Positions 1 through 64,000 of a DNA stretch of 64,000 bases are shown one piece after another; position 1 is the first letter of the stretch; each line of letters opens with the position of its first letter. The notes beneath the pieces were generated by a model. It did not search any database, was not told where the DNA came from, and was given only the letters and a program-made list of their open reading frames with translations. A program made the position numbers and the translations under genes. The stretch lies in contig NC_043006.1 in the NCBI RefSeq assembly GCF_006345805.1, positions 56,110,001-56,174,000 of the forward strand. The letters are read 5' to 3'. Origin of the DNA: Octopus sinensis. Its lineage: Eukaryota.

Positions 1-360
1 AATCCGGGTCTTTTGCGTGGAGTTGACTCTGAATTATCCAAAGTGAATTCCTCCGCTCTTGAGGATTCTATTTAATTATCAATTATTTGTCTTCTAACTT
101 CTATTTCTATATCCTTCGAGATATCCTTTAATATTATAGTGTCTCCCTTGATCGATGTAAACTCTACCTGTTTTTGTGCTTGTATCTCGTCCTTTGATAT
201 TGTCTTCCATGCCTTGGACCCTCGAGATCCTGGTTAGTTTGTCTATGTAACAATAGCAAATTTACTTTGCATAACAATTTGTAGCAATATGAACAAAACT
301 TCGGGAGAGCCATATGCAACAAGTGTCGATAGACGAACAATGATAATATATAATTTGCGA

Positions 361-406
361 GGTTGGTAAGCAAGCTATTTACCACACAGCCTCTCTTGCG
401 CCTGTG
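361..406 (-). mobile_element. tRNA-derived SINE head fragment
   Basis: ggttggtaagcaagctatttaccacacagcc matches the 5' head of the SINE copies at 29768-30233 and 31666-32090. Confidence 0.5.
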
Positions 407-897
407 TATATATATATATATTGATATTTAGCAGAAGCAACAGTGTCATTCAAGGTCCGTAGTTTCATGCATTGGAACTTATGAAACTGCCACTCTTGCT
501 TAGTCAGGTTTCCCGAAAGTTTGTTCTTGATAGCCTTTCATAACTGCTTCAGCATCATAGTATTCTCCATTGATAGAGTGGTCGTTTTGAAGATAGTCAA
601 TAAACACAACCCGCATTTGCCCCTCCTACCCAACGAATTTAGCTCATTACATTCACTGCAGATGAAACGACCATAGTCCTGTTTGAAGTAGGTGAGAGGG
701 AGTGTTTCTACTGCATGGATTAACGCTTTCAAATGGTGTGATACTCTCGGGTGGAAGAAACACTGAATCTTTTCTATCGACCATGTAGGAAGATATATAT
801 TTCAAATACATACAATATTTATTTGCTCGAATTGCAATATGATACAATTTTAATAACAAAATTAATGGTGAATATTTTATTTCATCGTATTTTTCAG

Positions 898-1019
898 TAC
901 CAAGTGGATCGCAAAATATTTGGAATTTCCAAAGAAGAATACTAACCACGTTCACCTCTGTTTTCTTTTCATTGATGGTGTATTGGAACTTTTTGCTACT
1001 TCAATTTATTATGATCTGA
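898..1019 (+). CDS. Terminal coding exon of an upstream cholinesterase-like paralog (copy A), GPI-signal-like C-terminus
   Basis: Acceptor ttttcag at 891-897; phase-1 reading (V)PSGSQNIWNFQRRILTTFTSVFFSLMVYWNFLLLQFIMI*; homologous to 23455-23558 and 50419-50507; AATAAA at 1053-1058. Confidence 0.75.
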
Positions 1020-1020
1020 A

Positions 1021-1090
1021 TACAGGGCTCGGAAAAACTGAAAGACCGAAGCAATAAATATATGTATCTGAGAGAGGGTTATGTTGAGAG
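1021..1090 (+). mobile_element. Mariner transposase C-terminal remnant in the 3' UTR of copy A
   Basis: Translates QGSEKLKDRSNKYMYLREGYVE, matching the mariner C-terminus pattern KL..RW.KC...G.YVE; same remnant at 23598-23741. Confidence 0.55.
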
Positions 1091-1146
1091 TAAGAGAGAA
1101 GAGAGAAAGTGAGAAGAGAGAGAAAGCATATGTATAATATATATAT

Positions 1147-1198
<52 letters not shown>

Positions 1199-1231
1199 CA
1201 TATACACAGAATATATATAAATACATACATA

Positions 1232-1331
1232 NNNNNNNNNNNNNNNNNNNNNNNNNNNNNNNNNNNNNNNNNNNNNNNNNNNNNNNNNNNNNNNNNNNNN
1301 NNNNNNNNNNNNNNNNNNNNNNNNNNNNNNN
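1232..1331. other. Assembly gap (100 N)
   Basis: Run of N. Confidence 1.
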
Positions 1332-4300
1332 TCGCACAACCAACTAAAATCATAGCGGCGACCCTGAAAAGCCATGGCTTTATGAGGACGTTGGCGCAAG
1401 TAGAGAGGAAGAAAGAGAAGTCGAAAGGGCCTACACTCTCATTGCACACACACATGGCTTTGCTAAGGCCAAGTCCTCAAGGTGGACAAGACAAAGAGAG
1501 AGAGATGGAACAGGAAACACCAACCACAGAGTGTCAAAAATGACACGCCCACTGCCACAGTCGAAGAAGGCAAGCAGGGCAAACAACAGATAGGCGGCGA
1601 TGGGGAAACGGAGATAACCACCCGGATTAAATACCTATGCAGAAAGGAACCAGTGGACAACCGTCCAACGGAGGAGAGAAAACAAGAGGAACTGAGGACA
1701 AGAAACCTCGATAACATGCAAATTCTTCGGAATGGAACCTGCTGGCATGGAGAAACAGGGGAAGGATGCAGGTTCGCTCATCCAATGCCCCTATGGAAAT
1801 TGCATCAAACCCATTCGAGACCAAATGCCTTAACCAAAACCCAAGACCGAAACCAAACAGAACAAATACAAGCTGCCCCAGAAATATGCAGACATAGTGC
1901 GTATGCCCCAACAAGGAGAAGGCGCACATTTGCAGAGGAATGCAGACGGCGGCAGCAGAACAAAGAAATTTTGTGGAAATAGCAGAGAAAATTGTGGGAC
2001 AACTGGCCTGGATACATCGTCCTTCAGAGCCAGGGGCACTCACAACAGCACTCAAGACCACCACAATCAAGGGACCCAGGGTGGGCCACCGCTGACACCA
2101 GCCCAGGTGCCACACCGTCAGCCTTTATTGACACCCCCAAATATCTCACCAGTGCTTCTGCTGAATGTCAGAGGTCTGGTGAAAAACCCCCTAATATGAG
2201 TAAATTCCTTACCTTAGGGACTTTAAGCACAAGCAACCATGCAATATGCATAGCGCTGACTGAAACGCACCTGTCAAGCAGTATAGCAGATGCAGAAATA
2301 CACGTACCAAAGTATACTGTTTTTCGGTCAGACAGGAAGGAAAGAACTCATGGTGGGGTTGCCCTGTACGTCCGTGAAGATGTCACAACCCCATATACTG
2401 TTGACACACTCAAACTCAGTCTGTGACCACTGATAGTACACGAAACAACCGAAAATAGTAATATTGTCACATATCGGCCACCAGACACCCTAGTCATGAA
2501 GGAGTGTTTGAAGATAGCCTCAGAAGAATAGAAGCAGTCCTGGACAAACTGGACCAGGGTAACACCATTCTACTGCTGGGAGATTTTAACCTTCCGAAAG
2601 TCAAATGGCCAGATGGCCATCTCCTCCCTGGAATGACATCACTTGAACAGAGACAGACAGAGTCCTTGTTGGCTCTCACACGCAAGTTTTTCATGGAGCA
2701 AGCAATGCTTCGGCCAACAAGAGGTGAGAATGTCTTGGACCTCTGTTCACAAGCAACCCGATGCTCATCCACAACATAATGGTAACACCAACAATTCTCT
2801 CAGATCACAACTTAGTAGAGGTTGATATATGGTATGAGAGAGTTAGTTGAGACGCAGCCATTAGAAATACCACAGGTCTATCCAGTCTAAACTTCCATAA
2901 GGCAAACTGGAAGAAGATAAACGAAGAGATCCGAAAACATGACTGGAGTGACTTCATCACCACACAAGACACCAACAACATTTCCAACATTTCAGACAAC
3001 AATACAGAACATATGCCATAAGTTTGTCCCGGAGAAAAAAGCCAGCGGGCCATAGGAACGTTATTCCCAGAGACAGGAAAATACTTATGAGGCGAAGAGC
3101 TAAGCTCTCGAAGCAACTGAATGCACGGCAGAGAAACAATGAGGGACTCCACCTGAAACTTTTTGAAACGGAAACTGCACTCAAACTTTCCTATGAGAAG
3201 AGAGGGCAGAGAGAGAAGCCAGGGCCATAGAGAATATTAAAACAAACCCTAAAGACTTCTTTAAATTTGCGAAAGAAACCACCTCGGTACACTGCAAGAT
3301 TGGCCCACTCTTGATAAAAAGGGCTCTCTAACTGAGGACCCCCAGGGATAAGTGAAATACTAAAGGAAATATAAAAGTGTGTTCACATCCCCTCTGGGGC
3401 ACATGCAAATCACAAACCCAGAAGTTTTCTTTGATGCCACAACACTCCAAAAAAAAACCAACAACCATCGACCACATAGACAACAGAGAGGGATGTAATA
3501 TCTGCCATAGAAGAAATGAGAATAAACTCAGCTGCTGGACCAGATGGATTCCCAGCAGTCCTCCTAAAACATGCAGGCATGCCCTAGCGGGACCACTGAA
3601 GAAGCTCTTCAGTGGTTCCTTGGCTAACGGTAACTGCCCAGGGCGCTAAAAGAAGGCACCATATGCCCTATCCACAAAGGAGGGAGTAGAGCAGAGGCCA
3701 AAAACTACAGGCCAGTCTCCCTGACGTCACACATAAGTAAGGTCATGGAAAGAATCATCAGAAAAACTGATCACGTTCCTCGAGAAACTAACCGTCTCAC
3801 TGACAACAGCATGGCTTTCGCCCAGGAAGAAGCTGCCTTACGCAGCTGTTACAACACTACGACTGGGTACTGAAACAACTACTGATCGCTCACAGGTGGA
3901 TGTGGTATATCTCGACTTTGCGAAGGCCTTTGACAAAGTCGACCACGGAGTGATATGTCACAAATTACTCAGACTCGGCATAACAGGAAAAGTAGGTGAG
4001 TGGATACATGACTTCCTGAAGGACAGAAGCCAGATGGTTGCAGCCAATGGAGCCCTCTCGGGAAAGACACCAATGGCAAGCGGGGTGCCACAGGGCACAG
4101 TCTTGGGACCCTTGCTGTTTTTGGTGGCGCTCTCTGACATGCCCTTGGTAGCACAAACAACATCCCTCACTATGACACAAAGGTAGCACAGTCAATCAAA
4201 AACCCAGCTGATGCTGACCTTTTACAACAAGATCTGGATGCCATATACAAATGGGCTGAAGACAACATGCTGGTAAATTTCAAGCCTTACAATATCAAGC

Positions 4301-5133
4301 TGTAAACACATATACATTATAACACAACTATACTGGTCCAGGAGGGATCGAAATCCCAGTATCGAAATCAATACGGGACCTGGGGATAGACATGAGTGAC
4401 GATGCATCTTTTTCTTCACACATCGCGAAGGTGGCGACAATGTGCAGACGACTCACTGGCTGGATCCTGAGGACATTCCAGACAAGAGACTGCGAGACCA
4501 TGTTGACACTATGGAGGACATTTGTCCTAAGCCGCCTGGACTACTGCTCCCAACTGTGGTCACCGCATTGTGTCAAACTAACCACAGAGCTTGAGACATC
4601 CAAAGACATTTCACCAAGAGGATTTCCACCATGAAAGAAAAGAACTATTGGGAGAGGCTTAGGGAACTCAATTTGTACTCCTTGGAACGAAGACGAGAGA
4701 GATATGCAGTGATATACATATGGAAAATCTGGAGGGACTAGCACCAAATTTTGGAATGAGAGCTGTTCCAATCCCCGTACAGGACGTCACTGTGGGGTGC
4801 CAAAGGTCCCGTCTTCCACATCCAGGGTAAGGAGCAGATACTGTAATAGCCTGGGGTTCAGGGGCCCTCAGCTGTTCAACAAACTGCCAAGAAAACTAAG
4901 AGATCTACATGATGCGGATGTGGACATTTTAAAAAAACATCTAGACAAGCTGCTTTCCGGGATCCCAGATGAACCCACTGCAAGGTACGAAGGTAACCTA
5001 AGGGCAGCAGCTACAAACTCTCTCTTAGATCAGTGGCCAGCAACGGCAAACTGGACTTAGAGAGGGTAGCAACAAGGGCGGTGCCCCAGCATGGCCTTAG
5101 CCGGATGGCTGAAACAAGTAAAGAGTAAAAGAG
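1332..5133 (+). mobile_element. Near full-length, frameshifted CR1/L2 (Jockey-group) LINE: ORF1 with CCCH finger, APE endonuclease, RT
   Basis: APE motifs LLLNVRGL, IALTETHL, FRSDR..GGVALYV, LLGDFNLP, SDHNLV; RT motifs YRPVSLTS, VVYLDFAKAFDKVDH, SGVPQGTVLGPLLF, RLDYCSQLWSP; 3' tail ...gctgaaacaagtaaagagtaaaagag; many frameshifts. Confidence 0.92.
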
Positions 5134-5404
5134 ATATATGAATATATGTATATATATATATATGAATAAGATATATATATGAATATATATATATATGTAT
5201 ATATGTATATATATATAATATATATATATGAATATATATATATATATATATGAATATATGTATATATATATGAATATATATATGTATATGAATATATATA
5301 TATATATATACATATATGAATATATATATATATATATTATGTATATATATATAGATATATATATATAATATATATGAATATATATATATATAAATATATA
5401 TAAA

Positions 5405-5494
<90 letters not shown>

Positions 5495-5598
5495 GAATAT
5501 TATATATATATATAATATATATATATATATGAATATATATATATATATATTTATATATGTATATATATATATATGATATATATATATGTATATATATA

Positions 5599-5659
<61 letters not shown>

Positions 5660-5881
5660 GAATATATATATATAATATGAATATATATATATGAATATAT
5701 ATATATATATATATGATATATATATATATATATAAATATATATATATATATGAATATATGTATATATATATATGAATATATATATGTATATGAATATATA
5801 TATATACTCTTTTACTTGTTTCAGCCATCCGGCTGAGGCCATATATATACATATATGATTATATATATATATATATATAAT

Positions 5882-5927
<46 letters not shown>

Positions 5928-5996
5928 TGAATATATATATATTATATATATATATATGAATATATATATATATATATGTATATATGGGAATATTAT

Positions 5997-6031
<35 letters not shown>

Positions 6032-6069
6032 AATATATTATATATATATAATATATATATATATATATG

Positions 6070-6108
<39 letters not shown>

Positions 6109-6408
6109 CTATATATATATATATTATGAACTATATATATATATATGAATATATATATATAATATATATGAATATACATTATATATTATATATATATATA
6201 TATATACATTATATATATATATAGTATATATATGTGAATAGTAATATATATAAAGAATATATATATATTATATATAAATATATTTATATATGAATATATA
6301 TATATATTATATATATTAATTATGAATATATATATATATATATATATAATATATATATTATGAATATATATATATTATGAATATATATCTATATGAATAT
6401 ATATGAAT

Positions 6409-6455
<47 letters not shown>

Positions 6456-6520
6456 ATATATAATATATTATATATTATATATATATATATAATATATATA
6501 TATATATTATATTATGTATA
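5134..6520. repeat. ~1.4 kb (TA)n-based low-complexity array with gaatat variants
   Basis: Direct inspection; contains a short inverted LINE tail at 5807-5842. Confidence 0.95.
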
Positions 6521-6529
6521 TATATATAG

Positions 6530-7760
6530 AATATCTTAGAAAGGTTTGGCCAGTATTGGCCCAGGCCATGTCTAACTTAATAGCACCACCTGGTGAAGTC
6601 TTTCAATTCAGGATTTGGGCACCAAGGCCCATTCGTGCAGAGAGTTATTGTTTGCGGAGACATATCCGGGTTTGCGTGGTTTGTCCGGGACTGTTTGAAG
6701 GAATTTGTCCAAAATCTTCTTAAATTTTGTTTGGTCAGTTTATGTTTTGACGTGTCTTGGTGTAATGTTGAAGAGGGCGATCCAATTGAGGTGAAATAAT
6801 TGTGCCGCAATGTTGTTATGAGATGCGATTGAGATTTTTGTTGTGGACGGATGACACGGGGTCCAAGTCTTGGATGTGTTTTGAAGATGATACCAACATC
6901 ATTTGGACAGTGCTGATGGAATATTTTCCACATCATACAGATAATGTAGCGTTCATGGCGTCGTTGGAGTGAATACAGTTTCAGCTTTTCCAGTCGATCC
7001 CAGTAGTCGTGGTCTGACATGGCATCTATCTTTTTCGTGATTGACCTTTGGGGAGCTTCAACTTTCATAATATTCCGTTTCGTATAGGGAGACCACAGTG
7101 GACAGCAGTATTCAAGGTGAGATCGGGCAAAAGTGGAGAAGAGAAGGATTATGGTGTGGGAATCTCTCGACTGGAAGGTTCTGAAAATCCAGGAACACAT
7201 TCTGCGGGCCATGTCAACTTTGCTGCTTATATGTGTAGCCCAGCTTATGTTGTAGTCCACAGTTACTCCCAAGTCTCTGATGTTGTTAGACGCTATGAGA
7301 GTTTCACCAGAAGGAAGGGCGTATGGGAGATTCAGAGCGTCCTCCCTTCCAAAGTGGATCAATTCGAATTTGTCTTCGTTTAGCAACATGTTGTTCTTTT
7401 CCGCCCATTGGACAACAGCCAGAAGGTCTGACTGAAGGTTTATCCGGTCATCCACGCCATTGATGACCTTCTGGAGCTTGGAATCACCAGCGAAGATTCT
7501 GATGTTACTGTGTTTGATGATGTCAGTGATGTCATTAATGTAGATGATGAAGAGAAGTGAGCCCAACACAGTGCCTTGTGGGACACCACTACTGACTTTG
7601 GCTGGGCTGGATTTGACTCCTTCGACTACAATATGTTGGGTTCTGTTATCAGGAAGCACTTAATCCACTGCAGTAGCTTTCCAGTGACACCAATATTGGA
7701 CAGCTTTCTCAAAAGGATCTTATGATCAACCCTGTCAAAGGCCTTGCTGAAATCAAGGTA
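6530..7760 (-). mobile_element. 5'-truncated CR1/L2-group LINE (RT 3' half)
   Basis: ORF 6577..7659: SGVPQGTVLGSLLF, IFAGDSK (degenerate FADD), RDLGV, LEYCCPLWSP, LKLYSLQRR; bounded by (TA)n on both sides. Confidence 0.9.
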
Positions 7761-7846
7761 AATATATATATATATGCGTGCATATGCATATATATATATT
7801 CATATATATATATATATATACACATACACGCACACACACACATATA

Positions 7847-7936
<90 letters not shown>

Positions 7937-7950
7937 GTATATATATATAT

Positions 7951-7989
<39 letters not shown>

Positions 7990-8144
7990 CATACATACAC
8001 ATATATATATTTATATATATGTATATACATATGCATATATATATATATGATATATATATATATAAAAATACATATATACACATATATATTTATATATATG
8101 TATTACATATACATATATATATATAAGATATATATATTATATAT

Positions 8145-8319
8145 ACTAAGTAATTTAGGGTTTAGCAACGATTTGCCTCACCACACACCGAGTTTAGAAA
8201 TAGCAGTCAAAGAGTTATAGCTATTCTTTCTACTAAAATATAGCTATAACTCTTTGACTGCTATTTCTAAACTCGGTGTGTGGTGAGGCAAATCTTTGCT
8301 AAACCCTAAATTACTTAGT
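8145..8319. repeat. 80-bp-arm inverted repeat (hairpin), ~15-nt loop
   Basis: 8145-8224 is the reverse complement of 8240-8319 with one mismatch seen. Confidence 0.9.
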
Positions 8320-8584
8320 TTTACTTAAACTTTCCTCGAATGGGGCTTTTACATGCCGAAATCTACTTGGTGAAATTAATGATTATTCCAAATTAATTAA
8401 TTTCACCCTATATTATATATATATATACATAGTGAAGGGAAGAAATGGAGCCGAACGAAGATTCTACAAAATTCCTTTTTATTATTTTCTACACATGTTT
8501 CAAAGGCTGCACATTTTGCTACACAGGTTTCGGTTAAATTTTGAATAATCCGTAACAAGATAATTCATTTATCCATTTCATTAA

Positions 8585-8640
<56 letters not shown>

Positions 8641-8648
8641 CACACACA

Positions 8649-8684
<36 letters not shown>

Positions 8685-9456
8685 TATATTTCTATGTACT
8701 TTTCGAATTTGTGTAAATGTGTATAGATTAATATATCAGTTGAATAAAGTTAAAGCATGCTCTGGTTTGCACATTTATATTATTGTATTAAAATAATAAC
8801 ACTGTTGAAGCGTGTAAAGCATTAAAGGAATATGTTGTAATCTCCATAAAGTTCAATTAGCGCTTTCATACGTTTGTAGCTATCATCAGATTTCAAAGTG
8901 TATTTGACTAACAGTTGAGTTCTTGACAACTATAGGAAAATACTCTGGCTTCTTCCTACTTATACCTCTTAGAAGTTATAACAATTAATACAAAATATAT
9001 AATTGCATAAATATACTTATAGTAAAGGCACTAATGAGTAGCGCCAGATGCTAGAAATAGACGCCAAATGGCTCTAAGAGCTATATTATTTAGCACACTG
9101 GCACAGATTGAAAGCGAGGGAAATGAACAAACATAAACATTTTTTTTTTAAATGAGTTAACCATAGTTAGTGATATAACTTCCTTTACCGTCTCCAGTAT
9201 GGTACAACGCAATGTACATTTTAAAAACATTTATCTATAGCCATACGAATATAATGTATCCACAAGCGCATATACACATGTACACACTTATATACAAGCT
9301 AAATCTAATTCGTTCATTTCAGCTACGTGCGAATAGGACCAAATAATCTCGGAGTAAATATATCAGTTGGAATGGTTTATATTTATCTTTATGATCAAGG
9401 ATAAAATCTATATAATATTTTATCTAGTAGCTAGCATGTAATAAACCATATACTAT

Positions 9457-9650
9457 TTTACTCTTTTTTTTTTATTCTTGGAGCACCGACTTTAGTCGAG
9501 CAAATCGACCGCAGAGCTTATTCTTTGTAAGCCTAGTACTTATTCTATCGGTCCCTTTGCCGAACCACTAGAGTTACGGGGACGCACAACAACACACAGA
9601 CACACACACACACACACACACACCAACACACACACACACACACACACAAT

Positions 9651-9699
<49 letters not shown>

Positions 9700-9866
9700 T
9701 ATATATATATATATATACATATATACGATGGGCTTCTTTCAGTTTCCGTCTACCAAATCCACTCACAAGGCTTTGGTTAGCCCGAGGCTTTGGCAGAAGA
9801 GACTTGATCAAGGTGTCACGCAGTGTGACTGAACGCGGAACCATGCGGTTCGTAAGCAAGCTACTT
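9457..9866 (-). mobile_element. tRNA-derived SINE with internal (CA)/(TA) microsatellite
   Basis: Homologous to 29768-30233 and 31666-32090. Confidence 0.8.
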
Positions 9867-11199
9867 TATTTCATAAATTTGTCATATAGACAGTACAAAG
9901 AGCTTTGCGGGCTGGACAAATACATAATGAATGAAAATGAATTATAATGAATGAATGAGACGAAACCCAACACCCGCCGATTGGATTTCTCTCGAAAACA
10001 TATTTTCTTTTTTTTTTTTTGTAAAGAACAATATATGGTTTCAAACCTCTTACAATTGGGAGGCACTAAAACCTCTTACTTAACATATTTTCTTTTTTCT
10101 TTCTTAAAACACAAAATTGAGGTTATTAACCATTACAAAATAGTCCAATAAGGTGAGGTTTCAAACTCTGTAACGAGGGTCTTTCACCTCCTACTCTTCG
10201 ATATATCCATTGATATATTCATCATTATCTTCAATGCCGCTTGAGTTCCTGTATCTCGCCATTTCCCATGCCTCACTCATGTAGGACATGTAAGTCGTGT
10301 AAGGGCCACCCGGCCAAATTCGACACTCCTCCTCAAATCCTTTATGCCTTTCCCACAAGGGAAACCTTATGACCTCCACAGCTATCTGCGGAGGCCATTT
10401 GGGGTCCCGTGTGAAGGGCATATCTACTGTTTCTTTATGTTCTTCTACTATTTTTTCCACCTCCGCGCCCTTGTAGAAAAAGATAATTAATTGATCATCT
10501 TTAAGGGTGGGGGTGGTTTCTTCCACCGTGTGTGGCACAACTTCGGGGCATGCAGTCGGCACATCATCTCCCTGCTGAGATGACCCATTCTTCTTCTTTC
10601 TTTCTTTTTTCTTTTCTTCCTGGTTTCGGGAGAGTGGAGCTCTTCCGCTTTGTCCGGAGACTCTCCCCTGCCTCCCGAAGCCTTAGGTTCCTTCGGCGGG
10701 CAACTATTATCCATTTCATTAAATGCCCGCCTTCTTCCTTTTTAATCCTTTTTGAGTTGAGGAGGCTGGGTAACGGCACATACCAGAAATAGACGCCAAT
10801 TGGATCTAAGACCTACATTATTTACCAAATTAGATTTAGCTTGTATATGAGTGAGAACATTTGTAATGCGCTTGTGAACACATTATATTCGTGTTAGTAT
10901 GTATAAATGTTTATAATGATGTACTTTGAGTTGTATCATACTTAAGACGGCAAAGGGAGTCATATCAATAAACAAGAAATCGATCTATGGTTAAATCATT
11001 AAAACAACTTTTTTGTTCATTTCCCCACTTGCAGCCCATGCCAATGTGGTAACTAATGTAATTCTTAGAGCCTTTTCCCGTCTGTTTCTAGCATGTGGCA
11101 CTACTCATTAGAGCCACATGCTATTATATTTATATAATCATATATATTTTTACCTATATGGTTCATTACATGCTAGATACTTAATAAAATCATACGTAT

Positions 11200-11772
11200 A
11201 TTTTTTTTCTCTGGTTTCAACTCAGACCTGCGGCCATGCTGATGCACCGCCGTTTTGTGCTACACTGTTATTGCGAAGAACCTCGTCTAATATGTGGCAC
11301 TTTGTGAAGAATGGTTTGATATAGCTACTCTCATTTGCATCTCTTGCCGTGAGGTAGGTTCATCTGGGACTCTCGACAGGAAGGTGTCCAGCTTTGATTT
11401 AAAAACCACTACATCTACTTTGTGCATGTTCCTCAGACTCTTTGGGAGAATATTAAAAAGCTGTGGGCCCTTGAAACCCAGGCTGTTGCAGAAGCTGGTC
11501 CTGAAGCTTGATGGCATTGCTGGGATCTTTGGCACTATGCAGTGTCGTCCCGTTCTAGTATTGGTGTAGCTTACAATGCCAAAATTTGGCACAATTTCTT
11601 CCAGGATCTTCCAGACATATATTACTGCATACCTCTCCCGTCTTCTCTCCAGGGAGTAGAGTCTTAACTGTTTCAACCTTTCCCAGTAGCTGAGCTGTTG
11701 CAAAGAGACGATCTTCTTTGTGAATCTTCTCTGGATTGCTTCAAGGTCCGCTGTTAATTTTACACTGGTAAA
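11200..11772 (-). mobile_element. CR1/L2-group LINE 3' fragment
   Basis: LEAIQRRFTKKI, LRLYSLERRRERYAVIYVWKI, FCNSLGFKGPQLFN; same family and tail type as 1332-5133. Confidence 0.88.
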
Positions 11773-11799
11773 ACATATATATATATATATATATATATA

Positions 11800-11857
<58 letters not shown>

Positions 11858-12066
11858 TCTAGCAAAAACTGTCCGATGAACGGCAACGTGAAACTCAGAG
11901 TAACAGGTTTTGTTGAATTTTCTGCTGCTTTAAATAAAGCATATTACTCTACCACTGGTATTTGAGTACTCTTTTTTCCACCTTGTTTCACATTTATGTT
12001 TTTACTCCGGTATATATATATATATATATAAATGCGCGCCTGTGTGTGTCTATTTTTGTGTGTATG

Positions 12067-12099
<33 letters not shown>

Positions 12100-12250
12100 A
12101 CATTTATACATGTGTACGTGTCTGTGTACGTGTGTGTATATTTGTTAACAACATGATACATGATCCAGATTTAGTAACTGTCAGTAGCAATCTGCAAACC
12201 AACGTAGGGGGCCGTGACTTTTCAGAAACTGGATGGCATATTTGACTTAT

Positions 12251-12282
<32 letters not shown>

Positions 12283-12286
<4 letters not shown>

Positions 12287-12960
12287 CTCCTTCACCTGCA
12301 CTTCTAGCAATGTCATCTACTGCATCTCCTGTTCTCTCTGCCCTTATCTATACATCGGGCAAACGGGATGCCGCTTGGCTGACCGGTTCGCGGAACACCT
12401 CCGAGACATCCGACTCGGTAATGACACCCCGATCTCGTGACATTTCATCTCTACCGCTCACTCTTTGCAACGCCTGTCTGTGTTCGGATTGTTCTTGGAC
12501 AGGGGCCATCCGGTCTCCCGTTTTCGCCGAGTACAGGGTTTAAATTTTTCTCTTCACTCCTTTGCACCATATGGTCTCAAATCTCCTCTCCTCTTCATCT
12601 AACCCTCCTCTCCTCTCTTCCTCTCATACCTACTTCCTCCCACCCACCTCTTCTCTCTTTTTCCGACTCCTACTTCTTCTCTTTACTCCCACCCTCCTTC
12701 TCTCTTATCTTCATTCCTACCAGCCTTCTCCCTTCCCCTCTCTCTTCATCATCACCCCTCCCTCGTAACTCCACCTCTATAAAATCTAACCCCACTTTCC
12801 CTCTCTATCCCATCCCACCCATCCTTTACACCCACTCCCACATACCTCACCTCAACTCCCAACGTTAAATACTTTTTCACTTCTCGAGCGTTAAACTAAT
12901 ACATCTGTTTGTTGTCTACACCACCGGTCTTCGACGTTTGTCTTTTGTGAATTCTCCCCC
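12283..12960 (+). mobile_element. Penelope-like element 3' fragment (GIY-YIG endonuclease plus CT-rich tail)
   Basis: DSFTCTSSNVIYCISCSLCPYLYIGQTGCRLADRFAEHLRDIR, then stop/frameshift, ending APYGLN-like. Confidence 0.85.
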
Positions 12961-12986
12961 ATATATATATGAGAAACTTTTTTAAC

Positions 12987-13037
12987 TCGTCTCTGATGAT
13001 GGGTATCATATATTTTCCTGAAACAGCTGTAAGACGA
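12987..13037 (+). ncRNA. Type I hammerhead ribozyme motif (PLE-associated, palindromic stem III)
   Basis: tcgtct-CTGATGA-tggg..cct-GAAAC-agct-GTA-agacga; stem I 6 bp; stem III ACAGCUGU self-complementary. Confidence 0.7.
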
Positions 13038-13218
13038 ACTTTCTCTTTATGAATGTCCTAGGTATATCACATTGACTTGGCTCTGTTACCTTATTTTATT
13101 TAATGTGTGCGTGTGTGTATGTATGTGTGCGTGAGTGTTTGTGTGTATATGTATATGTATGTATGTAAGTATGTATGTTTGCATGTGCACAGTGCAAACG
13201 CTTAGAACGAAGAGAACA

Positions 13219-13255
13219 TATCCGACTTTCGGTATCTATTCCTTCATCAGAGATA
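13219..13255 (-). ncRNA. Degenerate hammerhead ribozyme motif
   Basis: Minus strand tatct-CTGATGA-agg..cc-GAAA-GTC-ggata; stem III C missing. Confidence 0.45.
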
Positions 13256-14114
13256 AGACAGAAAACAATAAGTGGAGAATGAATTAGAAATGACGCCCGG
13301 AGAAAAAATTCCAGACAATTTAAACTTTTATTTATAGCTCGTAAGCTATGAGAGACTGCTAAATGTTATATAAAACTCTTTATGTAATAAAAATATGAAA
13401 AAACAATAAAGCTAAATGTATGTAAAAATGTTGAGAAAAAGAAGTTAGATATTTGTGCCGTGAAATCATTTTGTAGCCTCTCCATTTTGTGGAAGATTTT
13501 GTTTACAGTTGTTTAAAAGCAACATTATGTTGGTAAAATGTATGTGATTATAAAACTCAACAGTAACAAATCTTTATCGCAATATTCAAATGAATATTTA
13601 CAGAACAATGGTGCTTCAGATCGACATCGTCAGAATATGATTTCTACGTTGTATATCATTATGGCCTCTCTTTCCTTCTTTCTCCCTCTCTTTCTCTCTT
13701 TCTCAACCTCTCTTACTTTCTTTGTCGGCCTGTGAATTTTAGATTCCTATTTTCCTTGAGTGCATTCAGAAGAAGATCCACTCCTCGCATAGTTATGCAT
13801 TGTCTATTGGAATATGACCTTTTCATTTTCTTTCTACTTCATTGCCTCTCTCTCAATTTCACCCTTCTCACACCTGTAAACAAGTTCACACACGCACGCA
13901 TGAAAGTATACGCACAAATAAGCTCATACACATATACACAGTGTCGCCCACACAAAATATACGCCTAAACTTATACGAGTGCTTGAAAACATATATATGC
14001 ACACATACATATGTACGATATACAGACGTACATTATTTACAGTACATACATACAATACACGTCCCTCCCCACATAAACACGCATGCACAAACTCACACAC
14101 AGAAATATATATAT

Positions 14115-14206
14115 ACGTGTTTAAACATATATGTATTGGCTGCGACAGGTGAAGCAGTGGATACAGTGCCGGGAGACGTGAAAGAGTTAGAGCGATCCGA
14201 AAACAG
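14115..14206 (+). promoter_or_regulatory. Putative promoter and non-coding first exon of esterase copy B
   Basis: Block paralogous to 33335-33418; both end in a donor (aaacag|gtattt, agcaag|gtattt); next acceptor tctttcag at 15881-15888. Confidence 0.45.
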
Positions 14207-15918
14207 GTATTTATATTTTTACATACTTTTCGATTTGTCTGGGGCATTCTTTCTCTGTACACACGCACATATTCGAACATACACGCGCGCTCTCGTACAT
14301 ATATACGTATATATATACGTATTTGTATCTGTATACATAAAATCTCCGTCGTTTAAGGCTGATCATGGTACTGTAGAATGTTGTCTATAAATACAAGTCG
14401 CCTCTCTCCCTCACATTGATGTTAACACAAAAGAAGCCCAGCTATCTTGGGACGGAAGAATTTTGTTGGAGATGTTAGAATACAAGTTATGATAACGAAA
14501 GTCCAAGATTTCTGCCATTTCTATTCTTGCCATTCCTTACATATCAAAAGGAACATCCCATAGAGCTTGCCATGATGTATCTGTATTATTGTGATTGACC
14601 CAGAATACGACAAATGCGACTCAATGTAGTAAAGGTAGATGAAATGCTGCTCAGCATTTCACCCGGCGTGCTAACGATTCTACTTGTTCATCGGCCTCGT
14701 ATTCATTATATATTTATCTATTATATTCACCTAAAAGAATATTGAAATTCAATAGTCACCATATATCGTACTTAATGTTAGTGTAACGTAGAATAGAAAT
14801 TTACAGCGTTAGTTGTCATAGGTAACATATATAATGGATGTGTTGTGTATAAAATCACAATATATGTAATGAAAGGAGATGAAACTTGTTTCAGCAGTGG
14901 TTAGTAAGAACACCAGATGCATTTCAGCCTCATTGAACCATATCAATGATGTGTACATACAGACAGTAACATGCTTAGACAATGCTTGTCGCCTCCGATA
15001 TGAAGAAAATGGTGCATAAATGTTCACTTGTACTTCGATTAGTTGCCCGCCGGAATGATAACCCATTATATGCAATAGAAATAATATTAAATCAAAATAA
15101 CCCTCTATGTATCATACATAATATAAATATAGAGTTGAAGGGAAAATAACAGCGCTATTCTTCCCACAAATAGTATGTATTATATATGTGTTGTGTTTGA
15201 AACACAATGTATATCGTAAAGAGACAAAAATCATATGTGCAGTGTGTAGCAAGTACGCCAGATTCGGGCGCCTATACTTATGCTAACGAATATTTATTGC
15301 TTGTTTCCAGTATATCATGTGCACAAATCTCGTCTGCGTATTTGACAGTCAGTGAGCAAAGGCCACTAAGGCCGATACGTACGCATGTATGCATGTATGT
15401 AAGCATGCATGCGATTACGTATGGATGTAGGCTTTTACGGCCTCTCTCTATTTATTAAGTGACTGTTTTTACCGGTTCGAACCAATTTATAGTTAGGCAT
15501 CATCGCACAACATACTGAGGCACATTATATTTGATTACACCGTCAGAGGCCACGTTCACAATGGGCAATCGTGTGAACCATATAGTTATTGTTCTTCTGC
15601 GTCACTTGTGGTGATCGCCAACTTCTCGCTCATATCTATGATTGGTAGTAATGCATTAACACGCAAAGGCAAACACGCACACACACATACACTCATACAC
15701 ACACATATACTCACACATACACAAAAGGTAAATAAATAAATAGATGTAACTTTACACAGCAAAACATATTATATGTTCTACTATGATATATTGTGGCATT
15801 AGAAGATAAGAGAAAATTAATTAAATTATTTTGCCTCTAGACTCATTCAAATATGTTCTTTCAATAATATTCTTTTTCTTTCTTTCAGAATTCCGCCAAC
15901 ATTTTACCCATTCGTATC

Positions 15919-17408
15919 ATGGAAGGTCTGAAATATATTTTAATAATTTCTCTATTAAAAACTCTTGTCCATGCAGAAGACCCGATAATTGAAACTACCA
16001 GCGGAAAGATTAATGGATCAACAGTTGTAGTTCAGAATGTTGAGCTTGATGTATTTCTTGGAATACCATTTGCGAAACCTCCTGTTGGTAATCTAAGATT
16101 TAGAAGACCTGAAAAAATTGAACGGTGGAGTGGTATAAAAGAAACGAAGGAACATGTTGCGGCGTGTGCACAACATGTTAGTGATATGTTTGATGACATT
16201 CCAGGTGCAGATCTGTGGAAAATAAAAGCTGATATAAAAGAAGACTGTCTTTATTTAAACATTTGGACGCCAACAGAAGCGCGGAAGTCCCGTTCAAACT
16301 TAACTACGATGATTTGGATATATGGAGGTGGATTTACATCTGGATCAAGCACGATGGACATGTATGATGGAAGATGGTTAGCTGCCAGTCAAAATATTAT
16401 TGTTGCATCATTGAATTACAGAGTAGGGCCCTTTGGTTTCCTTTCCTTAAATGACGAGCGCGCTCCAGGTAATATGGGACTGCTTGATCAAAACCTCGCT
16501 ATAAAGTGGATTCGCGATAATATTGCATCATTCGGCGGAGACCCTGATAAACTGACACTATTTGGAGAAAGTGCTGGTGCAGTATCTGTTAGTATGCATG
16601 TTATTTCACCAATGTCTCGGAATCTTTTCAGGAATGCTATTATAATGAGTGGGACATATAACGCTGACTGGGCAATTAGCTCAAAAGAGGGAAATAAGGA
16701 TAGAGCGAAAGAAATGGCTGCTTTCCTGAAATGCCCAACTGAGAGTGATAAGCAGATGCTAGATTGTTTTCTAAATGCCGATGCCAAAAATATATCACTG
16801 GGACAATTTCATAATTTAAACGGCTTCTTCAGTTTTCCTTTTTTCCCCATTATCGATAACTATTTCTTACAGGCGAAGCCAAACAAAGCTCTACAAAATA
16901 AAGCAATTAAAAAAGATGTATTAATAGGTTTTGTTAAAAATGAAGGCAGCCTTTTTCTTCTAACGAGTTTCCCCCAATATTTCCCCTTTCAGGGAACTGT
17001 TCCAATAAACAATTCTATCTCACATAAATTAATGAAAGAAGTGATTGAACCATTACAACTAAATCCTACGCAGCTTGATTCCATCTTTTATGTTTATGGG
17101 TCTAATATCTACTCCTCCTCTGAAACTGAAAAATACAGATACGTACTTGACCAAGTAGCTGGTGATACCATGTTTAAATGTCCTACTATTGAATTTTCCC
17201 GGGAATGGAGTAACCATTCCAATGTTTACATGTATTCTTTTGATTATCGATCAAATGTTTCGCCCCGGCCGGAATGGATCGGTTCCCCACACGGAAGTGA
17301 TATATACTATGTGTTTTCGCGAGCGTTATATACAACGAATTCTTCATCAGAAGATAAGGAAGTATCAGAATTGATGTCAAGTTACTTTGCAAACTTTTCT
17401 AAATCAGG
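15919..17408 (+). CDS. Acetylcholinesterase-like carboxylesterase copy B, main coding exon
   Basis: Signal peptide MEGLKYILIISLLKTLVHA; FLGIPFAKPP; EDCLYLNIW; oxyanion hole WIYGGGF; GESAG; catalytic Glu (KNEG) and His (PHGSD); donor tcagg|gtaag. Confidence 0.95.
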
Positions 17409-17881
17409 GTAAGATTGACTTGTATACGACATTTTGGTTTTCCTTTTAGGCTTTTGCTTTTCTCGCCTTTATCTTGTCCCTTCTAATCTCTATATATCGA
17501 GAGAGGTTAATATATTTATAACTGATACACATGCACAAACGTCATTGTTCACCCAAGCAAAAACGCAAACACACAAACACACAGAATATAGAAATCTAAA
17601 TAATAAAGTTAAGCCTAACCTACAAAGTATGTATGTATCTAACTCCTTCTTTCCCTCACTCTCTCTCTTTCTTCCTTAACATATCCATGTGTGTGTGTAT
17701 GTCATTTTGTATCTGTTTTGTCCAACTTTACCGCTGTTGGTTTGTTTCACTTAAACATAAACTAGCGGTTCAGAAATTTTTCCGACAGAATAAGTATCAA
17801 GCTTCAAAAAAGTAATTCCGTCGATTAAAATTCTGAAGGCTCCTTGTCACTATGGCTGCAGTCTAATAACTGAAACAAATA

Positions 17882-17993
<112 letters not shown>

Positions 17994-18005
17994 ATCTCTC
18001 TCTCT

Positions 18006-18146
<141 letters not shown>

Positions 18147-18156
18147 GTATAGGAAA

Positions 18157-18434
18157 GAATGGAGCTGAACGAAGATTTAACAAATTCCTTTATTTTATTT
18201 TCGACATATATTTCGAAGTCTGCAAAATCCCTAATTCCGAATGAATAAGGAATCCATTATGCAGCTTTCTCTTCAGGAAAATCCAGGAACTTATTTCGCC
18301 AACAAAATGCACAAATTTTTCGATGACAGCTCGAAAAACTTATTCATTCGGAATTAGGGATTTTGCAGACTTCGAAACATATGTCGAAAATAAAATAAAG
18401 GAATTTTGTTAAATCTTCGTTCAGCTCCATTCTC
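18157..18434. repeat. Inverted repeat, ~95-bp arms, ~88-bp spacer (MITE- or PLE-terminus-like)
   Basis: 18157-18250 is the near-perfect reverse complement of 18339-18434; related single arm near 8440-8510. Confidence 0.85.
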
Positions 18435-18445
18435 TCTAACACAGA

Positions 18446-18863
18446 TAGAGAAATTAAGGCCAACAGACCAGATATAGTTGTCAGAGATCATGAAGAAAAA
18501 AATGCTTTCTAATTGATGTATCAATACCGGCAGATGACAACGTGTCTCTAAAAGAAATGGAGAAACTTTCAAAATACAAAGACCTGGAAATAGAGGTAAC
18601 CAGAATGTGGAATCTAAAAACAGAAACTATTCCTATCATTAGGCATGATAAAAAGATATTCAGACAAATACATAACAAAAACACCAGGACTTACAAACAC
18701 ATATAACATACAGAAAATTTCACTACTAGGCACTGCACACATCCTACGCAGAACACTTTCCATACAATAACCATCAGAGCATCACAACAAATCACAGCCA
18801 TACCCAAGGCACACAGAGCTGCGCTCGGTAGTGAAGTGAAAGCACGCTATAAAAATAAAACTA

Positions 18864-18933
<70 letters not shown>

Positions 18934-18960
18934 TAATAATAATAATCATATTAATAATAA
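18446..18960 (+). mobile_element. R4/Dong-clade LINE 3' end (restriction-like endonuclease) with (AAT)n tail
   Basis: ANRPDIVVRD..LIDVSIPADDN..EKLSKYKDLEIE..LLGTAHILRRTL*, followed by (AAT)n. Confidence 0.85.
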
Positions 18961-19394
18961 TCTGATTTGGAAAATAAGTATCTTGGCACACCCCTTTTTG
19001 ATTCATTTGCCCTACTTCCTGCCTCGATTAACGACTTTAACGATTTCTAGGAATAACATTGCATGTTGGTCCAATTAAAGCCAGAGAATCCACCCCAACT
19101 ACATCCAGAGCAAGAGATATCTCCACTTCCTCGGTGCAGAGGCTGTCACCCAGCTAATATCTATAGCAGTGTAAGCAATACTGAGATCGCACTATGAAAG
19201 CCTCTCCTTCAAATGTTACCTTGTTTTGACTATGCTGAGTAAATGACTAGTAAATGTGACCGTAGCCAAATTTTGGACACGCAATATGAAGGCCCTTAAA
19301 GGTCTACTGCACAACAAATTGCCTGGCGTCCTATTCTAGCAATACATTTATTTTCATTTACCTAAAATAGTACCACTCTTTTTCTTTTCTCTAG

Positions 19395-19579
19395 TAATCC
19401 TAATAATGGTGACTGTGTTGACTGCTCCAATGAACCATGGTCGAAATTCACACAACAAAGCCAGAAATATTTTGCGATTGACAAGAAACCAACGATGAAG
19501 AATAAGGACACGTCTATGTACAGTGTATGCGATTTTTGGTCAGATCTTCTCCCTAAATTAAAAGAACCTTCTAGTCCAG
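19395..19579 (+). CDS. Esterase copy B, second coding exon
   Basis: tctctag|t acceptor completes Gly; GNPNNGDCVDCSNEPWSKF..KYFAID..VCDFWSDLLPKL; 185 bp like the copy D exon; donor ccag|gtaac. Confidence 0.92.
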
Positions 19580-19659
19580 GTAACTTTCCTATGTTTCCTT
19601 CAATAAATTTCTGTGCTGTCGTTACCATATGTCCACAGGTCTATACACATATATGAATG

Positions 19660-19783
<124 letters not shown>

Positions 19784-19789
19784 CTGTCC

Positions 19790-19840
<51 letters not shown>

Positions 19841-21779
19841 CATCTATCTCTCTCTCTATATATATATATACTTATGCATACATACTCGTATATACTCTCG
19901 CATGTGGTTCTCTATCCCACTCTCCTCTCTCTCTCTCTATCTAATATATATATATTATATATATATATATTATATATATATATATTAACCGGTGTTGTTC
20001 AACCGATGAATAGATTGCGTAAACCATTGGTTTGTTTTGTTTTCTTACTTTATTATCATCTCATAATAATGACTTTTATGACTCGTATTACTACCTCAGT
20101 CAATCTAAATGTATATATTTGCCGTTACCTGTCATAAATAGCCTTTTTTTATTTGCAATATGCATTTTCGTTGATTTTGCATATTTTACCCTTACATTTC
20201 CACGTGTATTTTATATTTTCTTTTCGTAACATATTTCTACTATATATATATACACTTCATTATTAAAGTTGCAAAAACACTACAAAAATATCACGAAAAA
20301 CTATTTCTCAGTGTTTCACGTTCCCGTGATTGAGAACGGAATAAAAATTGGGGTTGTATGTACAATGTATGTTTTGATAGAATTCACGTTGACACGTACA
20401 CTTTTCATTTTTTTGGTTGTTTCCACTAACGGTCTTTCAGAAATATCCAAGCTGAGAGAGTAAATATACGAACAGAAAATAATAATAAAATGAAAATAAA
20501 AATTACGGAGATGTACTTGCATAGCAAGTGACCTGATCTGACATCGTGTGCTGGAACGAAAAGAATTGCAGCAGGGAAGGTGTTTATAAGCCATTTAAGA
20601 AACACACAAAAACCGTTAGATTCACTTCGACATTTAAATTTAATTTGTCAAAATATTTTCCTCGCTTTGAAACAGCGACCTATTCAATGACAAACTTCCG
20701 TGCTGCATCTGAAAATAAGAATATAATCACATAAGTATCGTTTTCTATAAAATCGAAGAAAATACTGAGTTAAAAAAATCTTGAATCAAAAAGAAATTTT
20801 GAGTTAGAAAGAAATTATAGATGCCCAGAATAAATTAATTAATGGTAAATAAATAAATCATTAATGAATATCAATATAAGTTTGCTTTAAAAAATTTACT
20901 CATATCTTTTTACATATGCACCTCATACACACATACATAGATTGGAGCTTATGCATATACATATATGTACATATATACATTCATACATTACATAAATTGA
21001 CACATTCACAAAGAAATACCCATATATATATATATTTTTTTATGTATATATGTATAATATAAATATCATATAAATAAATATAAACATACATATTATATAT
21101 ACATATAAACATATATAATATAAACATATATAACATAAACATATATATAATATAAATATATGAATATATAATAAACATAGAAACATATAAACATATATAA
21201 TAATATAATACATACACATAAACATACATATAATATAATATAAATAACATATAAATATAAACATACATATGTGTACATACCTACTCATATATGTATATAT
21301 ACATGCATATATATATATATATATGGGTGGGGACATCAAAAAAGCCTAGACAAAAATGAGAAACTAGAACATAAAAAACAAAAACATAGAAGACGAACTT
21401 TTTCCGAACGAAAAAACCCCAGAGAAATGAGACATGCAGCATAAAGAACATTCCCTTTATCAGTTGTCCCCTGTTTTATCTACTCCACTTTCGGAAGGTA
21501 AGGACAGGACACGACTTCGTTAAAACAGCTCTTCCCGCAAAGCAAATTATTTGGGATGTTTTGCGAACGGTGAAAGTGGTAACAAAAACAAGATAGTGAG
21601 AACAAAACACTAAAGACAAACGGTGAGGATTGTTAAGCCATGACGATGTGAAGTGGTGAAAGCTGGAAAAATGAGCTTTGAGAAGAGACAGATAAAAGCA
21701 CGTCTTGTTTTTGGGGACAACTGATGAAGGGAATGTTATTCATGTTGCATGTCACGTGACACCAGACAAAGCAAGTTCA

Positions 21780-22225
21780 CCGAGAAGCTCATGATAATCA
21801 CCTTGTTTTGAGAAAAAGGGCATCATCTATATCCACTGGTTTTCGTCTTGCCAGACGGTCAACGAGGAGGTTTTGGGAAAGTACAAGTAAAGATATCGTT
21901 GCAAGAGAGTAGAGTACCTACAACAGGACAGTGCAGAATTCCAAAATTCCACCCTGGTAGCAAACTACTTGTCGGAGATGGCCATCAAAACTGTCTTTCA
22001 CACATTCTATGGTGCATATAGCTCCATATGACTTCTTGTTGTCCTCCAAAAAGAAGATGAATGAGGTTGTGCCTTCCGTGAGGTCTTCACCATGTGGCCG
22101 TTGCCATACAAGCACATTGAAGAGAGGGATTCTACTCCAAGGGAGATTAGCATCTTTTGCTTTATTGAAATTGAGAAATGTCTCTCCTGACAAACACTAA
22201 TAACATCTGGAATGTACCTTGCCTG
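21780..22225 (+). mobile_element. Degenerate mariner transposase fragment
   Basis: EKGIIYIHW, QQDSA (HxDNA-like) and IAPYDFLL (YSPDLAPxDF-like) motifs across frameshifts. Confidence 0.6.
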
Positions 22226-22958
22226 AGTACATATATATATATTTAAAGGAAGAGGTAAGAATATTGAGATAAGGAAGTTAATAATTGCCTATTATTAACA
22301 AATTGGTCATCTTCACTTCTTACAGCTGTTTCAATCAATACTCAATAATATAATTACAAATTTTTACATTATATTTACGTTTACGAAATGAATTGACAAG
22401 CCTACAAATAAGATTCAAAGGTACATCTTTTTATTTTCTCTTATGTACATTTAATGAACAAATTTGTAATTTTATCATTGAGTATTAATTGAAACGGGTG
22501 TAAGGAGCGAATATGACCAATTTGTTTATAATAAACAATTATCAACTTCTTTATATTCATTTTTTTCTTTCAAATGTATTTAAACTATATGCTTAATTTA
22601 TACCTATTGCTGTAAAGGAATTTAATTTCCCAAAATACTAGGTTTTGGACTAATATTTCCTTGGATGCAACCATTCCTTCACCAGGTTAACATATCCTCT
22701 AATAGATTTATATATATATATATATATATGAGATCCAGAAATCGAGGTGTAGCAAGAAAGTTAGTTTCAAGCAATCCGCAGTAAATATAAAAATAACTTT
22801 CAGGGGTTATAATGGTTTATTGCGACGGAAAGTTGTGGATCTTTTTCGTGTACGATAAACTGAAAAAAAGTTATTTTTATATTTCACAGTAGGCGACCAG
22901 GGTTGCCGGGTATGCGAATAAGAGTACCATAGTCAAGGAATGGAGTAGATAAGATCCG

Positions 22959-23044
22959 GGCTACATATGTTTCATGGCGAGCGGAACCTCGGAAATATTA
23001 AATATCCAAACGAGAGGTGTATACCGCAGACTACTCTTCAGGCC
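22959..23044 (-). ncRNA. Hammerhead ribozyme motif with long imperfect stem II
   Basis: Minus strand ggc-CTGAAGA-gtag..ccat-GAAAC-atat-GTA-gcc; stem III ACAUAUGU palindromic. Confidence 0.55.
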
Positions 23045-23454
23045 AAAGATATTTTGATTAAATGAAAGTTTACATTGTGGAAAAGAGGCACATTTTTACA
23101 CATGGGAGATTGAATCAGAATGTGTCGAGAGCCCAGGTTCACTCTCCATTGAGTGGTTCTTTTGAAGATAGTCAATAAACACAATGGCTTTTACTTCCTC
23201 CAAAACTGAGGTCATCACATTCACTGCAGTTGAAACGACAATAGTCTTGTTTGGAGGAGGTGCAGAGAGACGTTTCCACTGTATGGATTATATCTTTCAG
23301 ACGGTGTGACAGGCCTGGATGAGGGAGACACAGAATCTGTTCTATCGACCATGTACAGAGATATCATATATTTCAAATACATACAATAATTATTTGCTAT
23401 AATTACAATATGATACAATTAAAGGTGATTATTTTATTCCATTGTATTTTTCAG

Positions 23455-23558
23455 TACCAAGTGGATCACAGAATATTTGGACTTTTCAAGGAAGAATACT
23501 AACCACTTTCAGTTCCATTTTCTTCTCTTTGGTGTTGTTCTGGAACATTTTGTGTTGA
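23455..23558 (+). CDS. Esterase copy B, terminal exon encoding a GPI-signal-like tail
   Basis: tttttcag|ta phase 1 joins the upstream exon; (V)PSGSQNIWTFQGRILTTFSSIFFSLVLFWNILC*; total CDS 1779 nt = 592 aa; AATAAA at 23631-23636. Confidence 0.8.
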
Positions 23559-23597
23559 TGCTACTTCAGTTAATTACATCAGTCAATTATGATCTGA

Positions 23598-23741
23598 TTA
23601 CAGGGCTTAGAAAAGCTCAAGGACAGAAGCAATAAATGTCTGTATCTGTGAGGGGGATATGTTGAATAAAATCATAATTAACTGATCATCCGTCGTATAT
23701 TATTTTTACACAAAGCAGCAACTCTTCAGCACACCCTCGTA
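23598..23741 (+). mobile_element. Mariner 3' end (transposase C-terminus plus TIR) in the 3' UTR of copy B
   Basis: LQGLEKLKDRSNKCLYL*GGYVE*; ends cttcagcacaccctcgTA, similar to the reverse complement of the TIR tacgagggggtactgaaag at 50138. Confidence 0.65.
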
Positions 23742-24439
23742 TAAATATATATGCGTGTGTGTTTGTGTCTGTGTCTGTGTGCGTGTATGTGTGTGTGCGT
23801 GCCTCTCTGTATATATATTTATAAATATATACATGTATATGTGTATGCATTTGCGTTTGTATTTGTCCACACAACTCATAACAACTGATATTGTTCTGGA
23901 ACTTTTTGTTTAAATCCTACTTTGGTGACTTGCGTCAGTCAATTACGATCTGTTTAATAACTTCATTTTGTGATATCTTATATTTTGTATATATTAATTC
24001 AAATATGTACAACATACATACATACATACATGCATACATACATACATACTTACATACATACATACATACTTACATACATACATACATAAATACTTGTGTG
24101 TGTGAATTTATTATATCTATATATATATATGTGTGTGTGCGTGTGTCTGTGTATATATATATTTGTAGGCTTGTCATATATATAAATATATATCTACATA
24201 TGTGTATATATGTGTGCATATATGATGACTGCTTCATCTTGACAGATGATAGCCGTCTCATCAACACGCACAAAACACCCCAACACACAGCACAATCCCT
24301 CCGTTGATGAACGCTTAGATGACTTTTAAGAGCAACTGCTCACTGACAGGGTTTAAAACATAAGTGACGAATTTTCTTTTCTTCTACAGCTATGTCTTTG
24401 GCCTTGTTGAATATTAATATAGATTCACAATAGCCATTG

Positions 24440-25323
<884 letters not shown>

Positions 25324-26343
25324 TAACTGACTCTATTTGGACAAAGTGCTGGTGCAATATCTATAAGCATGCATGTTATTTCACCAATGTCTCGGAAACT
25401 TTTCAGTAATGCTATTATAATGAGTGGGACATTCAACTCTGGCTTGGCAATTAAGTCAAAAAAGGTAAATATTGACAGAGCCAAAGAAATGGCTGCTTTC
25501 CTGAAATGTCCAACTGAGAACGATGAGCATATGTTAAATTGCTTTCTAAAAGCCGATGCTAAATATATGACAAAAGGACAAATTCATAATTCAAAGGAAT
25601 TCATACAAATTCCTTTTTCTCCTATTGTTGATAACTATTTCTTACAGAAGCCAAACGAAATTCTGCAAAAAGAAACAATTAAAAAAGATGTGCTAATAGG
25701 TTTTGTTAAAAATGAAAGCAGTCTTTTTCTTCTTGATTTCCCCAAATATTTCACCGTTAACGGAACCGTTCCAATAAACTATTGTATTGCACATAAATTT
25801 ATGAAAAATCTTATTGAACCAGTACAATTAAATTCTGAGCAGCTTGATTCCATCTTTCATGTTTATGGTTCTCATGCCCATTTCTCTTCTGAAACTGAAA
25901 AATACAGATACGTACTAAGCCAAGTAGCTGGCGATACCTTGTTTAAATGTCCTGCTATTAATTTCTCCCGAGTATTGAGTACCCATTCCAATGTTTACAT
26001 GTATTCTTTTGAGTATCGATCAAATTTTACACCCTGGCCGGAATGGATGGGTGTATTACACGGCAATGATATATTCTATGTGTTTTCGCACGCGTTATCT
26101 GGAAAAAACTTTTCATTAGACGACAAATGAATGTCAAAAATGATGTCAAGTTATTTTGCAAACTTTTCCAAATCAGGGTAAGATTGATTTTATCGAACAT
26201 TTTGTTTTCTATTTTATTCTATCTCTAATAATCTCTATATATCAAGAATGCTTAGCATATCTGTTATCGTCGCATTTACAAAAATGCCATTGTTCATCCA
26301 ATCAAAAATGCACAGAAAAAGAAAACCTAAATAATAACCCACA

Positions 26344-26420
<77 letters not shown>

Positions 26421-26543
26421 GCTGTCAACACCCGTTAAAAGGAGGACTGGGCATGCCGTTGATGATGCGCAGACACGCGCTGAGATTGTTCATCCAATCA
26501 AAAATGCACAGAAAAAGAAAACTTAAATAATAACCCACAATCC

Positions 26544-26624
<81 letters not shown>

Positions 26625-26626
<2 letters not shown>

Positions 26627-26779
26627 CGATCGGTGATTCGGGTGAACGGCCACCTGTCGAAACCATTTGACATCACGCGTTCGGTCCGTCAGAGGTGTCC
26701 CCTGTCGGCGCTTCTGTATGTATTGACTCTCGAGCCGCTACTGCGGAAGCTGGCGACACTGAGGGGCATCTCACGGGAA
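26625..26779 (+). mobile_element. L1/Tx1-like LINE RT fragment
   Basis: IRVNGHLSKPFDITRSVRQRCPLSALLYVLTLEPLL. Confidence 0.75.
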
Positions 26780-28507
26780 CTGGTCCATCCGCGCCATCTT
26801 TCTATATGTGTCTTCCTAGCCATAGAAGTAATTGTGGGCGGTCTACCTCTTAAACATCTACTGGGGCAGAAACTACTAAGATTATGTTTATCTAAGTATT
26901 CATTATTACATGTCAGCCTAAGTAGGAGGCTCAGTTCTTCTGTGTTGACATTACGGAACTCCACCTGGATCTCATTGATCATCTCCACGTACTTCTCCAC
27001 CGCAAAATCTACGTCGATCGATGGGTATAGGGATACCACATCCATGCTACCCACCATACATCCTGTCAGGTCACAAGTGATGTTACAGTCATCGATCCTG
27101 CTGAGGAGATCTTCTGTGCTGTCACATACATCAGGTGACATCCGGATTATAGGGCGTATGATCATTGAGAGGAAGTAGGAGATTCTGAAATTGCTAGCGA
27201 TATTCGCTCCACAGACTGGTCTTGTTGGTGGTCCTGCTATAGGGTCAGTAATTACTTCATGGTCCTTGCGAAGTCCATACAGTGCCGGGATATCATTGTT
27301 CCAGGCTGGAAAGTATTTGCTGTACGTTTCTGGGGTCCCAGAACAATTGTCCACATCATCATGTGGGCGTTGAGGACCTTTTCTCTCTCCTCATGTGCCT
27401 GTACAGTTGTTATTTTTGTATTGGCTATATGAGGTTGCATTGCCTGGATGTAGTTCGGTAAGCTGCCTATTGACATCCTGCCTGACTTATCTGTGGGAAG
27501 GCATACCACCTCTCCGTTCCTCGTGCGCTGAATGAGCTTATGTAGGCCACATGCAGGCTTAATCCCGAGTTGTTGGGCCTCTGTCTTATTCTGTCTCTGT
27601 CTCTTAGTGTATAATCCTAAAATCTGTCTAAGTTTGGTCCTAGCTATAGTGAACTGTGCTTCCATATGGTGGAGTTCCATAATGTCAACACAGAAGAACT
27701 GAGCCTCTTACTCAGACTGACATGTAATAATGAATACTTAGATAAACATAATCTTAGTAGTTTCTGCCCCAGTAGATGTTTAAGAGGTAGACCGCCCACA
27801 ATTACTTCTATGGCTAGGAAGACACATATAGAAAGATGGCGCGGATGGACCAGAGCCATACGGAACCCCGCAAATGTCCATCAAATAAAGAAAATGATCG
27901 CACATGCACTAGGAGGTAGTATAAGAGTTACCCTAAAAGGCCACACGTTTAAGTTTAATAATAAAATATATGCCCAGGACGAGGGGGCAGCCATCGGCGT
28001 CAGTATCGCTGGTGATGTGGCCAACCTTTTCATGGTATGGTGGGACAGAAGTCTTAAAGAACGCCTAACACAGAACTCCATACTCGTAAACATGGACTCT
28101 CGCTATGTTGATGATATCAACATAGTGGTAAAGGCACCCCCACAAGAGAGTAATGTTGATATAGTAATAGAAACTAATACTATGGAGAGCATCCAGCAAA
28201 TAGCTAACTCCATCCACCAGAGCATTAAGGTCACAATAGACTACCCCACTAAACACCCCAACCATAGACTACAAGTACTAGACACTGAACTCTGGCTAGA
28301 AATTGTGAATAATAAAACCCAAATCCTTCATTCATACTATGCCAAACCTATGACCTCAAAATACTTGATCCACCGGAACTCAGCCATTGCGGACAATGCC
28401 AAATTCAATATTTTGATGGCAGACCTCGTCAGAATAATGAGAAATGTGTCACGCATGTGCGAGCCCACAGAGTTAAAGAGACACATACAATATTTCATTC
28501 ACCGCAT
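26780..28507. mobile_element. Penelope-like element RT with internal inversion (minus 26780-27665, plus 27669-28507)
   Basis: PALYGLRKDH, TRPVCG, GSMDVVSLYPSI on minus; AQDEGAAIG, RYVDDI, VLDTELW, YAKPM on plus; ~190 bp duplicated at the inversion. Confidence 0.9.
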
Positions 28508-28509
28508 TC

Positions 28510-28740
28510 ATCACACACACGTGACAATAACTGTTCGACAAATCTTCGCAAGTCAGCAATGCACAGGCACTGTACGAGAGCATGCGGAACGGTTTCATCG
28601 CTCCGCTTGCATCTCGGACAATCCCGACTGACTGCAGATCCGTGCCTGTAGGTCTTATCTCGAACCGGTAGCGCCCTCCGGTAGCAGTGCCAGGTCTGGG
28701 ATTTCTGGAAGTTATCCATCGTTCCTTGCATCAACTAAAG
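28510..28740 (-). mobile_element. L1/Tx1-like LINE C-terminal zinc-knuckle fragment
   Basis: WHCYRRALPVRDK..DCPRCKRSDETVPHALVQC (zf-RVT-like). Confidence 0.75.
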
Positions 28741-29403
28741 CAACATAAACCCCTCCCCAACCACACTCAGAACAGCAGATTTCTCCACTTCCCCAGCGTC
28801 GATGCGGCCACCCAAGAAAAACATGTAGAAGTGAGATCGAACTATAAAATCCTTCCCTTTAAATGATACTTTATGTTGCCGATAAAGAAAGAAAAACAGG
28901 AACAGTTAACCACGACAATATTTTAAACTCAGAATATAAAAGCCCTTAAACACTTACTGCTCGATAACTTGTCTGACGTTCTATTCTAATAACACATTTC
29001 CATTCATTGCATAAAATAGTACATTTTTTCTTTTCTCTAGTAATCCTAATAATGGAGATTGTTCAGGTTGCTCCAATGAACCATGGTCAAAGTTCACACC
29101 CCAAAACCAGAAATATTTTTTATTTGACAAGAAACTAAAAATGGAGAACAAGGAGACATCTATGTACAATGTATGCGGCTGTTGGAACGTTCTTGTCCAG
29201 GTAACTTTCCTGTTTTTTTTCAATAAGTTTATCTGTTGACCGTTATCATATATCCACGGGTCTATACACATACATGCATCTATCTATAAGTAATATTTGT
29301 AGCCATTTTAAAATGGCTGTCCGTTCGATCGAGTTCTGCTGCGATTTTTTACTCCCAAGAGGACATCTCTTCTAGCTGGTTAACGATGTACAGCTGCATC
29401 CAG

Positions 29404-29461
<58 letters not shown>

Positions 29462-29767
29462 CTGGATGCAGCTGTACATAGAAATATACACAAAGACACA
29501 AATATGTATAAACACACACACACACGTTCATGCATATATATATATATATATATATAATATATATATATATATACATATTTGTGTGTATGTGTGTGTGTGT
29601 GTGTATGTGTAAGTTTTATTTATCTTCATAAAATAGGTTAAACCGGTCGCTCACGGAGCGAAAATATTTCTTGAGTGAAGTAAGCTCGTGGTATTTGTAA
29701 ATATGTTGTTGATTTAGTGTGCTGGCTGTGCGGTGGATACACACCCAGAAATATCAGGTTCTACTTA

Positions 29768-30233
29768 CTCTTAAGCTTTTACTTGTTTCAGTAATTTGAC
29801 TGCGGCCATGCTGGACCACCGCCTTTAGTCGAGCAAATCGACCTCAGGACTTATTCTTCGTAAGTTTAGTACTTATTCTATCGGTCTATTTTGCCGAACC
29901 GCTAGGTTACGGGAACGTAAACACACCACCATCGGTTGTCAAGCGATGTTAGGGGCACAAACACAGACACGCAAGCACACACACGCGCACACACACACAC
30001 ACAAGCACACACATACACACGCACACACACATACACACACATATATATATATATACATACATATATACGACGGGCTTCTCTCAGTTTCCGCCTACCAAAT
30101 CCATTCACAAGGCTTTGGTCGGCCTGAGGCTATAGTAGAAGACACTTACCCAAGGTGCTACGCAGTGGGACGGAATCCGGAACCATGTGGTTGGTAAGCA
30201 AGCTACTTACCACACAGCCACTCCTACGCCTAT
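29768..30233 (-). mobile_element. tRNA-derived SINE, full length
   Basis: Head with A/B-box-like motifs, central microsatellite, LINE-like tail; homologous to 31666-32090. Confidence 0.88.
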
Positions 30234-31665
30234 GTTATCTTTTTCCTAGACTTTTGTGATACATTCTGTTGGACAGCTCGCCTCTACAGCAGGACATGGC
30301 TTTTGTTCCCTGTCGAAACAATGTCAGATCTGTTATGTTTACGCGAATTGCATTTGTTTTATTAGAGCGTTCCACAAGCATTCCTTGGCTTAAAGGTAGC
30401 AATATATGCTGCGGATAGCGTTTTAAATATTCTTTAAATATATGCCTGAGGGGAAGGTAATATCCGTAGACATTTTGGGCTGGTGTTGAGAATGTGGGTG
30501 ATATCCTCCCCGCTGGTATAATAGAGCTGAAATTACTTATCGCAACTAGAGATTTACTGGTATGTTCGTCTCTCTTCTTTATCAAGTGTTTAGTAGCTAC
30601 TACCTGTTCGTTGATAGCAAAGCCATATCCTTCTAGATGTGATATAACGTGTATATGACAGAAAAAGAAAATTGAAGCAGAAAAAGAGGTGGAGAAGGAA
30701 GTCGTAAAGGTGGTTGAAAAGGAAGTTGTAAAGAGAGTTGGAAAGGAGGTTATTGAGGGGAGGAAACTGAAGCAAGCATACTAGAGAGCCTTTTTAGACA
30801 GCAAAGAGAAGAAACTGCGACACTAACCAGAACAGTGGTGGTTGCGCCAAGATTGAAACATGGGAAACAAAGAATAAGACAAAGAAAACATAGCTGGAAT
30901 TTCGTGACATAAACTAAAAGCATACATACCGAAAGAGTGATAACCAAGCCTAAATGCACTATAAGGGTTAAGTTGCCCAAGGAGATATAAGGTGAAAGCG
31001 TAAAAGCTATTCTAATCGTCGAAGGAAAAGTGTCAAATTGAACATCGATGAGTTCGATGGTTTTAAAAACAGAAGAAAAGAAGAGTAAACAAAATGATGC
31101 TAATAGTGAAAAATTAAGGAAAAAAGAAAAGATTACAAACTGAAAGTAAGAACGTTCAAATGGTATTGAATGTGAGTGGGGTGCATCTAACCATTTCGTC
31201 ACCATCGATTTCATTGTACATTTTTCCATTTCTTATTTGTTTTATGTTTTTGGTCCTCACTGTGGTGATCTGTCTGCCTTTGTGCTGTCCCACCTGTGTC
31301 ATGAACTAGATGACAAATAAAAAGAATTACAGTCCCCGACGCATTTTTTGGTCATGGATGTATGATATTTTTGGTTACGTTGAAGTAAGTGGTGATATTG
31401 TTAATTGTTAAAGGTCTCCCTTCGTTTTGTTTCCTGTTGAAATTGCTGTTTCTACTGACGAATTTTTGTTGAACTATGTTTTCTTTTCTTCCCATTTATG
31501 GGAGAGCCGGAGAGAAGAAGTGAAATGGAAACTGGATCAGCAAAGAGCCACAGTTATGCGCTTGCAACTGGCAGAGGAACAGGAAGTTTGTAAAGTTAAA
31601 ATTGAGCCAAGAAAGCTGAAAGAATGCGGTAATACGCGCAGGAGGGGCTGTGTCGTAAGTAGATT

Positions 31666-32090
31666 ATAGGCGCAGGAGTGGCTGTGTGGTAAGTAGCTTC
31701 CTTACCAACCACATAGTTCCGGGTTCAGTCCCACTGCGTGGCACCTTCGGCAAGTGTCTTCTGCTATAGCCTCGGGCCGACCAAAGTCTTGTCAGAGGAC
31801 TTGACAGACGGAAACTGAAAGAAGCCCGCCGTATATATATATATATATGTGTGTGTGTTTGTGTGTCTGTGCTTGTCCCCTCCAACATCGCTTGACAACC
31901 GATGGTGTTGTGTTTACGTCCCCTTAACTTAGCTGTTCGGCAAAAGACACCGATAGAATAAGTGCTAGGCTTATAAAGAATAAGTTCTGGTGTTGATTTG
32001 CTCGACTAAAGGCGGTGGTCCAGCATGGCCGCAGTCAAACGACTGAAATATGTAAAAGTGTAAAGAAGTAAAAGAGTAAACCACTTGAGA
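31666..32090 (+). mobile_element. tRNA-derived SINE, full length
   Basis: ggcgcaggagtggctgtgtggtaag (A-box-like), gggttcagtccc (B-box-like), tail ggcggtggtccagcatggcc..gactgaaa..aaagagt. Confidence 0.88.
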
Positions 32091-32265
32091 AGGAAGGTCA
32101 CAACCTTAAATTGTCCCCACTTGTGCTGTCTTACCTGTCTTTGTTTGTCCCCTCTCTGAATGCCCTAATAAGCAATAAAGAAATACAGTCAGTGAGGTAC
32201 GTTGTTCGGGCCAGTCACTCAGACGACGAAGATACGTTGCCATAATGCGGGACATATCATATATA

Positions 32266-32331
<66 letters not shown>

Positions 32332-32488
32332 TGTGCGTGCATGTATTTATAAGTCAGCTTATTATATATGTAATTATAATATACTAAAATTGCATTAATC
32401 TATGATTTTTATAACAGTTACACCTAAAAGTCTCAAAACTTCTGGAAATCACGTTGTATCTATGTATATGTATGTATATATGTGTATA

Positions 32489-32565
<77 letters not shown>

Positions 32566-33334
32566 CATATATTTGCATTTATTTAAATGTATATATGCAT
32601 CCACGTATTGAAAAGCAATGTAAAAAGAAGTCATCTCAGAAGGGAGAAATTTTGATAAATGCTTAACACTTGGAAAGAAGAGAAAAACTTCGACTTTTGG
32701 AACGCCAGTTCTTCATCCGAAGTAAGATACAAAACAATGAGTGGAAAATGAATAAGAAATGATGGCTGGAGAAAACGATCCTGACAATTTAAACTATTAT
32801 TTAAAGCTGGGAAATTATGAGAGGCTGCTAAATATTTATAAAATTACTTGCGTACCAAAAACAAAAAAGACTATAGAGCTAAAGGGATGATAATGATTGA
32901 TAATAGAAGTAGAGATAATAAAATTAATTATTTGTGTTGTTAAATCACATTGTAGTCTCACCATGAAGTGGAAAATCTTGTTTTCTATTGGTTAACCGTA
33001 GTATTATGTTAAGAATAGGTAAGTAATAATATAACTACTCACTAACACACCTGTATTGTATTATTCAAATATTCTCTTTCTCTTTTACACTGACTTTTAT
33101 GTCTATTTGTCACTCTATATGGCTCTCTCTTTCTCTCTTTAATTACATGCCTCTCTGTCTCTTTCGCCCCTCTCACGTATGCACTCAATTTCTCATACAA
33201 GTTCACATACACGTAAACATACAAATATATTACGAACTAATAAAAGCATACACATATATAGTGTCACCCACAGAAAAACAAAAAAACACATACACATTAA
33301 CGTTGTGTCACGCACACTAGTACTTTATACATAT

Positions 33335-33418
33335 CTAAATATAAACATATATTGGTATTTGTCGTGACAGCTGAAGCAGTTTATACAGCACTGAGAGACG
33401 TGAATGAGGAAAAGCAAG
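33335..33418 (+). promoter_or_regulatory. Putative promoter (TATAAA 33340-33345) and non-coding first exon of esterase copy D
   Basis: Paralogous to 14115-14206; upstream 32690-33330 also aligns with 13200-14110; implies a ~9.8 kb intron to the acceptor at 43241-43248. Confidence 0.45.
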
Positions 33419-34114
33419 GTATTTATATTTCTACATACTAAATTTCTCTAGCTCAATATTCCTCTTTAGGCACACAAATATAGATTATATACATACTTTG
33501 AGTACTGGTCGCTTTGCTATTTCCAAAATATATGAGTATATGTAGGTGCACGCATATATGTGCATTTATAACAAATTATGTATGTACATATTCCTCTCTT
33601 TCTCTCTATTTCCCTATCTCCCTTTGTATATATATATATATCGTGACGTATATTTGCCATTTGAATATGGCTAACCCCTAAGGGTGGATGCCACTGTAGT
33701 TTGTAGCCACAGGAAGACACCTCCTCCAGCTGGCTATAGACACACTTTCTGTGCTCTATCAGTATTTGTGAAGTATTTGTGTGCGTGTGTGTGTGTGTGT
33801 GGTTTGTGTGCGTGCATGTATTTATAAGTCAGCTTATTATATATGTAATTATAATATACTAAAATTGCATTAATCTATGATTTTTATAACTGTTACACCG
33901 TCTTTAACTTATGATACACACGGACTCCACCCTTAGGGGTTAGCCATATTCAAATGGCAAATATACGTCACGATGTGTTGCTGCTACTGTTTATAACTCG
34001 CTCTGAGATTTATCATTGTTTGATTTCACTTTTTCAATATCAGTGTCAATCGATACTGGAAAAAGTATATGTATTTGTGAGGGGAACTGACTTCTCGTCG
34101 TCAACTATGATTGT

Positions 34115-34159
34115 CACACGCCGATGATGGGTCAATACCCTGAAACTCGAGTCCGTGTG
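34115..34159 (+). ncRNA. Hammerhead ribozyme motif with U4C core variant
   Basis: cacacg-CCGATGA-tggg..ccct-GAAAC-tcga-GTC-cgtgtg; stem I 6 bp; stem III ACUCGAGU palindromic. Confidence 0.6.
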
Positions 34160-34434
34160 TATCATAAGTTGAAGACGGGAAAGATGGCTTCCCTTCACAA
34201 ATACTGATAGGGCACAGAAAGTGTGTCTATAGCCAGCTGGAGGAGGTGTCTTCCTGGGGCTACAAACTACAGTAGCATCCACCCTTAGGGGTTAGCCATA
34301 TTCAAATGGCAAATATACGTCACGATGTGTTGCCGCTACTGTTTATAACTCGCTCTGAGATTTATCATTTTATATATATATATAATATATATATATATAT
34401 CGCTCTGAGATTTATCATTATATATATATATATA

Positions 34435-36745
34435 GGCCCTTAAAGATCACGCAGCCACGTCCATCGAGGAGAGATGGCAGCTTATTCGCGACACCACTTG
34501 CAGAATAGCCATGTCATCCCTAGGAAAGAGGGAGCGGAGAAATCAAGACTGGTTTGAAGCTCACCTGCCTGAGATGGAGCCTGTCATTGCTGCCAAGAGG
34601 GAAGCACTGGTCAACTATAAGCGCGACCCATCAGAAAAAAACCTGGCTACTCTGAGAACAGCCAGAAGCGACGCCCAGAGGACGGCCAGACGTTGTGCCA
34701 ACATCTACTGGCAGAACTTATGCCAGAACATCCAGTGCTGTGCCGACAGTGGTAACGTGAAAGGGATGTACGAGGGGATGAAGAAAGCATTCGGGCCCAC
34801 TGTCAGCAAGGTTGCTCCACTGAAGTCCAGGGATGGCGAGGTCATCAAGGACCAAGCGAAGCAGATGGAGAGGTGGTCGAGCATTACCAGAACCTCTACT
34901 CCACTGAGAATGTGGTCAACAGGTCTGCCCTCGCCGGCATTCCTGCTCTGCCTGTCATGGAGGAGCTTGACCTGCCTCCAACAAAGGAAGAACTGAGCAA
35001 AGCAATTGACTCACTCGCTCGGGGCAAGGCAACAGAGCAAGACGTCATCCCCGTAGAAGTCATCCAGTGCGGGAAGCCAGCCCTTCTGGGCCATCTCCAC
35101 GAGCTGCTCTGTCAGTGCTGGGAGGAGGGCTCTGTCCCTAAAGATATGCGTGACGCAAACATCATCACACTGTATAAAAACAAAGGGGACAGAAGCGACT
35201 GTAATAATTACAGGGGCATATCACTGCTCAGCACTGTCGGTAAGGCATTTGCCAGGGTGGTCCTGAAGAGGTTGCAAATGCTTGAAGAGCGTGTGTACCC
35301 CGAGTCTCAGTCTGGCTTTAGGGCAGAGAGGTCTACAATCGACATGATCTTCTCACTCAGGCAGCTTCAAGAAAAGAGTCGAGAACAGAGAGAGCCCCTA
35401 TACGTGGCCTTCATCGACCTGGCTAAGGCGTTCGACGCAGTCAGCAGGGAGGGGCTGTTTGCGCTCCTGGGTAGGATAGGTTGCTCTCCCAGACTGCTGA
35501 AACTCATCACCTCCTTTCACGACGGTATGCAGGGAACAGTGCAGTTTGACGGATCGCCCTCGGAGTCGTTCACCATCCAGAGTGGAGTGAAACAGGGTTG
35601 CGTTCTGGCGCCGACGCTCTTCGGAATTTTCTTCTCCCTTGTCCTGTCCTATGCCTTCAGAACGTCCGACGATGGAGTGTTCCTCCACACCAGGGCTGAT
35701 GGTGGATTGTTCAATCTTGCGCGCTTCAGAGCTAAGACCAAAGTCCGTCAGGTGCTGATCAGAGAGATCCTCTTTGCTGACGATGCCGCCCTAACATCAC
35801 ACAACCAGCCGGGTCTCCAGAGGCTGGTCAGCTCCCTGGCGGATGCCTGCCAAGAGTTCGGCCTTACCATCGGCCTGAAAAAGACAGAGATCATGGGCCA
35901 GGACGTCGGAGGGGTCCCCAGCGTCAGTGTCGGCGACCACAGCTTGCAGGTGGTGAACGAGTTCACTTACCTGGGATCGAAAGTCTCCAGCAGCCTGTCC
36001 CTCGAGCCGGAGCCGAACAGACGGATTGGGAAGGCTGCTGCTGCCATGGCTAAGCTCTCCAGGAGAGTGTGGGAAAACAACATGCTCACAATAACCACCA
36101 AGATCGCAGTGTACCGAGCCTGCGTGCTGAGCACCCTACTCTACGGCAGCGAGAGCTGGACAACATACACCCGGCAAGAATGCCGCCTCAGCGGCTTCCA
36201 CATGCGGTGTCTTCGACGGATCCTTGGCATCTCCTGGAAGGACCGAGTACCAAACGGAGTCATCCTAGAACAGACTAATATGCCAAGCATGCATGCCCTC
36301 CTCGTGCGGAGACGACTGCGCTGACTCGGACACGTCTGCCTAAAGACATCCTGTACAGCGAACTTACCACAGGATCCCGACCCAAGGGACGTCCACAGCT
36401 ACGATACAGGGATGTGTGCAAGCGTGACCTGGGGACTGCCAACATCTGTGTGGACACGTGGGAGGTAACAGCTGCTGACCGCTCTGCCTGGCGTCGGACA
36501 GTGAGGAAAAGCGTTTCCATGGCTGAGGAAAGGAGAGCACAGCTGTGGTCGGACAGGCGGGACAGGAGGAGGACAACTGTAGCAACACCCCACACGTACC
36601 CATCGATGTCTGTGTGCAGCAACTGTACCAGGGACTGCCTCTCTAGAATTGGACTGTTCAGTCACAGCAGACGCTGCTCATCATCAAAATAGGCCCCACC
36701 CTTGGCGCGACCCATTGTCTATCAAGACAGACGGGAGAAGAGAAG
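34435..36745 (+). mobile_element. 5'-truncated RTE-clade LINE with largely intact RT ORF
   Basis: YKNKGDRSDCNNYRGISLL, QSGFRAERSTIDMIF, FIDLAKAFD, GVKQGCVLAPTLF, LFADD, LLYGSESW; one frameshift near 34880; inserted in (TA)n. Confidence 0.95.
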
Positions 36746-36762
36746 ATATATATATAATATAT

Positions 36763-36820
<58 letters not shown>

Positions 36821-37008
36821 ATCTGTAAATGTAATATGTGCCAATTATTCGGTAGCCATGATAAAACTCCGAGTTTCTTCAGTTATCCGGCCATCGGAAA
36901 AAATGCCGAATAATTGTCACATATTACATTTACAGATAAATTCCTCTATTTACATAATATCGAGGTCTCTTTCATTCTTTTGTTGTCTTACAATTTCTAT
37001 CAATATAT

Positions 37009-37060
<52 letters not shown>

Positions 37061-37214
37061 TATATATATATATAAACTTGGAGAAGAGAAATAACGCGTG
37101 CGTTCGGTCATATAGTAATATAATAAATAAATAAAATATATGCATACATACATACATATATGTACATACTTACATCTACATGTATATATACATGCATATA
37201 TATATATACACATA

Positions 37215-37259
<45 letters not shown>

Positions 37260-37663
37260 TACAGGACACCAACAAATAAACGTAGAACACAACGAGAGAC
37301 GGGAACATAAAATCAAACAAGGAGACGGACTTTTTTTAAACAACGAAAAAACAGAGTACAGGACAAACAATACAAGGAAAATTCCCTGTATCACAGACAT
37401 ATATATATATGTCTGTGCACACCTTTCACTTTCAATGCAATGTATGATGCCAGAAGGTCTGCAAATCTAATGGGGGCTTCAAAAGGCATTTTAAGATCCT
37501 CAAAGATCAGAATTTAACTGCAGCTCTTGGTGCAGTTATATATAGTTCATGTGTCTATTTGGCAAGAGAAAATCATGGTCATGATTCTGTTTTGCCAAAT
37601 AGACACATGGACTGTATATTTGTTCTTCACTCGTTTTTTTATTGTGATTCTATCTTATCTTCA

Positions 37664-37709
37664 TTGCCCGGAAATCTTTCATCACACATCTGTGACCTCT
37701 TCAGCAACA
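37664..37709 (-). ncRNA. Hammerhead ribozyme motif in PLE terminal repeat
   Basis: CTGAAGA-ggtcac..gtgat-GAAA-gatt-TC; homologous to 39151-39195 and 56235-56276. Confidence 0.5.
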
Positions 37710-39150
37710 CTTTCCTCCTGCTCCGCTTAGTCCATTCTCTCCTTCTATGATGTGTTTCCTTATTTGCGCATGCGGTTGCATCACTCACTATGTATGTGTG
37801 TGTGTTTCTGTGCATCTGTGTGTGCGTACGTGTGCATGTGTACGTGCGTGTGTGTAGGTGTGTGTGTGTGTGTACGCGTATTCACATGTGTACTTGACCC
37901 TTACTCTCGAGCTTGTTCTTGTATCCCTCTGTAACTGTTTGTTCGTTCACGCCGCTGCCATCGTGGTTTTTGTTGTTGTTGTGGCCGTTAGTGATTTTAC
38001 TGTACGTCTGTTTCTGTGTGTATATGAGCTTGTTTACTCTGTTGTCTGTATCTGTACTCTTTACATAGATTTTTTTGTTTGTTTATCTATGTATCTCTGT
38101 TTCTTATGTTTATCCTAACTATGTGCATGTCTTTTTGTGTGTGTATTATACCGTTTGTATCTGTTTTTACCCCCTTCTGTCGTGAGTTGTCGTGTTGCAG
38201 GTTATGGTGATGGTAGGTATCATTATTCCTTTTGTATTTTCTATTGAAGCTCGGTATGTCTATTACTATGGGTGCAGCCTCTGTAATCTGCCTAAGTGTC
38301 GTGTCAGTTCTATGCGTTGATAACACCGTAACCTCTATATTATTAACCGAGCCTCTATTCTTTACTTGAGCATGTTCGTAGAGCACTAACGAGCTTTTCT
38401 TCTCTTTGAGCTCCCGCCAGTTTATGCCCATTCGCTCCCCTATGCTGCTTGCTGTCTCCCCAATGTAAGTTGTTTTGTTTCTGCACTGTCCTTCAGTACA
38501 TCGTATGCTATAGTCTATTTTCTTGATCTTGCAGTTAACCTGTGGGTTTATCCTGCATACTATACAATTGTTCTCCGTACAAGGGGACCTATCGCAGGAA
38601 TAAGTTTTACAGATCAGTTATTTTATGGGGGATCCAGACCTTTCTACTACTTCAGTCCGTTGATTTACATAATCAAATGCTTTTCTGAAAAGACTGGCTA
38701 GTTCTCCGCCAGAGGTAGCATCAACATGACTCTCTGATATTTTTTGTTGATAGAGATGCGTGGGTAAACAAACAAAAATAATCTATGTAAAGTGCACAGA
38801 TATAAACAGCATAGGAAGCAAACCTATACACACACAGAAACACACATGCATGAACTTTACTCACGGCCGCAATAAAAACACAAACAACAACAACAACAAC
38901 AACAACCACGATGCCAGCGGCGTGATCCAACACACAAACACAGAGGAATATAAGAACAAGAACGAGGGTAAGGTTCAAGCACATATCTGTAACACATAGA
39001 TACGCGTACGTGCGCACACGCACTCACACACGCACACACACACACACACACACACCACACACACACACACACACATAGTTACATACGCAGTCCCAAATAA
39101 GGAAACGCATCATAGAAGGACAAAATGTACAAAACGGTGTTGGTGGAAAG

Positions 39151-39195
39151 TGTCGCTGAAGAGGTCAAAGACGTGCGACGAAAGATTTCCAGACA
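39151..39195 (+). ncRNA. Hammerhead ribozyme motif in inverted PLE terminal repeat
   Basis: tgtcg-CTGAAGA-ggtc..gac-GAAA-gatt-TC-cagaca. Confidence 0.55.
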
Positions 39196-39347
39196 ATGGA
39201 CATAAAATAAGATCAGTAAGAAAAGATTGAAGAACGAACATATACTCCGTGTGTTCAATCGGAAAAAGAAATGTCCAACTCGAAATATAATAGTAGCTGT
39301 TTCAACAAACGGTTTTACATCAGAAATCTTGCAATACAAATTCCTAA

Positions 39348-39389
<42 letters not shown>

Positions 39390-39749
39390 TGGTGAAAGCT
39401 GCTTAATACAGTTTCGCTAACAACAAAACATTATTTAAAATTATTTTCTACAGAAAGTTGTGAATTCTTCATCAGAACGTCACTAACCTTTGTAGAGGCA
39501 GTTTTTTTCGAGCCTGTGTAAGCGCTTTCGATTATCTTTTCAAACACACATCCTTGGGTTATATATGAAAGAAGGGTTTGTTATTTTTGTTGCAGTGGTA
39601 TGATTAACTATTTCCGGTTTATTTTGGGGTTTTCATGAGTATTCTCCTTTTGACTTTCATAGTTAATAATTTTTATCTAAGATATATATATATGTAAATA
39701 ATACACGTAATACATATATATAGAAACACACACACACTCACACGCACGC

Positions 39750-39805
<56 letters not shown>

Positions 39806-39812
39806 TATATAT

Positions 39813-40623
39813 ATCTTATAATTAAGGGCTAAAGAAAGTTATTCTATAGCCAATACACTGATTTATCCACTTATAATCCACTTGTTACAGGAAAATTGAA
39901 CTGAAAGCGGGCAACTAACCTTTAGAAAATTTAAATTTCGTTATCTCTATATTGAATCAATTTCGGAATTAATCCCTATAAAGGATATATTCTTCTTCAG
40001 TAGACCTTACGAGGGAACATAAATAAAATACTCACATGTAATCATGGAAAAAGCAGAAGCTAAAAACACAACTACATTTAAGTACATCATTTATATCTAA
40101 ATATAAAAATTCCTTGGTCAGTCTCAGAACAACGTGTTGACCTATCGCCGCTACATATTGTAATGGTTACCGGTCCCCTTGTAACAAGCAGTGAGTTTAC
40201 TACTAACAATATAGGATGAAGTCCCTTTCTCTACAGAAAAGGATTCCATCAAAAAGCGTGGCAGTTTATTAAAAAAAAACATTTACGGTTGAAGTATAAG
40301 CATCTTATAATTAAGGGCTAAAGAAGGTTATTCTATAGCCAATACACTGATTTATCCACTTATAATCCACTTGTTACAGGAAAATTGAACTGAAAGCGGG
40401 CAACTAACCTTTAGAAAATTTAAATTTCATTATCTCTATGTTGAATCAATTCCGGAATTAATCCCTATAAAGGATATATTCAGTGTATTGGCTATAGAAT
40501 AACCTTCTTTAGCCCTTAATTATAAGATGTTTATACTTCAACCGTAAAGGTTTTTTTAATATACTGCCACGTTTTTGATGGAATCCTTTTCTGTAGAGAA
40601 AGGGACTTCATCCTATATTGTTA

Positions 40624-40626
<3 letters not shown>
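39813..40626. repeat. Composite repeat: ~180-bp direct repeat overlapping a ~150-bp-arm inverted repeat
   Basis: 39813-39992 repeats at 40302-40481; 40201-40350 is the reverse complement of 40480-40626; bounded by (TA)n. Confidence 0.85.
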
Positions 40627-40661
<35 letters not shown>

Positions 40662-41201
40662 ATCTTTACCTTTTGACCTACAGATTTAAAAATATTTTTT
40701 TGTAAATAAACACGTTCAAACTTCGGACACTAGTAGAATGTGTCAATATAAAACATCTTTTACCCTTAGCATATTTGAGAAAAACTTATATTTACGAAGT
40801 TATTTCACGTTTAAGTTCTCGCATTACGGTAATTTCAACCAATCAGCTGAATAAAATTACTGCCGTTTTTTGTCAACAACAACTATCGGCGGTGTATTTA
40901 AGTCGGGTGTTTACGGTGTGTTTACGTCTCGGTAACTTAGCGGCTCAGCAAAAAAAACCTTAAGGGATAAGTACTAAGGTCGTTCGTTCGACTAAACCCT
41001 TCCAAGGCGGTGCCCTATCTTGACCGCAGAAAAATGACTGAAACAAGTAAAAGAATAAAAGAATCTATATATTGTATGTTACTACAGTTCTATACTTAAG
41101 AGATGAGGAATTATGTTCATTATTTACATTATTTACATTATTAATAATAATAATATCGAAAAATACCTTAGGAATGAGACCCTAGGTTCGAATTTTCCCC
41201 A

Positions 41202-41248
41202 AGACACCCGATGAATGATGGAGGGTATATCAACCGAAACGTTGTGTT
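41202..41248 (+). ncRNA. Degenerate hammerhead ribozyme motif (U4C)
   Basis: agacac-CCGATGA-..cc-GAAAC-GTT-gtgtt; stem II weakened. Confidence 0.45.
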
Positions 41249-41959
41249 AACAACAAACAAGATGAGGACAAATATCCGTCAAATGTAAATAATTTAAATA
41301 ATTGGATGTTAATAGTTCAAATATGCTTGAGGCATTTTCGAACACGTAAGAAAGCATCGGTGGCGTTGAGAGGGGAAGCTGGTCTGCATGGTGGATGATT
41401 GATGGTCTTCCATGAGCGACCTTGCTCGGACTTGTGTCTCGGAGGGGGACTTTCTTGGTCATTCATGACCGAAGGGAGTCTTTACCCTTTTAAAGCATAT
41501 TTAAACTCGTAACGCATTTGTATTCATACACATCACTGCTTACATCTTCTGTTACGTATTTTACGTACGGTTAGTAACCGATTAGCACAACCACACACAG
41601 AGTGATGACGGGAAACGAGAAGAGGTGTATGTTTCTTGCTTGTTCGTATCGTCCTCCTCTTAGTATCTGATACTAAGGAGGAGATAACCACTCAAAAATG
41701 CATGCATTCATCAACGAATGGTTTTCGTACGAGTTCGAATATGACTCAATCATATTTGAACTGATATTTATACACACCACTGCTTAGCGCTTCTATTCTG
41801 AGATTCTACACAGTTAACTTAGCCAGCACTCACTCAGCTACCGACTATATGAAGGTAACGAAAGAGACAGGGTTTTAGAAGAAGCATGTGTTTCGCACAA
41901 ACTGAAACGGAAAACGTAAATATAAGCAATGATTTTGTAGCATTGATTATACAATATTT

Positions 41960-42172
41960 GGTTCTAAATTTTGGCACAAGGCCACCAAGTTGGGGGAATG
42001 CTTAAGTCGATTACAATGACACCAGTGCTCAAGTGGTACTTAATTAATCGACTCCGAAAGAATAAAAGGCCGAGTCGACCCCGGCGGAATTTAAACTCAA
42101 GGTAAAAACAAACTAATTCCTGTTAAGAATTTCGCCCGACGTTCTAACTATTCTGCCAGTTTGTCGCCTTAT
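41960..42172 (+). repeat. Dispersed repeat family member (other copies 53872-54070 minus, ~14605-14700 partial)
   Basis: Shared ggtact..atcgac..gaaag..aaaggc..gtcgacc.cggcgg motif. Confidence 0.6.
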
Positions 42173-42738
42173 ATTGATCACATATTTATCAGTTATATGC
42201 AATATAAACATATTTGGATTAAAATAACCATAAATGTTCACTGATATTTCAGTTAGATTCCCGGCTGAATGAAATAAGTTATATGCAAAGATAAAAGTAT
42301 TGGATTAAAATAACAATCTATGTATCATACTCAATTTAAATACACCGTTGAAAGGCGACTTATTGTGACATTTCATCCTGATATAACATCTCTTCTAGAC
42401 GTGCTATATTTAAAAATACAATATATAACGTAAGGAAATGAAAATCATGCCAGTAGCGTCTAGCAAGGACGCCATATTCGGGCGGCAATTCGTAATACCG
42501 ATGAATGATTATTCATTATTTCCTGTTTATCATGCGCAAGAAATCTCGTTCACATATATGGTCGACTGCGAGTAAGTGTCCTTAAAAATGTCCATAGAAG
42601 CATGTATGTATGTATGTATGTATGTATGTACGTACGTATGTATGTATGTATGTATGTATGTATGTATGTATGTATGTATGTATGTATGTATGTATGTATG
42701 TATGTATGCATATATATATATATATATGTATATATATT

Positions 42739-42778
<40 letters not shown>

Positions 42779-42797
42779 AAGGGAGAGAGAGATATAC

Positions 42798-42831
<34 letters not shown>

Positions 42832-42944
42832 GCGTCATCGACTCCTCGCTAATATCCAGGATTAAAAGATATGTAAACACATAGAAGCAAACACACAATC
42901 ACACATAAAGATAAATACATAGACAGATAAAGAGATAGGTAGAT

Positions 42945-43160
<216 letters not shown>

Positions 43161-43278
43161 CTCAGATATATTGACTCAGATATAATGTCATTCGAAGACT
43201 CATTCAAAAACGTTATTTCAATATGTTTCTTTTGCTTTATTCTTTCAGAATTTCGTGAATAGTTGAGCCACTCATATC

Positions 43279-44756
43279 ATGGAAGAATTGAAGTATATTC
43301 TCATAATTTCTCTTTTTAAAATTTACGCTCATGCACAAGACCCTATAATTGATACTACCACTGGAAAAATTAATGGATCAACAATTTCAGTTCAGAATTT
43401 TGATCTTGATGTATTTCTTGGAATACCATTTGCTAAGCCTCCTGTTGGTAATCTAAGATTTAAAAGACCTGAAGAAATTGAACGGTGGAGTGGTATAAAA
43501 GAAACGAAGAAATATGCTTCATCATGTGAACAACCTATAACTGATAATTCTAATGATACTGCAGATGTAGATCTGTGGGAAAGTAATTTAAGTGAAGACT
43601 GTCTTTATTTAAATATTTGGGCGCCAACAGAAGCACGGAAGACCCGTTCAAATTTAACCACGATGATCTGGATATATGGAGGTGGATTTATTTCTGGATC
43701 AAGCGCGAAGGATGTGTTAGATGGGCGATGGTTAGCTGTTAGTCAAAATATTATCGTTGCATCAATAAATTACAGACTAGGGCCCTTTGGTTTCCTTTCT
43801 TTAAATGACGAGCGTGCTCCGGGTAATATGGGACTGCTTGATCAAAACCTTGCCATCAAGTGGATTCGCGATAATATTGCATCATTCGGCGGAGATCCTG
43901 ATAAACTGACACTATTTGGACAAAGTGCTGGTGCAATATCTGTTGGTATGCATGTTATTTCACCAAAGTCTCGAAATCTTTTCAGAAATGCTATTATGAT
44001 GAGTGGGACACCTAACACTAACAATGTATTTAAGACAAAAGAGGAAAATATTGATAGAGCGAAAGAAATGGCTGCTTTCCTGAAATGTCCAACTGAGAAC
44101 GATGAGCGTATGTTAAATTGCTTTCTAAAAGCCGATGCTAAAAATATAACAGTGGGACAATATCAAAATTTTAACGAATTGCGCGGAATTCCCTTTTCCC
44201 CCATTATAGATAACTATTTCTTACAGAAGAGTCCAAACGAAGTTCTGCAAAGTAAAACAATTAAAAAAGATGTGTTGATTGGATTTGTTAAAAACGAAGG
44301 AACTTTCATGCTTTTATTAACTAACCCGCAATATTTCACACCAAATGGAATTGCTCCGATAAACAAATCTATCGCACATAAATTAATGAAAAATTATTTG
44401 GGAGCAGAATTAAGTCCTGCGCAGCTTGATTCCATCTTTTATGTTTATGGTTCACATGTCTACACTTCTGAAACTGAAAAATACGCATACATATTAGACC
44501 AGGTACTTGGAGATATCATGTTTAAATGCCCTGGTATTAACTTTGCCCGGGTATTCAGTAACCATTCCAACCTTTATATGTATTCTTTTGAGTTTCTCTC
44601 AAATTCTGCGCCCTGGCCAGAAGGGAAGGGTGTAAGTCACTCGAACGATATTTATTACGTGTTTTCTCATGAAATATTTGCAAAAAATTATTCATCAGAA
44701 GACAAATACGTATCAGAAATGATGTCAAGTTATTTTGCAAACTTTTCTAAATCAGG
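43279..44756 (+). CDS. Acetylcholinesterase-like carboxylesterase copy D, main coding exon
   Basis: Signal peptide MEELKYILIISLFKIYAHA; EDCLYLNIW; WIYGGGF; GQSAG; KNEG; VSHSND; donor tcagg|gtaag. Confidence 0.95.
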
Positions 44757-44813
44757 GTAAGATTAATTTTTATCTGACATTTTGGTTCTTTGTTGGGCTT
44801 TTTCTATTCTCGC

Positions 44814-44868
<55 letters not shown>

Positions 44869-45141
44869 TACACACTCACACACACACACACACACGCACA
44901 CACACACATTCACACATATACATGGGTTCAAACTTGGATATGTGGTAAGATGTTTATTTTCCAGCCATAACGTTTTAGCCTCAGCTCTACTGCATAGCAC
45001 GTTTGGCAAGTCCCTTTTGCTATCAACCACGGGCCAGCCAAAGGGGTAATCGGGGAACCCCAGTGTCCGAGATTTTCCTGAGCACCAATAGCAAGTGCCC
45101 ACTCCAATTCCTTCTCTCCGACAATAATAATAATAATAATA

Positions 45142-45176
<35 letters not shown>

Positions 45177-45707
45177 TAATAAATGCCCTGATGCAGTACC
45201 AGGCAGTGGCTCTCATGGCTTCTGATCTTAACTGATTGGAAGTGTTATCATGTACATTGTTTTGTCTTGGTATAAAGAATGGGCTACAGCAAATATTCTG
45301 CTCAATACCACAGATTTGCTTGTCAGTTGTTTTACCGTAACCAGTTGAGCATGTCCCTTAGTGGCTGACGATATGTGCATCTCTGATCACGAGCAGAAGT
45401 AGTGGGGGAGCATCATAGCCATGTGTTGAGAGGGATTCTTTTTGGGGTTTGAATAGTTCACCTCTGGAAACATGGTGGTTCTTTCAACATCCTTAAACAA
45501 CCCTTATTCAGGGACCGTTTGAGCGGGATGGGCTACTCAACCTGAAGAAAATTCTAACTGGGCCCCACCTGCAAGGTCATGTGCTGTTTATCTTGATATG
45601 AGATCATCATGTCGCGCACATATGGTTGTGATGCATGTGCCTGGTATATTGGGCTTCGTATATTTTACCCCAGTGTCACTTTGATGGCATGAACTGCTCT
45701 CTCACTC

Positions 45708-45740
<33 letters not shown>

Positions 45741-46479
45741 TAAAATAATAATAATATTAATAACATCAACAACAACATAGGATGTCCTACGATTACAGCA
45801 TGGATGTTCTACACCGGGCTCTCCATACAAAACAAATCTAATCTAATAACATCGGTGGAATGGGATAATGGAATCTGTGGAAGACTTGAAGGATGCGGCC
45901 TTTTAACGAAAATAATCACAAAAACGAAATTCTACTGCCATACAAAGCCCTGTTTCTCCCATGCACGATGTCTCTGTGCGAAAGACACAGACAAAATCAA
46001 CATCGAAAGGTTTACAAATTATAAAATATAAGTGGAACAAAAGTACGTAAATTGATTAATTACGCATACACTCGAATGTCTATACAATCCTATGTACATT
46101 TTAATACCCATAGAACTATACAAACATCCCAATGTTTACACAACTACGTGAAATTTACAGGACCCAGATACACGTATATGGAAACACGTGTCACAAACGA
46201 AGCAAAAAGTAACAAAACAATGTTTTTCATTTTCCGAACTAACATAGAGTGAACAATTCATAAGTTTAAAAACATCACAAAAAACTACGCTCGGAGATAA
46301 GTCTGTCAAAAAAACAAAAACAAGAAAACAGACGAATACAGATTTGTTAGCCTTAAGAAGCTACGTTACGAGCAATGTTTCCATTCAGAGAATTCGGAGG
46401 CGTGTTGTCTCAAAAACTTCACTCTAAACAGATAGATCCGTCCCCTAATGTCAACGTACAAGCTCGACATGCCTCATTA

Positions 46480-47612
46480 ATAACGAAGCCAAATACACAC
46501 CGAATCCGCCGTCAACTGAACTAGATGATCTAAAAAGTCAAATTATGATTGAATGGTTGATAATTAAAGAAACTAGTATGAATGAACGTGACACTCTCTC
46601 AAAAGTCCGCAATTCTAACCAAAACCTGAAAATAATAGTTAAAATCCGCCTTGCACTTAAGGATATAATTTCAGCTAATGATGATATAACAGATCTCAAC
46701 CACCTGTACTATGCATCCGCGAAAATCTCAACGATTCTATGTGGTGAAAAGATTACAAGTGACAACATTCCCACAAAAAGCCTACTTGGAAAGACTGTAT
46801 TCAACACCAAATGTAGCTATTTAGGTGTGACATAAAATGTTTAAAAAACATTAAGATTTACAAGACTCTCAAACCAACAAAATCCGAAAATTAAAGAAAA
46901 AGTATAATATGAAAACCATACTTGACATCGATGCCACCATAGAAACTATCAAGCAAAAAGTACGTGCTAAAGCTGCCCGCATAGCACGGTATTAAAAGCG
47001 CGTTAGATTCTTCAAGGACTACAACACGTTCAAAAATAACCCAAAAACTTTTTATAGAAGATAGGGAAAATACCAATTACAGTAATGTCTGTCATATCAA
47101 AAGAAGAATTGCGGAAAATTTGGGTGGAAGAAAATAAAAAGGCCCCTTGGAGTGATAGAGTATCTACTGACTTAGACTCCTTAGAAGAGCAAAAGTAGGA
47201 GGGTATCAAGGTAGAGGATGTAAGATTTGCTCCCCAGGAAGTCAAGCAAATGGAAGACTCCAAGAAAAGATAAAAGTCCTGACTTCTGGTTGAATGCCTT
47301 CCCAGAGAATCATGAACTGCTAACAAAACTTTACAACAATGTTTTGCAACAACCTAGTATCATTCCTTCTTGGCTAGTTAATGGTGATACATTCCTAGTT
47401 CCAAAAAATGAAAAAAAAAACAAATGAACCAAAAAGTTATAGACCCATAACCTGCCCAACAACAATGTATAAAATACTAACATCTGTCTTGACTGATTAT
47501 ACCTATAGTTTTTTTAATAGAAAGTGGCATATTCCTTAATGAGCAAAAGGGATGTAAACGTGGATCCTATGGTTGTAAAGATCAGCTACTCATCAGTTAG
47601 ATGATCTTGGAA
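46480..47612 (+). mobile_element. Degenerate R4/Dong-clade LINE RT fragment
   Basis: WKTP..DK..FWLNAF, YRPITC..TMYKILTS, EQKGCKRGSYGCKDQLLI across stops and frameshifts. Confidence 0.75.
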
Positions 47613-47859
47613 GAGTCTGTTCATATAACCTATGCCTGTTCATATAACCTATGTCTGTTCATATAATCTATGTACCTAGCCGTCTGTATGTCTGCCTGTT
47701 TACTTTCATATCTATATCCTTACATACATGGGCATATACATATACACATATACATGTAGACATACACCCACACACACACACATACATACATCTATCTACA
47801 TAACAACCCAATAAGTATTCTACTCTACCTGTATAAACTGTGGGTATGGGGGGTATGAT

Positions 47860-48280
47860 ATCTACAACATATATTTCCTATTTAGTATTGGTTTCATTTA
47901 TGAGGGCGTACTCCTGTATTTGTCTGAGTGTTGGGTCCTTTGGGTGCTTGCATACGATGCAGATGTCAAGTTGACCCAATGCTTCTAGATGTCTCCCCTA
48001 TGTATGCCATGTCCATGTCTGTACATGTACCTTCTGTGTATCATGCTGTAAACTACATTTCTAGTTCTACAGTTAATGTCAGGGCTAATCCCACGTACCA
48101 TGCAGTTACCATTGGTACATATGGGATTCTCAAAGGGGTACGTCCTACATAGCTGTGATATGACGGAGTTCCCTGGCTTTTTAACAATCTTAATGTTGAA
48201 TTTGGTCTACTTCAGAGCAGCTCTCCTGAATCTACGGGCTAGCTCTTCATAGGCTGTGGCCTCTACAAACATAATGATAA
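47860..48280 (-). mobile_element. Degenerate PLE linker/GIY-YIG fragment (family of 54813-56280)
   Basis: MFVEAT..ELARRFR, KIVKKPGN, ICTNGNC..NCRTRNVVYS, YIGETSRSIG. Confidence 0.7.
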
Positions 48281-48691
48281 TAATAATACTTTCATTTGAA
48301 AAAGTAAATGTATTGAGACACACACTGACACTTATTTTTTTCCCTGCAGCTCTTCTTGGTTAACAATTTTTTGCGAATGATTTCCAGGAGTAAAACTAGA
48401 GGGTGGACAACTTAAAGCAGCAAAATTCCCACTTCAACTACATCTAGAACAACAAATTTCTCCAATTCTCCCCAGTGACCAGCTATCCAACCCCTGTAGC
48501 AGTGTAATTAGCAGTTAAATCGTACTATGAAATCCTGTCGTTAAAATGGTACTTTGTCGATCCAGAGAGAATGGCAGGCAATTAATATAAAGGCCCCTAG
48601 TGATTTACTGCACGAAATCTTGTCTGACGGTATATTCTAGCAATACATCTATATTCATTGCCTCAAATGCTACTTTTTTTCTTTTCTCTAG

Positions 48692-48876
48692 TAATCCTAA
48701 TAATGGAGATTGTTCTGATTGCTCCAATGATCCATGGCCAAAGTTCACACTCGAAAACCAGAAATATCTTGTGATTGACAAGAAACCAAACATGAAGACC
48801 AGAGAGATTTCTACGTACAATTCATGCGACTTTTGGTCAGATCTTTTCCTTCGATTAAAGAAACGTACTTGTCCAG
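48692..48876 (+). CDS. Esterase copy D, second coding exon
   Basis: GNPNNGDCSDCSNDPWPKF..KYLVID..SCDFWSDLFLRLKKRTCP; 185 bp; canonical AG/GT. Confidence 0.92.
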
Positions 48877-50137
48877 GTAATTTTTTTATTAATCCCTCTA
48901 TCAGTTTCTGTTGACATACCGTCATATTCATTTTAAGTACTTTTTACTTTCCTTCAGAGACGAAGAATTTGGCAAATTCTACTGTAGAAATATTGTTCTG
49001 TACTTTTCAGGTGTAATCACTTAAGAGTATTAATATGCATGCGCCTACATTTTTCATTGTAATCATTTTTTTGCCAGGGAATGCAATAAAACTAATAAAT
49101 ATTCGTTTGTAATAATTTTTTGAATTATATTTCATTATTGATGATTGAATTAAAATAAAAATTTTATGAATGAAAAATGTAATTATAATTGTAAAAAATA
49201 TTAGATCTTATATCTTCACTGTATATAAAAGTTTTATATAGAAACAAAGTGCATAAAACGAACGCGCCAAGAGAGGAAGTGCAAAAATTCATTATAAAAA
49301 ATAATTTTCTATATAATAGTGAATATTTAATGTAATAATAATTTTATTAAGTAATCAAGAAATAAATGTGCTATATTCATATATAGTAAGAAGAGCTAGC
49401 AAGAAGAGGTATGAGAATATATCAACTATATGGCAAGAAGAGAATATGATCATATGAATAGTAAAGCCATAGCTAATATAAAATTTTTAAAAATGCAAAA
49501 ATAGCCATTGCATTCACTGTAAGGCAGTAGGTGCTACCTTGTTAGGACAATGTTAGTTCGTGAGTCGAAATTGATGCAAAATAAAAACAAAGCCATCAAT
49601 TCAGCTACAGTTCTTGTATAGAAAATTTGAATCGTGCTACTCTGAAAATCCAGTCATAGTATCTGAAAGCAAAAGCCTTGACAATTTACCGCAAGAATTA
49701 ATAATCTAAATTCTGCTACTCTTAATATCTAAAAATGTAAACATCATCTAATTTGGTTGAGAATGGAGTTAGTGACGAAGCTTAGAAGTGGTCGCAAGTG
49801 AGTAAATGTTGACCTTAAGAATATTATTAATACACTACCGTGTGTGAATGATATTAATTTCATATTCATTATTGGAGCCATCAGTAAATCGAAACGAGTT
49901 AATAATCAACATTTTCAATAATAATAGGTACACGAAATAGTATTACAATCTAACCTTTTATTGGTTTCATTTTATGTATAGCATCTGGGCATTCTAGAGG
50001 TATTTATATCATCTTTTTCCCTTATATAGAGTATTTGGGAGGGGGAATATTATTTAATAATGATTTGATAGGCTTGGGTGGGGGAGACACTGAAGTCCGT
50101 TCTATTGATCATGTACAGAGATATCATATATTTCATC

Positions 50138-50330
50138 TACGAGGGGGTACTGAAAGTTCCTGGCTTTAAAGGTGTCTCGAAAGGCCTTGTTGGAGGCCAA
50201 ACCTTCCGAGTTCTTTTAAAGAGTTTAAAAAACTGAAGGGCCACTGGAGAAAGTGTGTGAATCTGAGAGGGGAATATGTTGAATGAAATCATAATTGATC
50301 CTCCTGTATTTTCGTACACCAAAAAGCAAC
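50138..50330 (+). mobile_element. Internally deleted mariner remnant in the last intron of copy D
   Basis: TIR tacgagggggtactgaaag; KKLKGHWRKCVNLRGEYVE*. Confidence 0.7.
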
Positions 50331-50418
50331 GTACATACGATAATTATTACTTGTAATTTCAATATGATACAAATCAACAAAATTAATGGTGAATATTTTA
50401 TTTCATTGTATTTTTCAG

Positions 50419-50507
50419 TACCAAGTGGATCAAGGAATATTTGGACTTTCCAGGGAAGACTAATGACCTTTTTCACACCCATTCTCCTCTCTTTGATTTT
50501 GTTTTGA
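50419..50507 (+). CDS. Esterase copy D, terminal exon encoding a GPI-signal-like tail
   Basis: (V)PSGSRNIWTFQGRLMTFFTPILLSLILF*; total CDS 1752 nt = 583 aa; AATAAA at 50580-50585. Confidence 0.8.
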
Positions 50508-50674
50508 ATGTTTTTGATTTAATGTTACGTCAGTTAATTACATCACTCAATTAAAAATTAAAGCCAGTTTTATGTGATTAATAAAATGATTTTGCTATAC
50601 TTTGTATTTTGTATGTATTAAACCAAATACATTTACATATTATCATATTATATTACATACAGACACACACACAC

Positions 50675-50714
<40 letters not shown>

Positions 50715-50733
50715 TATGAATGCGTGTGTATAC

Positions 50734-50777
<44 letters not shown>

Positions 50778-50959
50778 ACTCACACACACATATATATACG
50801 CAAGAAGGAATACAACCTCGATTAGCTAGCGTTGTGAAAAAATTTTCAGAAACGAAATTTTTCGAAGCTAAATCCTTTCTAATGAACGTGGTGTTATCTC
50901 CCTGTAACTGATTCTAGTTGTGTCCGAAAAGGGGCAGATTATATACTATTTCCGTTCCC

Positions 50960-51235
50960 TTGCCAGTAGGTGAGGAATTTGATGTCTCCAACATAAATTT
51001 CCTGCACCGAATTTAAGAAGATCCCTGGGCAACCAAAGTTTCTATCGTCTGCTCCCGTTCAGGTATGGTCGAGTTTCGTTCCGGGAGCTTCCGTTTAATT
51101 CATGCAAGAATTACGCACTTCCTATCACTGGTAGTTTACCAAAGAGGTAACTCTGCACTTCTCTCGGTTCTTAAAAGAGAACCTGTTGTTATTAGTCCCC
51201 GCTAAAAGAGATCCTCCGTTGCTCCAACATATTTC
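50960..51235 (-). mobile_element. Possible degenerate PLE GIY-YIG fragment
   Basis: KYVGATEDLF..R.NN..SFKN..TSL across frameshifts. Confidence 0.45.
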
Positions 51236-52113
51236 CGTGAATGTGTCCTTACATTACAGGTGATGTTGCTGTCACTATTGCTGCTGGTTCTGTTGTTACT
51301 GTCGGACGCGTTGTTGGTGCTGCTACAATTGTTGTTGTTGCTACTTCTATCGCTGCCGTTTCTGCTGTTACCTTCGGATATGCTCACGGTACAGCTGTTG
51401 TGTTGCTATCGCTGCCGTTACAGCTGTTACTGCTGAATGACTTCGCAAATGGATCTGCGTCGCAATCGACGTTGAGTCCTTCAGTTGTTTTATCGATTAA
51501 CCAGCATTACCAATATTTATGCTGCTCACTTTTCCGTGGTCAGGTTTACTTTGTCGGTATTTGCGGAATATGCAGTGATGCTGTTTGTTTGTGTCTAGGG
51601 GGAGTCATTGCGTTAATATTAATAATAATAATACATGCACAGGTTCAATAGGTAGGTAAATAGATAATACGTGCCGGCATGTACATACATGCACACATAA
51701 GAACACACACACACACACAACACACACAAACACACAAAAACATACGACCATACACACACCCAACATATACGCACGCACTCAAGCATACGTAAGCTCACAT
51801 TACATGCACATATATGCACAGACAGATGCACATATATACACATACAGATGCACATATATACACAAGGCATTCACATCAGCATACACACACATCTGCAGGG
51901 ACACACGCACACACACACACATAAATATATATGCGCGCACAGGAACAAAGAGTCACGCATATATACGGACAGAAAAAACACACAGGCAGAACACACACAC
52001 TGATACACATGCACGCACACATACATACATCATCCATACATACATACATAAATAAATACATACATCATGCATACATACATATTTACATACACCATGATGC
52101 ATACATACATACA

Positions 52114-52145
<32 letters not shown>

Positions 52146-52239
52146 CATACATACATACATACATACACACATACATACATAGTAGTTATCTACTCTTTAT
52201 GCAGAGTTTGACCACCTGCTATATCTACATTTTATTACC

Positions 52240-52690
52240 GTCATGTCATCTGATGTGGCTTTTTAAAGACACCCAAATATATTGTACCTCCGATTTGGGC
52301 CACCAAGAGCTGGAGATAAGTTCTGCTCTTTGTGGATTTTAAAATGTCTTTTGAGGCCTCCGTTGGATTTGCAAACTTTCTCGCATACACTGTATTCAAA
52401 GGTGTGCACAGACATATAGGCAGAATAGTTGGCTGGATGTTCGTTTTCCATGCTTTCGCAGATGAGATTTGAAGCCAGCAAAAGACAGGCATGGTCTGTC
52501 ACAGACTATGCACGCAAAAAGCTCATTGTCATTCACCTTCTCGATTGTTAGAGTCTTCCTAAGATCTCTTTTGAATTTTACTTGCGTTACCCTGACCTCT
52601 TCAAATGCTTTCACTTCACTCCACACGTTTGTGCGCCATCCAACTCGATCCGAAGCAAGAGTTTCTATATCTTCTGGAACCATTCCAAGT
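52240..52690 (-). mobile_element. RTE-clade LINE 3' end with C2H2-like fingers
   Basis: ETLASDRVGWR; CIVCDRPCLSFAGFKSHLRKH; VCEKVCKSNGGLKRHFKIH. Confidence 0.7.
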
Positions 52691-53408
52691 GATTTATATA
52701 TATATACATATATATATTATATATATATATATATTTATATGTGTGTGTGTATTTATGTGTCTGTGTTTGTTCCCCCACCGTCGCTTGGCAACAAATGTTG
52801 GTGTGTTTATGTCTCCGAAACCTAGATAGAATAAGTACTAAGCTTGCAAAGAATAACTCCTGAGATCAATTTCTTCGACTAAAGAGTAAAGAGTATACAT
52901 AAATACACACATATACACATGGTCATTACTCCCTCTTCAAGGAGAGTTGACGTTTCATTTTGATTCCTCGTTGTCAATATCATTACTTACTTTCCTTCCA
53001 TATCTTAGATAACTATGTGGTCCCGCTGGAGATCTCCATAGCAGTGCGTTTCCAACTGGATAATTTCACTTCTATCGCAACACTTTCATCCCCATCGAAC
53101 TTTGGGTAGATGAAATGAAAAATGACGAAATGAGATGACCAGTAAAGGTGTGAAACAGCAGGTTTTACAATAGCACGTTTCGTTCTCAGAAAGATTTTGT
53201 GACAACATGTAGGAGTCACTTGGTCGCTATGGTATTGATTGGATGGATTTTGATGCCCACTGGCTTCATCCGCCCTTTGACGGGTCTAGTTATTCATTTC
53301 GCAGGGTGTACAAAAACTAGTTTACTCTCCACGTAGACTTGGTGGCTACGGACAACCCAACTATGAAGTAAATTTCTACTGGGTTAGATACATACATACA
53401 TACATACA

Positions 53409-53439
<31 letters not shown>

Positions 53440-54307
53440 TATTAGTATTAGTCACCGACTCGATTTTACGAAGAATAAAGAACATTTATCTGAAAGAAAA
53501 TAAACATATACGCATACATGAATATCAAGCTCTAATTGTTAAAATTTCAATGACAGCATTCTCAATCTATGAGAAAATACAAAATAATAAAATACACACG
53601 TAGGTAAACACCTATAAAAACACCTTTGTAGAAACTGATTGACATATCGTGAGATTTCTTTCAGAATAAAGCAAAACAACATGTATATATTACCATTTAC
53701 AGTATGTAGGTCAAATCAATTACGTAATCATTAAATATTAGACCTTCCCACGCTTACATATACTCACACAAACACGTAACCACACAACACACTCACACAT
53801 ATCGTTTATTCTTTTATGTGACTGACAATACTGGTGCATTCCGTTGAAAGTCACTTATTTACTTATTGGTTAAAACGGCGAGGTGGTAGAATCGTTTGCT
53901 CCTCATGACAAAATACTTAGCGTCATTTCATCTGACTCTTTACGCGATGAACTCAAATAACGCCGAGGTCGATTTTGCCTTTCATACTTTCGATGTCGAT
54001 AAATCGAGTACCAGTGGAGCAATGAGGTCGATGTTTTCGAATCTCTTCAACCCCAAACTTTCATCTCTTAATCGTTTAGTAAAGTTAGGTGAAGTTTGCT
54101 ACTTAGTCTGTCTTTTCTTGCCGAACTGTCGTCTTACTGAGTCGTAAGCAACCGTATTCAAGGTGACAAACGGAAAGCGTCAAACACAAACATGCTCTCT
54201 TCCCCCCTCCCTCTCCCACTCTCTATCCTGCTTTCTTTTATTTAAGCATACCTACATAAAACAGATATATATGCATATTTATATATACATACATATAAAT
54301 ACATAAA

Positions 54308-54411
<104 letters not shown>

Positions 54412-54739
54412 GCTTCGTAAGAATATTCATTCGTTTTACGTCTGTTTTGCATCCTAGCATGGGTTTGACGAATGTACAATATTGAGGCATTCTTTTACAG
54501 TCAAATAGCGTTTCTGTCACTAAACTTTATCAGTTTTCAGATTGGTATTCTTTTGTTCCAAAAAGGGCAGAGACAATGACCGACTATTGTCAATGAAATA
54601 TCAACAAACTTCATCTCTTGTAACTTAGACATTTTTTATGTAAAGCGTACAGATTGTAAATAAATTCACAGACAAATGCACGGACAGCTTCCCACATATG
54701 CATAATAGATACATCCACACACACACACATACATATATA

Positions 54740-54781
<42 letters not shown>

Positions 54782-54812
54782 TATACACATATACACACAT
54801 ACATATATATAT

Positions 54813-55752
54813 AGGGGTGGTGTCAACGAACATGACACTCAGAATAATGAGAAATGTTTCACGCATGTGCGAGCCTACAGAATTAAAGAGACACATACAG
54901 TATTTCATTCACCGCATGCAGTTCTCAGGTTACAGCCATAAAGAAAGGATCAGAGTATACAAAGGAGCCATGAAGAAATTTGATAATATATTATGTAATG
55001 ATAGGAATGGGATTTGCCCACTCTATAGGAACAAGTCATGGAACACTATAGAAAGGACAAAAAAGAAAATAGGGAAGGCCAACTCTTGGTATGATAGCCA
55101 TAAATACCAGAGTGTCATGTTCGTTGACACCACCCCTGGAGGTGAACTGGCGTACCGCTTTAGAAGGACCCTAGATAAACTTAAACTAAGAATTAAGGTT
55201 GTTGAAAAGCCAGGCAACCCTATCAAATCTATAATTGGTAGAACCTATCATTTTAGTAGAACCCCCTGTACGGATAAGTATTGCACTATATGTAGATTTA
55301 GCCCACAAACAAACTGTAAAGCCAGAAATGTAGTCTATAGTATAAGATGTATAGAGGAACGATGCAGTAACAAGACAATAACATACGTAGGGGAAACGGC
55401 AAGAAGCATAGGAGAGCGGGTGAATGACATTGGAGACAACTCAAGGAAGGTAAAAGCTCATCGATTCTGTACCAACACGCCGAACAGGAACACGGGGGAT
55501 CAATCAATAACATAGAGATTAAGATATTGTCCACACATAGAACAGATGCAACAATTAGACAAATTACAGAAGCTACACATATAATAGAAAATAAATCTAG
55601 CCTGAATAGAAAACTAGAATGGAGCAATAGCACACACCACAACATATGACGATAGAGGATCCCGAAAACATAATAAATACACAGATAAATAACAAATAGA
55701 AATGAATAACTATATATATATGTATATATATCTATGTATATATGTATGTATA

Positions 55753-55820
<68 letters not shown>

Positions 55821-56280
55821 ATGTGTGTATATGTGTATATATATGTGTATATATATATATATTTTATTTATTTATTTATTATTGTTTTCGATTAGATTTA
55901 TTATTATTATTACTAATATTGCTGTTATACATACATACATACATACATACATACATACATACATACAAGCATATGTAATGATAATAATGGGTGGATGTAA
56001 ACACATGAACAAAATTAGAACAAAAGCAACAACAAAAACAAAATACAAATTACATGAATGTATATAAACAGAAGATACAAATATTACAGGCATCCCCCCC
56101 ACACACACACTAAATAAACGTAGACGCACATAGAGATATAAGCATGCGCAAATGAAGACATACAATAGAAATACAAAATGGCTGACGGTTAGTAAGGAGA
56201 GACACAAACACATAAGAAAGAAGAAAACAAAGGACCACTGATGCGGTCACAGGAGTGTGACGAAAGAACTCTGGCCGAAA
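54813..56280 (+). mobile_element. PLE 3' part: RT thumb, CCCC linker, GIY-YIG, microsatellite-expanded tail with HHR
   Basis: ORF 54817..55515: [64 protein letters not shown]; frameshift near 55425. Confidence 0.9.
56235..56276 (+). ncRNA. Degenerate hammerhead motif at PLE 3' end
   Basis: cca-CTGATGC-g-gtcac..gtgac-GAAA-gaac-TC-tgg (A9C). Confidence 0.45.
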
Positions 56281-56482
56281 TAAGATTAAGATTAAAGTAA
56301 AAAATAAATATCACTGAAGCAAAATAACACCAAATATATAGTGCGTGTGTTTTTATTGGCTAAACTGGCAATATGACAATTCCGAATATAACAATATCTG
56401 TTTCAACAACAACGACTTCACATAAAAAATTTTGCACAACAATATTTAAACGTAATATATATATATATATATATATACACAC

Positions 56483-56552
<70 letters not shown>

Positions 56553-59128
56553 CGTATATATAATAATATATATATATATATATATGTTATTATTCATTTA
56601 ATATATATATATATATATATATTAAATAAATAATAACATACGGTGATAATTGTCAGCTCATTAGGGCTGTTTCTTACTTACTTACATTTAACAGAAGAAT
56701 GAGACCAATCACATCATTATAAAGGACCGTAATAATCAGACGAGAAGTGATTTTACAAAACCAAAGAATATCCAAGAATATAGCAGGGATCTGTCTGTCG
56801 AGTCCAACCGTGAATGGAAGAAAGACCTACTATTTTGGCCGTTAAGAATGCAGTAATTTGATATGTAAGGTCAAGGACCCGAGTGATTGATCAGCTGGAC
56901 TAGATCAAGAGTAGATTTTGATGGGTTGTAGGAGATAATTTCTAATAGTAGGCTATGGTGTGTAGTAAATAATGAGGGGGTCATAAAACGTTTAAGGATG
57001 AGAGAAAGGAATGTAGCTAAATCGGACGTAAGGGTGGAGGAAAGAATAAAAATAAAATGAATGAAATGAAAATAAAAGCATACGAGCCGATCATGCATTG
57101 GGTCGGGGTATAAGATTCTGTAGCTAATGGTAAATGGCCAGAGGAGGGGGATAGATAAACAGCGAAATTTAGAGGTATTCAATGGATGTTCGTTGAAAAT
57201 AGGGGTGGGGAATTATGAAGGCCGTCAAATAATAGGATTAAACTTTATGGAGTTTAAAATTTAAAGCAGGATAGGGTTATATAATGAACTACATCTAGTA
57301 TGGAGTTAGAGGAAAGAGTAGATCGGCGGTAGGGAGTAGTCTTATGATTAACTAAAAAAAATTTAACTGGTGGCGAAATATCGAAATTGGATAGAGGTTA
57401 GAATAGTGTGTTCTCTCTACTACATACCAAGCACTGCTCAAAAGCTGTATGTTGGTGTAAGGACTACACATGTAGAAGGAATTGAAACGAACTGTCTACG
57501 GTGTGCAGGCTGTTACCATAAGTTGAGTATCACTGTCATTACTATTATATAATACCGGATATACCACAGATAGAACGGTCAGTTCCTTTAATATAGCATA
57601 CCAAGCAAGTATATTAAGAGCGGTTAAATTTATTGATAAAAGGAAAAAGAGACTAGGAGGGCTCAGAAACGAATAACTAGATCGATAAGCTAAATGGTCA
57701 GCAAAAGGGTGAGTAAATAGGATTGGACCTAGGTTAAGACTATTATAGAAGTTGTTAAATCTCCTTAAAGTATTTGAACGTGCGGGTAGCCCTATGTATA
57801 CAGGAAAGACGAAGGATCAGCTGATTATTTAGTAGATTTTTACTATTAAATCTCCTTAAAATTTCAAATAGCTCCATGTAGCAAACTCTGCAGCCGTATC
57901 TGCTGTTTAAGTACGATTTAGCGACCCTAACAATGTCCCAACTTAAATTTAACGCCAAGCAACTGTATAATCATCGCAAACAACTTTTACCATATATGAA
58001 AAATATGTAAAATATTAAGACATTTGAAGAAAATTATTTATAATTAAATTCTAATTGATAAATATAAATTTTTATTAAAACAAAATACGCGGGTGAAGTA
58101 AATCTCGTGGTGTGAAGAATCAACACAACATGAGGGTGAAGTGATACACAACACAACGTGCGGTTGTCATGGTAACAAGCTGTTAATGCCTCGCTGTCTG
58201 TTGATTGGCGAAAATTACCCAAATTTCCCAACTTTAATTCCAAATAACATCAGATTCTTTAATTTACGATATAAAGTAATTGGTTGATCGTTATCAAAAT
58301 TCAGAGTTGCATCGACACCAAAGTTGAAAGCAATCTGAACAAAATTAAAGGGGGCTCATTTTGCGAATGAAACAAACCATATCCCACAAATCTTCGTGGC
58401 AAGAGACGTCCTACAAGCCCTATGCCTTCATTTAAAAAATGAATAGGGCTGCGTAAGCGCCCCTTGAGGTTTATGTATCATTACGTAAATAATTTGCTAG
58501 GTGACGCCTTCTCCAGCAGGTACACCTTAAATTAAATATATATACACGAGGCAATCCAGTATATGCCCCGTGCTTATACATTCTAATTTTTCAAATCTAC
58601 CGCGCAAGCACAGCTCCTTGTCGGCAGTATATAATTATGCCGGCTTTTTCATTTCGGAAATTATCCAAAAAATTATCAATAATCAATAATATTAAAGGGT
58701 AATCTGAAATATTAGAAATTTCCATTACCAGTGGCCTAGCGTGTAAAAATGTAGTCAATAGACTATATATTATTCATATAAATACAGTGTACATTTAAAC
58801 ACATAAGAGGTAGGCATCATAGGACTACCTTCACACTAGAGAGGACAGTTAAATTCCGAACCACTATTAGGGATAAAATATCGAAGGAAATGAAAAATGA
58901 AAACGTTTACAGTGTAATCCAGTACGACCTAAACTGGAGGGTGTTCGTTAGACATCCTGCGTGATAAAAACCAAAAGCTGTCAAAGGGCGGAGGAACTCG
59001 TGAGTAGTCAACGGTCATCCATCAAAATGTGCGTACATATGTATACGTTGCTTTATATATCTTCATATGCTTAAATTCTATATATTTATATATATATATA
59101 TATATACACACACTCAACACACACACAC

Positions 59129-59161
<33 letters not shown>

Positions 59162-59165
59162 TATA

Positions 59166-59218
<53 letters not shown>

Positions 59219-59441
59219 GCATATAAATACATACACACATTAACATACAGGCGGCGATGTGTAATTTGTCGCCATTCTATAATTTCTAATTTCACGCATG
59301 CGCTGTGTTTGATATTAATTTTGTCGATTACACAGTATATGTATATTATATATATATATATATATACACGTAATACACACACATATATACATACCATAAA
59401 TGCATATATATATATATATAATATATATATGTATATATATA

Positions 59442-59526
<85 letters not shown>

Positions 59527-59904
59527 ATTTCATATACTAGCGGGGTGCAAGTGGGGCTCCTTAACCGTGGAGAGGGAAACTGATATAAAACCAGGTTTTT
59601 GATTGCTGAGGGTCTCCTTAACAAGGCTGTACTATCAGCAGACTCTGACTCATAGGGTAGACTAGGGTCTGCAGCTTGTTTATAGCGGCTTCTCAAGGAG
59701 ATGGAAAATCCCGAAGAAAAGAAATCGCACCACCAATGAAACAACAGGTTTTGTATGTATATAGACAAAACGTGTATATATTTTTATTGATATTTAGGTA
59801 TGTGTTCAAGTATTATTATTTGTATAGTTTCTCACTAATGGAGGGGATATTGCTTATTCACCAAGAAACATGACACTTTTATTGGAATTTAAACAACGGC
59901 CTAG

Positions 59905-59935
<31 letters not shown>

Positions 59936-60220
59936 TGTATGTATGTATGTATGTATGTATGTGTGTGTGTGTATGTATGTGTGTATGTATGTATGTATGT
60001 ATGTATGGATGGATGGATGGATGGATATATGTATGTACGCATCTATGCTTTTCTCTTGTTATTTACTAGCATTGTTTATAGAATTACATTAAAAAAACAA
60101 CAACAATGTAATCTGGTAATAGATATATATCTGGTATTAAGTCTTGTAGCGTTCCACTTTCTTATAATTATTCACCATACAATTCAATTATGTCTGTATG
60201 TATGTATGTATGTGCATATG

Positions 60221-60251
<31 letters not shown>

Positions 60252-60329
60252 TATATATATATACATACTTGCATGCATATATATACATACACATACAACA
60301 TACATGCATACATATATATATGTATATAT

Positions 60330-60372
<43 letters not shown>

Positions 60373-60431
60373 TAATATATAATATATATATATATATATA
60401 AGCGAGAAAGAAGCAACAAGAATGGATAGGT

Positions 60432-60521
60432 TTTTAGTACGATCGTTTCATACAAGGACAGTTTTATTAAAAGTTGCAAAGATTACAGCATATAAACGAG
60501 TCCCGTACTCATCAGCTAAAA
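60432..60521 (-). ncRNA. Hammerhead ribozyme motif, intact core (left palindrome arm)
   Basis: Reverse-complement copy of 61567-61657. Confidence 0.7.
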
Positions 60522-61566
60522 TACATGTAAGTTCTCTAGACATCCTAGTGTTTGAGGCTATACTCATGAAGTAATGTAGATAATTAAACAGATTTCTAAA
60601 GTTCATTAAAGTTCTTTAAAGATGATGTACAGTCTTATCACAGAATTTTAAAAAGTTTTGATAGCATCACAGAGAAGGTGACCTAATCCATATGAATTTC
60701 CATAGATATGATGAGGGATTATATACTCACAGAAGACAAATTTATCCATTGTTAATTACAACGAGGTGGGTCTCAATTCCTGCTTATTAGCATTACAGAG
60801 AGGGTGAATTAATCCTTTGTATATATGCACAGATTCCAATGGTGTAGATGTAAATTTCCAGAGAAATGGAGATGAATTTCATATTTACAGGCGATAAATT
60901 TTACAATGGTTGAACACAATGAGGTAGGTATCAATCCTTGTTATATGATTAGGTGTTTGCCACATTAATCACATTACTGCTATTCACAGAGGCTGTAGCT
61001 ATTTAACTCTTAAAGGCTGAAGGGCTTACTAGATCGGCCAAGAATAGATTGGCCGATCTAGTAAGCCCTTCAGCCTTTAAGAGTTAATAGCTACAGCCTC
61101 TTGTGAATAGCAGTAATGTGATTAATGTGGCAAACACCTAATCATATAACAAGGATTGATACCTACCTCATTGTGTTCAACCATTGTAAAATTATCGCCT
61201 GTAAATATGAAATTCATCTCCATTTCTCTGGAAATTTACATCTACACCATTGGAATCTGTGCATATATACAAAGGATTAATTCACCCTCTCTGTAATGCT
61301 AATAAGCAGGAATTGAGACCCACCTCGTTGTAATTAACAATGGATAAATTTGTCTTCTGTGGTTTATAATCCTCATCATATCTATGGAAATTCATATGGA
61401 TTAGGTCACCTTCTCTGTGATGCTATCAAAACTTTTTTTTAAATCTGTGATAAGACTGTACATCATCTTTAAAGAACTTTAATGAACTTTAGAAATCTGT
61501 TTAATTATCTACATTACTTCATGAGTATAGCCTCAAACACCAGGATGTCTAGAGAACTTACATGTA

Positions 61567-61657
61567 TTTTAGCTGATGAGTACGGGACTCGTTTATATGC
61601 TGTAATCTTTGCAACTTTTAATAAAACCTGTCCTTGTATGAAACGATCGTACTAAAA
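61567..61657 (+). ncRNA. Hammerhead ribozyme motif, intact core (right palindrome arm)
   Basis: ttttag-CTGATGA-gtac..gtat-GAAAC-gatc-GTA-ctaaaa; stem I 6 bp, extended stem II, stem III ACGAUCGU palindromic; predicted cleavage after 61651. Confidence 0.75.
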
Positions 61658-61813
61658 ACCTATCCATTCTTGTTGCTTCTTTCTCGCTTATAATCACCCC
61701 ACATTACTGTATTGTTAAATCAGTATAGTTTTTTTGGGTGCATCTAAGTTAGGTACCATATTCAAGTAAATTTTTTAAATTAACTTGAATCTTTATTGCT
61801 CTTTGTATATATA

Positions 61814-61885
<72 letters not shown>

Positions 61886-61896
61886 TATATATAATG

Positions 61897-61932
<36 letters not shown>

Positions 61933-62345
61933 CGGGAAGAGGATTTGAAAATGCAGAGGTCTTTCAGATATTATTGACTTGACGGTTTTCTCTTTATTTA
62001 AAAAAAAAAAAAGATTTTCAAACGTAAATTGCAAGGCTTTCTCTAGGCTTGTATATATACAAGACTGGAGATGAAGATAAAAAGTTGGTCATTTCTCTAA
62101 ACAATTATGGTTTCTGAAGAATTTATAAACAGTTATGAACTTATTTTAGTGCCTAATTTCAACACTTCTGTGTAAACACACAAAGCCTAGCATTTTACTT
62201 TCAAAAATCTTTTTTTTTTAAAAGTGAAACCGGTAAAGCCAATAAACTTGTTTAAAAGACCTGTGCATTTTCAAATCCTCTCCCCATATATTATATATAT
62301 ATATATATATAATATATATATATATATTATATATATATATATATG

Positions 62346-62390
<45 letters not shown>

Positions 62391-63404
62391 GTGTGTGTGT
62401 GTGTGTGTATAGGTGTACATATATGTGTGTGTATGTAAGTATACATACATACACCACACGTACATACATACATAATTGAATTGTATGACGAATAATTATC
62501 TGAAAGTGGAACGCTTACAAGATTTAATAGCACACGCACACACACAACACACACACACACACACATATATATATATTACGTTTTTTTTTTTTAGATCTAA
62601 TTCGATAATGAATGCTAGTAAATAACAAGGAGAGAAAAGCATAGATGCATACATACGTACATACATACAATTCCAATAAAAGCGTCATGTTTCGAGATCA
62701 ATAAGCAATATTCTCTCTTTGTTATGTGTGTGTGTGTAGGTGTGTGTATACGTGCGAAGGCGAGTGACACGCTAGTTAGGATGTTGAACTCACGATCGTA
62801 ATATCGTAGTTTCGATTCGCAGACCGGTGTTGCGTTGTAAACTCAGTTTTGCTCACACATCACAATATATCAAACAAAATTTCAATCACGCACACATATA
62901 TACTCGCAACACATACATACAAACACATACGTACACACATATATACGCATGAACGCTATTCCAATCTTTAGTAGTGAAATTCTGCAATTAAAAACTCTAG
63001 AGGCACCGCTTATACATTGTGATCACCGTGACCGACCAGGCTATCAGATGTTGCTACACATCGCTAGTCACAATGCGCTTCGCATTGTTTTAGCCTTCAA
63101 ATAACGCCACCCCGCTGGCTAAGTGAGCAGGCGTGAGAGAATGTTGTGGCGAAAGAGTACAGCAGGGATCCCCAACACCCCTGCCGTGGCTCGTGGAGCT
63201 TGAAACCGTGATCCTACGACCGCGAGTTCGCTGCTCTAACCTCTGGGCCATTGCGCCTCCATCTTATACATTGTATCTGTATCTATATACGTATCTTTAG
63301 ATGTGAATCTTCTGTTTGAGAATACCGCCAACCCTATAAATTGTTGAGTCAGGGGTTGAGAAAGCCAGAGAAATTTATGTCATTTATTTATGTCATTGTG
63401 GATG

Positions 63405-63700
63405 CACATGGGTTAGTGTTTAGAGCAGCGGACTCGCAGTCGAGGCATCGCGGGTTCGAATCTCAGACCGGGCGTTGTTTTTGTTTATGAGGAGAAACAT
63501 CTAAGCCCCACGCGGCTCCGGCAGGTAATGGTAACTTCTGCTGACTCTTCGCCCACAACTTTCTCTCACTCTTTCCTCCTGCATCTTGCAGCTCACCTGC
63601 GACGGACCGGCATCCCGTCCAGGTGGGGAACCTATACGCCAACGAAACCGGGAAACCAGCCCTTATGAGCCAGGCATGGCTCGTTACTATGGTCATCGAG
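63405..63700 (+). mobile_element. tRNA-derived SINE (second family)
   Basis: A-box-like tggttagtgtttagagc, B-box gggttcgaatc; continues into a non-tRNA body with no CCA or terminator. Confidence 0.55.
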
Positions 63701-64000
63701 TGAAATCAGCATGACAGTGCGTGAAAAGACTGGTTGTTTGAATTAGTGTCACGGACTGGCCACAGCAATGATTTTTATGAACCCAATTCCAATAACAAAA
63801 CATTAGTTTACGTAAGGTTATGACTAATACATTTGCTGAAGGTCTTACATAGTGAGATCGAACACGTGATTACATATTTTTAAAACTAACTTGGCAACCA
63901 TTTGGTCGTGTCATGGAAGTAGGCGTGGCCGTGTTGTTAAAACGTTCATTCCGCAGTTCGTGTCACATCGGGCAAGTAACGTTGATTATATCCTTGGAAC

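What the first reader, a model, noticed from the sequence alone, without database searches (positions are those of the whole stretch)
43279..44756. Paralog divergence is concentrated in the active-site gorge while the catalytic triad is kept
Manual alignment to Torpedo AChE numbering (from memory). Both B and D keep S200, E327, H440, W84 and the GGG oxyanion hole. Peripheral-site residues are altered in both (Y70 H/P, D72 S/T, Y121 T/I, W279 F/Y, Y334 lost). B keeps E199, Y130, W233 and acyl-pocket F288/F290 but has W432R. D has E199Q (GQSAG), Y130L, loss of W233, acyl pocket changed to about R/I, G441S, and a 2-aa shorter omega loop. Scaffold stretches are nearly identical. Inference: substrate diversification, with D probably not a classical AChE.
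Basis: partly seen in the sequence, partly recalled or inferred. Interest (0 to 1): 0.7.

Follow-up and report, generated by a model that had tools for sequence, protein, structure and literature searches.

The report
Octopus cholinesterase-like paralogs with diverging gorges
The window holds part of a tandem cluster of octopus-specific cholinesterase-derived esterase genes that keep the catalytic machinery while the residues lining the substrate gorge change faster than silent sites, a known kind of enzyme-family diversification seen here in genes that are annotated but unstudied.

Summary
The window is Octopus sinensis: gene B and gene D are 100% identical to the RefSeq proteins 'cholinesterase 2' and 'cholinesterase 2-like'. 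43279-44756 is only the first coding exon of D, which has three.

Twelve of the 14 canonical gorge-aromatic positions differ between B and D, against 28% of other positions (p=2e-5) and 42% of their immediate neighbours (p=0.004). Gorge dN is about 2.5 times the gene-wide dS, both for B vs D and for D vs its O. bimaculoides ortholog (p about 0.003-0.004). The triad, oxyanion hole, W84 and three disulfides are kept.

- D is not the octopus AChE, but neither is B. The whole octopod paralog clade lost D72 and Y334 and has E443D. The true AChE orthogroup is separate.
- B's F288/F290 are not retained. The O. vulgaris B-like copies have Leu at both positions, so O. sinensis B gained F288, F290 and F293 and acquired W432R within dS about 0.02.
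- Copy C is a truncated pseudogene.

The best explanation is adaptive substrate-pocket diversification in a fast-evolving family (omega 0.5-1). The hydrophobic C-termini suggest GPI anchoring. No biochemistry or expression data were available. It is a new member of a known kind.

The parts
898..1019 (+). Gene A: one alternative last coding exon (hydrophobic tail). The rest of the gene lies upstream of the window.
   Evidence: tblastn hit. Its translation VPSGSQNIWNFQRRILTTFTSVFFSLMVYWNFLLLQFIMI* equals the C-terminus of O. sinensis 'cholinesterase 2-like' isoform X1 (P0135) and of isoform X4 (P0133).
15919..17408 (+). Gene B, coding exon 1 (aa 1-497). It holds the signal peptide, the GESAG serine, and the triad S218/E342/H458. 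Its acceptor at 15888 implies an upstream 5'UTR exon.
   Evidence: ORF, GT donor, PF00135 E=3e-151. The spliced protein is 100% identical to XP_036362593.1.
16828..16845 (+). B acyl-pocket loop, F304-S-F306-P-F-F309 (Torpedo 288-293).
   Evidence: Both O. vulgaris B-like copies have Leu at positions 304, 306 and 309. The differences are three single-base changes.
17266..17268 (+). B codon R450 (Torpedo W432R).
   Evidence: Codon CGG here. It is Trp in both O. vulgaris B-like copies and in 99% of 93 other cholinesterases.
19395..19579 (+). Gene B, coding exon 2.
   Evidence: tblastn hit, AG/GT boundaries, and the reading frame joins exon 1.
23455..23558 (+). Gene B, last exon: a hydrophobic, GPI-signal-like tail plus the stop codon.
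25204..26177 (+). Copy C, a pseudogene remnant of exon 1. It is 5'-truncated at about residue 168, has two in-frame stops, and carries GQSAG.
29041..29200 (+). Copy C, pseudogene exon 2 with an internal deletion. No exon 3 was found.
43279..44756 (+). Gene D, coding exon 1 (aa 1-493), which is the finding's interval. Triad S216/E340/H454, oxyanion G134-136 and A217, W100 (= W84). Its acceptor at 43248 implies an upstream 5'UTR exon.
   Evidence: The spliced protein is 100% identical to XP_029641705.1.
43921..43923 (+). D codon Q215 (Torpedo E199Q, motif GQSAG).
   Evidence: Codon CAA, against GAA in B. Q is also present in C, in gene A and in the P0004/P0005 lineage.
44182..44190 (+). D acyl-pocket positions R302-G-I304 (Torpedo 288-290).
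44614..44649 (+). D segment around the catalytic His: W446 P E G449 K G V S H454 S455 N456 D457. This gives W435G, G441S, Y442N and E443D in Torpedo numbering.
48692..48876 (+). Gene D, coding exon 2.
50419..50507 (+). Gene D, last exon: a Cys-containing linker followed by a hydrophobic, GPI-signal-like tail plus the stop codon.

Best explanation
The interval is exon 1 of one member (D) of an octopod-specific tandem cluster of genes that descend from cholinesterase. In the window the order is A, B, pseudogene C, D, all on the + strand.

Shown:
- The proteins are secreted-type alpha/beta-hydrolases.
- They keep everything needed for serine-esterase chemistry: the Ser-Glu-His triad, the GGG+Ala oxyanion hole, three disulfides and Trp84.
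- The side chains that shape the substrate gorge are being replaced. These are the peripheral site, the omega loop, the acyl pocket and the residues flanking the catalytic His.
- Replacement at the 14 canonical gorge positions runs at or above the silent-site rate.

Inferred:
- The paralogs are active esterases whose substrate pockets are diversifying under positive selection, analogous to AChE versus BChE but more extreme.
- D has only 5 of 14 gorge aromatics, has Gln for Glu199, and has lost Trp233 and Tyr130. It most likely has a wide, more aliphatic pocket, poor acetylcholine turnover, and a preference for other esters, possibly bulkier choline esters since Trp84 stays.
- The hydrophobic C-terminal exon suggests the proteins are GPI-anchored.
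- Synaptic acetylcholine hydrolysis is left to a separate, conservative AChE gene.
For: - Family and fold: PF00135 E=1e-145. The best PDB sequence matches are BChE and Torpedo AChE, E about 1e-112 to 1e-115. The AF2 model has pLDDT 87 and TM about 0.93 to BChE/AChE.
- Catalytic residues and disulfides are kept.
- Gorge enrichment: 12/14 vs 28% of other positions, p=1.9e-5, and p=0.004 against flanking residues.
- Gorge dN over gene dS is 2.5 for B-D (p=0.003 against omega=1) and 2.8 for D vs its O. bimaculoides ortholog (p=0.004). With local dS the tests still give p=0.002 and p=0.02.
- Independent replicate: O. sinensis B vs the two O. vulgaris B-like copies differ at 3/14 and 5/14 gorge positions, against about 4% overall (p=0.025 and p=1e-4). 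This includes three Leu-to-Phe changes within six acyl-loop codons.
- Family-wide, Fitch steps are 4.2 at gorge positions vs 2.2 elsewhere (p=0.001). Positions 288, 290, 334, 70 and 72 are among the most changeable in the protein.
- The genes are maintained. D is intact in O. sinensis and O. vulgaris, and all recoverable sequence (residue 106 onward) is open in O. bimaculoides. Non-gorge dN/dS is about 0.55. The unconstrained copy C has accumulated stops and truncations.
- The true AChE orthogroup keeps 11/14 aromatics plus D72, E199 and E443, with 0/14 gorge changes between species.
Against: - No enzymatic, expression or protein data were available, so activity and substrates are inferred.
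- The dN/dS tests rest on 14-17 codons, a counting method (Nei-Gojobori) and a binomial approximation.
- dS is mosaic along the genes, from 0.05 to more than 1, and gene conversion is evident. This can distort site-class tests.
- Whole-gene omega is high (0.5-0.6, and about 1 for B between sister species), so much of the change could be relaxed constraint.
- In the P0004/P0005 lineage the gorge is not accelerated (ratio 0.65).
- D has lost residues that are invariant in 93 other cholinesterases (W435G, plus E443D shared by the clade), which could mean impaired catalysis.
- The list of 14 positions is taken from memory. Papers read here confirm parts of it only.
- The B acyl-loop changes rest on a single assembly.
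Confidence: 0.6

Rival explanations
1. Relaxed constraint only. After duplication the copies were freed from hydrolysing acetylcholine at diffusion-limited rates. The aromatic gorge lining is no longer needed and drifts, while the core fold and triad stay under weak purifying selection for some generic esterase or scavenger role. No new specificity is being selected.
For: Whole-gene omega is 0.42-0.61 among paralogs and orthologs, and about 1.06 for B between O. sinensis and O. vulgaris. Positions conserved in at least 90% of other cholinesterases are lost across the whole clade. The P0004/P0005 lineage shows a gorge dN/dS of only 0.65.
Against: Drift predicts gorge dN about equal to dS, not 2.5-2.8 times dS in two independent comparisons. 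It does not predict three parallel Leu-to-Phe changes in a six-codon acyl loop within dS about 0.02. Gorge positions change about twice as often as their immediate neighbours in the same loops.
Confidence: 0.25
2. A non-hydrolytic or stoichiometric role. The proteins act as cell-surface binding or adhesion molecules, or as bioscavengers that bind rather than turn over ligands, as cholinesterase-like adhesion molecules and some low-activity insect AChE1 proteins do.
For: The putative GPI-type membrane tail places the protein on the cell surface. D has lost residues that support efficient catalysis: E199Q, E443D, W435G and G441S.
Against: The nucleophile Ser, acid Glu, His and all oxyanion-hole residues are retained in every intact paralog examined. 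Known non-catalytic family members have lost the Ser. The divergence is focused on the substrate gorge rather than on the outer surface.
Confidence: 0.08
3. B and/or D are young pseudogenes or assembly or annotation artefacts, and the pattern is decay or error.
For: The neighbouring copy C is a pseudogene. B evolves at omega about 1 between sister species. Gene models in related assemblies are chimeric or fused, as in P0002 and P0131.
Against: Both have full-length open frames with canonical splice sites and match RefSeq proteins exactly. D is intact in two species and open over all recoverable sequence in a third, at dS 0.136, where a neutral sequence would be expected to carry several stops. 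Decay would not spare the triad, the oxyanion hole and the six cysteines while hitting 12 of 14 gorge positions.
Confidence: 0.07

Closest known systems
Vertebrate butyrylcholinesterase relative to acetylcholinesterase
   Same: It is a paralog of AChE with an identical fold, triad, oxyanion hole and W84. Six of the 14 gorge aromatics are replaced by aliphatic residues, and F288/F290 become Leu/Val, which widens the substrate range (review PMC8071298, read). BChE is also the best structural and sequence match of D.
   Different: BChE keeps E199, D72, Y130, W233, Y334, W432, G441, Y442 and E443. D has lost all of these except W432, and B has lost D72, Y334, W432, Y442 and E443. The octopod copies arose independently, lie in a tandem cluster, and are still changing between sister species.
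Octopus AChE proper (O. vulgaris A0A075D677, P0007; O. bimaculoides P0006; Argonauta P0008)
   Same: It comes from the same ancestral gene. The octopod-specific NGDCxDC insertion is shared, and the C-terminal tail is similarly hydrophobic.
   Different: It is a separate orthogroup, 59-61% identical to B and D against 89% between AChE orthologs. It keeps 11/14 gorge aromatics plus D72, E199 and E443, with no gorge changes between species.
Multi-copy invertebrate cholinesterases (amphioxus ChE1/ChE2, nematode ace-1 to ace-4, tick AChEs, Schistosoma mansoni ChE paralogs, PMC6919630)
   Same: These are lineage-specific duplications of a cholinesterase gene whose copies differ in the acyl pocket and peripheral site, with proposed non-synaptic or detoxifying roles. 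Apart from the title and abstract of PMC6919630 listed, this comparison comes from my own knowledge.
   Different: The octopod cluster has not been biochemically characterised. No paper on it was found in the searchable library. Loss of E199, W233 and Y130 with the triad retained is, to my knowledge, unusual among proteins still grouped with cholinesterases.
Insect juvenile-hormone esterases and the JHE duplicate used as an odorant-degrading enzyme (PMC5626784)
   Same: They share the GQSAG nucleophile motif with D, C and A. They also give a precedent for a duplicated type-B carboxylesterase being recruited to degrade environmental or odorant esters.
   Different: This is motif-level convergence only. 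D's nearest relatives by sequence and fold are cholinesterases, not arthropod JHEs.

Membership tests
Type-B carboxylesterase / alpha-beta hydrolase (Pfam PF00135) | Significant full-length match to the family profile | tested here: met
   B scores 505 bits (E=3e-151) and D scores 486 bits (E=1.6e-145), against a cutoff of 27.
Type-B carboxylesterase / alpha-beta hydrolase (Pfam PF00135) | Ser-Glu-His triad and oxyanion hole (G118, G119, A201) | tested here: met
   D has S216/E340/H454 and G134-136/A217. B has S218/E342/H458 and G136-138/A219.
Cholinesterase subfamily (AChE/BChE clade) | Closest relatives by sequence and fold are cholinesterases; three conserved disulfides; choline-binding Trp84 | tested here: met
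   The top PDB hits are BChE and Torpedo AChE. Foldseek gives TM about 0.93. The genes nest within molluscan cholinesterases in the NJ tree. C67-C94, C254-C265, C402-C521 and W84 are present.
Classical acetylcholinesterase | FGESAG with Glu199 | tested here: not met
   D has Gln (CAA, 43921-43923). B has Glu, which parsimony on the tree suggests is a reversal.
Classical acetylcholinesterase | Aromatic gorge lining (about 10-14 of the 14 positions) and peripheral anionic site (Y70, D72, Y121, W279, Y334) | tested here: not met
   D is aromatic at 5/14 positions and B at 8/14. D72 and Y334 are lost in both genes and in the whole paralog clade.
Classical acetylcholinesterase | Narrow acyl pocket F288/F290 | tested here: not met
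   D has R/I. B has F/F, but the O. vulgaris B-like copies have L/L, so this is a recent gain rather than inheritance.
Classical acetylcholinesterase | Orthology to the species' AChE gene | tested here: not met
   Identity to P0007 is 59-61%, against 89% between octopus AChE orthologs, and the clades are separate.
Classical acetylcholinesterase | Preference for acetyl(thio)choline, substrate inhibition, sensitivity to AChE-selective inhibitors | not testable with these tools
   This needs recombinant enzyme assays.
Non-catalytic cholinesterase-like adhesion molecules (neuroligin, gliotactin, etc.) | Loss of the nucleophile Ser or of the triad | tested here: not met
   The triad is intact in A, B and D, so they are not filed here.
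Arthropod juvenile-hormone esterase | GQSAG motif together with membership of the arthropod JHE clade | tested here: not met
   The motif is present in D, but its nearest relatives are cholinesterases.
GPI-anchored (H-type) cholinesterase subunit | C-terminal signal: small omega-site residues, a short spacer, and a 15-20 aa hydrophobic tail encoded by a separate last exon | tested here: inconclusive
   D ends ...CPVPSGSRNIWTFQGRLMTFFTPILLSLILF, encoded by its own exon, and the model predicts a terminal helix. No GPI predictor or experiment was available.

The most novel reading that the evidence does not exclude
Octopods carry a private, rapidly evolving cluster of surface-anchored esterases derived from cholinesterase. 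Their substrate gorges are under recurrent positive selection, including a re-invention of the vertebrate-type Phe288/Phe290 acyl pocket in O. sinensis B within dS about 0.02. The selection would be driven by ecological ligands, for example degradation of prey-derived choline esters or of contact chemosensory cues at the suckers, rather than by neurotransmission.
Probability: 0.3. Interest if true: 0.6.

Novelty: new member of a known kind. Interest (0 to 1): 0.4.

Why it matters
Cholinesterases are a textbook case of how gorge-lining residues set substrate specificity. A natural, young series of paralogs and species variants keeps the catalytic core and swaps exactly those residues: Leu/Phe at 288/290, Trp/Arg at 432, Glu/Gln at 199, and loss of Trp233. 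This gives a ready-made mutational series for studying how specificity evolves.

For cephalopod biology it flags an unstudied, lineage-specific enzyme family. Esterase activity in octopus tissues might be misattributed to AChE, which is used as a biomarker, if these paralogs contribute to it.

Tried and rejected
- Literature: searches for octopus or cephalopod cholinesterase paralogs, gene-family expansion, sucker or salivary-gland esterases found no paper on this cluster.
- Ortholog DNA: exact-protein look-ups failed for P0013, P0003 and P0007, so no codon data were obtained for the AChE orthogroup or for gene A.
- O. bimaculoides locus: it is full of assembly gaps and its gene model P0002 is a chimera of two copies. 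Only residues 106-583 of the D ortholog could be used. Positions 70-86 listed for 'Obim_P0002' belong to another copy and were disregarded.
- Structure: the prediction tool returns confidence and secondary structure but no coordinates. A distance-based gorge mapping could not be done, and the literature list of 14 positions was used instead.
- Codon models: no PAML or HyPhy was available, so Nei-Gojobori counting with global and local dS was used.
- Species assignment: I first took the window for O. vulgaris with allelic differences. This was rejected when the cluster-member look-up showed exact identity to O. sinensis proteins.
- Missing 5' part of C: nothing was found upstream. Homology stops abruptly at about 25204.

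Full report
**What is at the coordinates.**
The window is AT-rich, repeat-rich animal DNA. The interval 43279-44760 is one 493-codon open frame that matches the type-B carboxylesterase family end to end (PF00135, E=1.6e-145). Its best matches among solved structures are butyrylcholinesterase and Torpedo acetylcholinesterase (E about 1e-112 to 1e-115).

It is not a whole gene. A GT donor follows codon 493. A 185-bp exon at 48692-48876 continues the frame, and a last exon at 50419-50507 adds a hydrophobic tail. This gives a 583-aa protein, D.

The same three-exon structure is found for B (15919-17408, 19395-19579, 23455-23558; 592 aa). Copy C (25204-26177 and 29041-29200) is a pseudogene. It lacks the first ~168 codons, has two in-frame stops and a deletion in exon 2, and has no last exon. 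Of copy A only an alternative last exon lies in the window (898-1019).

**Origin.**
D is 99% identical to an O. vulgaris protein. It is exactly identical to XP_029641705.1 'cholinesterase 2-like' of Octopus sinensis, and B is exactly identical to XP_036362593.1 'cholinesterase 2' of the same species. A's exon equals the C-terminus of O. sinensis 'cholinesterase 2-like' isoforms X1 and X4, a gene annotated with eight C-terminal isoforms. The window is therefore O. sinensis, and the genes are already annotated automatically.

In the O. vulgaris chromosome OX597822.1 the relatives lie between 56.24 and 56.60 Mb. They include two further paralog lineages, P0016 (GHSAG) and P0004 (GQSAG).

**Checking the observation.**
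I rebuilt Torpedo numbering from the tool's own alignment to PDB 1dx6 and verified it at 23 landmark residues. I then aligned Torpedo AChE, B, C, D, 16 octopod relatives and 7 outgroups.
- Both genes keep S200, E327, H440, W84 and G117-119.
- Peripheral-site positions, written B/D: Y70 H/P, D72 S/T, Y121 T/I, W279 F/Y, Y334 T/L.
- B has E199, Y130, W233, F288, F290 and W432R.
- D has E199Q, Y130L, W233N, F288R, F290I, G441S and an omega loop two residues shorter.

The six disulfide cysteines are also kept.

The claimed concentration of divergence holds up.
- 12 of the 14 canonical gorge-aromatic positions differ between B and D, against 146 of 514 other aligned positions (p=1.9e-5).
- Against residues within two positions of them the figure is 12/14 vs 19/45 (p=0.004), so this is not only a 'loops vary more' effect.
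- In controls the gorge is as conserved as the rest or more so: octopus AChE orthologs 0/14, Torpedo AChE vs primate BChE 6/14 vs 46%.
- An unbiased scan of the 131 columns that are at least 90% conserved in 93 non-octopod cholinesterases shows where B and D depart. The departures cluster in the omega loop (72-91), at 127-130, 199, 233 and 334, and around the catalytic His (428-451).

**Rates.**
- Whole-gene dN/dS is 0.52 for B-D, 0.61 for D vs its O. bimaculoides ortholog, and 0.47 for the P0004/P0005 pair. That is fast for an enzyme but below 1.
- At the 14 gorge codons dN is 0.85 for B-D against a gene-wide dS of 0.34 (ratio 2.5; p=0.003 against omega=1). For D vs its ortholog it is 0.38 against 0.136 (ratio 2.8; p=0.004).
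- Using the dS of the surrounding 51 codons instead of the gene-wide value, on the 14 positions plus 72, 199 and 441, still gives p=0.002 and p=0.02.
- The P0004/P0005 lineage shows no such excess (ratio 0.65).
- Over 17 octopod paralog sequences, parsimony steps per site average 4.2 at gorge positions against 2.2 elsewhere (p=0.001). Positions 288, 290, 334, 70 and 72 are among the most changeable in the protein.
- The scaffold is truly constrained. B codons 173-212 have dN=0 at dS 0.3-0.4.
- Part of the near-identity is gene conversion. dS ranges from 0.05 to more than 1 along B-D, copy C switches nearest relative along its length, and B codons 41-80 are 97.5% identical at the DNA level to the distant paralog P0004.

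First, neither B nor D is the octopus AChE. The real AChE orthogroup consists of O. vulgaris P0007, O. bimaculoides P0006 and Argonauta P0008. It is 59-62% identical to B and D, while its own orthologs are 89% identical. It keeps 11/14 aromatics, D72, E199 and E443. All non-AChE paralogs, B included, have lost D72 and Y334 and carry E443D.

Second, B's 'AChE-like' acyl pocket is new, not retained.
- Two O. vulgaris copies were compared: the positional ortholog of B (second half of the fused model P0131) and an extra inverted copy (P0130). Both read Leu at 288, 290 and 293 and Trp at 432.
- O. sinensis B differs from them by three single-base Leu-to-Phe changes within six codons, and by W432R. 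Overall dS is only 0.02-0.03 and whole-gene omega is 1.06 and 0.68.
- Gorge positions are again over-represented among these differences: 3/14 and 5/14 against about 4% overall (p=0.025 and 1e-4).

Third, Gln199 is shared by A, C, D and the P0004 lineage. On the tree, B's Glu is most simply read as a reversal. This last point is an inference.

**Structure.**
An AlphaFold2 model of the O. vulgaris allele of D, built with 52 aligned relatives, is confident (mean pLDDT 87, pTM 0.87). It superposes on BChE and Torpedo AChE with TM about 0.93. Confidence dips in the omega loop, in the acyl loop and near the segment before the catalytic His, which are the divergent parts. Coordinates are not returned, so gorge geometry could not be measured.

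**Explanation.**
What is shown:
- a tandem, octopod-specific cluster derived from cholinesterase;
- catalytic machinery retained;
- gorge lining replaced at or above the silent rate in the D and B lineages;
- long-term maintenance of open frames next to a decayed copy.

What is inferred:
- the proteins are active, probably GPI-anchored ecto-esterases whose pockets are being tuned to substrates other than acetylcholine;
- D is the most derived, with a wide, aliphatic pocket, a weakened Glu199/Tyr130/Glu443 network, and Trp84 retained.

The main rival is simple relaxation after release from the synaptic role. It explains the high overall omega, but not dN above dS at the gorge or the triple Leu-to-Phe change. 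A binding-only role and pseudogenisation are less likely because the triad, the oxyanion hole and the cysteines are spared.

**Comparison and novelty.**
The mechanism is the same as for AChE versus BChE, where 6 of 14 aromatics are replaced and F288/F290 become Leu/Val (PMC8071298). It also resembles other lineage-specific cholinesterase duplications such as those of Schistosoma (PMC6919630). The GQSAG motif is shared with insect juvenile-hormone esterases, but only as convergence.

The genes are in RefSeq. I found no paper on the cluster. I rate it a new member of a known kind, with moderate interest. The most notable element is the very recent, gorge-focused change between sister species.

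**Limits.**
- There are no activity or expression data.
- The site sets are small and the dN/dS method is a counting one.
- Recombination among copies can distort the tests.
- The O. bimaculoides locus is gapped.
- The 14-position list comes from memory. It was corroborated for F288/F290 and the '6 of 14' statement and for most positions (which lists F292 rather than F288). Swapping 288 for 292 changes 12/14 to 11/14.

Noticed in passing
window 25204-26177 and 29041-29200: Copy C is a 5'-truncated pseudogene with two in-frame stops, a deletion in exon 2 and no last exon. Its nearest relative switches between B and D along its length, which suggests gene conversion or unequal crossing-over in the array.
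   Followed up: partly
window 898-1019: This is an alternative last exon of the upstream gene A, O. sinensis 'cholinesterase 2-like', which is annotated with eight C-terminal isoforms. A has Phe in place of the choline-binding Trp84, and GQSAG.
   Followed up: partly
window 16828-16845 and 17266-17268; L007 56568-71875; L006 12450-20490: O. sinensis B differs from both O. vulgaris B-like copies by three Leu-to-Phe changes in six acyl-loop codons and by W432R, at dS 0.02-0.03. Whole-gene omega is about 1.06 and 0.68.
   Followed up: yes
L006 and L007 (O. vulgaris OX597822.1, 56.37-56.48 Mb) compared with window 15919-50507: O. vulgaris carries an extra, inverted B-like copy (P0130) between D and the B ortholog, which lie about 150 kb apart there. 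In the O. sinensis window B and D are about 20 kb apart on the same strand. This is either a structural difference or a collapsed assembly.
   Followed up: partly
L001 (O. bimaculoides) and L007 (O. vulgaris): Public gene models are faulty. P0002 splices exons of two copies across assembly gaps, with an exon 2 inserted in the omega loop. P0131 fuses the A ortholog and the B ortholog into a 1189-aa protein. P0013 skips about 140 codons of exon 1.
   Followed up: yes
window 16039-16158 (B codons 41-80) compared with L003: This stretch of B is 97.5% identical at the DNA level to the distant paralog P0004, where overall dS is 0.5. dS along B-D ranges from 0.05 to more than 1. Both are signs of inter-paralog gene conversion.
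   Followed up: partly
window 19404-19430 and 48701-48727 (start of exon 2): All octopod cholinesterase-type proteins, the true AChE included, share an insertion NGDCxDC with two extra cysteines that Torpedo and other outgroups lack.
   Followed up: no
window 6577-7659 (-), 27666-28631 (+), 34873-36324 (+): These are reverse-transcriptase ORFs (RVT_1) of retrotransposons. One lies inside the intron of pseudogene C. A 232-aa ORF at 54817-55515 has no Pfam match and shares the motif RIMRNVSRMCEPTELKRHIQYFIHR with the ORF at 27666-28631.
   Followed up: partly
window 1232-1331, and many sites such as 42530-43207 and 44770-45216: There is a 100-base run of N (an assembly gap). Microsatellites are abundant (TATC, CA, TA and TACA type) and flank the genes, including directly upstream and downstream of D exon 1.
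   Followed up: no
window 44641-44643: Torpedo position 441, next to the catalytic His, is Ser in O. sinensis D, Thr in O. vulgaris D, and Gly in nearly all other cholinesterases. It is one of only five amino-acid differences between the two D orthologs.
   Followed up: partly
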